Positions 1 to 64,000 of a stretch of DNA of 64,000 nucleotides are shown here, piece after piece. Source of the DNA: Eledone cirrhosa (Eukaryota); assembly GCA_964016885.1 (NCBI GenBank), contig OZ024741.1, forward strand, positions 379,254,001 through 379,318,000, read 5' to 3'. How positions within the stretch are numbered: position 1 is the stretch's first letter; each line of letters opens with the position of its first letter. The translations under genes were made by a program, and so were the position numbers. A model generated the notes under the pieces. The model searched no databases and was not told where the DNA came from. It worked only from the letters and a program-made list of their open reading frames with translations.

Positions 1-99
1 AGATATTTAACTGAGTGCTATTGTTAAGAAAGGGGCAGGTTAATATAACTAGTAACTTCTCACATAACATTCCATTGCATTATTTTTTATTCTTGTAGG

Positions 100-265
100 G
101 CGCATGGTTTGGCAGTACCGGTAATGGGTCGGACGCCATGATTTGTAGCATAGAGTTACGGTCATTTAGGATCTGAGTTCAAAACCCGCCGAGGTTAATT
201 TCTCTTTCATCCTTACGGAGTGGGTAAAATAAAGTACCAGACACACACCGGGGTCGATTTAATCG
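100..265 (+). mobile_element. tRNA-derived SINE copy
   Basis: A-box-like TGGCAGTACCGG, B-box-like GAGTTCAAAACC and body (TTTCATCCTTACGG...TAAAATAAAGTACCAG) shared with copies at 750-940, 20716-20902 and 56935-57117; a more decayed copy follows at ~283-437. Confidence 0.7.
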
Positions 266-749
266 TCATTCCACTCCGCTTTACGTTCGAGGTTCAAATC
301 TTATCGTGGTGAAACTTGCTGTTCATATTTCCTAGATCAGTAAAATATAGTAACAATCAAGTGCTCTGGTGTATTTAATGTATTCTGAAGTTACTACAAA
401 TTTGGCCGATCTTGTGCATAAATTAGAAATAATTATTATTTGGGAAGAGAAACGTGGAATGTAAATAAATTAATCATATTTTTTTATGCTATGTTATCTA
501 TTGATACTATTTTGAAAGCGTTGCCATAAACGATGATTAATATGCAAATACAACGGAGCGGAGTATCCACAATATATCATTGAAGATCAAAGAGTAATGT
601 AAATCGGTTTTAGAAGTGGCAGTAGTCAGTTAAATCGCAGTAATGAGTTAAATTGCAGTAATGAGTTAAAAATAAAGCAGCGCTTATAAACATATGTGTA
701 CATCATATGGTCCTAAGGATCAATCCTGTCTACCCTAGAGATATGGTAA

Positions 750-940
750 ATAATTGTTTCTACTTTTGGTACAAGGCCAGCAATTACCCAGTGCATTACT
801 GGTACTTTATTGTATCGACCCCGTAAGGATGAAAGGCAAAGTTAACCTCGGAGGGATTTGAACTCAGACCATAAAGGACAGTAATTCTACGTTGCAAAGC
901 ATGGTGTCCGACTCTCTAACGATACTGCCAATCCACTGCC
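750..940 (-). mobile_element. tRNA-derived SINE copy
   Basis: Reverse complement of the SINE at 20716-20902 (GAGTTCAAATCCC, CATCCTTACGGGGTCGATA, GGTAATTGCTGGCCTTG). Confidence 0.8.
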
Positions 941-1061
941 CTGGTGGTTAATAATACTGAGTAATTAGCTGCTGGTGCAATGCATTTATTTACTATCACA
1001 CAGAAACAAACACACAGACACACAAACTCACAAGCGCGCAAGCACATATACTGTTGACATG

Positions 1062-1064
<3 letters not shown>

Positions 1065-1121
<57 letters not shown>

Positions 1122-1215
1122 AACCAGTAAGACCCCTATTACCCACTCTACTACCTCAAGTATTGAGTACTTTGGTGCGTTATGGTCCACCTGGTTCCTT
1201 ACCACATTTCCTTCG

Positions 1216-1269
<54 letters not shown>

Positions 1270-1440
1270 GAGCATATTTGGAAACTCGACTTCGTAGAAT
1301 CGAGACATATCCGAGGATCTTGCGATTCAGAGCCATGTCTGATCATTGCATCGATCGTGCCTCGAGCTGGTCGCCACAGAAACGATTGTAATATGTCTAA
1401 TACATCTTATTCGTCGCACCACTGATTCACCGTTTCTTAT

Positions 1441-1492
<52 letters not shown>
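1065..1492. repeat. Three (TA)n tracts separated by short inserted elements
   Basis: (TA)n at ~1065-1118, 1218-1262 and 1445-1492. Confidence 0.95.
1304..1397 (+). ncRNA. Type I hammerhead-ribozyme-like motif, CCGAGGA core variant
   Basis: Stem I GACATAT/ATATGTC; CCGAGGA; long stem II (GCGATT..GGTCGC); GAAAC-GATT-GTA; related copy at 49402-49496. Confidence 0.6.
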
Positions 1493-1495
<3 letters not shown>

Positions 1496-3044
1496 GCGCA
1501 AATAATAGCGCAACTAATCAGAGAGAGAATTGACCTAGATGAAATGCAGTTCGGGTTTGTGTCAGGAAAAAGTACCACAGACGCTCTTTTCATTGTACGT
1601 CAACTACAGGAGAAGAACCTAGCTAAAGGTAAACCCCTCTACTTAGCTTTTGTCGACTTGGAGAAAGCCTTCGACAGAGTCCCCCGTTCCATTATCTGGT
1701 GGGCCCTTGAAAACTAGGTGTCGACGAATGGCTTGTGAGAGCTATACAAGCCATGTATAAAAACAGTCAGCAAGGTTAGAATTAACAACGAATATAGTGA
1801 AGAGTTTAGCGTAAAAGTTGGCGTCCATCAGGGCTCTGTTCTTAGCCCCCTACTATTTATTATTGCCCTTCAGGCTATAACAGAGGAGTTAAAGACCGGC
1901 TGCCCATGGGAACTCCTATACGCAGACGACCTGACCCTCATAGCTGAATCAATGGCCGCGCTAGAGAAGAAATTCCAAACATGGAAGCACGGCCTAGAAT
2001 CAAAAGGCCTTAACATTAACCTGGCTAAGACTAAAGTTCTAGTTTGTAGGAAAGAAAATAAGGCGGCGGTCCCTTCCGGGAAATGGCCATGTTCAGTGTG
2101 TAGGAAAGGCGTAGGTAGAAACTCCATTGTATGTCCCAAATGCAAAGTATGGGTGCATAAAAGATGTAGTGGGATCACAGGTAAGCTAACTAAGAACTTA
2201 GATTTTACATGTGGGCGGTGTTCTGGTGCAATAGGTAGCAGCGAGTGCCCACAAAATACTAACTCTTTCAATTGCGCAGAGGGCTCTATAGAAATAGTGG
2301 ACAGCTTCCGTTACCTGGGTGACAAAATCAGCATTGGGGGAGGGTGCTCCGAAAGTACAGTAGCTAGAGTCAGAACTGGATGGAAAAAGTTCAGAGAGCT
2401 TATACCACTATTAGCCGCTAAAGGGTTCTCCCTAAAAATGAAAGGCAGGTTGTATGATGCCTGCATACGAACAGCAATGTTGCATGGCAGTGAGACCTGG
2501 GCATTGTGCGCAGAGGATATATGCAGACTAGAGAGGAACGAAGCTTGCATGCTCCGCTGGATGTGTAATAGTAATATACGTGAACGGCAAAGCATAAACG
2601 AACTAAGGAAAAAATTAGAAATAAGAGGGATCAGATGTTGTTTACTCGAGAGAAGGTTACGTTGGTATGGTCACGTGATGCGCATGAAGGACGATAGCTG
2701 TATAACAAAGTGCAGGGCAATAAAGATAGACGGTAGCCACGGAATAGGCAGACCTAGAAAATCCTGGGATGAGCTGATAAACTCCGACCTCACACACTTA
2801 CACCTCTCCAAGACAATGTCACTGGACCGAGACCTTTGGCGGTACTCAGTAATAGAGAAGACCCGCCTTACCTAAATACATAGTAAAACCTACTACAGCC
2901 AGTAGGCATCTCTAACAAAATACACCCCCATTCCACCACCCACACCCCCATCCACACCACCCCCTCCTATGTAAAGTTATGTTGGTGCCACAACATCCAG
3001 GCCGAAACAAATGAGATCGTGTAGGTGTCACGACAAAAAAACAC
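1493..3044 (+). mobile_element. 5'-truncated RTE-clade LINE
   Basis: QFGF..KSTTDALF..QEK, VDLEKAFDRVP, GVHQGSVLSPLLF, LYADDL, FRYLG, HGSETW, LRWYGHVMRM, GRPRKSW; frameshifts near 1710-1770; directly follows (TA)n. Confidence 0.9.
1952..2875 (+). pseudogene. C-terminal part of RTE reverse transcriptase ORF with an inserted PHD-like Cys/His finger
   Basis: 307-aa ORF; CSVC...CPKC.VWVHKRC...CGRC lies between NLAKTKV and FRYLG. Confidence 0.85.
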
Positions 3045-3170
3045 ACGGATTATGAGTTCATGCAATTGACTTCGGTTTCGTCAATATATATGTATATATA
3101 TATATATATATATATACATATATATTGACGAAACCGAAGTCAATTGCATGAACTCATAATCCGTTATTTG

Positions 3171-3224
3171 CTGCTATATATTTTTCGCCGATAGCCTTTG
3201 AATGGCTATGACCTCATCAGGCAG
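3171..3224 (-). ncRNA. Minimal type I hammerhead ribozyme (PLE terminal region)
   Basis: Minus strand CTGC-CTGATGA-GGTC-ATAGCC..GGCTAT-CGGC-GAAA-AATATA-TA-GCAG; same family as 18754-18808. Confidence 0.75.
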
Positions 3225-3518
3225 TTAGTCAGTTGTTAGATATGCCAGCTCTGTGTTTATGCCGTCTAGATCAACTTAGACCTTCATCCATTTATATACG
3301 ATAAAAAAAATAGGGTCGACTCATCCTTTTGAAGAAATCCATTGTCTAGACCTGGAGAGGAGCGGTGCTCCAACAGGTTTTTGAAATATTTTTATAACGC
3401 CAGACATCAATAGTATTGTGTTCCGGTGATTCTCTTTGGTGTTTCGTGTCCCTGCAATTATATATACATATATGTGTGCGGTATGGTGGTGTGCCTGTCT
3501 GAGTGTGTATATTTACAC

Positions 3519-3574
<56 letters not shown>

Positions 3575-3831
3575 AAATATATACCATTTCCTCCCCCCAA
3601 TTTGCATAATTAACCATATAAAAAAAATCAATTAGACCAGGCCCTAATAATAAAGGCTCCTATGAAGAAACTTTCGACATATAACCGAAAGCGGCCTCTT
3701 CGCAGTGACCCCAATAGAGTATTTATCCAACATTTCAACAGCATGTAGAAACTGACTTAATATACAGTCAACCATACACAATTAGGTGTAAATTTAAACT
3801 TAGAAGAAACGTGTACATACCGTAATTATAT

Positions 3832-3905
3832 CTCTACAATAGTTTCGTCCGTATTTAAAGAATCCTATTGTTAGGATATATCCAGAGTAACAGACTCATC
3901 AGGAG
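3832..3905 (-). ncRNA. Type I hammerhead ribozyme with extended stem II
   Basis: Minus strand CTC-CTGATGA-GTCTGT...ACGGAC-GAAAC-TATT-GTA-GAG. Confidence 0.75.
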
Positions 3906-4249
3906 GAAACCCAAGATTGGACAGTTAATTTTCCAAAGCGATCGCGCCAAAAATAGATTTAAAAAATGGCTAAGAATCGTGGCGTAGCAGTGGTCAAGTA
4001 AGAAAGAATGTGATTAGTTGCTTACGGCGGGTAGGCTTGTTGCTAGAAAGCGCAGCTCAATATCGCCCTATTGTATCTCAAGCTAACGGGAGATTATTAA
4101 ATATAAATATTTACATATACATAAATTCATAGATATATATGTGGCAACCGGAGAAAACTCAAGATTGGACAGTTAATTTTCCAAAGCGATCGCGCCAAAA
4201 ATAGATTAAAAAATGGCTAAGAATCGTGACGTGGCAGTGGTCAAGTAAG
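3902..4249. repeat. ~100-bp direct repeat (3902-4002 / 4150-4249), pLTR-like partial tandem
   Basis: CAAGATTGGACAGTTAATTTTCCAAAGCGATCGCGCCAAAAATAG... occurs twice; the first copy abuts the HHR. Confidence 0.85.
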
Positions 4250-4287
<38 letters not shown>

Positions 4288-4293
4288 GAGTTA

Positions 4294-4431
<138 letters not shown>

Positions 4432-4538
4432 AAGGAAAAGCAAAGTAGTTTCGCTTCTCCTTGTTCGATATTTACTCCGTCACTCCTGTGTGGAAAAAAT
4501 ACGTTGAGTGCTTGAATTGAATTGCATCAATGTTTACC

Positions 4539-4581
<43 letters not shown>

Positions 4582-4628
4582 AATGAATAATAACAGGTAG
4601 ACATCATAAAAAGGTAATTTATTCCGTG

Positions 4629-4740
4629 TGCTTACAAGTGTTTCCACGGTGGTACTGCAGCCTAGTTATGCTACATGCAAATTCACAAGTACTTGCAGAT
4701 CGCAAATATCCAATGCTGTGACCACTGTTTCCTCAGAGCA
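4629..4740 (-). ncRNA. Type I hammerhead ribozyme (left arm)
   Basis: Reverse complement of 7115-7226. Confidence 0.7.
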
Positions 4741-5306
4741 GAGTGGTAAAATGTACAATGTAAGTACCCTTAAGTGGGGTTGTTGGGGAAGATAGAGTAG
4801 AAAAGGAAGAGAGAAAAGTAGGGAAGAGGGAGAGAGAAAGAAAGATATGCAGGGGTTGGAGAAGTAGGAGAGAGTGGCTTGTAGATATCTTAATCAAAAT
4901 GTTATGGTAGGGGTTTTATTATACTGGTTACTTTTGGAGAGATGCGTTGATAGTTAAGGTCGGAATTATTTATTTCCCCAGAGGGCAGGTTCATAGATGT
5001 TGAGAGGGAGGTAGGCCAAAGGCGAGAGAGAGAGAGTGTAATGGATGTAGAGAGAGATAGGTAGAGATGGGACAGACGAAGTTTGTGTGGTGAGTGAACT
5101 TTGGGTTTGTAGTAGTAATCTAGGAATTGCACTGAGTTACCATGTATAGTGATAAGCAGTGTATTGTCTTGTAATGTGGGGGGAAGAGATGGTTGTTAGC
5201 TAGAAAGCGGTGTTATAGTTATGGGTTCGAATGTTAAGTTATTTTATAGTGAGAGAATTTAGCTTTTAGTTTGTGGTTGCAGTATAATGATCGTTCAATT
5301 CTATCG

Positions 5307-5615
5307 TTAAGTAGTTTGTTTTAATATGTAAAAGAGGTTACATAACCTGCAGTACTTCAATCCACTCCGATATGCACTTGCGTTCGAAAGTATATCCCAT
5401 TTTAAAGTGAACTGTTGGTTGTGTTCACGTAGTTGCCAGGTCTTGTTGGCGAGCGTGGTCACAACACGGTGATTCGGATGTTTGATTGAGAATCGATGAC
5501 GGTACCAGCGAGATTTAAACGATGTGGTGGTAGATCCGATATAATACCATTTCTGGTCGTTCGATTCAACCGTGCATTGGTAAACAATGTTGGACTTTAG
5601 GCATTCATTCTTCAA
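5307..5615 (-). pseudogene. PLE GIY-YIG endonuclease domain (left arm)
   Basis: IVYQCTV..YYIGSTTTSFKSRWYRH...CRLC. Confidence 0.85.
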
Positions 5616-6253
5616 TGGACATCTTTCAGGTAGATGGTAGTTACATTCTTTGTTGTGGGTAGCGGGTATACCATGGATAGGTTGTGATAGCAGTACAGGT
5701 GGGTTGTGTAATACCCGTCTCCCATTTAGTGGTTGGGAGGCAGATATTGCGTTCTGCCCATCTGTTACTGAAATGTTTTGTTTTGTAGAGTTGTTTAATT
5801 GCCTTAAGTTAAGTTTTTTTATGTATGCTTCAAGGTTTAGTGCCGTGGAGTATGATAGTCTAATAGTTTTAGAGAAAGTATATCTGGTACAATCCTATTT
5901 TTAATGCCTCGATTAGTACAAAACTATCTCTTTCATTCTTTAAGTTAATCAACAAACACTTCCCTAATTCCCATAAATACAGCAAAATTCTGAACTCTAA
6001 AACTATTAGACTATCATACTCCACGGCACCAAACCTTGAAGCATACATAAAAAAACTTAACTTAAGGCAATTAAACAACTCTACAAAACAAAACATTTCA
6101 GTAACAGATGGGCAGAACGCAATATCTGCCTCCCAACCACTAAATGGGAGACGGGTATTACACAACCCACCTATACCGCTATCACAACCTATCCATGGTA
6201 TACCCGCTACCCGCAACAAAGAATGTAACTGCCATCTACCTGAAAGATGTCCA

Positions 6254-6562
6254 TTGAAGAATGAATGCCTAAAGTCCAACATTGTTTACCAATGCACGGT
6301 TGAATCGAACGACCAGAAATGGTATTATATCGGATCTACCACCACATCGTTTAAATCTCGCTGGTACCGTCATCGATTCTCAATCAAACATCCGAATCAC
6401 CGTTTTGTGACCACGCTCGCCAACAAGACCTGGCAACTCCGTGAACACAACCAACAGTTCACCTTAAACAGGGATATACTTTCCAGCGCAAGTGCATATC
6501 GGAGTGGATTGAAGTACTGCAGGTTATGTAACCTCTTTGACATATTAAAACAAACTACTTAA
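6254..6562 (+). pseudogene. PLE GIY-YIG endonuclease domain (right arm)
   Basis: Same motifs, preceded by the CNCH...CPLKNECL Cys linker. Confidence 0.85.
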
Positions 6563-7114
6563 CGATAGAATTGAACGATCATTATACTGCAACCACAAAC
6601 TAAAAGCTAAATTCTCTCACTATAAAATAACTTAACATTCGAACCCGTAACTATAACACCGCTTTCTAGCTAACAACCATCTCTTCCCCCCACACTACAA
6701 GACAATACACTGCTTATCACTATACATGGTAACTCAGTGCAATTCCTAGATTACTACTACAAACCCAAAGTTCACACACCACACAAACTTCGTCTGTCCC
6801 CTCTCTACCTCCATTACACACTCTCTCTCTCTCCTTTGGCCTATCTCCCTCTCAACATCTATGAACCTGCCCTCTGGGGCAATAAATAATTCCGACCTTT
6901 ACTATCAACGCATCTCTCCAAAAGTAACCAGTATAATAAAACCCCTACCATAACATTTTGATTAAGATATCTACAAGCCACTCTCTCCTACTTCTCCAAC
7001 CCCTGCATATCTTTCTTTCTCTCTCCCTCTTCCCTACTTTTCTCTCTTCCTGTTCCACTCTATCTTCCCCAACAACCCCACTTAAGGGTATTTACATTGT
7101 ACATTTTACCACTC

Positions 7115-7226
7115 TGCTCTGAGGAAACAGTGGTCACAGCATTGGATATTTGCGATCTGCAAGTACTTGTGAATTTGCACGTAGCATAACTAGGCTGCAG
7201 TACCACCGTGGAAACACTTGTAAGCA
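7115..7226 (+). ncRNA. Type I hammerhead ribozyme with ~85-nt stem II
   Basis: TGCT-CTGAGGA-AACAGTGGT...ACCACCGTG-GAAAC-ACTT-GTA-AGCA. Confidence 0.7.
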
Positions 7227-8039
7227 CACGGAATAAATTACCTTTTTATGATGTCTACCTGTTATTATTCATTATTTATATACACTCCGGAATACTGAAG
7301 GATCAGGAACTAAGTTTCTTCAACAATTCTTCCATAACTCGTAGAGTAACCTCTTACCGTACGTCAACCATATCCAGTGTAGTAATTAACCATTACTACA
7401 TCTTGGATAATCCTATACCTAATATATATATATATATATATATTAAGCACCGATTCTTTGCTTAAACTTCAATCTGTTATTTTAATAAATATTTGCTCTA
7501 TGGTTCTTATGTATTTGATATATATATTTATTCTTATCGTGTCCTCTTGGAATCTTAGTCTTCATGTTTATTATTATTGCTATATATATATATAGATATG
7601 TATGTCTGTGTGTATGTGTGTGTATGTGTGTGGGTGTACATGTGTGTGCATGTATGCGTACGTGTATGTATGTTAACATTGTTAGTCGTGTTTATTTTAA
7701 CAGATACATGTACTGTTCAAGCGTGTACCTGAGCGCATACACAATAAATGGCGTTTATTCCAAGTACTGTTTTATTCGATAAGAATGTGTACAATTACAT
7801 GCTCCAGCCTGATTATTTCCCAATGACTAAAACTAGTAAAACATAAAGCCTTGTATTAGCCACTGTATAATAATCCATTATTTAGTATTAAACAAATTTA
7901 ATAATTAAATAGTAACAAGAGTGGAATTTCTTCACGCATTTTCCATCGAAACCTGGCATGTTGTTAACCACATGACTGTAAAATGTTTGAATCCAAAAAT
8001 ATTGATCTTGTATATACTATAATCCTATAGAATCAGATG

Positions 8040-8063
8040 TGATTATTATCCTCATCATTATTC

Positions 8064-8095
<32 letters not shown>

Positions 8096-8197
8096 TTCTT
8101 CTTCTTCTTCTTCTTCTTCTTCTTCTTCTTCTTCTTCTTCTTCTTCTTCTTCTTCTTCTTCTTCTTCTTCTTCTTCTTCTTCTTCTTCTTCTTCTTC
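8040..8197. repeat. (ATC)n/(TTC)n microsatellite, probably the (GAA)n tail of the adjacent RTE
   Basis: Direct reading; lies at the 3' end of the minus-strand RTE. Confidence 0.9.
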
Positions 8198-8785
8198 ACC
8201 CACTTATTCCTGAGATGGTCATGGACCCAGAGTCCTCAAACATCGCTTCCAGTGGGTCTGTCAGAAGCAACCGTCTCCAACTGATCCTATTAGATTTTAT
8301 CCAAACATCTTGCTCGGCCTCTATCCCGGGGTCTTCTGCTGGCTGGTGTTGCACTTAAAATCTGACCAGCAATAATTTCCTTAGACATTCTAGCAACATG
8401 TCCATTGTATCATAGTGGTAACCTCTCTATTCGGAGATGTAGATAAGCTACCTGGGGTGACTCGCTGATCGCCGAGCTACGCACGCTTTCGAGTAAATTA
8501 CTACAAAGATCCTTCGCGGGTGCGCCATTTCGGCCGCTTGTATTCGCGATCGTATTCTTTCGGTCATTACCCAAGATTCATGGCCATAGTTAAGAGTTGG
8601 CACGGATACAGAAATGAAGAAAGCCAGTTTGGTTTTTACACCTACCTCCTTTCTTTAGATTATTGAATGGTCGAACTGTCGCATTACTTCTCTGGTTCCT
8701 GCAATACCTGCACTTAATTCAGCCTCCTGCCTTCCACCACTTGTTAATACAGTCCCGAGATACTAAAGGTTTCGTCTTCGAAAAG
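8198..8785 (-). mobile_element. Degenerate RTE-clade LINE 3' fragment
   Basis: Minus-strand remnants F*YLG, LNYGHESWVMT, YNGHVARMS, RRPRDR. Confidence 0.7.
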
Positions 8786-8789
8786 AAAA

Positions 8790-11560
8790 ATAATCATTGA
8801 CGTAGTACGATACAAACGTTGAACCAGCTTTCACGTGACAGCACGTCATACATTGAGAAGAACGGCACCATCCCCACCAACACCACCACCACCACAATCG
8901 TGAATAATATCGTTACTCTCAGCACAACAGACGTAACAAGTAAAGGAAACAACATCAGCAACAACAACAACACTAACAACGATGAAAACAAAAACAACAA
9001 CGACATGTGAACACCGATACCAGTTACAACAGCAACAATGACAAAATCAGCACCACCAACAACAACACCAACACAAACACCAACAACTACAAAGACAACA
9101 CAACCAACAACGATGTCACCAGCAACAGAAGCGACAACGGCAACACGAACACGGAAAACAATTAGTTTGCTGCTGCAGTAGCAAAAAGGGCTTGTTTGAC
9201 AATGGACCCAGAGTCAAATAGATAACACTTTGGTCATACTTCACAATAGATCCCTAGGGAAGTAGATTAAACGTTGGACCATATGTGGAAGCTCATTAAA
9301 CAACAGCAAACCTGTGCAATCTTATCCGTCCTTGCAGAAGACATAGAAGCAGGGAGGAAGCGAAAGGTGACAGTTAGATACATTTTAGTGCAGACTCACA
9401 AAGCGGTGATCACTCCGCAAGCTGAAGTTGAAGCTAAGCTGTAATTCAACACTGATGACAGCGCGTACATAGTGAGTGACTGACAATACGGCACCATCTC
9501 GCTGCTGTTTAAATCAGAAGACCTCGCAGTCAAACACTCGGTGATCTTTACCAAAACCAGCAACGTCATTATATACGCCTCCCACATAGTAAAAATAACA
9601 ATTCGTGATCGCATTTCCAGAATTCTACTAGGACTAGGCTTGTGTCGGCTTTTGAGATGAATGATAAAGGAAGGGATAGATGGCGGCCCGATCAAGGTGA
9701 CTAGAAACGCCTGGCAGGTAGTTCCAGTGTTGACTTGGGGATACTATTCCAAATCAGGCTCGAGGTCTTTAGAAAAAAATCAAGACCACATCAGTCTCCA
9801 GAACGGGATTGCACTGCAGGTAAGGACCGAGGGCAGAAGCCGCACTGATTTGTTTGCGGCGAAACAACGCATGTGTGATCCTTCTACCATCAGCTCTAAA
9901 TTGCAAGGAGTGCAACAACAACACAATCCCTGAAACGCAAACAACAATAACAAAGACAAAAACGAGTCCCTCACTGTGTACTTGGAAGATGGCCCAACCT
10001 GAATTTCATGAACCACATAATGTTATCTAGACCGTATTAAAATTGGTGTTGTAATTAGGTCAACAGATAAGGAAGTAGAGTTTGACTACATCTGTAAACG
10101 GTTGGCAGTTGAGAACACAATTTTGTAATACGGATATTCCACCTAGATATAACAAGCAGGTTACGAGTTGGTTACTGGAAGTTGAAGTTGTCGTTCTGCC
10201 ACGCGAAGACAAAAGGTACTGGGTCAATAATATAGTTAAGTAAAATTTGACAGGTGTGGTCGTCAACAGCAGGTGTTGAAGGGCTCTCAAAGGAGGTCTT
10301 AGAGTAATGTCCTTAGATTTTAATGTAGCGTTAGAGAAAAAAGGAAAGTAGGAGGTGGTAGCTAAATTAGACGAGGTGTTTTGAGTGCGAACGGCGAAAA
10401 TGGAATTTGACAAGTTCTTCTATGCGAAACACTAAGGTTGCAAAGTTAGAAGCTAAGGGGCGTGCTCAAATAAACGAGGGAAACAAAGCTGTACGATGGG
10501 AAAATGTACAGAGGTGCAGTGTGGTAATAACAAAAATAATTCAGTATTTGACAGAACGAAACGATCGTGAGTAATTCCAATCAGATGTGTGAAGCCTTTT
10601 GCCACCACTTTGCTCAGCCTTTCAGAGGGTGTGAGTGACCAGAGGGTTTAGCGGATTTCAGTACCTAGCTGGATAACCTATGCGTTACTCGCCAGCCGAC
10701 GTTGACCGTTAGGAAAGGCCGATTATTTCAGCTGAGATCCGGGGTGCACTAGCCGCCTGCACGAAGCGCATATCACTGAGTTTGGTAGCTCTGCCCTAAA
10801 AGCTTTACGTAGATATGCCAGATTTGTTCTCTGATTTCCTCGAAATGCTCTACTGTAACTGGCAGCACATAGGGAGAATTCCCAGTGCTGTGAGACGGGG
10901 CGCAGTGAGGCTGATAAGGAAAGGCGAGAACAACAGTTATAAGTGTGCTAAATAAATCGTTGCGAAGAGATTGGCGCTTGTCGTCGAGGATTTAGTAGAG
11001 GTACCACGCAATTGCGCAATTCTGACCAGATTCATTCAGGATAAACTCCACTTCACGAGATACATCATAGAGAAGGTAGAGTGTTAATCTTGCTTCAGTT
11101 GAGCTGTGATCAATTTAGTTCAAACGATAGGGTCAAACATCGATATCTGCAGGCTGTGCTCAAGGCAGATCCTTTCGTTCTTGTCTTCAGATGAAGGATC
11201 CCTGAAAAGCGCAGCGTCATCTGCACGGTGGTTTTAGTTAATGGCCATTTTCGGAGCCGCCTCGGATCTCAAGATCGGTCCGCCATGGGTGCCTTCTCTA
11301 CTTCCTTCTGTACACATTGATTTTCAATCCTTTACAAAGGAAGTTGGAGCTGTTACGTGAAATCCCGCTTGAATCGTAACGTGTGAAGGCTTTGTCAGGT
11401 TATCCGGATGACATCACCATGATGGTGTCGAATATCTCGGAAATTGAGGTGGTCGACACCTTCTTGGAGTAATATGAACTGTTGATGGGGACGGGGGTGG
11501 GGGTGGTAGGCAAAACTAAATGCGAAAAAGTCAGTAGGGTTACGGCTGTGTACCTGGAGA
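8790..11560 (+). mobile_element. Highly degenerate Tx1-type LINE (ORF1 plus partial ORF2)
   Basis: Nucleotide similarity to the Tx1 copies at 25-37 kb (e.g. GCGAAGAGATTGGCGCTTGTCGTCGAGGAT, TACTGTAACTGGCAGCA, GYPDD at the YADD site; T/N-rich ORF1 start, YGTISLLFK). Confidence 0.75.
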
Positions 11561-12806
11561 GGGAGATGCATACTCTGATTTGTCGATAACGCTTATGCGA
11601 CAAAAACCAGAGTAGCACCAACGTCACAATCACAACCACTATTACTATCAGCATCCAGATTTTAGACAACAACCCAGCAACATCAACAATAGCAAAGAAA
11701 ATAACAACATTACTAGCAGAACATTTAGACAACTACTCAACAAAACGTACTATAATCCCAGCAGCCACCCATCCAACTAGCTAGTTTACTATTAAAATGA
11801 ATAAATAACCACGCACTCAAACTAACAATAAGTCAACCAGCCACCCAGCTATTCATACGGTCAACCAAACTGAAAGATGCTGAGGAAACAAGCCAGGCAA
11901 CTTGCCATCTGCCAGCCAACTTGTCATTTGCGTGGGCTGCCTGAAATTTAAAATAGTTACCATAAAATGAAGACCTGGTATTAACAAGTAAAAATCAGAC
12001 ATAAAACGAACAGCCACAGAGTCCCCTTTCAGGCCACACAATATATAAATGAGCAGACATATTCCCTCACAATTAAATACAAAAATATTGGTGCATGTTT
12101 ACAAACGGTTGATCGTTCCTCAGAATCCATGATCCAAAACGCAGTTCGTCGTACGTGGGAGTAGAAAACAGAATACCCGACGGAAGATACATCCTCCGCT
12201 TGAAATGAGAATTTTTTCCCATGCAGAGGACAAAATCACAGACCCTCACAACGTTAAGAAGCGAGCAGGTGCCAATCGTGTCATCTGCGACAAGAGATTG
12301 CCCAAAGTCATGGTCATACAAATGCGTCTCGGGAGGGCTTTCCATTGGATCAATCAACCATCTTCAAATTCCGGAAGATGAAAATAAAAAAACTGGTGGA
12401 AAATGGTGGTAGAAATCCTTTTGCAAACTGACCAACAATCTCTCGACTCCATCATTGTGGCGAGCGGCCTCTCAGATGATACGCAAATTGCAGTGCAGTA
12501 GCGGTAGAAGGAAGAAGAGCAGCGTATGGCCGTCACACATTTAGAAGATTTCTACTCATAACTAGATACACAATAATATAAAACACCACCGCCAACGCCC
12601 CAGGCAGAGCGCTAAACAAAATATGCTACAGCCAGCAACAGATGAACTTATTTCCGTCATTCGTTCTGATTCTTTACATTATATATTGAAATATCATTTG
12701 AGATTACTTTTGGCCGATCTCGAATAACAAAAAGTAACAGTGCATTACTGCTCTCGATATATATTAATTCCACCTACCGTCAAGCTCCATATGTCTATAT
12801 ATATAG

Positions 12807-12807
12807 T

Positions 12808-12883
<76 letters not shown>

Positions 12884-12981
12884 CTGTGTGTGTGTGTGCG
12901 TGTGTGTGTGCGCGCGAGTGTTTCAATATCACTCTCACACTCTCTCTTAGTTTTTAAACGCACGCACACACATACACACAT

Positions 12982-13043
<62 letters not shown>

Positions 13044-13095
13044 ACATCCATATACACACACACACACACACACACAATATATATATTTATATATA
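12807..13095. repeat. Compound (GA)n/(GT)n/(CA)n/(TA)n microsatellite
   Basis: Direct reading. Confidence 0.95.
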
Positions 13096-14453
13096 AAGAT
13101 GCAGTGAGAGGGAGTAAGAATGAATGTTTTGAAGCAACACTTCAACATTCTGAACATTTTATTTAAATATCTAATTCAATATGATGTCTTTATATTTAAC
13201 AATGTATCTGCCAAACTTTTAATCGTATTTCACGATCTTATTAAAAGAAACAAAAATCAAAGAATCCGATTACTAACGAAACGATAGTGTTCTTATCATG
13301 TATTTATTTTTTTCTCTGATTAATTTTCTTATGTAAACATTGCAGTTTACTTTTTTTCTTTTCGTATAATGTATATTTAATAACATTTGTACATTTCACA
13401 ATCAACTAATTAACTAATTAATTTACGTGGGAAATGTCATAATCTTCGAGACATATATATACAGCTCTAGTCTTCTTAAGTTATTGAAAGATGTGAGTTT
13501 AGTATGTTGAAATTCTATTCAAAATCATCATAACCATCGTGAGGCATCATGGTCTGTTTTACTAGAATTAAGGCTTCTCTATGTTAGCAAGCCATACAAC
13601 CCATTCATTAGCAATGTTTAGTATTAGTGGAGATGTTTTCGGTTGTTGTAAATTATAGACTATAAGCCACATATGAGATTCTATCCTTTATCTTCCTTTT
13701 AAATTACTTTTCCTTCTAAGAAATGGAAAAATGACGAACGTAAAATAGGACCTAAGAAATAAGGTTTTCAAACTTGATATTACCTTCAGCTTTATGATAG
13801 TATTTGGAACGGAAAGTAAAAACGATTCTTAGGAACAATGATGGAAGTCTTTTAGTTACCTATGACACTTTAAAATGACAGGTATGTTTTTTAGAAATAA
13901 AATCAGTTTCAGAGCAATTGTTTTGAGAATGCAGAGTTCGTTCAAAGTCCATGATTGTATTCTTCCTGTAGTGTACATTTAATTCTATCAATTAGTCTGC
14001 TTTGGCGTAGCGAATCACTTATTGCTTCCTCTGTCTCACTAAAAATAGAGTGGAAAAACGAGATACCCGTAATAAAATGCAATACATTCAATAATCTCTA
14101 CCCATACCTTGTAAAATATTTCCAGGTAACAATCAATTCCAAAGAAGTGTTTAATTATCTTTGTTATACTTTTTATTGTTTTTCCAAAAAAGAATGTCAA
14201 TTGTTTCATTGCTTCATAAAAATAGTCCTTTCGGAGAATTGTATTATTCTCACTTTACATCATTCTTATTTTGAATCGAAATTGAGTGTTAAATAATTAG
14301 CCATTAGCAGTAAAACAAATTAGGACGTTTCAGAAAATAGGATTTTCTTCCAGGGATTATTTGATGAAGTATAAATTTAACGAAAATCGTGTAACAGCTC
14401 TAATTATTGTGAAGCATATAATAAATTCGAGCAATAATTAAAATGATTTGGGA

Positions 14454-14510
14454 TTACGGATTAAGATTAGAGTTGTAAGGAGGACAATGCATAACCCCTA
14501 CAATGATTTC
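14454..14510 (-). mobile_element. Possible Tc1/mariner (IS630-like) transposase remnant
   Basis: VMHCPPYNSNLNP resembles the W/LPPYSPDLNP motif; no other support. Confidence 0.3.
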
Positions 14511-16435
14511 ACACAGTATTTCTAATAGAAGTGTGTTATTAGATGTTCCTTTAGTAATGCTTATTTGTACAATAATTAGGCAATTAAAGCAAGAGTACAC
14601 AATAATGGCATGGATGTAAAGTGTTGAAACAGAGAGAATTTTCCATAACATAACTCATCTATAATAATTCTATACTGTGTATATTATTCTATTGTATTGT
14701 ACTTTACACTTTTTCTGGTTTTAATCATTAGACAGAACCCCATGCTGCAGCATTTTTAAAAGGATTTCCTTCAATTTTATAACCGATAATATTATGTCAG
14801 AAGGAAGACAGACCTTGATGTCAGGCTACTAGTCTGCATATATGGATAGTATACTTTCGTTAGGTGCAACACTATTTCTCACTATTTTATTATTTAGCTC
14901 AATATTCTATTATGAATTGCTGAGTCGTCATACTCATTATGTCCATCTATAGCGATCGTTGCATGTATTATATAGGGATATGCATGTGGCTAAAACAATT
15001 TTTTTTTCAATTGGAATTATTTATGTTACCAAATAAGTAGGATTTCATTTTGAAATGTATCGGAAGAAAACGATAAATTTTAAATTGCTTTTATATGATT
15101 ATATAATGAAAGACCTTAGCAGTAACTTAATTAGAAATACTTTTAAATATAGTCTCTTGAATGTAAATCTCAAACTGCACTGTGAACAATTTGGTAACGT
15201 CGACATTTCCAAATAAACAAATTCAAATTGATCAGCCTATAAAACATTACCAGCTGATTATCGAGAGAGGGTTGGTAGGAACCTGGGGATTTGATGGTCT
15301 GAAAACAATTCATATAGATATTTGTTGCATCTTTTTGGCCCAATTTTGAAAGGACTTCCGTGTTTCTTCTAAAAACAGCTTGTAATGCTGATACCAACTA
15401 AACATCAGTAACAGCGACAAACTGAATCTTAGAAACAAATGCAACTACCTCGAACAATAATCAACAGCACAAAAACAATCTCTCTGCCGTTTTCTCCGAA
15501 TGCCCTACGCTAAAAACAAATATTCATAACAGTCCCGTGGCCAGATCTTCGCCTTTTCCTCCTTCGAACGAAAATATAAAGCGATGAAATATAATGATAG
15601 AAAGCTTGAGTTTAAAGAAATAAAGATACCCGAAATTCGAAAAATTGACATGAACATCGATACAAAATACGTCATAAATGTAACAGATGTTAAAAAGATA
15701 AAAAACAATAAACACAATAAAATGAACGAACATCTGGAAGAACAGAAATCACAACAAAAAGAACAACATCAACGGAAGCTAAAAAGATCGTATAAAAACG
15801 AGAAAATCCAAAGACAACGGCTGTAACAGAAACGGCGAAAAAGTATTCTACTAAATTAGCAGAAAAAAAATTAGATGGTGAAGTCACTAAAGTAAGAAAT
15901 AAAGCAAAAAATAAAAAAACACATATAGTGACAGGAAAGAAACAATTCTATTAAAAAATATTAAAGATAAAAAATTGTCAAAAATATTGCTGTTTTGCGA
16001 AACCTCTTTTTACTGGTCATAAATGTCTACTCCATCTTGAGAATGTCACAAAATGTGTGACGAAAGACTTTTTCTAAACACATGAATAACGGCGAATAAA
16101 GATAAAGTGAAAATTATATGGCGCGTGTGTTTCTTTCTATTTGCAATATTGGCAACATGATAATCCCCACAATATAACAATGTTGGTCTCAGCACATGAT
16201 TTCACAAATACATAAATATTCATGCTGGATGCTGGTTTGTTCGTGCATGTGCCAATGGGTTTAATATATGTGCGCATTAGGCTATGCTAACCCAACACTA
16301 ACTTCTATTTCTAAATCTTTCATGTAATATATATTCGAACACACAGCATAAACATATGCATACATCTGCATATATATATATATGTGTGTGTGCACGTTTG
16401 TGTATGGGTGTGTGTGTGCGTTTGTGTATACATAG

Positions 16436-16627
16436 AGAAGAAGAAGAAGAAGAAGAAGTAGAAGAAGAAGAAGAAGAAGAAGAAGAAGAAGAAGAAGAAG
16501 AAGAAGAAGAAGAAGAAGAAGAAGAAGAAGAAGAAGAAGAAGAAGAAGAAGAAGAAGAAGAAGAAGAAGAAGAAGAAGAAGAAGAAGAAGAAGAAGAAGA
16601 AGAAGAAGAAGCAGCAGCAGCAGCAGC

Positions 16628-16660
<33 letters not shown>

Positions 16661-16808
16661 AGAAGAAGAAGAAGAAGAAGAAGAAGAAGAAGAAGAAGAA
16701 GAAGAAGAAGAAGAAGAAGAAGAAGAAGAAGAAGAAGAAGAAGAAGAAGAAGAAGAAGAAGAAGAAGAAGAAGAAGAAGAAGAAGAAGAAGAAGAAGAAG
16801 AAGAAGAA
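16436..16808. repeat. ~370-bp (GAA)n tract with an internal (GCA)6
   Basis: Direct reading. Confidence 0.97.
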
Positions 16809-17909
16809 CCGTATTTCTCCTTTATGTTTTGATTTTGACAATACATTTTATAGTTCCATCGACACTTTAAAGCCCTCCCGGATTTATTTCTAAACGTGTA
16901 GATAATGGTAACGGTTGTGGCTGGTATTATATTGTAACTCACAATGATGGGGATGGTGTTGCATGTGTTTCTCATTTGTTATTAGCATTATCGTTAAATT
17001 TGTAAGGTTGACGCCAGTATTCTTTCTGCAATCAGGAGAATATTTAGACATGATGTCTGATAATATTTTGTTGCCAGGGTGTGCTATATGTTTGTTCAGA
17101 TTTCAAATATAGTTTGATATTAACGTAGCAACCATGACGAGAATTATAGTTTTGATATGAATCAAATACAAAAATGTAATATGTTTGTGTTAAATATTAT
17201 ATTTCTTTTCTAACACCATCCCCGTTCGAAAAATATAGTGATTACAAAAATGCCATTGATGTGTATCCTGACGTCTCGACAGACATTGTGTGTTTACCAG
17301 TAGATTATTTTATGGGAGTGATGTGGAGATTTGGCTGCTGTAATTAGCAGGCATTGCAGTTGTACTATTTCCCCTTGGATCGGCTACACTCGTTAGTATT
17401 ATTTTATTATCTTCGAACTTGAATCACTACTTGATATAATATTTTGCAATAGTTTATTATTAAACATATTAATCTTCAACCTATAAGCATTTAAAGTACT
17501 TTGTATAGAATGTGAGTGCATGATGCAGGATTCCAACACATTATTTGATTTCACAATGTTCTAATTTTTTTTTATATCATCGTAGCTGATAATATAACTT
17601 ATCTGTTTGTGCATTACAATTTAATGAAGAAATCGTTATTGTATTTAGAATCGGTGAGGTAAAATCCTAAGAATAAATAATAAGTTTGTGAAGAGAAGAG
17701 AGCATTACCTCAATTACTAATATTTCAAGCCATTCAATCTGCTAATGAAAATAACGTTATATTTAATAAATATGTTTATAACGTATACATTTACTGCACC
17801 CGCACACGCATATATATATAGAGAGAGAGATTAATAGATAGCTACTTCTATAGATAGATAGATATACAGATATATATACAGATAGATAGATAGATAGATA
17901 GATATACAG

Positions 17910-17966
<57 letters not shown>

Positions 17967-18022
17967 AAATAAAATAAAATAAAATAAATAACTCAAATAT
18001 TTAAAATTTAGCTTCGTTTATC

Positions 18023-18077
18023 ACTGCTATATATATTTCGGTGACAGCCATCTTTGGCTGTGACCTTTTCAGGCAGT
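18023..18077 (-). ncRNA. HHR copy with mutated core (CTGAAAA)
   Basis: Reverse complement of 18754-18808 with G8>A. Confidence 0.55.
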
Positions 18078-18753
18078 CCGAATTAGTTTGGTAGAGACGA
18101 GTACACATGTTGTTGAGGTGTTAACTTTGTCAATAGTCTGATATGCCCAGTTCCTGGTTGGGTTGTTGTTTCTATGAGGAACTGGAGTCATATGAATTTA
18201 AACAAACACATTTTATTTCAGCGTCAAAGGACATCCTCTCCTCCAATTGGTCAGTTGTGAGAACATTCCTCAGTCAAAAGTGTATGGAAATTCTTTCTGA
18301 GCCGAGGCTATCTGTAGTGGTTGTTTTTGTTATTAAGTACATTTGACCTCTACCCTTATGTTGGTAGTGGTGTTGGTGCTGGGGTCAGATTTGATTCCTG
18401 CTGCTGTTGATTTTAGGAGGATCTGTGTGTGTGTATTGGCATCTATCCTGCCACCATTTTTCGTGATGGTTGTGGTGTGGGGGGAGGGGCTGCCAAGCGT
18501 ATGAAGGGATAGGAGGCAATAAAATGAAGAAAATAAAAAATATTTTATTCTACTTTTCTTTATTTTATTCGCATTTTTTAGTCTTTTACCTTTTCATTTC
18601 ATTCTATTATTTTTTTTATTATTTATTATTTATTTATTATTTTTTTTATTTTCTTCATTTTATTGCCTCCTATCCCAGGAACTGGCATATCAGAGTATTG
18701 ACAAAGTTAACACCTCAACAACATGTGTACTCGTCTCTACCACATTAATTCAG

Positions 18754-18808
18754 ACTGCCTGAAGAGGTCACAGCCAAAGAGGGCTGTCATCGAAATATAT
18801 ATAGCAGT
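18754..18808 (+). ncRNA. Minimal type I hammerhead ribozyme
   Basis: ACTGC-CTGAAGA-GGTC-ACAGCC..GGCTGT-CATC-GAAA-TATATA-TA-GCAGT. Confidence 0.8.
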
Positions 18809-18953
18809 AATAAATGAAGCTAACTTTTCAATATTTGAGTTATTTATTTTAGTTTATTTTACATTACTCCGGAGTAAACAAACCAACCTGCGCACTTCGT
18901 CGAGTGCTCTAATCTGCATTCTGCCGTGTCGGCAAACAACCAACATATACTCA

Positions 18954-18987
<34 letters not shown>

Positions 18988-18989
<2 letters not shown>

Positions 18990-19682
18990 CACTGATGAAG
19001 GACTAACTTTATCATATGTAACCCATTAGCAACGCCGCAGCACGTTTATTTTCATATTTACACATATTTTTTTCCCCGCTGTTACACGTCTATTTCGTTC
19101 TTACCGCTTCCTCTTTCTCTGTATATTTACCCTCTCTAGCAGTCATTCTCTCTGTTAGACTCTTCCTCACCCTTCACTCACTCATTCTCAGTTACTACCT
19201 CTCCTCCTCCTCCTTCTTCCTGTTTGACCTGTGCGTAATTCTTTTCTTTCGCACTCTTGGTCTAGCAGGTCGTTCTTTTTCTCTCTCTCGTCTACGATTT
19301 CACAGAACTCACGTTCACCGAAATCACAGACTAGATCCCTTCTTCCTCCCGTTAGACCTGTACGGAATTCCTTCCTTGCTTACATTCCAACCAGGTTTGA
19401 TGGTCTTTATTCTCTCTCGTTCACGATTTCACCGAATTTAAATTCATAGAAATTTGGGACTTGACTTATTCTTCCTCACTTTTCGTTGCTCACCATTTTT
19501 GTTGTTTACATTCTTGTCCCCTTTATTTACCGTGTCCCAACGACTTTCTTTAGCCGTTGCTCGCACCAACCGGAGGTATATGGTCTTTAAAGCGATGAAA
19601 TACCAATGATGGTTGGAAGATCACTGATGAAGGACTAACTTTATTCATATGTAACCCATTAGCAACGCCGCAGCACGTTTAT

Positions 19683-19690
<8 letters not shown>
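18988..19690 (+). mobile_element. ~700-bp non-coding element with ~70-bp direct terminal repeats in (TA)n
   Basis: ATCACTGATGAAGGACTAACTTTAT...TTTTCATAT at 18988-19057 and 19620-19690. Confidence 0.75.
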
Positions 19691-19730
<40 letters not shown>

Positions 19731-19787
19731 GTGGAAAAGTAAAAAATAGGAGAACAGACCGTTAATATATGTTTATTTAAAACAGAA

Positions 19788-19823
19788 CCTACGTACGTTT
19801 CGCCCGGATGGCCTTCTCAAGGG
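19788..19823 (-). ncRNA. Minimal HHR, U3-A8 core variant (TTGAGAA)
   Basis: Minus strand CCC-TTGAGAA-GGCCATCCGGGC-GAAAC-GTAC-GTA-GG. Confidence 0.55.
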
Positions 19824-20715
19824 CATAAATAACTAAAAAGTGTTCCTTACATGGCCCGGAAATTGCATTTGGAGGTAAGTTCACGTCAGAGGTAAGTTCA
19901 TTCTTCATTGGAGGTAAGTTCATTCTTCGCAAAAATGCGTGTTTTGATTTTTCAGTAAGTCAAGGGAGGTAACTCTGGTCGGTGTTAGGGCATAGTTACC
20001 AGCTTAGAAATAGAAAAGTACACAAAACCGTATGTCCCTCTGACGCCTAGATTCTCCCTTAAGAATCACAAATGTAACTTTAATGAAAGCCCTCTATTAG
20101 ACTAATATGTCCCTCTACATCTGATATAGGTAAGATTAGTAAAGTGATCCTCGATAGATTACTACTGGAGCTTAATAGAAAGACTAAGGTCCGCCTCTGG
20201 GGCAAAACCGACCAGGTCATAAATTGGTTCACAGAGTTGCCTGATAAAGCGACCTTGAAGTTCTTCCAGTTTGACATAGATAGTTACTACGTCTCTATCT
20301 ACCCCATACTCTTAAATACGGCACTCATATTAGCTAAATCTTACACTAGCCTCACTAAGTTCTAGGGCTCCCACTGGACCGGAACCAACCGTCCTGATAA
20401 CTTCGATATCATGATGGGGTCCACCGACTCAGCGAACGCAACTGACCTGGTCGGAATGTACCTCCTCCGACCCTACCTGGAGGTGTATATAGGGACGACG
20501 CCCTCTTTACCGTTAGGAACCATAGCCCTCGTAGGATAGAGAACCTTAACAATCATATACACAGGTGCTTTTAGTCATACTGCCTATCCGTAATTAGAGA
20601 CCTAAAACCACCAGGTTGTAAATTTCCTGGACGTGACCCTGGAGTTGAGTACGGGCCTATACAAGCCATACCATAAGCCTGGAGAGAGCCTTTCTGATAT
20701 TAATTATGCCTCCAA

Positions 20716-20902
20716 GGCGGTGGGTTGGCAGTATCGGTAGAGGGTCAGATGCCATGCTTTGACGCATAGAGTTACGGCCCTTGCCATTCTGAGTTCAAAT
20801 CCCCCCGAAATTAACTTTGCCTCTCATCCTTACGGGGTCGATAAACTAAAGTACGAGTAATGCACTGGGATAATTGCTGGCCTTGTGTCAAAAGTAGAAA
20901 CA
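20716..20902 (+). mobile_element. SINE inserted into the PLE RT region with a 17-bp TSD
   Basis: ATTAATTATGCCTCCAA at 20699-20715 and 20903-20919; A/B boxes in the head. Confidence 0.9.
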
Positions 20903-21696
20903 ATTAATTATGCCTCCAACCACCCTAAGCAGACTCTCAACTCCATAGTCTATAGCATCTCACATAGGATCTCGAGGCTCTCCGCCAATGAAGATATCTT
21001 CAACCAAGCGGCAGATTACTACAATAGGGCTCTGATAAGCGCTGGCTTTAACCGAGGAATTTCCTACATCCCTAACGCTAGCTCCCCTCATAAGACGAAC
21101 GTTATAGTAAGCCATAGCTATAACCCATCACGCGGCGACTTCGTAGGAGTCGGATGTAATAGTATAGATAATCGCACTAAGCAACACTGCCGCAACGTTA
21201 ATTAAACTGGCTATAGTATAGGTAACTTACCACACAATAAAGATCCCAACCCCGGTGACAGTGACCACTGTAGTTTACTCGAACTATTCCCCTACTATAA
21301 AATCAACAAAGGCCACGGCCTACTACTCACGCCATCCAACCAACATATTCCTGTACATAAACATAGCAGAAGGAAGAAGTGTGTGGCCTCCGACATACCC
21401 TGGATATTCTTCGAAGCCTTAGAGAAGAACTTCCCACCCAACCATAGGTATAAAAAAATCCTTAATAGGAACAATATAAACATATCCTTATCCACTACTC
21501 CTAACCTAGCAGACATCATAGGAACATCATAGCAGACATCACAGGAACAACTAATCACAGTAAGATCACCAAGACACAATACCTTAGTACAGACGCACCT
21601 ACACCCGACAATAACTATATCGGCCTTAACGACTCACTAGCAGCATCCAATAGTGTTGGGAATAGCCTCTACAGACGCAAACAGCATAACCGCGAC

Positions 21697-22290
21697 ATGA
21701 CTGGGGAACATGAAGGACATGACGTGCGGAATAATAATGGTTCCACCCCGCACACAGTGAGTTGTAATGTTGCTAACGACAGGAGCGGGAGCGGAGGTAA
21801 CCACGTAGATAGCAATAATGATAGCCTTACCGTGGGAATTAGAAGGGACGGCGACCGAAATTGCAACTGCCGCGACATGGGACGCTGCCCCCTTAGGGGA
21901 TACTGCTTGACTGCTAGGGTTATATATAGGTGCACTGTAACTAACCACAATAGCGTTAAACATTATATAGGGGCTACCTCTGGCCCGTTTAAAATTAGAT
22001 TTCGCACACATCTCCACTCTTTCACAAATAAGAAATTAAGACACTCCACTTCGCTCGCGGACTACATCACATCATTAAAAGACTTAAACAACAGCTTCTC
22101 CACGTACTGGTATATTGTCCGCAGGGCTGCACCGTACAACTTCAAGAGGAAGTGCGATATTTACCTCATGGTGCTCTACTACATCATAACGGCACCCCAC
22201 GAGCTCATCAACAGCAGAGCTGAAACGACGATGAGCTGTGCACAACGCTTAAAACTATCCTTCTTCAGATGGGATAAGGATCAGGAGTGA
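21697..22290 (+). pseudogene. PLE Cys-linker and GIY-YIG endonuclease
   Basis: 197-aa ORF with the GIY-YIG motifs listed above. Confidence 0.85.
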
Positions 22291-22658
22291 AACTGTATAC
22301 CGGGTCTCCCTGCAACAAGCTTTAACACCCTGGCTGGCGGCGCTGCAAAAAACATCCGGAAACTAACCATACATCCCAGACCCAGCTTCAAATGACCTAG
22401 GCCGGCAGGTGCAGTGAACAAATGTCTCAAAACAAACTTACCTGACCCTGTGCGTATCGTCAATGGTAAAGTTGTAACCACATCGTGTAACAGATAAAAA
22501 ATGTGTCCGGGAAAAACTGCCCTAACACCGACCAGCGTTACCTCCCTTAACCTACTGCAAAATCAAAATACGCATTTTTGCGAAGAATGAACTCTGGCGT
22601 GAACTTACCTACAAAAAGACTTTCCGGGCCATGTAAGGAACACTTTTTAGTTATTTAT

Positions 22659-22693
22659 GCCTTGAGCAGCCCATGCGGGCGAAACGTACGTAC
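22659..22693 (+). ncRNA. Minimal HHR copy (TTGAGCA core, probably inactive)
   Basis: TTGAGCA-GCCC-ATGC-GGGC-GAAAC-GTAC-GTA. Confidence 0.45.
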
Positions 22694-22904
22694 GTGCTGT
22701 TTTAAATAAACATGTATTAACGGACTGCTCTCTTATTTCTTACTTTTACACGTGCTTACGCTCTACTAACTCTCTCGCCCACTAGATGTTAACACCTCTA
22801 ATATCTAACACTGCCAGCACTAGTATTGAGCACCTTTTGCACACGCTATTTGGCAAACTACTACATGTATCACCTATCTCAACTTTTTTCTTTCTCTCGA
22901 TACG

Positions 22905-22990
<86 letters not shown>

Positions 22991-23140
22991 ATATACACAT
23001 ATAGAAGGAGTAACCTATCATCCTTGCTATCTTATGTAACTATAATACACTCCGCATATCTCTACACATCGACATTGAAGTGAACCTACACATCGAGTGC
23101 TCACCCGCGTGAACCTACAGTAACTCTAAGTTACACTCCT

Positions 23141-23174
<34 letters not shown>

Positions 23175-23177
<3 letters not shown>

Positions 23178-25200
23178 ATACTAATAATAATGATTTCTTT
23201 ATTGGTCACGAGGGCTGACATCAATAAAAACATTACATACGGGACAGGACTGTACAGGACGGTACGATGTGGCTTTGGTGCGTGTAAAGATTTTTATTAT
23301 TTATATAAGAAAAGAAAAAAGAAAAAGACATTGAAACATGTATATATATGTAGACAATAAAAATGAAAACGGAAACAATTAAACATCCCCCGATAGGGGG
23401 GAAACCTCCGAGGGTTACTCGTGGCAAAAACCACAGTAAAGACCACGGCCACCCTGACGACCAGGGCAAGCGCCCTCTCTGAATTTTTACATTTCTCAAA
23501 CTACAGGCGTATATTCAGAACGGTCCCGTTCACTCGGACCATTTTCGCTGCATTCACCCACCTCAACAAACTTGCTAGATGGCAGCACTTGCCTTTCCAC
23601 CCTGATTTTCCTCTTCAAGTGAAACTTGAAAAAGTTAATTAGGGATTCACCGAGGAATAAAGTGTCTGTCTTTAACCTTTCAACTTTGTCCACCACACAA
23701 TCTCTTTCGCCATGGACACCAGGCAGATGAAAATCGTCTCCCCTTCCTCCTCGAAAGAAGACGGCGAGATCATCTGCACAATGGACTCAGTCGATAACCG
23801 GATCAGTCCTACACGCGACAGCAACTGTTCGATTTAGCTCCACAAGTCAGTAATGCTCGGGCACTGGACGAGTGCGTGCCCGGCGGTTTCGTCTCTCTGC
23901 GCGCATCTCAGACAGGCTCGGCTTACGGCACTTCCGTGCCTGTAGAGCTTATCTCGAACCGGCAACATCCCCGGTAGCACTGCTAGGCCAGGGATATTTG
24001 GAAGTTATCCATAGGCCCTGGGCTAAACGTTCTCCGGAAGAGATCAAACAGCTGATCTTCTTCGACGCCCAGGATCTCTCCGAGAACGTCGTCGTTCTTC
24101 CCCTCCACTAGTCCTCTATAGAACGCCGAGGTGGATGTTCCACCGATATTGGTGCCCAGCTGGCAGAGGGCGGTGAGCGCCTGGAGTATTTCCAGTTTCC
24201 AAGAGCTATCCCTCTGCCTTTTCCTGACCCAGGACTGCAGCTCCGTCAAGGAGACGAGATGTGGGAAAACGTGCCTAGCGAACGGCGACCACACCTGTTC
24301 AGTCAAGGAAGCACCAGAGATGTCGCATTCTCAGCGCATGTTTGCTCATCATCAGCCGTGACAGGTCCAGTCCTCCACGCAATGCTGTTGACAGCAGATG
24401 GATCGTATGACCATGGGAGCGCGTCCCTTCCACAAAAAGCGGAAGAGGAGGCGCTCCATTTTGGTGAGAGTTGGGTCGGGGCAATGGACGAAGGTGAGGC
24501 GGTAGCAGATGATGGAATCGATGTACGCATTCGGCACCTCCACCCGGCCTTTCAGGGACAGATTCTTCTCGGCCCATTTCTGGGTGAGGGAGGCCACCCT
24601 GCTCGTCACCTCGCTCCAGTTTCTCTCCATCTGGAGGTCCGGTCCGAACCAGACCCCAAACATTTTAACCGGTCCATCCGATCAACGCCCCACGACGCTG
24701 TAGGACTGCATGGACTTGCTTCTCCAGGTGCTTTTCCTTGTTTATCTTTGCGCCTGTCACCGCTTCGTGTTCCTTGAGAGTGATGCCGAGCATCTGGACG
24801 TGTCTGGTGTTCGACACCACCTTGGTGATGCCGTAGGCCTAAGCCGACTCGGATTCATTGCATCCTAGTTTGCGTGGGACGCCCCACATCGCCCCCAGTT
24901 TGTGCAGTAATGGCTCAAGAGCCAATACAATCCTTACAAGAGGGACGATAGGGGACAACCCGGGCTGACCGAGCGCATGATACTGACGAGTACGACAAGT
25001 GACCGTTCACCTTCACAACTGATTAGTTGTCGCTGTACATCGCAGATATCCAACCACTGGAAACGGGCCCGAAACCGACTGCCTCGAGGACCGCCACCAG
25101 GCACCGATGAGTGACCCTATCGAATGCTTTGGATTGATCCCAGTTGATCAGCGCCCCACCCTTGCCAAGTTCCTTAACCACCCTCTCTGTGATGTATCGC
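23175..25200 (-). mobile_element. Tx1-type LINE copy A (5'-truncated, degenerate RT/C-terminus plus 3' UTR)
   Basis: Colinear with 31669-33619 (DQSKAFDRV, GVWFGPDL, LINFFKFHLKRKIRVER); ends AATAAAGAAATC-(ATT)n. Confidence 0.9.
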
Positions 25201-31607
<6,407 letters not shown>

Positions 31608-31615
31608 AATTAATA

Positions 31616-31668
<53 letters not shown>
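31608..31668. repeat. (AAT)n tract between Tx1 copies B and C
   Basis: Direct reading. Confidence 0.97.
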
Positions 31669-31669
<1 letters not shown>

Positions 31670-31897
31670 TTTTTTTTATTAACCACAAGGGTTTACATAA
31701 AGTAGACATTAAGGACAGTACAGGACAATACAGGACGGTACAAATGGGCATTTCTGCGTGTAAAAAAACAGAGGATGAAATAAAAATAACAAAGAAAAAT
31801 TCCCCAATAGGGGGGAGACTTCCGAGGGACATTTGTGGAGAAAGCCCATTAAAAGACCACCAGGGCAAGTGCCCTCTCCCAGTTTTCCACCTTTAAT

Positions 31898-34800
31898 TTA
31901 CAGACACATACTCAGAGAAGGCCCATTCATTCGGGCCATACTTCCTTCTCTCACCCATCTTTCAACAAAATGCTGGGAAGAGAGCACTTCCCTCTCTACC
32001 CTGATTTTCCTTTTCAAATGAAATTTGAAAAAGTTAATCAGGGCATCACCGAAGAGGTAAGTGCTCGTCTTCAGCCCTTTCAAACGTGTCCACCATACTA
32101 TCTCTTTCGCCATGGCCACCAGAGAGATAAAAACTGCCTGCCCTTCCCGGCTAAAGGAAGGGCGCGGGGCAATCCTCGCGATGGACTCAGCTGATAGCTG
32201 GATCCGTCCTACACGTGACAGCAGGTGTTCGACATAAACCCACAAGTCAGCAATGCTCGGACACTGGACGAGTGCGTGCAGGACGGTTTCGTCGCCCTGC
32301 GCGCATCTCGGACATGCCTGGCTGACGGCACCTCCATGCCTGTAGAGTTTATCCCGAACTGGCAAAGCTCCTCGGTAGCACTGCCAGGCCAGGGATTTCT
32401 GGAAGTTGTCCATAAGCCCCGGCCCGAAAGTCCTTCCGAAGAGATTGGCTAGTTGATTTTCGTCGACGCCTAGAGTTTCTCCAAGTACGTCGTCGCTCTT
32501 CCCCTCCACTAATCCCCTATAGAACGCCACGGTGGAGTTTCCACCGATCACATTGCCCGATTGGTCGAGGGCTGTGAGCGCATGAAGACATTCCAGTCTC
32601 CAAGCGCTCCCTCTCGGTCTTCGCTTGACCCAGGACTGCAGCTCCGTCAAGGAGACGAGCTGGGGAAAAACGTGTCTAGCAAACGGCGACCACACCTGAT
32701 CACCGTCGAGGAAGAGGTGGAGATGTCGTAGCCTGAGCGCGTGTCTGCGCATCATCAGCCACGGCATGCCCAGCCCTCCACGTAGCGGGTGTTGACAGCA
32801 GATGGACCGCCTGACCATCGGAGCGCGTCCCTTCCACAAGAAGCGAAACAGCAAACGCTCCAGTGCAGTCTGGCGGGGCTTAGGACTCACGACGGTCAGG
32901 CGGTAGTAGATGACGGATGCGATGTACGCATTCGCCACCTCCGCTCGACCTTTCAGGGATAGCTTCCTCTCGGCCCATTTCTGGGTGAGAGAAGCCACCC
33001 TGCTGGTCACCTCGTCCCAGTTTTTGTCCGTCTGGAGGTCTGGACCGAACCAGACCCCTAGCAATTTAACCGGTCCGTCCGTCCAGCGCCCGACGACGCT
33101 GTTGGACGGCATCGACCTGCCTCTCCAGGTGCCGAGCTGCAGGCCCACTGACTTTTCCTGGTTGATCATTGCTCCTGTCACCGCTTCGTATTCTCTTAGT
33201 GTAGTGCCGATCGCCTCGATGTGTTTGGCGTTCGACACCACTACGGTGACATCGTCGGCATATGCTGACACGGATCTTCCGCATCCTATTTCGCGCGGGA
33301 CCCCCCTCAACGTCTCCAGTTTGTGCAGTAATGGCTCGAGAGTCAATACGTACAATAGGGACGAGAGGGGACATCCTTGGCGGACCGAGCGCATGATGTT
33401 GAACGGTTCCGAAAGGTGACCGTTCACTCTCACTACAGAGCAGATGTCGCTGTGCATGGCAGCGATCCAGCCTCTGAAGACGGGCCCAAAGCCAGCCGCC
33501 CTCAGGACTGCCGCTAAGTAACGATGGTCGACCCTATCGAAGGCTTTCGATTGATCTAAATTGATCAAAGACCCACCCTTGCCAGGTTCCCTAGCTACAC
33601 TCTCTACGATGTATCGCATGAGGTGGAGGTTGTCGTGGATGGATCTGTTGGGAATGGCGCATGTCTGTGCCTCTCCCACCAGACCACCAACGACAAGCGC
33701 CAACCTCTTTGCTAGCACCTTGGCCAAAATCTTGAACTCTGTGTTTAGCAGAGTTATGGACCTAAAATTATCTATGTTATCCCCCTTGTTCGGATCCTTT
33801 CTCAGCAGCGCCACCGCTCCTCGGCTCACAGAGCTGGGAATTCTCCCGTTCTGTTGCCAGTTGCAGTAGACGTCCGCCAAGAGGCCTCCGAACAAGTTTG
33901 GCATTTGTACGTAAAGTTCATAGGGCAGACCATCCAAACCAGGCGATTTACCCCTTGTGCAACTAGTCATTGCATCCCGTACTTCAGCGGTTGTTATCGG
34001 CTTTTCGCAACACTCCGCCTCAGTGGCCGAAAGCCGCGGCAGTCCGTCGAGGTAGACACTAAAGTCCATCCCTCGATCCGGCCCGCCACTGCCCCCGAAC
34101 AGTTGAGCGAAGTGTCGCTGAAAAGCTTCACACATTTGCCCGGGATCGTGTAGCATGCGCCCGTCGTGGTCCACCAAAGACCGGATCGTGGCTTTGTTGC
34201 CACGACGCGCCTCCGCCACTCGGGCCCATTGAACGGCTTTCGTCCCCTCGTGTCTGAGAGCAGGCACCCTAGCACTGACAACGCAGCCTTCGTGCTTTGC
34301 ATTGAAGAATTGGTCAAGGGCCAATTTCGCCGCAAGTACGTCGGTCGCGATGCCTTTGCTAAGCGCCTCATCTAATTTTCTAACTAGTTCTCCCTCTGCT
34401 CTATTTTTCTCTATTGCTAAAGTCTTACTAAACCTAATGGACTCTATTCTAATTGCTCTTTTCAGCGCAAACCACCACTTGTTGTTGACGATGGCCCCCG
34501 TCAACGCCCGCTTAACTAGTTCGCTAATCCGGTCTCTGTAGGCCTTGCGCGCTGGTAAGGAGGCGTTTAGCTTCCAGTAGCCGGGTCCTCGCCTATGAAG
34601 CCTATCTAAGTCAAGCACACAGATCACGAATTTGTGGTCCGTGTAGCTGACTATCTTGAATTGTGGACAGCCTATGCTAGACCTATCTATTTCCCTACAA
34701 CATACTCTATCTAGATATGATCTAGATGACCCTATGTGATTTGTCCAAGTCCACATTGGTACATTCGGGAAATCCATTCGGTACCTGTCAGACAGTTCAA

Positions 34801-35314
34801 AACGTCTGAGCAGGTTGGTGAGACTCTTGCACCCTCCTTCCCTATCCACTAATCCCACACAATCCCAGCGTGCATCTAAGATCCCATTCCAGTCGCCCAC
34901 TAACACTAAAGAGCCGGACGTTCCAAGAAAGGTCTCCAGACGCCGGAAGAAATCAGGCCGCCCTGCTCCTGTCGGGGCATAGACGGCTACTAACCTGAAA
35001 GCTTGCCCGTCTCCGCTGGTCACGTCCAGCACCACCAACTTACCTTCTGGGTCCAGGAAGATGGCCCGTATGGCAAGATCCAAACCTCTCCGAAAAAGCA
35101 CAGTAACTCCTCCCCCCGATCCCGGACGGCTGGGAGATGCGTACACATCGTAGCCGCCGAAGATCGGTGCGAAAGCCTGTGCTTCGGAGATTCTGGTCTC
35201 GCTGATGGCCACTACATCTATGTTTAGTGACCTGAGGTCGTTGAGCAGGTGGCCCTGCTTCCATGACGACCCCAAGCCACGCGCATTTATGCTGCCTATT
35301 CTGAGTGAGGTCAT
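31898..35314 (-). CDS. Tx1/L1-clade ORF2: AP endonuclease + reverse transcriptase + C-terminal Zn finger (1138 aa, uninterrupted)
   Basis: SINARGL, ISETR, VYAP, GDWN, YLDRV, TDH; KSPGLDG, LDQSKAFDRVDH, RQGCPLS, AYADD; CPRC...ETVLHALVQC. Confidence 0.95.
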   Translation of the reverse strand: MTSLRIGSINARGLGSSWKQGHLLNDLRSLNIDVVAISETRISEAQAFAPIFGGYDVYASPSRPGSGGGVTVLFRRGLDLAIRAIFLDPEGKLVVLDVTSGDGQAFRLVAVYAPTGAGRPDFFRRLETFLGTSGSLVLVGDWNGILDARWDCVGLVDREGGCKSLTNLLRRFELSDRYRMDFPNVPMWTWTNHIGSSRSYLDRVCCREIDRSSIGCPQFKIVSYTDHKFVICVLDLDRLHRRGPGYWKLNASLPARKAYRDRISELVKRALTGAIVNNKWWFALKRAIRIESIRFSKTLAIEKNRAEGELVRKLDEALSKGIATDVLAAKLALDQFFNAKHEGCVVSARVPALRHEGTKAVQWARVAEARRGNKATIRSLVDHDGRMLHDPGQMCEAFQRHFAQLFGGSGGPDRGMDFSVYLDGLPRLSATEAECCEKPITTAEVRDAMTSCTRGKSPGLDGLPYELYVQMPNLFGGLLADVYCNWQQNGRIPSSVSRGAVALLRKDPNKGDNIDNFRSITLLNTEFKILAKVLAKRLALVVGGLVGEAQTCAIPNRSIHDNLHLMRYIVESVAREPGKGGSLINLDQSKAFDRVDHRYLAAVLRAAGFGPVFRGWIAAMHSDICSVVRVNGHLSEPFNIMRSVRQGCPLSSLLYVLTLEPLLHKLETLRGVPREIGCGRSVSAYADDVTVVVSNAKHIEAIGTTLREYEAVTGAMINQEKSVGLQLGTWRGRSMPSNSVVGRWTDGPVKLLGVWFGPDLQTDKNWDEVTSRVASLTQKWAERKLSLKGRAEVANAYIASVIYYRLTVVSPKPRQTALERLLFRFLWKGRAPMVRRSICCQHPLRGGLGMPWLMMRRHALRLRHLHLFLDGDQVWSPFARHVFPQLVSLTELQSWVKRRPRGSAWRLECLHALTALDQSGNVIGGNSTVAFYRGLVEGKSDDVLGETLGVDENQLANLFGRTFGPGLMDNFQKSLAWQCYRGALPVRDKLYRHGGAVSQACPRCAQGDETVLHALVQCPSIADLWVYVEHLLSRVGRIQLSAESIARIAPRPSFSREGQAVFISLVAMAKEIVWWTRLKGLKTSTYLFGDALINFFKFHLKRKIRVEREVLSSQHFVERWVREGSMARMNGPSLSMCL

Positions 35315-35433
35315 GTTGAAAAGGAGTGGAAAAGATGGGAAAGTACACTTACCTTACTTCTCGTAGGGGAAGGACGGTTTTTCCATCCTTTTCACTGCTT
35401 GTGGCCTCCTCGGGAAGGATGTCCTTATAAATC

Positions 35434-36884
35434 TCACCTGGAGAGTGCTTGTCGGAAGTCTCCGATGTCTTTGGGGAATTTTTGTTTTAGTGTCATGTAC
35501 GTTTTCTGTGTGATGCGAGTGATTTGTATGTGTGAAGGTGGTGTGAATGGTGGGGTTGTTGTGTAGTCTTTTTCTGTGATGCTGGTGTTGTGTTGGATGT
35601 AGTGTAATAATTGCTTGTTCAAATTTAATGCTGTGTAGTGTAAATCGTTTTGGTTGTTTTGTTTTGTTTGCGTTTGTTGTGGGTTTGTTTCTGTTTCGCA
35701 GTTTGGTGGATTTTGTGGTGTAGGTGATGGTGGTGTTGGGGTTAATGATGGTGATGGTGTTGGTGATGCTGGTGTGGATGGTGGCATATCTGTCCTAACC
35801 TTTTTGTTTGTTAATTTATTTGTTTCCCTCTGTATTTTGTTTTTGGAGGGGGAAGGAAGAGAATATTTTCTTTTTTGGTTTCTTTTTTTTCCGGATATCG
35901 TTTCCCACTCCTCGTCGTCACAATCTGTCTCCAGTTGTGATAGGCCGGGGAGTGGAAAATCCTCCACAGGCGTTAGTTTTGGTTGTGGCGTGGTGGATGG
36001 TGTAGGCGCTGGTGCTAGTTCTGAAGCGTTGGGTGGTGGTGGTGTTGGTTTTGCTGGTGGTGGTGGTGGTGTTGGTTTTGCTACTGTTGCTGGGGTTGTT
36101 GCTGTTATAGTTGCTTCTGTTGTTGCTGCCATCTCTGCTACTGGTGGGGTTGATCGTTGTGTCACTGGGGTGGGTAGGAGAGGTGGCCTCAACCTTTTAG
36201 CCTGAGGGCAGAAAGCCCTTAGGTGGGTTCCTTCACCACAAACGACACACCTAGGTCTTCTGCCCTCGACAATTACCGTGAGGTGGCTGCCGTCAGTGAG
36301 GTCTATTACCTCTGGGATCTCCTCAATTCAGGAGCTCCATCCCAGATCCGGACCAGTTCTCCTGCTTTTCTTTTGCTATTGCTATTATTTTTGTGTTGGC
36401 TTCGATGCCGGCGAGGACGGCCGCTTATTAGTCAGGGAATTTCGATGGCCGGTGGAACGTGGGTCACCCTGATCTTTACGAGTCTCTGGCCACAATAGCT
36501 TGGGACGAGTGTGAAGTCGTCACTTCTTAATGGGGCCATGAAGTGTTCTTTAGCCTCCTCTGTTGTTTCAAAGAACACGTCCACGGTTCCATACTTCTGC
36601 CCACGTCTGATGTGTGTTTTCCTTGCCCACACATGTCCCAAAGCTTTTTGGATTTGGGACTCGGATGCCCGTTCCACTCGGCGCGATTTTACATTTATTG
36701 TTCGATACGACACGGTGCATAGGCGCCGATGCTCCATTTTATTATATTATATATAAATATTGCTACTGCTTATATTTTTTGTAGTGTTGGCAAACGTAGT
36801 AACATTTACAATGGTGGTGTCGGTGTGAGTTGTTAATTTGTGAGAAAGGCTTTCAGCTGATTGGTGCAGTGGTGAATTAGCCAT
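35434..36884 (-). pseudogene. Tx1 ORF1 (gag-like), broken by stops/frameshifts
   Basis: Zinc knuckle CVVCGEGTHLRAFC (~36210-36250) in frame with the P/T-rich ORF 35434-36192; upstream piece 36432-36737 resembles copy B ORF1 (YGTVDVFF vs FGTISVLF). Confidence 0.8.
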
Positions 36885-37093
36885 TTTTTTTTCAAAGAAA
36901 TGTTTTGATAATCATAAAAGTTTAAATTTTGGGCACAAGGCCCCAATCTTTTTGGGTGTCCTTTTCGGAAAACAATGTATGTGCGCTTATAAACAGTTAA
37001 CAATAAAATTTTCCATAAATGACAATTTTTAACAAACGGAAATAACAAATCTTTGCGGAGCTCACGATGATACGATTTACTACGTAGGTCGCC

Positions 37094-37181
<88 letters not shown>
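37094..37181. repeat. (AAT)n tract
   Basis: Direct reading. Confidence 0.97.
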
Positions 37182-37182
<1 letters not shown>

Positions 37183-40100
37183 GGGAAGAAGACGCACGAG
37201 GTGGTAGAAGGTCATGAAATCGCTCCCGTAAGTTTTGAATTTTTAACATATTTAAATCATTTGTGAAATAACAACTCTTAGTACAAATGTTACGCAAAGC
37301 ATCCGGCTTGAGCCCCCAAAAAATTCGGACCCTAGATATATTGTTATAAGGCTCAAATATTCAAATATTCAACTTTGTATTGTACATTGTATATTCAAAA
37401 AATAAAATGGCTATCACTGGAAGAAGAAGACCTCCCCCCTCCTCTGTCTACACTATATAGAACAGCCAAACAACACCAATCTCACCAACACCAGAAACTA
37501 GATACACCACCTACCCCATCACCTCTCTGTGTACACTAAACACAACAGCCAGATAACGGCAACTTCACCACCGCCACAACCAATCTCAACATAATAATGA
37601 TAATAATAAATACTATTATTATTGTCCTAAGTTTTAACAAAATGTTTAATTCCAACATTAAGGGAATTTATGTCAACACATGTACCTGACTAACCCCATA
37701 GATTCACCGAACGGACACCAGTAACGACAACGCCGCCCATCCATCATTACTACCACTATCCAATCACCGCCGCCACCACTCCTTCATTGCTACTACCGCT
37801 ACATCACCATCACTACAGTAATACGATCACATCACCACCACCACTGCCTCAGTATCGACATCACCACCACCACTGTCTCAGTATCGCTACCGCCGCTATT
37901 CTCTCCCATTGCTTCCTGCTAGTTGCTGCTAGCATAGCAGCAACACCACATTAAATAATTTCTACTAAAAAAGAGGAAGGCATCAAAATATATAGATAGA
38001 CTCAAAAGAAAAAACAAAAATCAAAACCAAAGCAGCACAGCAACAAAAAAAAGGAAAAACAAACAGAGAAAAACAAAAACAAAAAAAAGCGTAAAGAAAA
38101 TAAGAAGGAAGAGAGAAACAAGCGGACGGACAGAGAAGAGAAGGGAAAAACTAAGTCAGACATTCGAACACTACATTACAAGGAAACTTATGCTTATTCA
38201 TTTTGGGGGTTTTTTCTGCCTGTTTGTTTGTTTGTTTATTTGTGTTCGTCTACAGCGTGGTGATAATGCCACACAAGAGCCAAGTGGAGTGACGCAACCA
38301 CCGGAGACGGTGAATCCACAGATGGTTATGTAACCATACATTCGCCAATCCTCTATAAGAGTGTTTAAATATCGAACCTAAACAGTTCGAATAACGGTGA
38401 AATGGAGACTAAAACGTCATGTGACAGACACTCACCCAACAGGTGCTCCCTGGCTCAGCAGCAGGAAGCTGGCTGTTAACCAAATACTGCTGGTGTCGGA
38501 GGAAGAAGAAGAAGGAAAGGGACCAGAACCAACTGGACGAAAGAATTGAATAGAACTGTTATGCAATGTTGCCTGAAATGTAACCCCAAGGAGAGGGGCT
38601 ATAGGAGACGGATGCATAACATCTGGAACGAGATTGGTCTATTTAAATTAGATGAACAAAAATTGGTCTGGCAGGCTCGGGTAATAAGAACTAATGGGTG
38701 GATAAGCGAGCTGGAACTGGAGGAACTGGGCAGAGAGATTAGCTTGGAGATGAAGGGTGGAGTATGCCAGGCAAACGAGCCAGTGGGAAATGAAGGTGAA
38801 GAGGTCGAGAGAACGGAGGAACCACCCGAAGCAGACAATGATCTGAATACTGAGATAAATAATACCTGGAACAGAGATACGGCCACTGAGGAGATGAATG
38901 CTGACGGGCTAGGACAAGATTCGGATGACATCCTAAATTTAGTGGTAGATGAACTGAACAATGATAGTGGGAGACCTATGAACCTAAGATTTGTAGACAG
39001 GAACAAGTTAAAAGAAACAACAGCTAAGGTAAACAAAGTCATCCCATACCTTGAGGCGAGGAGCCTTCACCAGTGCAACAATATCCTCAAAGCAACAGCA
39101 AATACGGTGAGGAAACTACTTGGTATTAAAGCGAGAGGAAACAACAGACAAGAAAGAGCAGAACCTTGGTGGAAGAAACGACTGAGTGGTCAAATAAATC
39201 AGGGAAATGAGAAATGACATTGGAAAGCTTGAGTCCCTACTGAATGGGACACTAAAAAACATAGGCACTAAAAATAGACTGAAAATAAAGTACAAAACTA
39301 GGAGGAAAAAGCTAAATATTATCATAGAGGAACTGAAGCAACGCATTGTAGCAAAGAGTGCAACAATCAGGCGATACGAGAATAGAGTTAGTCAGTATAA
39401 ACAGAACCGAATGTTCGACAACAACCAGAAGATGTTGTTTGGACAGCTTGAGGGGAAAGAAAGAGGAAACGACTTGATCCCTGAGGCGGAACAAACTAAA
39501 ACATTCTGGAGAGGAATATGGGAGCAGGATGTTAGACATAATGACCAGGCAGGGTGGATTGAGATAGTACAGAAGGAGATCGGTGAGCAGGCACACCAAC
39601 AAACTGATTTGAGTTTCACAGTTGAAACTCTTAAGGGGCAGGCCAAAAAACTAACCAACTGGAAATCACCAGGCCCAGATGGTGTGCAGGGGTATTGGAT
39701 TGAAAATATAACATCCCTCCACCCGAAACTGACAACCATGTTCAATGACTGCTTGATGTCAGGTGGGGTACCAGAGTGGTTGACAAAAAGTACCACAGTT
39801 CTGATAATGAAAGACCGAATCAAGGGTAATGATGTTACCAACTATAGACCTATCACATGTCTGTCCGTAATGTGGAAACTGTTGACGAGCATTGTGTCTG
39901 AGGAAATCTACCATCACCTCCACACAAACAACTTGTTACCGGACGAACAGAAAGGATGCCGAAAGAAGTCACGTGGTACAAAGGACCAGTTACTTATCGA
40001 TAAGATGGTAATGGGGAATTGCAGGAGGAGACACTGATCTTGCCATGGGATGGATAGACTACAGAAAGGCATTTGACATGGTGCCTCATTCTTGGATCAC

Positions 40101-41441
40101 CAAAAGCCTGGAGATCTTCAAGGTGGCAGATAACATCAGACAGTTGTTGGGCAAGAGTATGAGGTCCTGGGAAACAGAGTTGACATCAACTGGAGAATCC
40201 TTGGGAAGCGTGAAGATCAAGAGAGGTATCTTCCAGGGAGATAGCCTGTCCGATCTATTGTTTGTCCTTGCCCTGATGCCCCTGACCAGTCTACTGCGAG
40301 CAGGATACGGGTTGGGAAAGGGAGGGCTTACCATCAATCACCTCCTCTTCATGGACGATCTTAAGCTCTTCGGGAAGAGTGAGAAGGAGTTGGATGTGCT
40401 TGTTGACACTGTCCGTATTTTCAGCAGTGATATATGTATGCAGTTTGGTATTAGTAAGTGTGGGGTCACTGTGATGAGGTGGGGTAGGTTGAGCAGAAGT
40501 AACGGAATCCAGATACCAACAGGTGAGATGATAAAGGAAATTGACTCTGAGGAAGAATACAAGTATTTGGGCGTTCTTGAGGCTGATGGCATAAAGAACA
40601 AAAAAAATGAAGGAATTGTTAAAAAATGAATACATTCGGAGAGCAAGGAGCGTGTTGAAGTCACATCTGAACAGCAGAAATGCCATAAGCGCAGTAAATT
40701 CCCGAGCTGTGTCTATTATTAGGTGCAGTACGGGAATTCTGAGATGGAATGTTGCCGAACAAAAAGAAATGGATAGGAAGACTAGGAAGCTATTGACTAT
40801 CTACAACATGTTCCACAAGAGGAGTGATGTCGATAGACTCTACCTAAGGAGATCTGAGGGTGGAAGAGGTCTTATCAGCATAGAGGACTGTGTTCAGATG
40901 GAGAAAAACAACCTACACAAATACGTGACTGATAGTAAGGAGCCAATGCTCAGAACTGTACTGAAGGAGGGGACAATAGGTCAGGGGTTGTCCAAGGAGG
41001 AAATAACATCAAGGAGAAAGAGCAGCCTTCAGGAAAAATCCCTTCATAGTACCTTCTTTGAGAAAACTGAATTTAGAGATACACAGACATGGAACTGGTT
41101 GAGAAGAGGAGACCTTAAAAAGGCTACAGAAGGAATGTTAATGGCTGCGCAGGAGCAGGCCATCAAAACGAAGTGGTTGAAATACCATATTTACAAGGAG
41201 GAAGCTAGCCCACTGTGCAGGATCTGTGGAGAGAGAGAGGAGACTGTGGCTCACATTGTATCCGAGTGTAAACACCTAGCCCAGACCCACTATAAGGGCT
41301 GGAGACATGATGTGATGGGCAGGGTGATCCACTGGCGCCTGTGCAAAGTAAACAATTTACCACATTCTCAGAAATGATATGAGCATAAGCCAGATGCGGT
41401 GACAGAAAACGATCAGGTGGAGGTGCTGTGGGATTTTAGGA

Positions 41442-42793
41442 TACGTTGATAGCATCCTGATACTTACTTCTTCCCGGGAGATGGCGAATGAAATTCACCA
41501 AATCTTCAACGATACTGACCATCACGTCGATTTCACCATCGAACACCCAGAAGAAGACGGGTCACTCGCCCTCCTCGACTTCCGTATCACCATCTCGGAA
41601 GAAGGAGACATAAACACCACCTTCTACCGCAAAGCAGCGTGCAAGGACTTATTTGTGCATGACAACTCAGCCCTCCCCAACAACGCTAAGAGAGGCTATG
41701 TCCTAAATGAACTGACACGGATCACTAACAGATGCAGCGACACGATGGGTGGTCTCACCCATACCACGCAATTCCGTAATCTACTCAAGTCTAATGGATA
41801 TCCCAAGTGACTGATTAACGGAATTAGAGACCCCAGACCCAATAGACAGACACCCACTAGAATCTTAAATAAAAGCAGGTGCTTCTTTAAAATCCCCCAC
41901 CTGAGTGAATATACCACGAACGCCATCCGCAGGGCCATACGGACGGAGGGACTTGACATACATTTGGCCCACACAGGACCTTCGCTGCGAAGATGCCTCT
42001 CCAACAAACCCGACGAGTCAGATGGGACGTGTTCCCTCAGCAACTGCCCGATACGGGGGGCAGATTGCCTACGCACCTATGTCGTATATAAGATTCAATG
42101 CGATAAATGCAACACGTTTTACATAGGTAGCACCATCCGACCCCTACATATTCGTATCAAGGAACATATCAACACCAACGCATCTTCCTTCCGTAAACAC
42201 ATCCTTAAATGCGGAAACCCACAGGGTAGACCCTTGGTCACAGTCCTAGCGACTGAACGCAGCATCTGATCCTTAAGGATTAAGGAAGCACTTGTTATTA
42301 AGAACCTCAGACCCCCACTTAACAACCGGGCTGAGAGAAATGAGCTGACATGGCTAACTTAACCATAGTAACCATTCACAGCCCTTACGGCCTGCTATTT
42401 TCACACACACGCATGTATAAGCATACCCATACGCATACACACACACATCTATATTTATACACGCACACATGTTTTTACAACCTACCACCTTTCACACCCT
42501 TTGATTTCCAGCTTCTACAGCCCACACACACACGCACTCACACATATACACACACAGTTACACACACATATTTATTTACACACACATATTTTACGGCTTT
42601 CACACGCTAGCGCACCCTCTTGATTTAACCCATTTGGTCAGTAGCTTTTGCCACAGCCTATCACCTTCTACCTTTCTTTTGTTTTCATCTTTGTCTCTCT
42701 CAATTTTCACTTTCTCCTATTTCTCCTATCTATCATTCACTTCCTACCTCGAGATTTCCCTCTGCATTGTTGTGGCTTTCTAAACTACGTATT

Positions 42794-42795
<2 letters not shown>
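41442..42795 (+). mobile_element. 5'-truncated Penelope-like element nested in the Dong/R4 element
   Basis: YVDSIL, DFTIEHPEEDGSLALLDF, FYRKA; VVYKIQC..FYIGSTIRPLHIRIKEH; host sequence resumes at 42866 (compare 45400-45450). Confidence 0.85.

Positions 42796-42865
<70 letters not shown>
42796..42865. repeat. (AAT)n tract at the 3' junction of the nested PLE
   Basis: Direct reading. Confidence 0.95.
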
Positions 42866-42867
<2 letters not shown>

Positions 42868-43275
42868 CTGGAACACAATAGACCTGACCTGGTGGTTGTG
42901 GACAAAGAAAAAAGATCGTGTCTGATTGTGGATGTGGCCTGCCGTTTCGACACGAGAGTGCAAGAGAAGGAGAGGGAGAAAATTAACCGATACCAGCACC
43001 TAAAGTGGGAGGTGAAAAGGATTTAGAACTGCCATGAAGTCAAAGTGATCCCGATTGTCATAGGCGCACTGGGGACTATCTCCAAAAGTTTCCAGGGATG
43101 GTTAAAGAAAATCGGCCCCGTCACGCTTTTTGGAACGCTTCAAAAGGCATGCTTGCTTGGAACAGCAAGAACCCTCCGATACGTCCTGAATATCTGAGGC
43201 TGCAGGTAGTGGCTTGATATTCATTCCAACGGACTTTCCAGTTAACCAACAACAATGACTGAGATTCAAGGAATA

Positions 43276-43280
43276 ACAAC

Positions 43281-43350
<70 letters not shown>
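43276..43350. repeat. (AAT)n tail/target tract
   Basis: Direct reading. Confidence 0.95.
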
Positions 43351-43352
<2 letters not shown>

Positions 43353-44635
43353 TTGGATAGATTATAAAAAAGCATTCGATATTTTGCCGCACAGTTGGAT
43401 TGAAAAATGTTTAAAGATTTTCAAAATATCCCCCGTTGTCAGGAGGTTTTTGTCATTCAGTATGAAGACATGGAAAACGACACTCCTTTTGAATAGTGAA
43501 ACAAAATCACTGGAAGCTGGAGAAGTTAATATTAATTGTGGAATTTTTCAGGGTACCTCTTTATCACCGCTTTTATTCTGCATCGCACTTATACCATTAA
43601 GTAAAATGCTCAATGAAACAAAACATGGATATAGAGTCTATGACAAAACCATTAATCACTTGTTCTACATGAATGACCTGAAACTATTTGCAAAAAATGA
43701 TGAACAATTGCAAGGGCTATTATCCACTGTGGAGCAGTTCAGTGATGACATTAAAATGGAGTTTGGACTAGATAAATGTGCCAAAGCAACGTTCACCAGA
43801 GGAAAGCTGCTGAAGAGTTCAGACATTAATCTTGATCGGGGGAACGTGATAAGAGAACTTGATCAAGAAGAAAACTTACAAATATCTAGGTGTTTGTGAA
43901 GGAGACGGAATCAAGCACTCGACAATGAGGGAAAGGATAAGGAAGGAATGTTACCGCAGAGTAAGAGCAATCTTAAGAACGGAATTGAATGCAAGGAATA
44001 GGATCGATGCCATAAACACGCTTGCCATACCAGTAGTAACCTACAGTTACAATGTCATCAACTGGTCAAGGACAGAGATCCGTAGGCTCGATACAAAAAT
44101 TCGAAAATTCTTAACCATGCACAGAATGCATCACCCTAAGGCAGATATAGATAGAATATATCTCCCTAGGAAAGAAGGAGGGTGTGGGTTAGTCCAGTTA
44201 GACATTGCGTTGAAAACTGCAACAATTGGATTATCTACATATCTAAGGGAATCGCATGATTGGACGATCAAACTCGTTTTGAAACACGAATGCATCAAAG
44301 GATCATATTCCATTACAACACATGCACAAAGATACAGTAATGGACTACAAATTTCAGAAGTCCCATTTACTGCTGAAATGGAAAACACAGAAAAAGCAAA
44401 GCAGGTAAAAGTAACTACAAAGAAAGAACTGCTACAGAAACTAGCTAAGAAATGGCAAGAAAAGCCTCTGTATGGAAAATACCCAGAGCGGGCTAACAAT
44501 CCTGATGTTGACAAAACTTTAACCCATCAGTGGTTGGCATCCTTTGGACTGAAATCGGAGACTGAAGGACTGATTATATCAGCACAAGATCAGTGTCTGC
44601 CAACAAAAAATTACCAAGCCAACATAATAAAAAAT
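43351..44635 (+). mobile_element. Second, divergent Dong/R4-family RT fragment (5'-truncated at (AAT)n)
   Basis: WIDYKKAFDILPHSW, GIFQGTSLSP, HLFYMNDLKL, YKYLG, SAQDQ. Confidence 0.85.
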
Positions 44636-45855
44636 GGTCACATCTGAACAGTAGGAATGCCATAAGTGAAGTAAATTCCCGAGCTGTGTCTATTATTAGG
44701 TACAGTGCGGGAATTCTGAGATGGAATGTTGCCGAAGAAAAAGAAATGGATAGGAAGACTAGGAAGCTATTCACTATCTACAACATGTTCCACAAGAGGA
44801 GTGATGTTGATAGACTTTACTTAAGGAGATCTGAAGGTGGAAGAGGTCTTATCAGCATAGAGGACTGTGTTCAGATGGAGAAAAACAACCTACACAAATA
44901 CGTGACTGATAGTAAGGAGCCAATGTTCAGAATTGTACTGAAGGAGAGGACAATAGACCAGGGGATGTCCAAGGATGAAATAACAAGGAGAAAGAGCAGT
45001 CTTCATGAAAAATCGCTTCATAGTACCTTCTTTGAGAAAACTGAATTCAGAGATCCACAGACATGGAACTGGTTGAAAAGATGAGACCTTAAAAAGGCTA
45101 CAGAAGGAATGTTAATGGCTGCGCAAGAGCAGGCCCTCAAAACGAAGTGGTTGAAACACCATATTTACAAGGAGGAAGCTAGCCCACTGTGCAGGATCTG
45201 TGGAGAGAGAGAGGAAACTGTGGCTCACATTGTATCCGAGTGTAAACACCTAGCCCAGACTCACTATAAGGGCTGGAGACATGATGTGATGGGCAGGGTG
45301 ATCCACTGGCACCTATGCAAAGTAAACAATTTACCATATTCTGAGAAGTGGTATGAGCATATGCCAGAGTCGGTGATAGAAAACGATCAGGTGGAGGTGC
45401 TGTGGGATTTTATGATACAGACGGACAAGAAACTGGAACACAATAGACCTCACCTGGTGGTTTGGGACAAGGAAAAAGATCGTGCCTGATTGTGGATTGG
45501 CCAGCCCATTCGACACGAGAGTGCAAGAGAAGGAGAGGGAGAAAATTAACCGATACCAAGACTTAAAGTGGGAGGTAAATAGGATTTGGAACTGCCATGA
45601 AGTCAAAGTGGTCCCGATTGTCATAGGCGCACTAGGTACTATCTCAAAATGTTTCCAGGGATGATTAAATATAATTGGCCCCACCACGCTTTTTGGAACG
45701 CTTCAAAAGGCATGCTTGCTGGGAACAGTAAGAAGCCTCCGATACGTCCTGAATATCTGAGGCTGCAGGTAGTGGCTTGATATTCATTTCAACAAACTTT
45801 CCAGCTAACTATCATCAATGACTGAGACTCAAAGAACAATAATAATAATATTAAT
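44636..45855 (+). mobile_element. 3' part of another copy of the first Dong/R4 family, with RLE domain and (AAT)n tail
   Basis: Highly similar to 40660-41445 + 42866-43275. Confidence 0.9.
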
Positions 45856-45938
45856 AAATGTGAAGACTAAAGTAAAAGAGTGCTGGATAAGGATAATATA
45901 TATATCAAATATATAAAAACCATAGAGCAAATATTTAT

Positions 45939-46070
45939 TAAAATAACAGATTCAAATTTAAGCAAAGAATCGCTGCTTTCACCCTTAACGGGATCTTCTG
46001 AAAATCTCTCAGAAGATCCCGTTAAGGGTGAAAGCAGCGATTATTTGCTTAAAATTTAATCTGTTATTTA
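45939..46070. repeat. Hairpin with a 34-bp perfect core stem and 7-nt loop
   Basis: 45968-46001 is the exact reverse complement of 46009-46042; imperfect extension to ~60 bp. Confidence 0.9.
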
Positions 46071-46150
46071 AAAAAAATGAATATTTTTTCAATTACTATG
46101 CCCTTACATGGCCTTAGCCAAACGTCAGGAAGAGGTAAAAATGTAAAAGA

Positions 46151-46151
<1 letters not shown>

Positions 46152-46196
<45 letters not shown>

Positions 46197-46207
46197 ATAT
46201 ATGTATT

Positions 46208-46246
<39 letters not shown>

Positions 46247-46248
46247 GT

Positions 46249-46330
<82 letters not shown>
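46152..46330. repeat. (TA)n/(GT)n microsatellite
   Basis: Direct reading. Confidence 0.95.
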
Positions 46331-46331
<1 letters not shown>

Positions 46332-48799
46332 TGTGTGAGTGTGTCCGTGCGTGTGTTTGTTTGCATGAGCGCGTGTTTTTGAAATTAATTATCTTCAATA
46401 TTGTAGTCATTAATTTGCAAGACACGCTTAGCGTTCTATCAAAGTAATTAGTTCTATATCCCTGTCTGTAATGTTGACATATATAATTACTCTTTTACAG
46501 CGTGAGATAATAACGTATGTGCACAGTTTTATCAGATAGCATGAGAATATATGGAGGTAGTCTCTTTTATATTACCTATTGATTGATGCTCTCTAACGAT
46601 TATCTAAGTAACATTTCATATTTACACGCGTACGTACACATACATACAAACACATAAGCATGCATATATAAATGTTTGTGAGTGCGCGTATGTGTATATT
46701 CATGTATGTATGTACGTATGTATAATTATGGACATTTAAGATTCCTATTCACAAGGCATTTATTTACTGTGCCCTTGCGTAGTGTATGCTTTGCTCGTTA
46801 TCCGTAAACTTATATCTACAAATGAGAACCTTATGCGCCTAGAAACTGTACGTATTCCCAAAAACAAGATGTTTATTTTTCTACACCATTTGATAGAACT
46901 TGTTCTGTATCAGTAATGATGAAATCTTCGAATACTGATGTAAATAAGTCTATGGGGAACATAGAGGATAAATTCATAGAAATAATACGAACTGAAACTT
47001 CTAAAGAATTTTACACCTAACTGTGAGATTGAAGTGTTGATTCATCGATTGACGTAAAACAGAGGTGTTTAAATCACATTTCGCTACCTCAATGGAAACA
47101 ATGTTGTAGAAATCAGAGCTAAGATATTTCACAGTCCTAAGTGCGTGGTTATATTAAGTTGGTGTGTGATCCATAGAGAATAACTCAAAATGTTTTTTGA
47201 TGCAGTTTATTATCTCCCTCTACGTAACCACAGCATCACCTATACTGCAAAACGTAAGTACGTTTTTGTGGACTTCATTTTGTATATTATGCAGTCAGTC
47301 TCTAAGGAAAGGTTAGATAATTCATGGACACGATGGGAAGGTGTTTTATTTTCAACAAAGAGTTGGCAGCATTGGATACGTGACAGCAAAATACGCAATC
47401 TGGAGATAGTACGAAACTTCTGATTTATTAAGCTTTGTACGTCTAACTGGCATTAATGATTGAAAAAAGCGCAGCTAGCAACATTGTTCTCTACGAGCAT
47501 TCATTGCAGCTACATTAACAATAAAAAATAACAATAATTCAGCATAGCTGATATTTTTCTTTATTGGGTTACATGGAATAGACATGACTTGTTATGTCCT
47601 TAGTTCATCATAGGATCACTATAACACTATTGCGATACGTTTATTTACGCAAATACAAGTGATTGAGAACTTAGTGGACACCAGAGATTGCTATTAATAA
47701 TAAGGATAAAGGCCATGCATGACATATGTTGAGAAATTGAAGGAATATAGGAAGGGTTATTATTTCAACTGGAATATCAAACCAATTACTTTGGGACTTA
47801 TTCATATATCAGTGGAACAAATATACGGTTACAGTTGTTCCACGCATGATGTTGCTGGTATGATCATTTGAACCACTAGGTATGGCAAGTAAAACTATCT
47901 GATATAATCAGGTACTCTTCTTTAAAAGAACAGGAAGGACATATTAGGTAATCTGTGATATACTATGCATGAAATACATTGGTGCTAGAGAACCGAATTC
48001 CTTTGATCTCTTGTCTATATGACCGGGTCTGGATTTGAACTAAACAACAACATACATTAGTATCCATATAAAATATTGCGCATTTACTCTGACATTTGGT
48101 AAAAGTAGAGAAAATCTATTAAATTTATTCCTATTTATTATAAGTATTTATTTTCGGGCAACATGAGTAATGTGAAATTTGAAAGAAGTTGCATCAAAAG
48201 AAATAAATATAATTCAACGGGAAAGCACAGAACAAAATGAAAATGATAGCGTCAGAGAGAATATAATAAAAAAAAATTTAAATCACGAATGATAAAAAGA
48301 AATTCACAAAGATTCTATTACTTTATTAGAGAAAAGAAGATGCTCTTAAAAAATGAAATTGTATTAACATATTCATACGTACTTCTTTTCATATATTCTT
48401 ACAGATTACTTGCAAGTAACGTTTGAAAGGTAAGTCTCATAAATATAACGAGATAAATGTGGAAAACATGTAAAGAAGTAAAATTAACATTATGACATTC
48501 TTCAGTTATCTGTTTAGAACACACTGCAACAGATGTCATTTTGAACAAAAGTACATTGAAATAGTAACGCATGAAATATATTCCAAATATAGGAAGCTAC
48601 GCAATCACATTTTTTTCCCTAGAATGCAAAGTGAATAGAAAGAAGCATTTATATAGAAGATTGCCGAAAGCATTTCAGAATGTAACAGATATTTTATACT
48701 AATGGAATATCATGCAAGAAATGACATTCTGCAACTACAATTCAAACAAAGTCTACATTTACAGACACGTTCTCAATCCCTTACTCGTATATGTCTGTG

Positions 48800-48830
<31 letters not shown>

Positions 48831-48836
48831 ACAATT

Positions 48837-49161
48837 ATATTAAAGAAATGGAAACTATATTTATAAAACCATATTTATTTTATTATATATATATTTCAAG
48901 GGCAACCAAGACAACATTGGTACGCTTTCATCAGATAGAATAGAAAGTTTGTTTTATAAATAGAGAAATACCCATGAAAATCATACCTATCGGTTGGAAG
49001 TTCAGTGGATAAGGTAGGATTTTCATGGGTATGTCTCTATTTATGAAATAAAATTAGTATTTTATCTGATGAAAGCGTACGAATGCTGTATTGGTTGCCC
49101 TTGAAATATATATAATAAAATAAATATGGTTTTATAAATCTGGTTTCTATTTATTTAATAT
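48837..49161. mobile_element. ~325-bp fold-back element with an HHR on each arm (48880-48938 minus; 49060-49120 plus)
   Basis: Arms 48837-48991 / 49008-49161; TTTTAT-CTGATGA-AAG...CTT-GAAA-TATATA-TA-ATAAAA. Confidence 0.75.
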
Positions 49162-49401
49162 CATTGAATATTTATTCCAGTAAAACTGTTGTGTGCTCTA
49201 AATCGGTTATAAACATTTATATTTGTCGGACTTCCAACAAATTAAATACCACGTCTACTTATATATATATATATATAATTGGTGTTGGATGCTTAAAGCG
49301 TCCGTAAGCGGTAAGCCGTATGAGCACTCAATCCCCTCGTAGAGCAGAGTATGATATCACAGAAAAAAGAGATTCAGTGTTGCGACGCAAGGATTTTATT
49401 G

Positions 49402-49496
49402 GACATATTACAATAGTTTCTCGGGCGACCAGCTCGAGGCATGATCGATATGGTAAACAAACCTGACTCTGAAATCGCGCTGTCCTCGGATACGTC
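49402..49496 (-). ncRNA. HHR-like motif, CCGAGGA variant (same family as 1304-1397)
   Basis: Minus strand GACGTAT-CCGAGGA...GGTCGCCCGA-GAAAC-TATT-GTA-ATATGTC. Confidence 0.6.
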
Positions 49497-51260
49497 TCGA
49501 TTCTACGATATCATCTAATCTTCTCCTAAGTCAATCCCTGTACGATGCAATTTAGTGCATAGTAGGGGGATTGCATACTACATTGAGGCATGTCTCAATT
49601 ATGACCTGTACAAGCAGACAACATTGATTTGGAGGAAAATTCCGGAGTGTTTTTTGACAAGAACGTAAGGCAAGCACCAAATGAAATATTGGCTAACAAT
49701 AAAGATTGCATGAGTTATATATATGTGTATACATTTATAGATTTCTTGAAGAAAGAAAATATAGGTGACTATCAAACAATGGTGTTCAGTTTACATTATT
49801 GAACACTGGTACCATATTTTTTAATATGAGTAAATCAACTTCAGACAATAGATTGGTCAGTTTGAATAATTTTTACAGGTTGTTTGGTTTCTTTTGGTTT
49901 GTTTTTTATTGTTTTATGTGCTCCATATCGTATTCACTTCCTCAGACAATAATGCACGAAATTGCAAAATTATCATTTCTGTATTATTTTCATCTAGAGT
50001 GGCCATCGTTTCAAGATGCTTCCTACATTATCTAGAACAAGGGCGGGCATCATGTCCATATATATGATTGAACAATCTATGACAATGACAAACAAAATGA
50101 CAAAATATATTCGGAAAACTCAGTGACATATTTTCGGCCCTAGATATTAGATTAATTTCCAAATGGCATTACTAAATCTTTCTAACATTCGACTATTCAC
50201 TTGTCAGATGTAGAACATATTCATCGTGTTCCAGGCGGCGAAAACATATGCTAATTTTATATTTGAATGGTATTTATGAAAAATACAGTGTAGTATGGCA
50301 TATTGTTATTATTAATTCATTTTTAGTGTCGATCGTTTATGTTATTGCAAATTCATTGTGATAAATATGATGAGCCTATTACTATTTGTACGTTCCTCAA
50401 TGAATGCCAATTGAATTATTTGCAAGAGATCCCAAACTCTGATTTCTTCTAGAAATTTAGAAACTCTTTTATTATACACATTCGACGTAAAATATTAATC
50501 CTTCTAGTATCAATAATTTAGTCCACACGGTGTTATACTTTGTCATACCATTTCATATTACGGTGGGATTTTGACTTAATTATTTGTCAAACATGTATTA
50601 GCTTGATACACCAATATTTAGAAAGCTAATTGCCAAGATTAAGGTGGTTATTAGATTAATTAAAATTACATTGTGGATGAGAAGCGTGCTTGTTGGTACG
50701 GGGAGATTATTGTTCGTGTATACGAGTTAAATTAGAACAGACAAATAATGTGTACGGGAGCTAGTTCTACCGTTTATTAGTCAGTTTCCTAAGCACATTT
50801 TTTAATAATAAATAGCACGTCTATATGATTTCTCTTCAGTTCAAACTCGATATCCACCGACTAATATTCTGCACAATGTCTTTCAAAATATGGTGGTGTG
50901 TTTGGGATTCGTTTTAATATAATGCAATTTTACATTAGCGTAAATATGGACTGCATTTAACAGCACTTCAATAATTACGTATATATGACAATTATAATCA
51001 TATGCCTATTAATTATTATCTTGAAATCCAATTATTTGAAAATGGAGGTAAGCTATATTGTAACACTATCCTTTGTTTATCGCGAATTGAACAGGATATC
51101 TCCATGCCTAAGACTCAAGTACAGATAGTGGAAACTCTATAGAAAACAATTCCAGGTGGCAGGATGGTAGAGCCTTTTCAGAAATATTTCTAGTTTGTAT
51201 GATTCTTTCCATCCCAAATCTGTATCCATTTTGTTTAACGAGATACATATATTGTAAAAT

Positions 51261-51440
51261 AAAAATGATTGTATATCATACATAATTCTATTATAATAGC
51301 AGGATTAACAATTATATTAAAACATCTGCTGAATTCCAGCTATTATTCTAGAAGCAATATAGTCAATGACAGTAACAACATGCCTACTTTGAACCGCATA
51401 CACTTACAAAATACATTTCATAATAATACAGAATGATCTG
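51261..51440 (+). repeat. ~175-bp segment duplicated at 58336-58513
   Basis: ATTCTATTATAATAGCAGGATTAACAATT...CCTACTTTGAACCGCATAC... in both. Confidence 0.85.
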
Positions 51441-53139
51441 ATAACTGATGAAAGATATGATGCCGCTTCAAAAGTATTTCTATTGACTGAAGCTAGCTGA
51501 GGTTTTTTAGGATTATCATCAAATATGGAATTTTCATGAGAAATATTCGGGACGTGATTTCCGAATGGTGATGGATAGGCTTGTAACTGATTGCTGCACG
51601 CCAGGAATGAAAAACAATGCTACGATATTCATCCTATCGAGAAAGTCAGCGCAGTACACGTTGTACTTTGCATGTAATGGTAATTAACCTGAAACAAAAT
51701 GAAATGCCCAGGTATCTCGCTGCCATATTCACGAGGGACGTGGTATAAGTGACTGAATTAAATGGAGTATTCCTTGGAGTTAGTTCAATAACGCTACAGG
51801 TTCATCGTTTGGTCACCAGAAGGAGGGAGGTAGGTATACAAGCCAAACGCACTATATTCAATGCTGTTCCAAGTATCTTCACACCTAGTTTTCCATGTGG
51901 TCATAACTCTTGGTATATGACTGAAAGTATAGGATCTCAACTACATGTGTTGACATGAGATTTCTCCGAAACAGCTTCTTTTGAGTAACTCTATAAGGTA
52001 GCGAAGGTAGCTCGTTAATCATGGAGTCACTCCAGGTACAGCAACTATTTACCCAAATCATGTTTCTGTAAGGAGATAATCGATAGACAGGATTTTAAGG
52101 GCAACTCCAACATGCCGGAGACATGAAAGGTTGACCACGAACAAGATGGTGAGGTAATATTCATTTATAAGCTCAGATATTCTCCCTTTTACATCCACTT
52201 TGAAACCTTTTCGCTTCTGATAGACTGCTTTAGAAGGCTTGGTAGATGGTTTGCCTCCACAACCCTTTCATAATTAAGTAATCAAGGTAGAAAGGATGAA
52301 GAATATATATGAACCAATTCATGCCTATAGTATTGCTTCTGCATAAGATCAAATTAATAGTTATTTTAAAGTAAGACAATCAAGTGTATCCTCAATTCTA
52401 GGAACCAGAAAATGGCTGTCGCTAGACGTATCTTTACAGGTGTTAAAATCCATTGCGTTTCTTCAGGAATTGTCACTGAAAGCGTACATGGAAATAACTT
52501 ATTAAAACCAAGAATAGTTTTAACTTCAACAGATAGAATGTTACACTTTTATTTTTAAAGGAGGCGATTCCCTATTATTTACACATTATCCATGACTAGC
52601 AACAATACTGTAGTTTAGACATTTACTACCGTTGAAGTATTTTACTATTTAGCCATTGTCTACTATATACAGCTTTAAGTGGCACCGAAAATACTAGACA
52701 GCTGAAATTGCTAAGTAATAATCCAAAATGACAGCGTGTGTTTTATTCTAAAATATATACAATAAATATTGTTTTGAGAAGAATTTTAGATTAATTGAGC
52801 ATTTAATATACGCCTCAAGATATATTATGTTGTTGACAGTTTACATCTCGAAAATGGGCATTCTCATCTGTACCACACTCCATAATGATTTGGATATTGT
52901 AAATCAAAAGCTTTTATTTATGATATATTACATATATTGCTATAGAATATGGAGAATATATTATTAGTGCAAACTGCAGATTATTTTGGAGCGCTTTAAA
53001 TATAATGTGACTCTCAGTGAAATATTTATATAATTCTTATGTAACATTTTAGAATCATACATTGCATCGTTATTTTGAATGACACGGGGTATATAAAGGA
53101 AATGTTAACGGTGATACGAGCCAATTGAAAACAGATTTA

Positions 53140-53187
53140 GAATATATATCGATTCCATATTCCCTTTGATAGTAATTGTTTGTATAC

Positions 53188-53226
<39 letters not shown>

Positions 53227-53261
53227 TACTATCAAAGGGAATATGGAATTGATATATATTC
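53140..53261. repeat. 35-bp inverted repeat enclosing a (TA)n tract
   Basis: ATTCCATATTCCCTTTGATAGTA / TACTATCAAAGGGAATATGGAAT. Confidence 0.85.
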
Positions 53262-54479
53262 AAACCTAAATAAATAATTGTTTCTACTTTAGGCACAAGG
53301 CCAGCAATTACCCAGTGCATTATAAATAAATAATGCTCCTGAAATGTTGAGCACTTCCAGATGTAATAATGAACAGCGGCATGGGACTGACTAGATCTAA
53401 TCACCATTCGGATTTTGGCTACTCTGCGCCCAACTGGCCCAGAGCTACTTCCCTCTCGGAATATTCAGACTTGGACAAAATTCTACGGATTATACCATAA
53501 CCTGTATTGTACTGTACTGTATTGACTAAATTATCTACTCTATACTTCAGGGCCTTTGTAATTCACACTGAATTCTCAGACTCGAACACACACTGATTCC
53601 ATTTCCATATCTATATGCATTATCTGACTGCAACTTGAAATATATTGTATTTCTCCTGTGTTTTGATTTCTCCATTTTACTCAACCACCACTCTAGTTAT
53701 TTTTATTTGTTTATTTATATATTTCTACCTTTTTACTTTATTAATGTGTTTTATCTACGTATTCTACTTTTATCTATCGATGCATTTTTATTCCTTTAAT
53801 TCGGATTTTTACTCGCTTGTACCCATTATCACACGACACTAGAATATCTACCCCTTAGAACAACAATACCTATTACACGGACTATTCGGGGACCTAGATA
53901 TAGTCTATTTACGCTTAATCGAGTTTTACAATTGATTTCACGCGATGATCCGACTGTTGTGTTGGTTTTCTTGGCTGCGAGACCGGCCACTTTGCATAGA
54001 CCTACCTTGAGTGCTTGGAAAAATAAATGTCCCCTTCTTTCGGTAAGTAAAATTACTCAGATCGGTTATTTCGCCAAGGGGTGGGACGCGCAGCAGTTTT
54101 TGTTGACCGCCATAAAGTACCTTTACATTCTAAGCCTAATTATAACTATTAACTGTATCATGCCTCCCTCTACTTAAACAAATCCACCTCCTGTGTAAAT
54201 TATTAGTACTCTTTTGGTATAACGATAGCCTAACGACGATGGCTGGCTTCCCACTAGCACACCTGAAGCCAGGAATACATTCCTAGAGGGCTTGGAAAAA
54301 TTGATTTCCATATATTTCGCTAGGCGATCTCACTCGGAATGGCTGACACGTGGTTAAGATGGGCAGGCCGGGTTCTGCAGTCGCCGCATGCTGTTTGACT
54401 GCTAAACAAGGACATCATCTTTACTCTACATCCCACTCGGATAACTTATAGAGGATCTATATAATACAATTAAAGTTTC

Positions 54480-56540
54480 TTCACATAAGACTGTTTAATT
54501 TTCAATTTTCTAATTTTCTAATTTTCTAATGTTAATCTTAATTTTTTTTAACTTCATCCTATAAATCTAATCGAAATTTTAAGGGAGGGAAGCATTTTTC
54601 TAAGGCCCTAAAGAATAGTTTAGGAATATTATTAGTTATAGATAGAGAAAAAGGAGCATTATAGCAAATCATATTTTTGTATCTAGTTTTTTATTTAATT
54701 TATTGGAATGTTCACAATTAACTGCTTTACTTTAATTCCTTCGATGATTGGTTTCTTTACTGTATTTAATTTTATCAGGATAACCGGCTTTGGAAAGCTC
54801 ATTATTATAGTAATTGGCATTAGCGTCGAAGATAACTTTATTAGAAGATAGATTTGAGATTATTTTTTAAATATTACTATAGCATTTTCAATATTACTAT
54901 AGCATTTTTTAACATTAGTGGGGTGGTTAGATTTAAAGTTAACAATTTAGATTTTCATTGTTTTTATGGTAAGGGCCAGTGTCAAGATTAAGGGATATAT
55001 CCAAGAAGTTAGATAGTTTGAAGTTGTTATCAAATTCAATTTTAAGTTCATGGTGCTTAAATAGATCAAGAATATTGTTCTTAATAATATTAAGGTTAAC
55101 AAAGTTACAGTTTAAAACAGTAAAAAGGACATCGTCACGATACATTCCACTTCTTTTAAAGCAAGATTTTATAATCACGAATCGTCTTTTAAATACCAAC
55201 TCAAAAGAACTAACACGGCACTCTCGGAACTCATATGGTCCTTAAAAGACAAAAATATAAACTATAACATCTCTTGAAGGAAAGTTTGCTACGCCTTTCT
55301 TTACCTGAATTCTTCCCTACCCAGAACATGTAATCTCTGTCTAGCCGAGAAATGTACCATTATATCTAATTTTAATTCTACAATAAATAGACGTACGGAT
55401 GTATTTTCGGTCTGCTTGCATAAATCCAATAGAACCTTCCATAAAGTATACAGCTTAAATATCAATACATAATTAGTTTAAAATCTTTTTTCTCTAAGGC
55501 TTTTATATCTATTACAAATATACCCATCTTTCTACCTTATTTCAGTATATTATATTATACAATTTACTCCTTCTATATCGTTAGAGGTCCCATATCTTTT
55601 TCTTCTTTTACCTTTTGTTTTTCTTTTTTTTCTTTTTTAATTTCTAATCTTTAATCTGTAACATTTATTTCCCAATTACTTCTCAATTCATATTATTATT
55701 CACTACAGCATTTTCAATTTTTTCCATTTTTCCATTTTCCTCATATAAACTATATTTTTTAATACATAGAAACTATATTTTTTAATACATAATAATATTA
55801 CCATTAGGATTTTTTTGTAAATATATAAGTTTAAAATTTGGATCATCTTTCCTTCCGTACTCGTTTCAAACTTATTATTCACTGTTACATATTACAATAC
55901 ATAAACACAAACTTAAACCCTAACTAATTCCTCTAAGTTCATAATTCATTTATTCTTCTCCTTCTCTCACATTATATCCTTAATATTATTAATATTTTAT
56001 TTTAATAATACATATTAATTATTTTTTTCGCACATATTATTAAACTCATCAATATATAAACCTTTAATACTATTCTTAATTCCTTTTTCTTTAATCATAA
56101 ACATCAACATCAATAAACCTCATTAACTCTTAATTTCAACATCTTTTAAAATTATCTATTAATTATTTAATTTCTCTTTGTGAGTCAATGTTTTTCTCAG
56201 TTGTAAAGGCTATTTCTCTCTCTCTATCACTTATTTCTCCTCCTCTCTCATCCTTCCTTCTTATACTCCTCCCACTTCATCCTTTATTTTCTTTCTTGCT
56301 CTTCCTTGCCATTTCCTACCCCCCCCCCCCTTCATGTTTTCCCTTCTCATATATCCATCTCATTTTATTCTGCATATGTTGATTTAAAAGTTCACTGCTC
56401 ACATGTGTTTTTTAAACTTCATATCATGTTTCCCTATTTTATCCGATGAGAACGCAGTTATCATCTCATGATGATATTTGTTTTTGAAATGCGCAAAATA
56501 AAAACTTGGAACTCTTTTAACCATCTTTTGATCTTATATT
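54480..56540. mobile_element. Degenerate PLE with an inverted 5' part: RT on minus (~54560-55148), GIY-YIG end and 3' region on plus (55149-56540)
   Basis: Minus GMYRDDVL..NFLDISL; plus SFKARFYNH..TALSELIWSLKD..CNLCLAEK; HHR-like CCGATGA...GAAA at 56437-56503. Confidence 0.75.
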
Positions 56541-56546
56541 ATATAT

Positions 56547-56580
56547 ACTAGAATAAATACCATGTGCTGCCCGGGTTAAA
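56547..56580 (-). mobile_element. Possible Helitron 3' terminus
   Basis: Minus strand ACCCGGGCAGCACATGGT hairpin followed by CTAG|T; element extent unknown. Confidence 0.4.
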
Positions 56581-56934
56581 AAAATAATTAAATTTATTCA
56601 AAACTTGATTATATGTTCGTAATACATATTGTGATTAGTGATTCTAATATTATTGGCATAACACATTTTGTGAGATCAACAACAATAATACATTTGAAAT
56701 ACAATATCGAAAATGTAAATTACGATAAAAATTCAGTAATTTTTTACAACACCCACCACCTCGATGTTTCTTGGAAATTATTATTTTCCCTCCGGTTGTT
56801 CGTGAGCTATAATATCAATCTCATCTCCGTCTATGCTGCAAATGATTTTTTCCGGCGTAAAACGGAAGGAGAACAGAGGATGGAACCTCGAACATTTCCG
56901 TTGTCGTTGATTGATGTTTATCTTTATTATTTAT

Positions 56935-57117
56935 GCGGTGAATTGGCAGTATCGGTAGACGGTCGGACGCCATGCTTTCCAGCATAGTTACGTTCCCTTA
57001 CGGTCTGAGTTCAAATCCTGTCGATGTTAACTTTACTGTTCATCCTTACCGGGTCGATAAAATAAAGTACCAGTAATGAACTGGGTAATTGCTGGCCTTT
57101 TGCCAAAAGAAGAAACA
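56935..57117 (+). mobile_element. tRNA-derived SINE copy with probable TSD ATTATTTATGC
   Basis: Same family as 20716-20902; TSD at 56926-56936 / 57118-57128. Confidence 0.8.
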
Positions 57118-57573
57118 ATTATTTATGCCTTCTTTATGTCTTTCTTTTTTATGTCTATTCCTTTTCCCAGCTAAAAGCCTACCCCTCTTATTAAGTCCTA
57201 TCGAAGAGAAGTTGTTATTCTGTATTTGTAATTTAATGTACCGGAAGTTAAACACTTTTTAAGCATAATTTAATTCGATTTTTCCTGATAGATTATTGGG
57301 ATTGCCATTTCCAAATAGGCTTCCTAACACGCTAATGAAACATGTAAATGCTTGAAAGAAACCATATTGTACAGTGTGTTCCAAATCTGTTTAAATCTGT
57401 ATCTATTTGTAACCACTACATGAATTAATGTTTAGGAAAGCCTCAGAGGATCACTCTACGATCTTCTTCCTAAAGCAACACTTATGTTGTGTAAAAAAAA
57501 CAATGTTGCAGCGACAATCCTTGATAAGCGTTACTTAACCTCTTAAACTAGTGTATCAGAAAACGATAACTCG

Positions 57574-57659
<86 letters not shown>

Positions 57660-57782
57660 TATATATATAGATGCGCGTGTGTGTGGGGGGGGGGGCGTAT
57701 AAAAGTAACCAGAATAACAGCACGATCGGTACAGTTTTTGGAAGGGATATATTAGGTTAACGATTGATATAGCAGGAATGGG

Positions 57783-57818
57783 TCTTAAAGTTTCGGATGC
57801 TAGTCTTTCATCAGCAGA
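57783..57818 (-). ncRNA. Degenerate minimal HHR-like motif
   Basis: Minus strand TCTG-CTGATGA-AAGACTAGCATCC-GAAAC-TTTA-AGA. Confidence 0.4.
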
Positions 57819-57961
57819 AAGGATGAGAAATAAGATAGATTGAGGAGACGGACGGGTTGGAATTGCCAAAAATGTCTTTAGACAAAAATAACAAGTCATT
57901 CAAGTTGACACCTCTTGCGATGATTTCTCCCGAATGTAACAGTTCTAGTCCTGTAGAAATG

Positions 57962-58006
<45 letters not shown>

Positions 58007-58009
<3 letters not shown>

Positions 58010-58240
58010 AAGGATGCAAGGAAGATTACATAGGACAAACTAAACTCACACTCAGAAATCGATTGACAATTCATCGCCAAAAATTACGAGATCCTACCAC
58101 AAGACAGATACCACTAAGTTCACATCTAGAAATATGCACAAGTAATAAGACCAATTCCAAGTATTACAATTATTGTTTCGACACACGATTTCAAATCAAA
58201 AACCTCGCAAAACAAATTTATCGCGTCATTGTATATAGAT

Positions 58241-58243
<3 letters not shown>
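58007..58243 (+). mobile_element. PLE GIY-YIG fragment between microsatellites
   Basis: GCKEDYIGQTKLTLRNRLTIHRQK...LSSHLEIC. Confidence 0.7.
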
Positions 58244-58300
<57 letters not shown>

Positions 58301-58536
58301 AAAATGTATGAAAAATGTATGAAAAAGTGTATGAAAAAATGATTGTATACCATACACAATTCTATTATAATAGCAGGATTAACAATTTTATTAAAACATC
58401 TGCTGAATTCCAGCTAATATTCTAGAAGCAATATAGTTACTGACAAAATAACACGCCTACTTTGAACCGCATACATTTACAAAATACATTTCATAATAAT
58501 ACAGAATAATCTGGTTCCACACCACAACTTCCTCGT

Positions 58537-58568
<32 letters not shown>

Positions 58569-58694
58569 TGTTTTGAAACAGTGGGCAGGTTTGAAATTAG
58601 AAAATAGAATAGCTTTCACCGTATTTTTTGACTAATGAAATTTAGTCTGATAATTGGGTTTAGAACCCTCAGATAAATGGAAAAAGATGAGTAT

Positions 58695-58766
58695 TGACGT
58701 ACATGGGAGTCGAACCCACATCTTTGATTATCCAGACCACTGTGCTACCATTTACACCAACACATC
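58695..58766 (-). ncRNA. tRNA-like sequence (tRNA-Gln-like boxes, GGA at the anticodon position)
   Basis: TGGTGTAAATGGTAGCAC, GGGTTCGACTCCC; cloverleaf with weak G-U-rich acceptor stem; followed by T5. Confidence 0.65.
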
Positions 58767-59065
58767 ACCCATCTCTTTCCATTCAAATTAGAGGTTACAT
58801 TCTTAGCGAATACAAATGACAAGTAAAAATATGTTTTGAAACAGTGAGCAGGTTTGAAATTAGAAAATAGAATAGCTTTCACCGTATTATCAGACTAAAA
58901 TTATCAGACTAAAATTAACAGACTAAAATGTCATTAGTCAAAAAATAAGGTGAAAGCTATTCTATTTTCTAATTTCAAACCTGCTCACTTTTTCAAAGCA
59001 TATTTTTACTTGTCATTTGTACTCGCTAAGAATGTAGCCTCAAATTTGAATGGTAAGAGATGGGT

Positions 59066-59137
59066 GATGTGTTGGTGTAAATGGTAGCACAGTGGTCTGG
59101 ATAACCAATGATGTGGGTTTGACTCCCATGTGCGTCA
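59066..59137 (+). ncRNA. tRNA-like sequence, inverted copy
   Basis: Same as above with B box GGTTTGACTCC; TTTTTT at 59147-59152. Confidence 0.6.
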
Positions 59138-59227
59138 ATACTCATCTTTTTTCCATTTATCTGAGGGTTCTAAACCCCATTATCAGACTAGAATTTCATT
59201 AGTCAAAAAATGCGGTGAAAGCTATTC

Positions 59228-59260
<33 letters not shown>

Positions 59261-62200
59261 ATTATACACCACATTTATTTGAAACCAGACGTGAAAGAAT
59301 AATGAGCTATCACCTGGAAAATTTGAAGATGAACTTATGATCTGTGAATTAATAATGCATAGAGGTATTAACTCTTATCCATTGATGGGCTTGACAGATT
59401 TCACCATTCATGATACAACAAATTAAATCATACACTTACAAGTCTAGAAGGGCGTTTTGCATCAACCAACGATTGAAAACGAGGGAAAATAATTATGATA
59501 TTTAAATGACTTTACTCTCCAGATAACTTCGGGAATGGACTAAGAATTGATAGAATGAGTCTACATTTGTATATAAAACGAATTCGTAATCCAGTGATTT
59601 ACGACTATGTAACGAGATATGCACATGTGTCGTGACAGCTAACCCTGACATTATTATAACAACGACCCTTTGATTCTGTAGAAATTGAGACTTCTCTAAC
59701 TATACCTGACATATATGCTTGCATACAAAGCAGTTATCGCCCTATAACCTACTTTATATTGAGTTTGAATTCTGGTTGAAGAAACCTAATATACTAAAGT
59801 TCCCAACAGAGCTATACATACAAACATAAATATATTCCAATAACAGAAAATAATGGATCTCTTTCAGATACTCCTCAGAAAGTTGTAGGCAACGATACTT
59901 TGCTGATATGTCTACTGCGACCACACATACAGCAGTAAAACCTATCATATTTGATTATTCGCTGAATGACAAGAAAGACCTTCAACATAATTATTCACAT
60001 CCCTATTCACAAACTAAATGCTTTAAGTAGAACACAATGGCATCAACGCAATCATTTCGAATACACATCAAACGAATAACTTAAAACCCATGACAAAATG
60101 GTACTTCAGTGATCTTCAACAATACTATTCCGACATTCATCGAAACACACTTAACAACAAAACGCAATATTAACATAAATACGCCACAATGCTCATCAAG
60201 TATTAGAACTATGAAAATTACAAATGAAATACCAATTACAAATAGCATATGAAGATCAAAAATAAAATGCCCATATTACTGATACGTACTAGATTTAGCA
60301 TGCAATATGTCTAATATATAGGGTGGACATATATCTAAATTGCCCCCATCAGTTATCCCACCACTAAGTATCTAGCTTTCCCAAATCATACACTTGTTAT
60401 TATGTTAACTCTTATAATATTACCGCAAATTGAAAGTAAACTTATGAAGTTATATACTTTTGCCGAGTCAAACAGTCATAGACTTTTGCAGTTTAGAGAA
60501 TGACAAATATTGTACATTATATAATGATGATCCATCCAAATAAAACATATTGTTTGTGAAACACTGCCAAGTATGATGGCATTACTCAGACATTAAGGCA
60601 CGTATAAAAATGTAAAACAATTTATTTGGTTTAATCTAAAGCGATATGTTAATTCTGAAAAGAATTAGTATGGCAAAGGCTTCTTCATGTTTATAATATT
60701 CTCTCAGTAATTACATATTATTCAAAACATGCAAAGGTAATACATGACATCTAATTCCTTCTCAAACCATAATATGATTATTATCTCGCTCTAAAATCTG
60801 GGAACGTTTTACAATCTAAGGCCACACAAATCCCAACTCATATTTAAAGAGAAATAGCGTCTTAAAGCTTCCTAGGCAGCAAGTGTGTCTAACGTGAGAT
60901 AATTATGTTAATGTAATATTTTAAAAAATATATCCCCTCGTATAAGGAAACACACTATCTCCATTGAAATGTCTCATATACCTGAAACAACTTCAATATT
61001 AAGAAATCCCAAACAAGTTTCAAGAACTGGAACACCTCATGGGTCGTCCCTCGTTAGTAAATGCCCTACAAATCTAAACATGATCCAGAGAAACAATAGA
61101 AATACTATGAAAATCGAATCAAAATAGATGGACGCTGCGTGAAAGTGCTTCTAATTATGTGGGAAGATTATGAGATTAGCTGTCAGTGGTTGGGCAGATA
61201 ATATTCAGAAGAAAGTGTTTTTTTCTTCTGCTATGGAGAAAGTCATATATCCTTGAAACAAAAAACATAAACAATCAGTGAGAAACTGACACAGAAAAAA
61301 GTCCCATCGAGATGTGAAAAGTACCGGACGAAAATGTATACCTCCCTCTGCGGAAAGATTAATAATTTGAAGCTCCAGAGAAGTGATGCTTTATAATGCC
61401 GCTGAATGACTACCGAAAACACGGAAGGAAACGAGAAAGGCTCGGTTTGTTACATAAGTCAGCATTATCATAACGTGCTTAAATAAATGTAACTATTTAA
61501 GATATTTCTATTAGTTATTCTACTCGATATAATTTCAATAAAATAACGAATTAATTAGCGTTTGATATCTGTATATTGAGTTTACCTCCTTTTAGTTTGT
61601 ATTTCCAGAAATACTTTGAAAACGGAATATTTCGAATATGGTTGGTAGATCAGGAAAGTATGTCAGTTTAAATAAAGAGAGAGATAGATCATGTTGTCCT
61701 TCTTAATATTTTTCTAGCTGATGTTCGGGAAATAATACTTTGGGTAACAAAGTTATCACTTCGCAATGTTTTGCCTTTTCTTCATTTCCATTTTTGTTAA
61801 GGGCTGGGTACATTTTGTATTTGGACTAGCACCTATAAAACCCTCCATTAATTTTCAGTACAAATTATGTTTTATACGAAATGTTTGTTATTTTCTGTTA
61901 TATTACTGTTTGTTCTTTTAAACAAATTTATTGTAAACAATATTAATGACAATTCTAATTATGACAATTCTATTAATCTATTAATGACAATTCTAAATTG
62001 ACAAGAGCATTCGGCTTGATATTCAATCTAAAAGTAATATCAGTACATATTTTGCATTAGGAAAATGCAGCGATGTTGGCGACATTTGATACAGGTGGTA
62101 GAGAGGAAAGATGGTGGCTTTATACCCAATAGTTTGTTCAGATATTTGCAACACATTGGATACTAATAACGGTATTCAAGAGGCATGTCAGGAAGTTAAA

Positions 62201-62319
62201 TACCAAAACAGATTAAATATACCGACCAAGTAAGCCAGAGTAAAATTTGAACCCAGAATGCAAGATCCGGGAAATATAATACAGGATATATAACCATGCT
62301 CTCTACCAAGTTTTGCCAA

Positions 62320-62405
62320 TCCTCGACCTCGGGCAGTTATTTGTTTTACGGACCCCAAAAGGATGTCAGGTAAATTAACCATAGAAGGATTTAAACACAG
62401 AACAC
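62320..62405 (-). mobile_element. Decayed SINE fragment
   Basis: GACCCCAAAAGGATG..AGGTAAATTAACC...GGATTTAAAC resembles 818-865. Confidence 0.45.
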
Positions 62406-63239
62406 AGGGAAGAGCAAATTCAACAAGTTAATTTCTTCTTATTTCTTACTATATAGTAAAGTGAAATAAGTACGAAGTAATGGGAAGGCCTGTAACCAAT
62501 CACTCTATTTGAGGAAACGCATCCAAATGTCTCTAAAATTATAACCTTCCAATTTAAAGGATGGGCTCCATTCGATAATTACATCCAATATCATGCTTGA
62601 CACGACGATGACATGGTCATGGCATCAGCAGGATCAATATAATCAAAGTAACAGAAAAGGAATCACAGCTGGCCAAATCTAAACAGCGACTAACAACAGT
62701 GTTCTCCCTGGTTCTCACTAGAGGTTAAATTGCAAACCATTGAAATGACGTTGAATTTCGAGACGTAAGAAATTACTATATTACATCTCAACATTTCAAT
62801 ATTTCTGTATGACGTGTGATATGAGATCATAATCGTAATAAATAGGCCGATATAAGTTTAAACATATAGTTCTGGCCTCGTATTACAAATATAAATTATA
62901 CGATATATTGATAATGTAAAACTGATAAAAATAGTCTGTATGAAATAAAAGAGACTTTTATAGGGACACAAACATATGTATTTACATATTTCTGACACAA
63001 TCGGATTTAAATAAAGCATGATGATATCATTGTTGCGATGCGTTATGTATGGAATGAGACACATTCTGTCTCGACGATGAGTGTCCTAGATGTTCGATCA
63101 AAAGAACAGCTTATTCATGAAATTAACGTGTAAGTGACTAAGTATTCTAAAGACACATGTAATGTTGATGTAAATACCAGATAAATTCAGTATGTCATTA
63201 TGTAAGTAGTTTAGCTGTTTCATTTGCAGTTGTAGTCCA

Positions 63240-64000
63240 TTCTCGATAGAGCCTGTTCTGCTAGAGAATGGGTCGCTGGTGCCAGATAGCTAGAGGGCCA
63301 CCATACATGATGGCTAGTTGCAATATAAGCGGACCACTGCCGGTCTAATAATCAACTCTGGACCAACTGCGGTGAAATAATGGGGGAGATGGAGAAATTG
63401 GTGACACCTGAATCTCACAAGAAACCACTCATGAACCAGTGATGTAGCTATGTCGAGGCGAGTAAAGCCCGCCTCTAAAATGGCCTAGTTATCCCAGGTT
63501 TGAAACAATACCACATTGCTGACTGACGCAAATAAGACCGCTGAAACTGAAACTGCAATATGATGAGGAAAACAAAACAAGAATCTTCGCGCAGGGTATC
63601 AAGGGGCGCACTCAGGCTTTACGTTCAGGAGACTGTGCAAAAATTAGCTTGCAGTCTCCATTTTATCCTGTAAAACTGGTGATTGTCCTGCGAACTCGAC
63701 CGGGAGGGGTGGGATGGTTGCGCACGACTGCGTATCCCAAGACCACAAAGAGGTTCTAGAATGGAGGAAACATTGACAATTCGAACCTAGGACAGGACAA
63801 TCTTTACAGGTAAGGAGTAGGAATTGATGAAAGAGGCTAGATAGACTATGGGTTTCCTCAACAAAGACTCGGGGCTCAGATACTGTAGATTTGAATGGAG
63901 GTTTGAAATTCCGGAATTTAGCTGTGGCGCAAGAATTGTCTGCACAGGCGAGAGTGGGGATACACACATATACACGGCTGTCATATTGCGTTGTGGATTG
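63240..64000 (-). mobile_element. Probable degenerate LINE fragment (possibly APE region)
   Basis: Raised GC and broken ORFs with weak APE-like remnants (KIVL.., TRLDI); family not resolved. Confidence 0.3.

Follow-up and report, generated by a model that had tools for sequence, protein, structure and literature searches.

In the accessible parts of the published accounts (PMC6765202, PMC2770079), the closest described counterpart of the repeat reported here is Sm-alpha of Schistosoma, which combines a tRNA-Gln-derived sequence, RNA polymerase III (Pol III) transcription and a hammerhead. Our unit resembles Sm-alpha as well as Sj-alpha, both SINE-like retroposons with reported Pol III transcription and multimeric transcripts, in being short, both tandem and dispersed, and in containing a tRNA-Gln-derived sequence; unlike Sm-alpha, whose hammerhead is active, it has no hammerhead and carries a complete cloverleaf within an 18-bp stem that includes a run of five thymines (T5). 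Animal non-LTR retrozymes, as outlined in portions of PMC7229834 and bioRxiv 10.64898/2026.07.22.740005, are also non-coding tandem units (170 to 400 nt) and have been proposed to be non-autonomous derivatives of Penelope-like elements (PLEs). Their definition requires a type I hammerhead as well as circular RNA, whereas the present unit has no such ribozyme.

The sections of Craig 2021 (PMC8557442) that treat PLE insertions describe partial tandems, inverted truncated copies, a 30- to 40-bp tail on one end and a preference for (TA)n. The corresponding sections of Frangieh 2024 (PMC11167929) trace the tail to two internal reverse transcriptase (RT) start sites and report that both strands are cleaved and that hammerhead cleavage is dispensable in vitro. 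Copies of our unit share with the MRC1 non-autonomous PLEs and with Naiad, Hydra and Neptune insertions the partial tandems, the inverted 5'-truncated copy, the one-end tail expected of two internal RT starts and the (TA)n preference, and they differ in a tail of about 45 nt instead of 30 to 40 and in the internal tRNA module. A small-RNA-derived Pol III promoter inside a non-SINE, non-autonomous retroelement is also a feature of the TRIMp3 elements Helenus, Ajax and Cassandra; in the text available from PMC10886601 these are LTR elements that make 5-bp target duplications and have primer-binding sites, whereas the present unit has variable 5' ends and inverted arms. Unclassified SINEs and Penelope families are listed without such a unit in the part of PMC13282606 at hand. 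Our literature search found no hammerhead-free, tRNA-bearing PLE passenger; Repbase, Dfam and subscription papers lay outside that search, so the unit may be catalogued there as a SINE.

The copy that led us to this family lies near the right end of a 64,000-nucleotide stretch of Eledone cirrhosa DNA, the whole of which we refer to as the window. It is a two-armed insertion at about 58564 to 59230 with the following features.

58537 to 58563, no strand: left (TA)n target tract, from sequence and repeat inspection
58564 to 58898, minus strand: left arm, about 1.3 units, tRNA-sense on minus; its outer end lies at 3' site B and carries the tail
58675 to 58692, minus strand: 3' strand of the left arm's 18-bp outer stem, T5 included (58681 to 58685)
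58695 to 58766, minus strand: left tRNA-like cloverleaf, A and B boxes intact (ARAGORN and Rfam RF00005, 43.8 bits)
58767 to 58784, minus strand: 5' strand of the left arm's outer stem
58886 to 58929, no strand: arm-arm junction with the 14-bp triplication
58914 to 59230, plus strand: right arm, about 1.2 units; its outer end lies at 3' site A, without a tail
59048 to 59065, plus strand: 5' strand of the right arm's outer stem, within which a Pol III start site would fall
59066 to 59137, plus strand: right tRNA-like cloverleaf, B box with one C-to-T change (ARAGORN and Rfam RF00005, 41.5 bits)
59121 to 59138, plus strand: counterpart of the family's main 5'-truncation zone (t55 to t72), with the A58 equivalent at 59122
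59140 to 59158, plus strand: 3' strand of the right arm's outer stem, T6 included (59147 to 59152)
59231 to 59262, no strand: right tract, (TA)n then (TG)n

The original prediction had described a back-to-back unit of about 263 bp, present in about 1.2 copies per strand, a triplicated 14-bp sequence where the two strands' copies meet, and (TA)n on both sides. This description held throughout: the direct repeats are spaced 263 nt apart in the left arm and 265 nt in the right, the 14-bp unit is present in 3.1 copies, TA tracts border the copy on the left and the right, and the two full units are 95% identical. Both cloverleaves score above the RF00005 gathering score of 29, bearing out the proposed internal tRNA-like fold, and GGA is read at the anticodon position beside a variable loop of 4 nt, as had been claimed. 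The oligo-T run was likewise found where it had been placed, beginning 10 nt past the discriminator in each arm. An extra stem beyond the acceptor does exist, although it is longer than had been stated, at about 18 bp, and pairs a leader with a trailer in which the T-run lies; fold z scores were -2.5 and -3.4 for the two window arms, compared with 0.1 for the cloverleaf alone. Contigs of X1 and X2 show no more than the repeat and the unique sequence on its right.

The locus belongs, as one fold-back copy, to a young and dispersed family of non-coding repeats. It is neither a chance nor a single-locus sequence: a 22-nt motif is matched exactly 1,192 times and a 26-nt motif 1,229 times (reversed controls, 0). 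A search with the unit in the 3.0-Gb genome gave 2,690 candidates, 40 of which were scored, and a search with a diverged subfamily gave 1,649. The 50 top-scoring full units, a selection that favors young copies, diverge from the consensus by a mean of 2.4%. Subfamilies of 260, about 270 and 290 nt have the tRNA part in common and differ by indels in their tails. Some members form long tandem arrays of the 260- to 290-nt unit (L154, L175-L178 at C28 ~19.45-19.72 Mb, L180, L181 and L223), satellite offshoots with many tRNA look-alikes, and a tandem segment of about 7 kb (L155, L169-L174; C2 314.59-314.63 Mb) holds one fold-back of the ~270-nt subfamily per copy. Before counting we removed long arrays (such as L223), duplicate loci and any arm of less than 20 to 30 nt, and one set of loci of uncertain selection was left out of the statistics.

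The predicted Gln-like character of the module was upheld in a comparison with host genes for Gln, Thr and Ile only: the module agrees with host tRNA-Gln(TTG) at 47 of 74 columns and with the available Thr and Ile genes at 36 to 37. Twenty of the 21 cloverleaf pairs are kept, enclosed by the extra stem. Relative to three host Gln genes, 10 of 21 pairs have changed on both sides and 8 of these separate Gln from the element, a comparison that represents a single divergence with an assumed ancestor; inside the family, two-sided covariation was found at 0 of 39 pairs. Two acceptor pairs are broken in the 290-nt subfamily and one outer-stem pair in the ~270-nt subfamily. All subfamilies retain the A box, the B box, the D-arm and the T-arm, whereas indels have arisen in the tail region. 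Each of the four subfamily consensuses contains T5, and host tRNA genes are followed by T4 or longer runs. A pattern search for a second, Gly-like D-arm gave 0 matches. The anticodon is variable (GGA or CGA) on a Gln-like body with a short variable loop, and the 27:43 pair is mostly broken. With an anticodon that varies and is mismatched to its body, the module is not a functional tRNA.

Other tRNA-bearing sequences were encountered during these searches. An unrelated element of about 1.75 kb (L127, L129-L137; for example, L131 reverse 1194-2925; G000 C1:420766010) lies between TA flanks and has a terminal hairpin and fixed ends. Its internal full cloverleaf (53 to 72 bits, variable anticodon) is followed by T4, and the element accounts for 10 of 16 RF00005 matches. 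It is possibly a non-autonomous DNA element or Helitron-like element. A tRNA-Gln gene cluster (L256-L274; C1 168.21-168.28 Mb) includes look-alikes with a CTA anticodon that ARAGORN calls Pyl (6 identical records in overlapping loci), which are possible amber-anticodon variants.

Insertion structure was analyzed in t coordinates, with t1 as the first cloverleaf base in the tRNA-sense orientation. Copies have variable 5' ends and two fixed 3' ends about 45 nt apart, one at about t150 to t176 (A) and the other at about t194 to t218 (B). Among 125 loci there were 94 fold-backs, 30 single-direction copies and 1 other arrangement, and of the 78 fold-backs in which both ends could be classified, 74 combine an A end with a B end (p 5e-18). 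The window copy follows this rule, with one end type per arm. In a sample of 67 loci taken in order of position, about 15 of which recur from earlier sets, 45 were fold-backs, and all 35 with classifiable ends paired one A with one B end. We take the one-end-per-arm rule to support twin priming at two internal sites.

TA flanks were present on both sides of 57 of these 67 loci and on at least one side of 66, compared with 8.6% of random windows. Because copies are flanked by TA tracts, target-site duplications are indistinguishable from the tract. Partial tandems are common: in 23 of the 39 position-ordered tRNA-bearing loci an arm is longer than one unit. Rare variants common to both arms of a locus occur at 5.5 per kb, versus 0.45 between loci (12 times), as expected of one source; gene conversion could also yield this pattern.

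One could read these copies as a conventional LINE-driven tRNA SINE, or as satellite units scattered by DNA-level events. Long tandem arrays do exist, and 3 of the 39 position-ordered tRNA-bearing loci begin at the tRNA head as a SINE would. Such loci are the exception, however, and the one-end-per-arm rule, polar 5' truncation and permuted tandems fit neither SINE insertion nor DNA-level dispersal, so this reading is largely refuted and in our estimation very improbable. Two fixed ends and permuted tandems agree instead with the earlier claim that these are not conventional SINEs, and partial tandems, in combination with inverted arms, (TA)n as the target and a pair of fixed 3' ends, back its proposal of a non-autonomous element with PLE-type insertions. 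The unit was likely mobilized by Penelope-type retrotransposon enzymes.

The absence of a hammerhead from the unit, which had also been asserted, was confirmed for four subfamily consensuses: no conserved hammerhead core turned up on either strand with Rfam, in a type I scan or in a scan for the core only. The type I scan did recover cores elsewhere in the window, at 18759 and 49066, and these hammerhead-like cores, together with PLE remnants, substantiate the neighboring PLE and hammerhead elements that had been proposed. The cores belong to inverted mini-elements in TA tracts (17970 to 18157 and 18675 to 18861; about 48830 to 49250). The remnants, at 4573 to 7282, 19729 to 22753, 41403 to 42266 and 58010 to 58171, comprise a GIY-YIG pair in inverted orientation, a frame flanked by inverted repeats, and two fragments, one Penelope-type and one Neptune-like, the latter lying 400 nt left of the fold-back copy. 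Another short repeat (58335 to 58536 and 51261 to 51440) ends at the fold-back copy's TA tract, and similar ends flank three other loci (L032, L050 and L147), which suggests nested insertion into the TA tracts of earlier elements.

An autonomous partner was sought among 50 PLE loci drawn from 10,596 GIY-YIG (PF01541) candidates, which we presume, from their motifs, to be mostly Neptune- and Penelope-type proteins. The unit had no significant match in these 50 loci, and no Naiad or Hydra copy was recognized among them. Two matches were rejected as chance, one of 22 nt (E 0.8) at the end of a PLE open reading frame (ORF) and the other by tblastx (E 0.03), antisense to the RT of the same ORF. Searching the DNA with the tail sequence yielded 0 candidates. 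Ten short motifs had no credible match in the Craig 2021 supplement (PMC8557442), and inspection by eye of the 3' ends of three octopus Naiads in part 24 of that supplement found only an opposite-strand 9-mer.

The variable 5' ends are concentrated at the T-loop. In a strict re-mapping that excluded motif-less arms (set A) and full-unit arms (set C) as ascertained, 48 of 114 5' ends fell at t57 to t69, which makes up 8.7% of at-risk bases; by set, the counts were 18 of 47 and 28 of 46 in two subfamilies and 2 of 21 in a third, smaller set. Ends that had mapped to t41 proved to be alignment over-extension of t61 junctions and were discarded. Because the earlier end samples were blind to palindromes further downstream, the position-ordered sample was drawn on the tail motif, with the bin fixed beforehand. 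Of its 120 5' ends, 50 lie in t55 to t72, 6% of the at-risk bases (p about 1e-29), and no symmetric joins at downstream palindromes were found among them. Passes that reached t72 stopped within t55 to t72 in 61 of 87 cases (~70%), and the 18-bp outer stem (t74 to t91) was passed with little loss. The pile-up is not a palindrome artefact, since 14 of 21 single-arm loci also end in this zone.

The edge of the truncation zone lies just 3' of the A58 equivalent (t56). The relevant portions of PMC11506809 describe m1A58 as near-universal in tRNA and as blocking base pairing, and those of PMC8599865 describe it as required in vitro for retroviral strong-stop. We consider the pile-up likely to be an RT stop, caused by m1A58, the tertiary fold or a T-loop cut. 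The stop zone starts about 5 nt downstream of A58, so that the m1A58 reading needs trimming to microhomology, and a tertiary-fold stall or a T-loop cut would give the same edge. Because 5' truncations pile up at the T-loop, the module probably works as a folded, tRNA-like RNA, and the polarity of the ends supports a tRNA-sense RNA template. The T-loop stop in genomic copies is what the present family adds to PLE-like passenger elements; our literature search found no description of one.

A role as a Pol III promoter seems the most likely one for the module, to judge from boxes that are both intact in every subfamily. T5, ten bases downstream and comparable to host terminators, should end Pol III transcription; the A and B sites lie beyond it, so templates must run 80 to 130 nt past T5. 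The proposed terminator is thus a puzzle for the Pol III reading and not support for it. The 5' ends themselves gave a weak hint of a start site: a pooled, post hoc bin at -10 to +15 held 22 ends in 1,478 at-risk bases, versus 87 in 13,284 (p 0.001). This excess was not replicated in two later samples (2 of 46 ends; 6 of 120 ends, p 0.24), and an early reading of the ends at -10 to +8 as a Pol III start likewise did not recur.

The T5 run gives some weight to a passenger view, in which a PLE-dependent repeat captured a tRNA-derived piece and owes its transcription to Pol II reading through from flanks or arrays; the piece would fold and stall RT without benefit to the element. T5 blocks the simple Pol III route, covariation is absent inside the family, and the boxes are missing from most new copies (45 of 67). 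Even so, no subfamily has lost either box, the D-arm or the T-arm despite the indels in the tail, and a useless module that stops ~70% of passes should be lost. Since only 22 of the 67 loci keep both boxes, the module is costly yet retained. The passenger view seems to us improbable.

Cutting by RNase P or RNase Z had been proposed to define the template ends in place of self-cleavage, a suggestion that the end maps do not support: no 5'-end peak was found at +1 or +72, the 120-end sample included, 11 of the 18 ends within -10 to +8 lie upstream of +1, and ends are most concentrated within the tRNA, upstream of the RNase Z site. In a broader form, host tRNA enzymes would replace the hammerhead, with a nuclease cut in or near the T-loop (or RNase P at +1), ligation into circles and rolling-circle reverse transcription. 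A T-loop-cut template would also produce a sharp 5'-end edge near t55 to t61, and the full cloverleaf is kept. The module sits about 100 to 160 nt upstream of the two ends; of 10 autonomous PLE loci inspected, 9 have hammerhead-like cores at a roughly similar distance (85 to 227 nt, by a crude measure). Rare variants are about 7 times more often common to tandem units than to unrelated loci, but unshared variants between tandem units far exceed shared ones. Position -1 is also paired in the model, one mobile subfamily has a degraded acceptor stem, and folding the whole unit as a circle gave unremarkable z scores (-0.6 to -1.95). With the +1 and +72 peaks missing as well, we regard this explanation as unlikely, if a little better placed than the passenger view.

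The explanation we favor, with a probability of roughly 0.6, is that the locus is a two-armed insertion of a protein-free, 260- to 290-nt repeat, copied by PLE enzymes from a Pol III-made, tRNA-sense RNA that folds like a tRNA. We postulate that transcription starts at about -10 under the control of the A and B boxes and that a share of transcripts reads through T5 into the next unit, which together would form the weakest step. By analogy with Craig 2021 and Frangieh 2024, a PLE enzyme would then nick both strands of a TA tract, and two cDNAs would begin internally at A and B and run towards each other. If m1A58 or the tertiary fold halted the enzyme close to the T-loop, the t55 to t72 5' ends could result, and the converging cDNAs may join via microhomology to give the fold-back and, here, the 14-bp slippage. 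The tRNA module would supply expression and a defined 5' end, as the pLTR does in hammerhead-bearing relatives, with no self-cleavage.

A bolder version, which we consider unlikely, is that the family is a ribozyme-free retrozyme. The tRNA mimic would recruit Pol III along with tRNA-modifying, -cutting and -ligating enzymes and so provide a unit-length, possibly circular RNA for PLE enzymes, with the copies recording m1A58 or a T-loop cut. If this were true, the fossil RT-stop footprint of a tRNA modification or cut would be readable from DNA alone.

On the reading we favor, PLE machinery can likely mobilize a SINE-like, tRNA-driven passenger that has no hammerhead, a PLE counterpart of SINEs and TRIMp3. 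This bears on the role of the hammerhead in PLEs, given that its cleavage was dispensable in vitro (Frangieh 2024). Copies of this kind pass tRNA finders and inflate tRNA and SINE counts, and the T-loop stop makes tRNA-like handling of a retroelement RNA in vivo testable.
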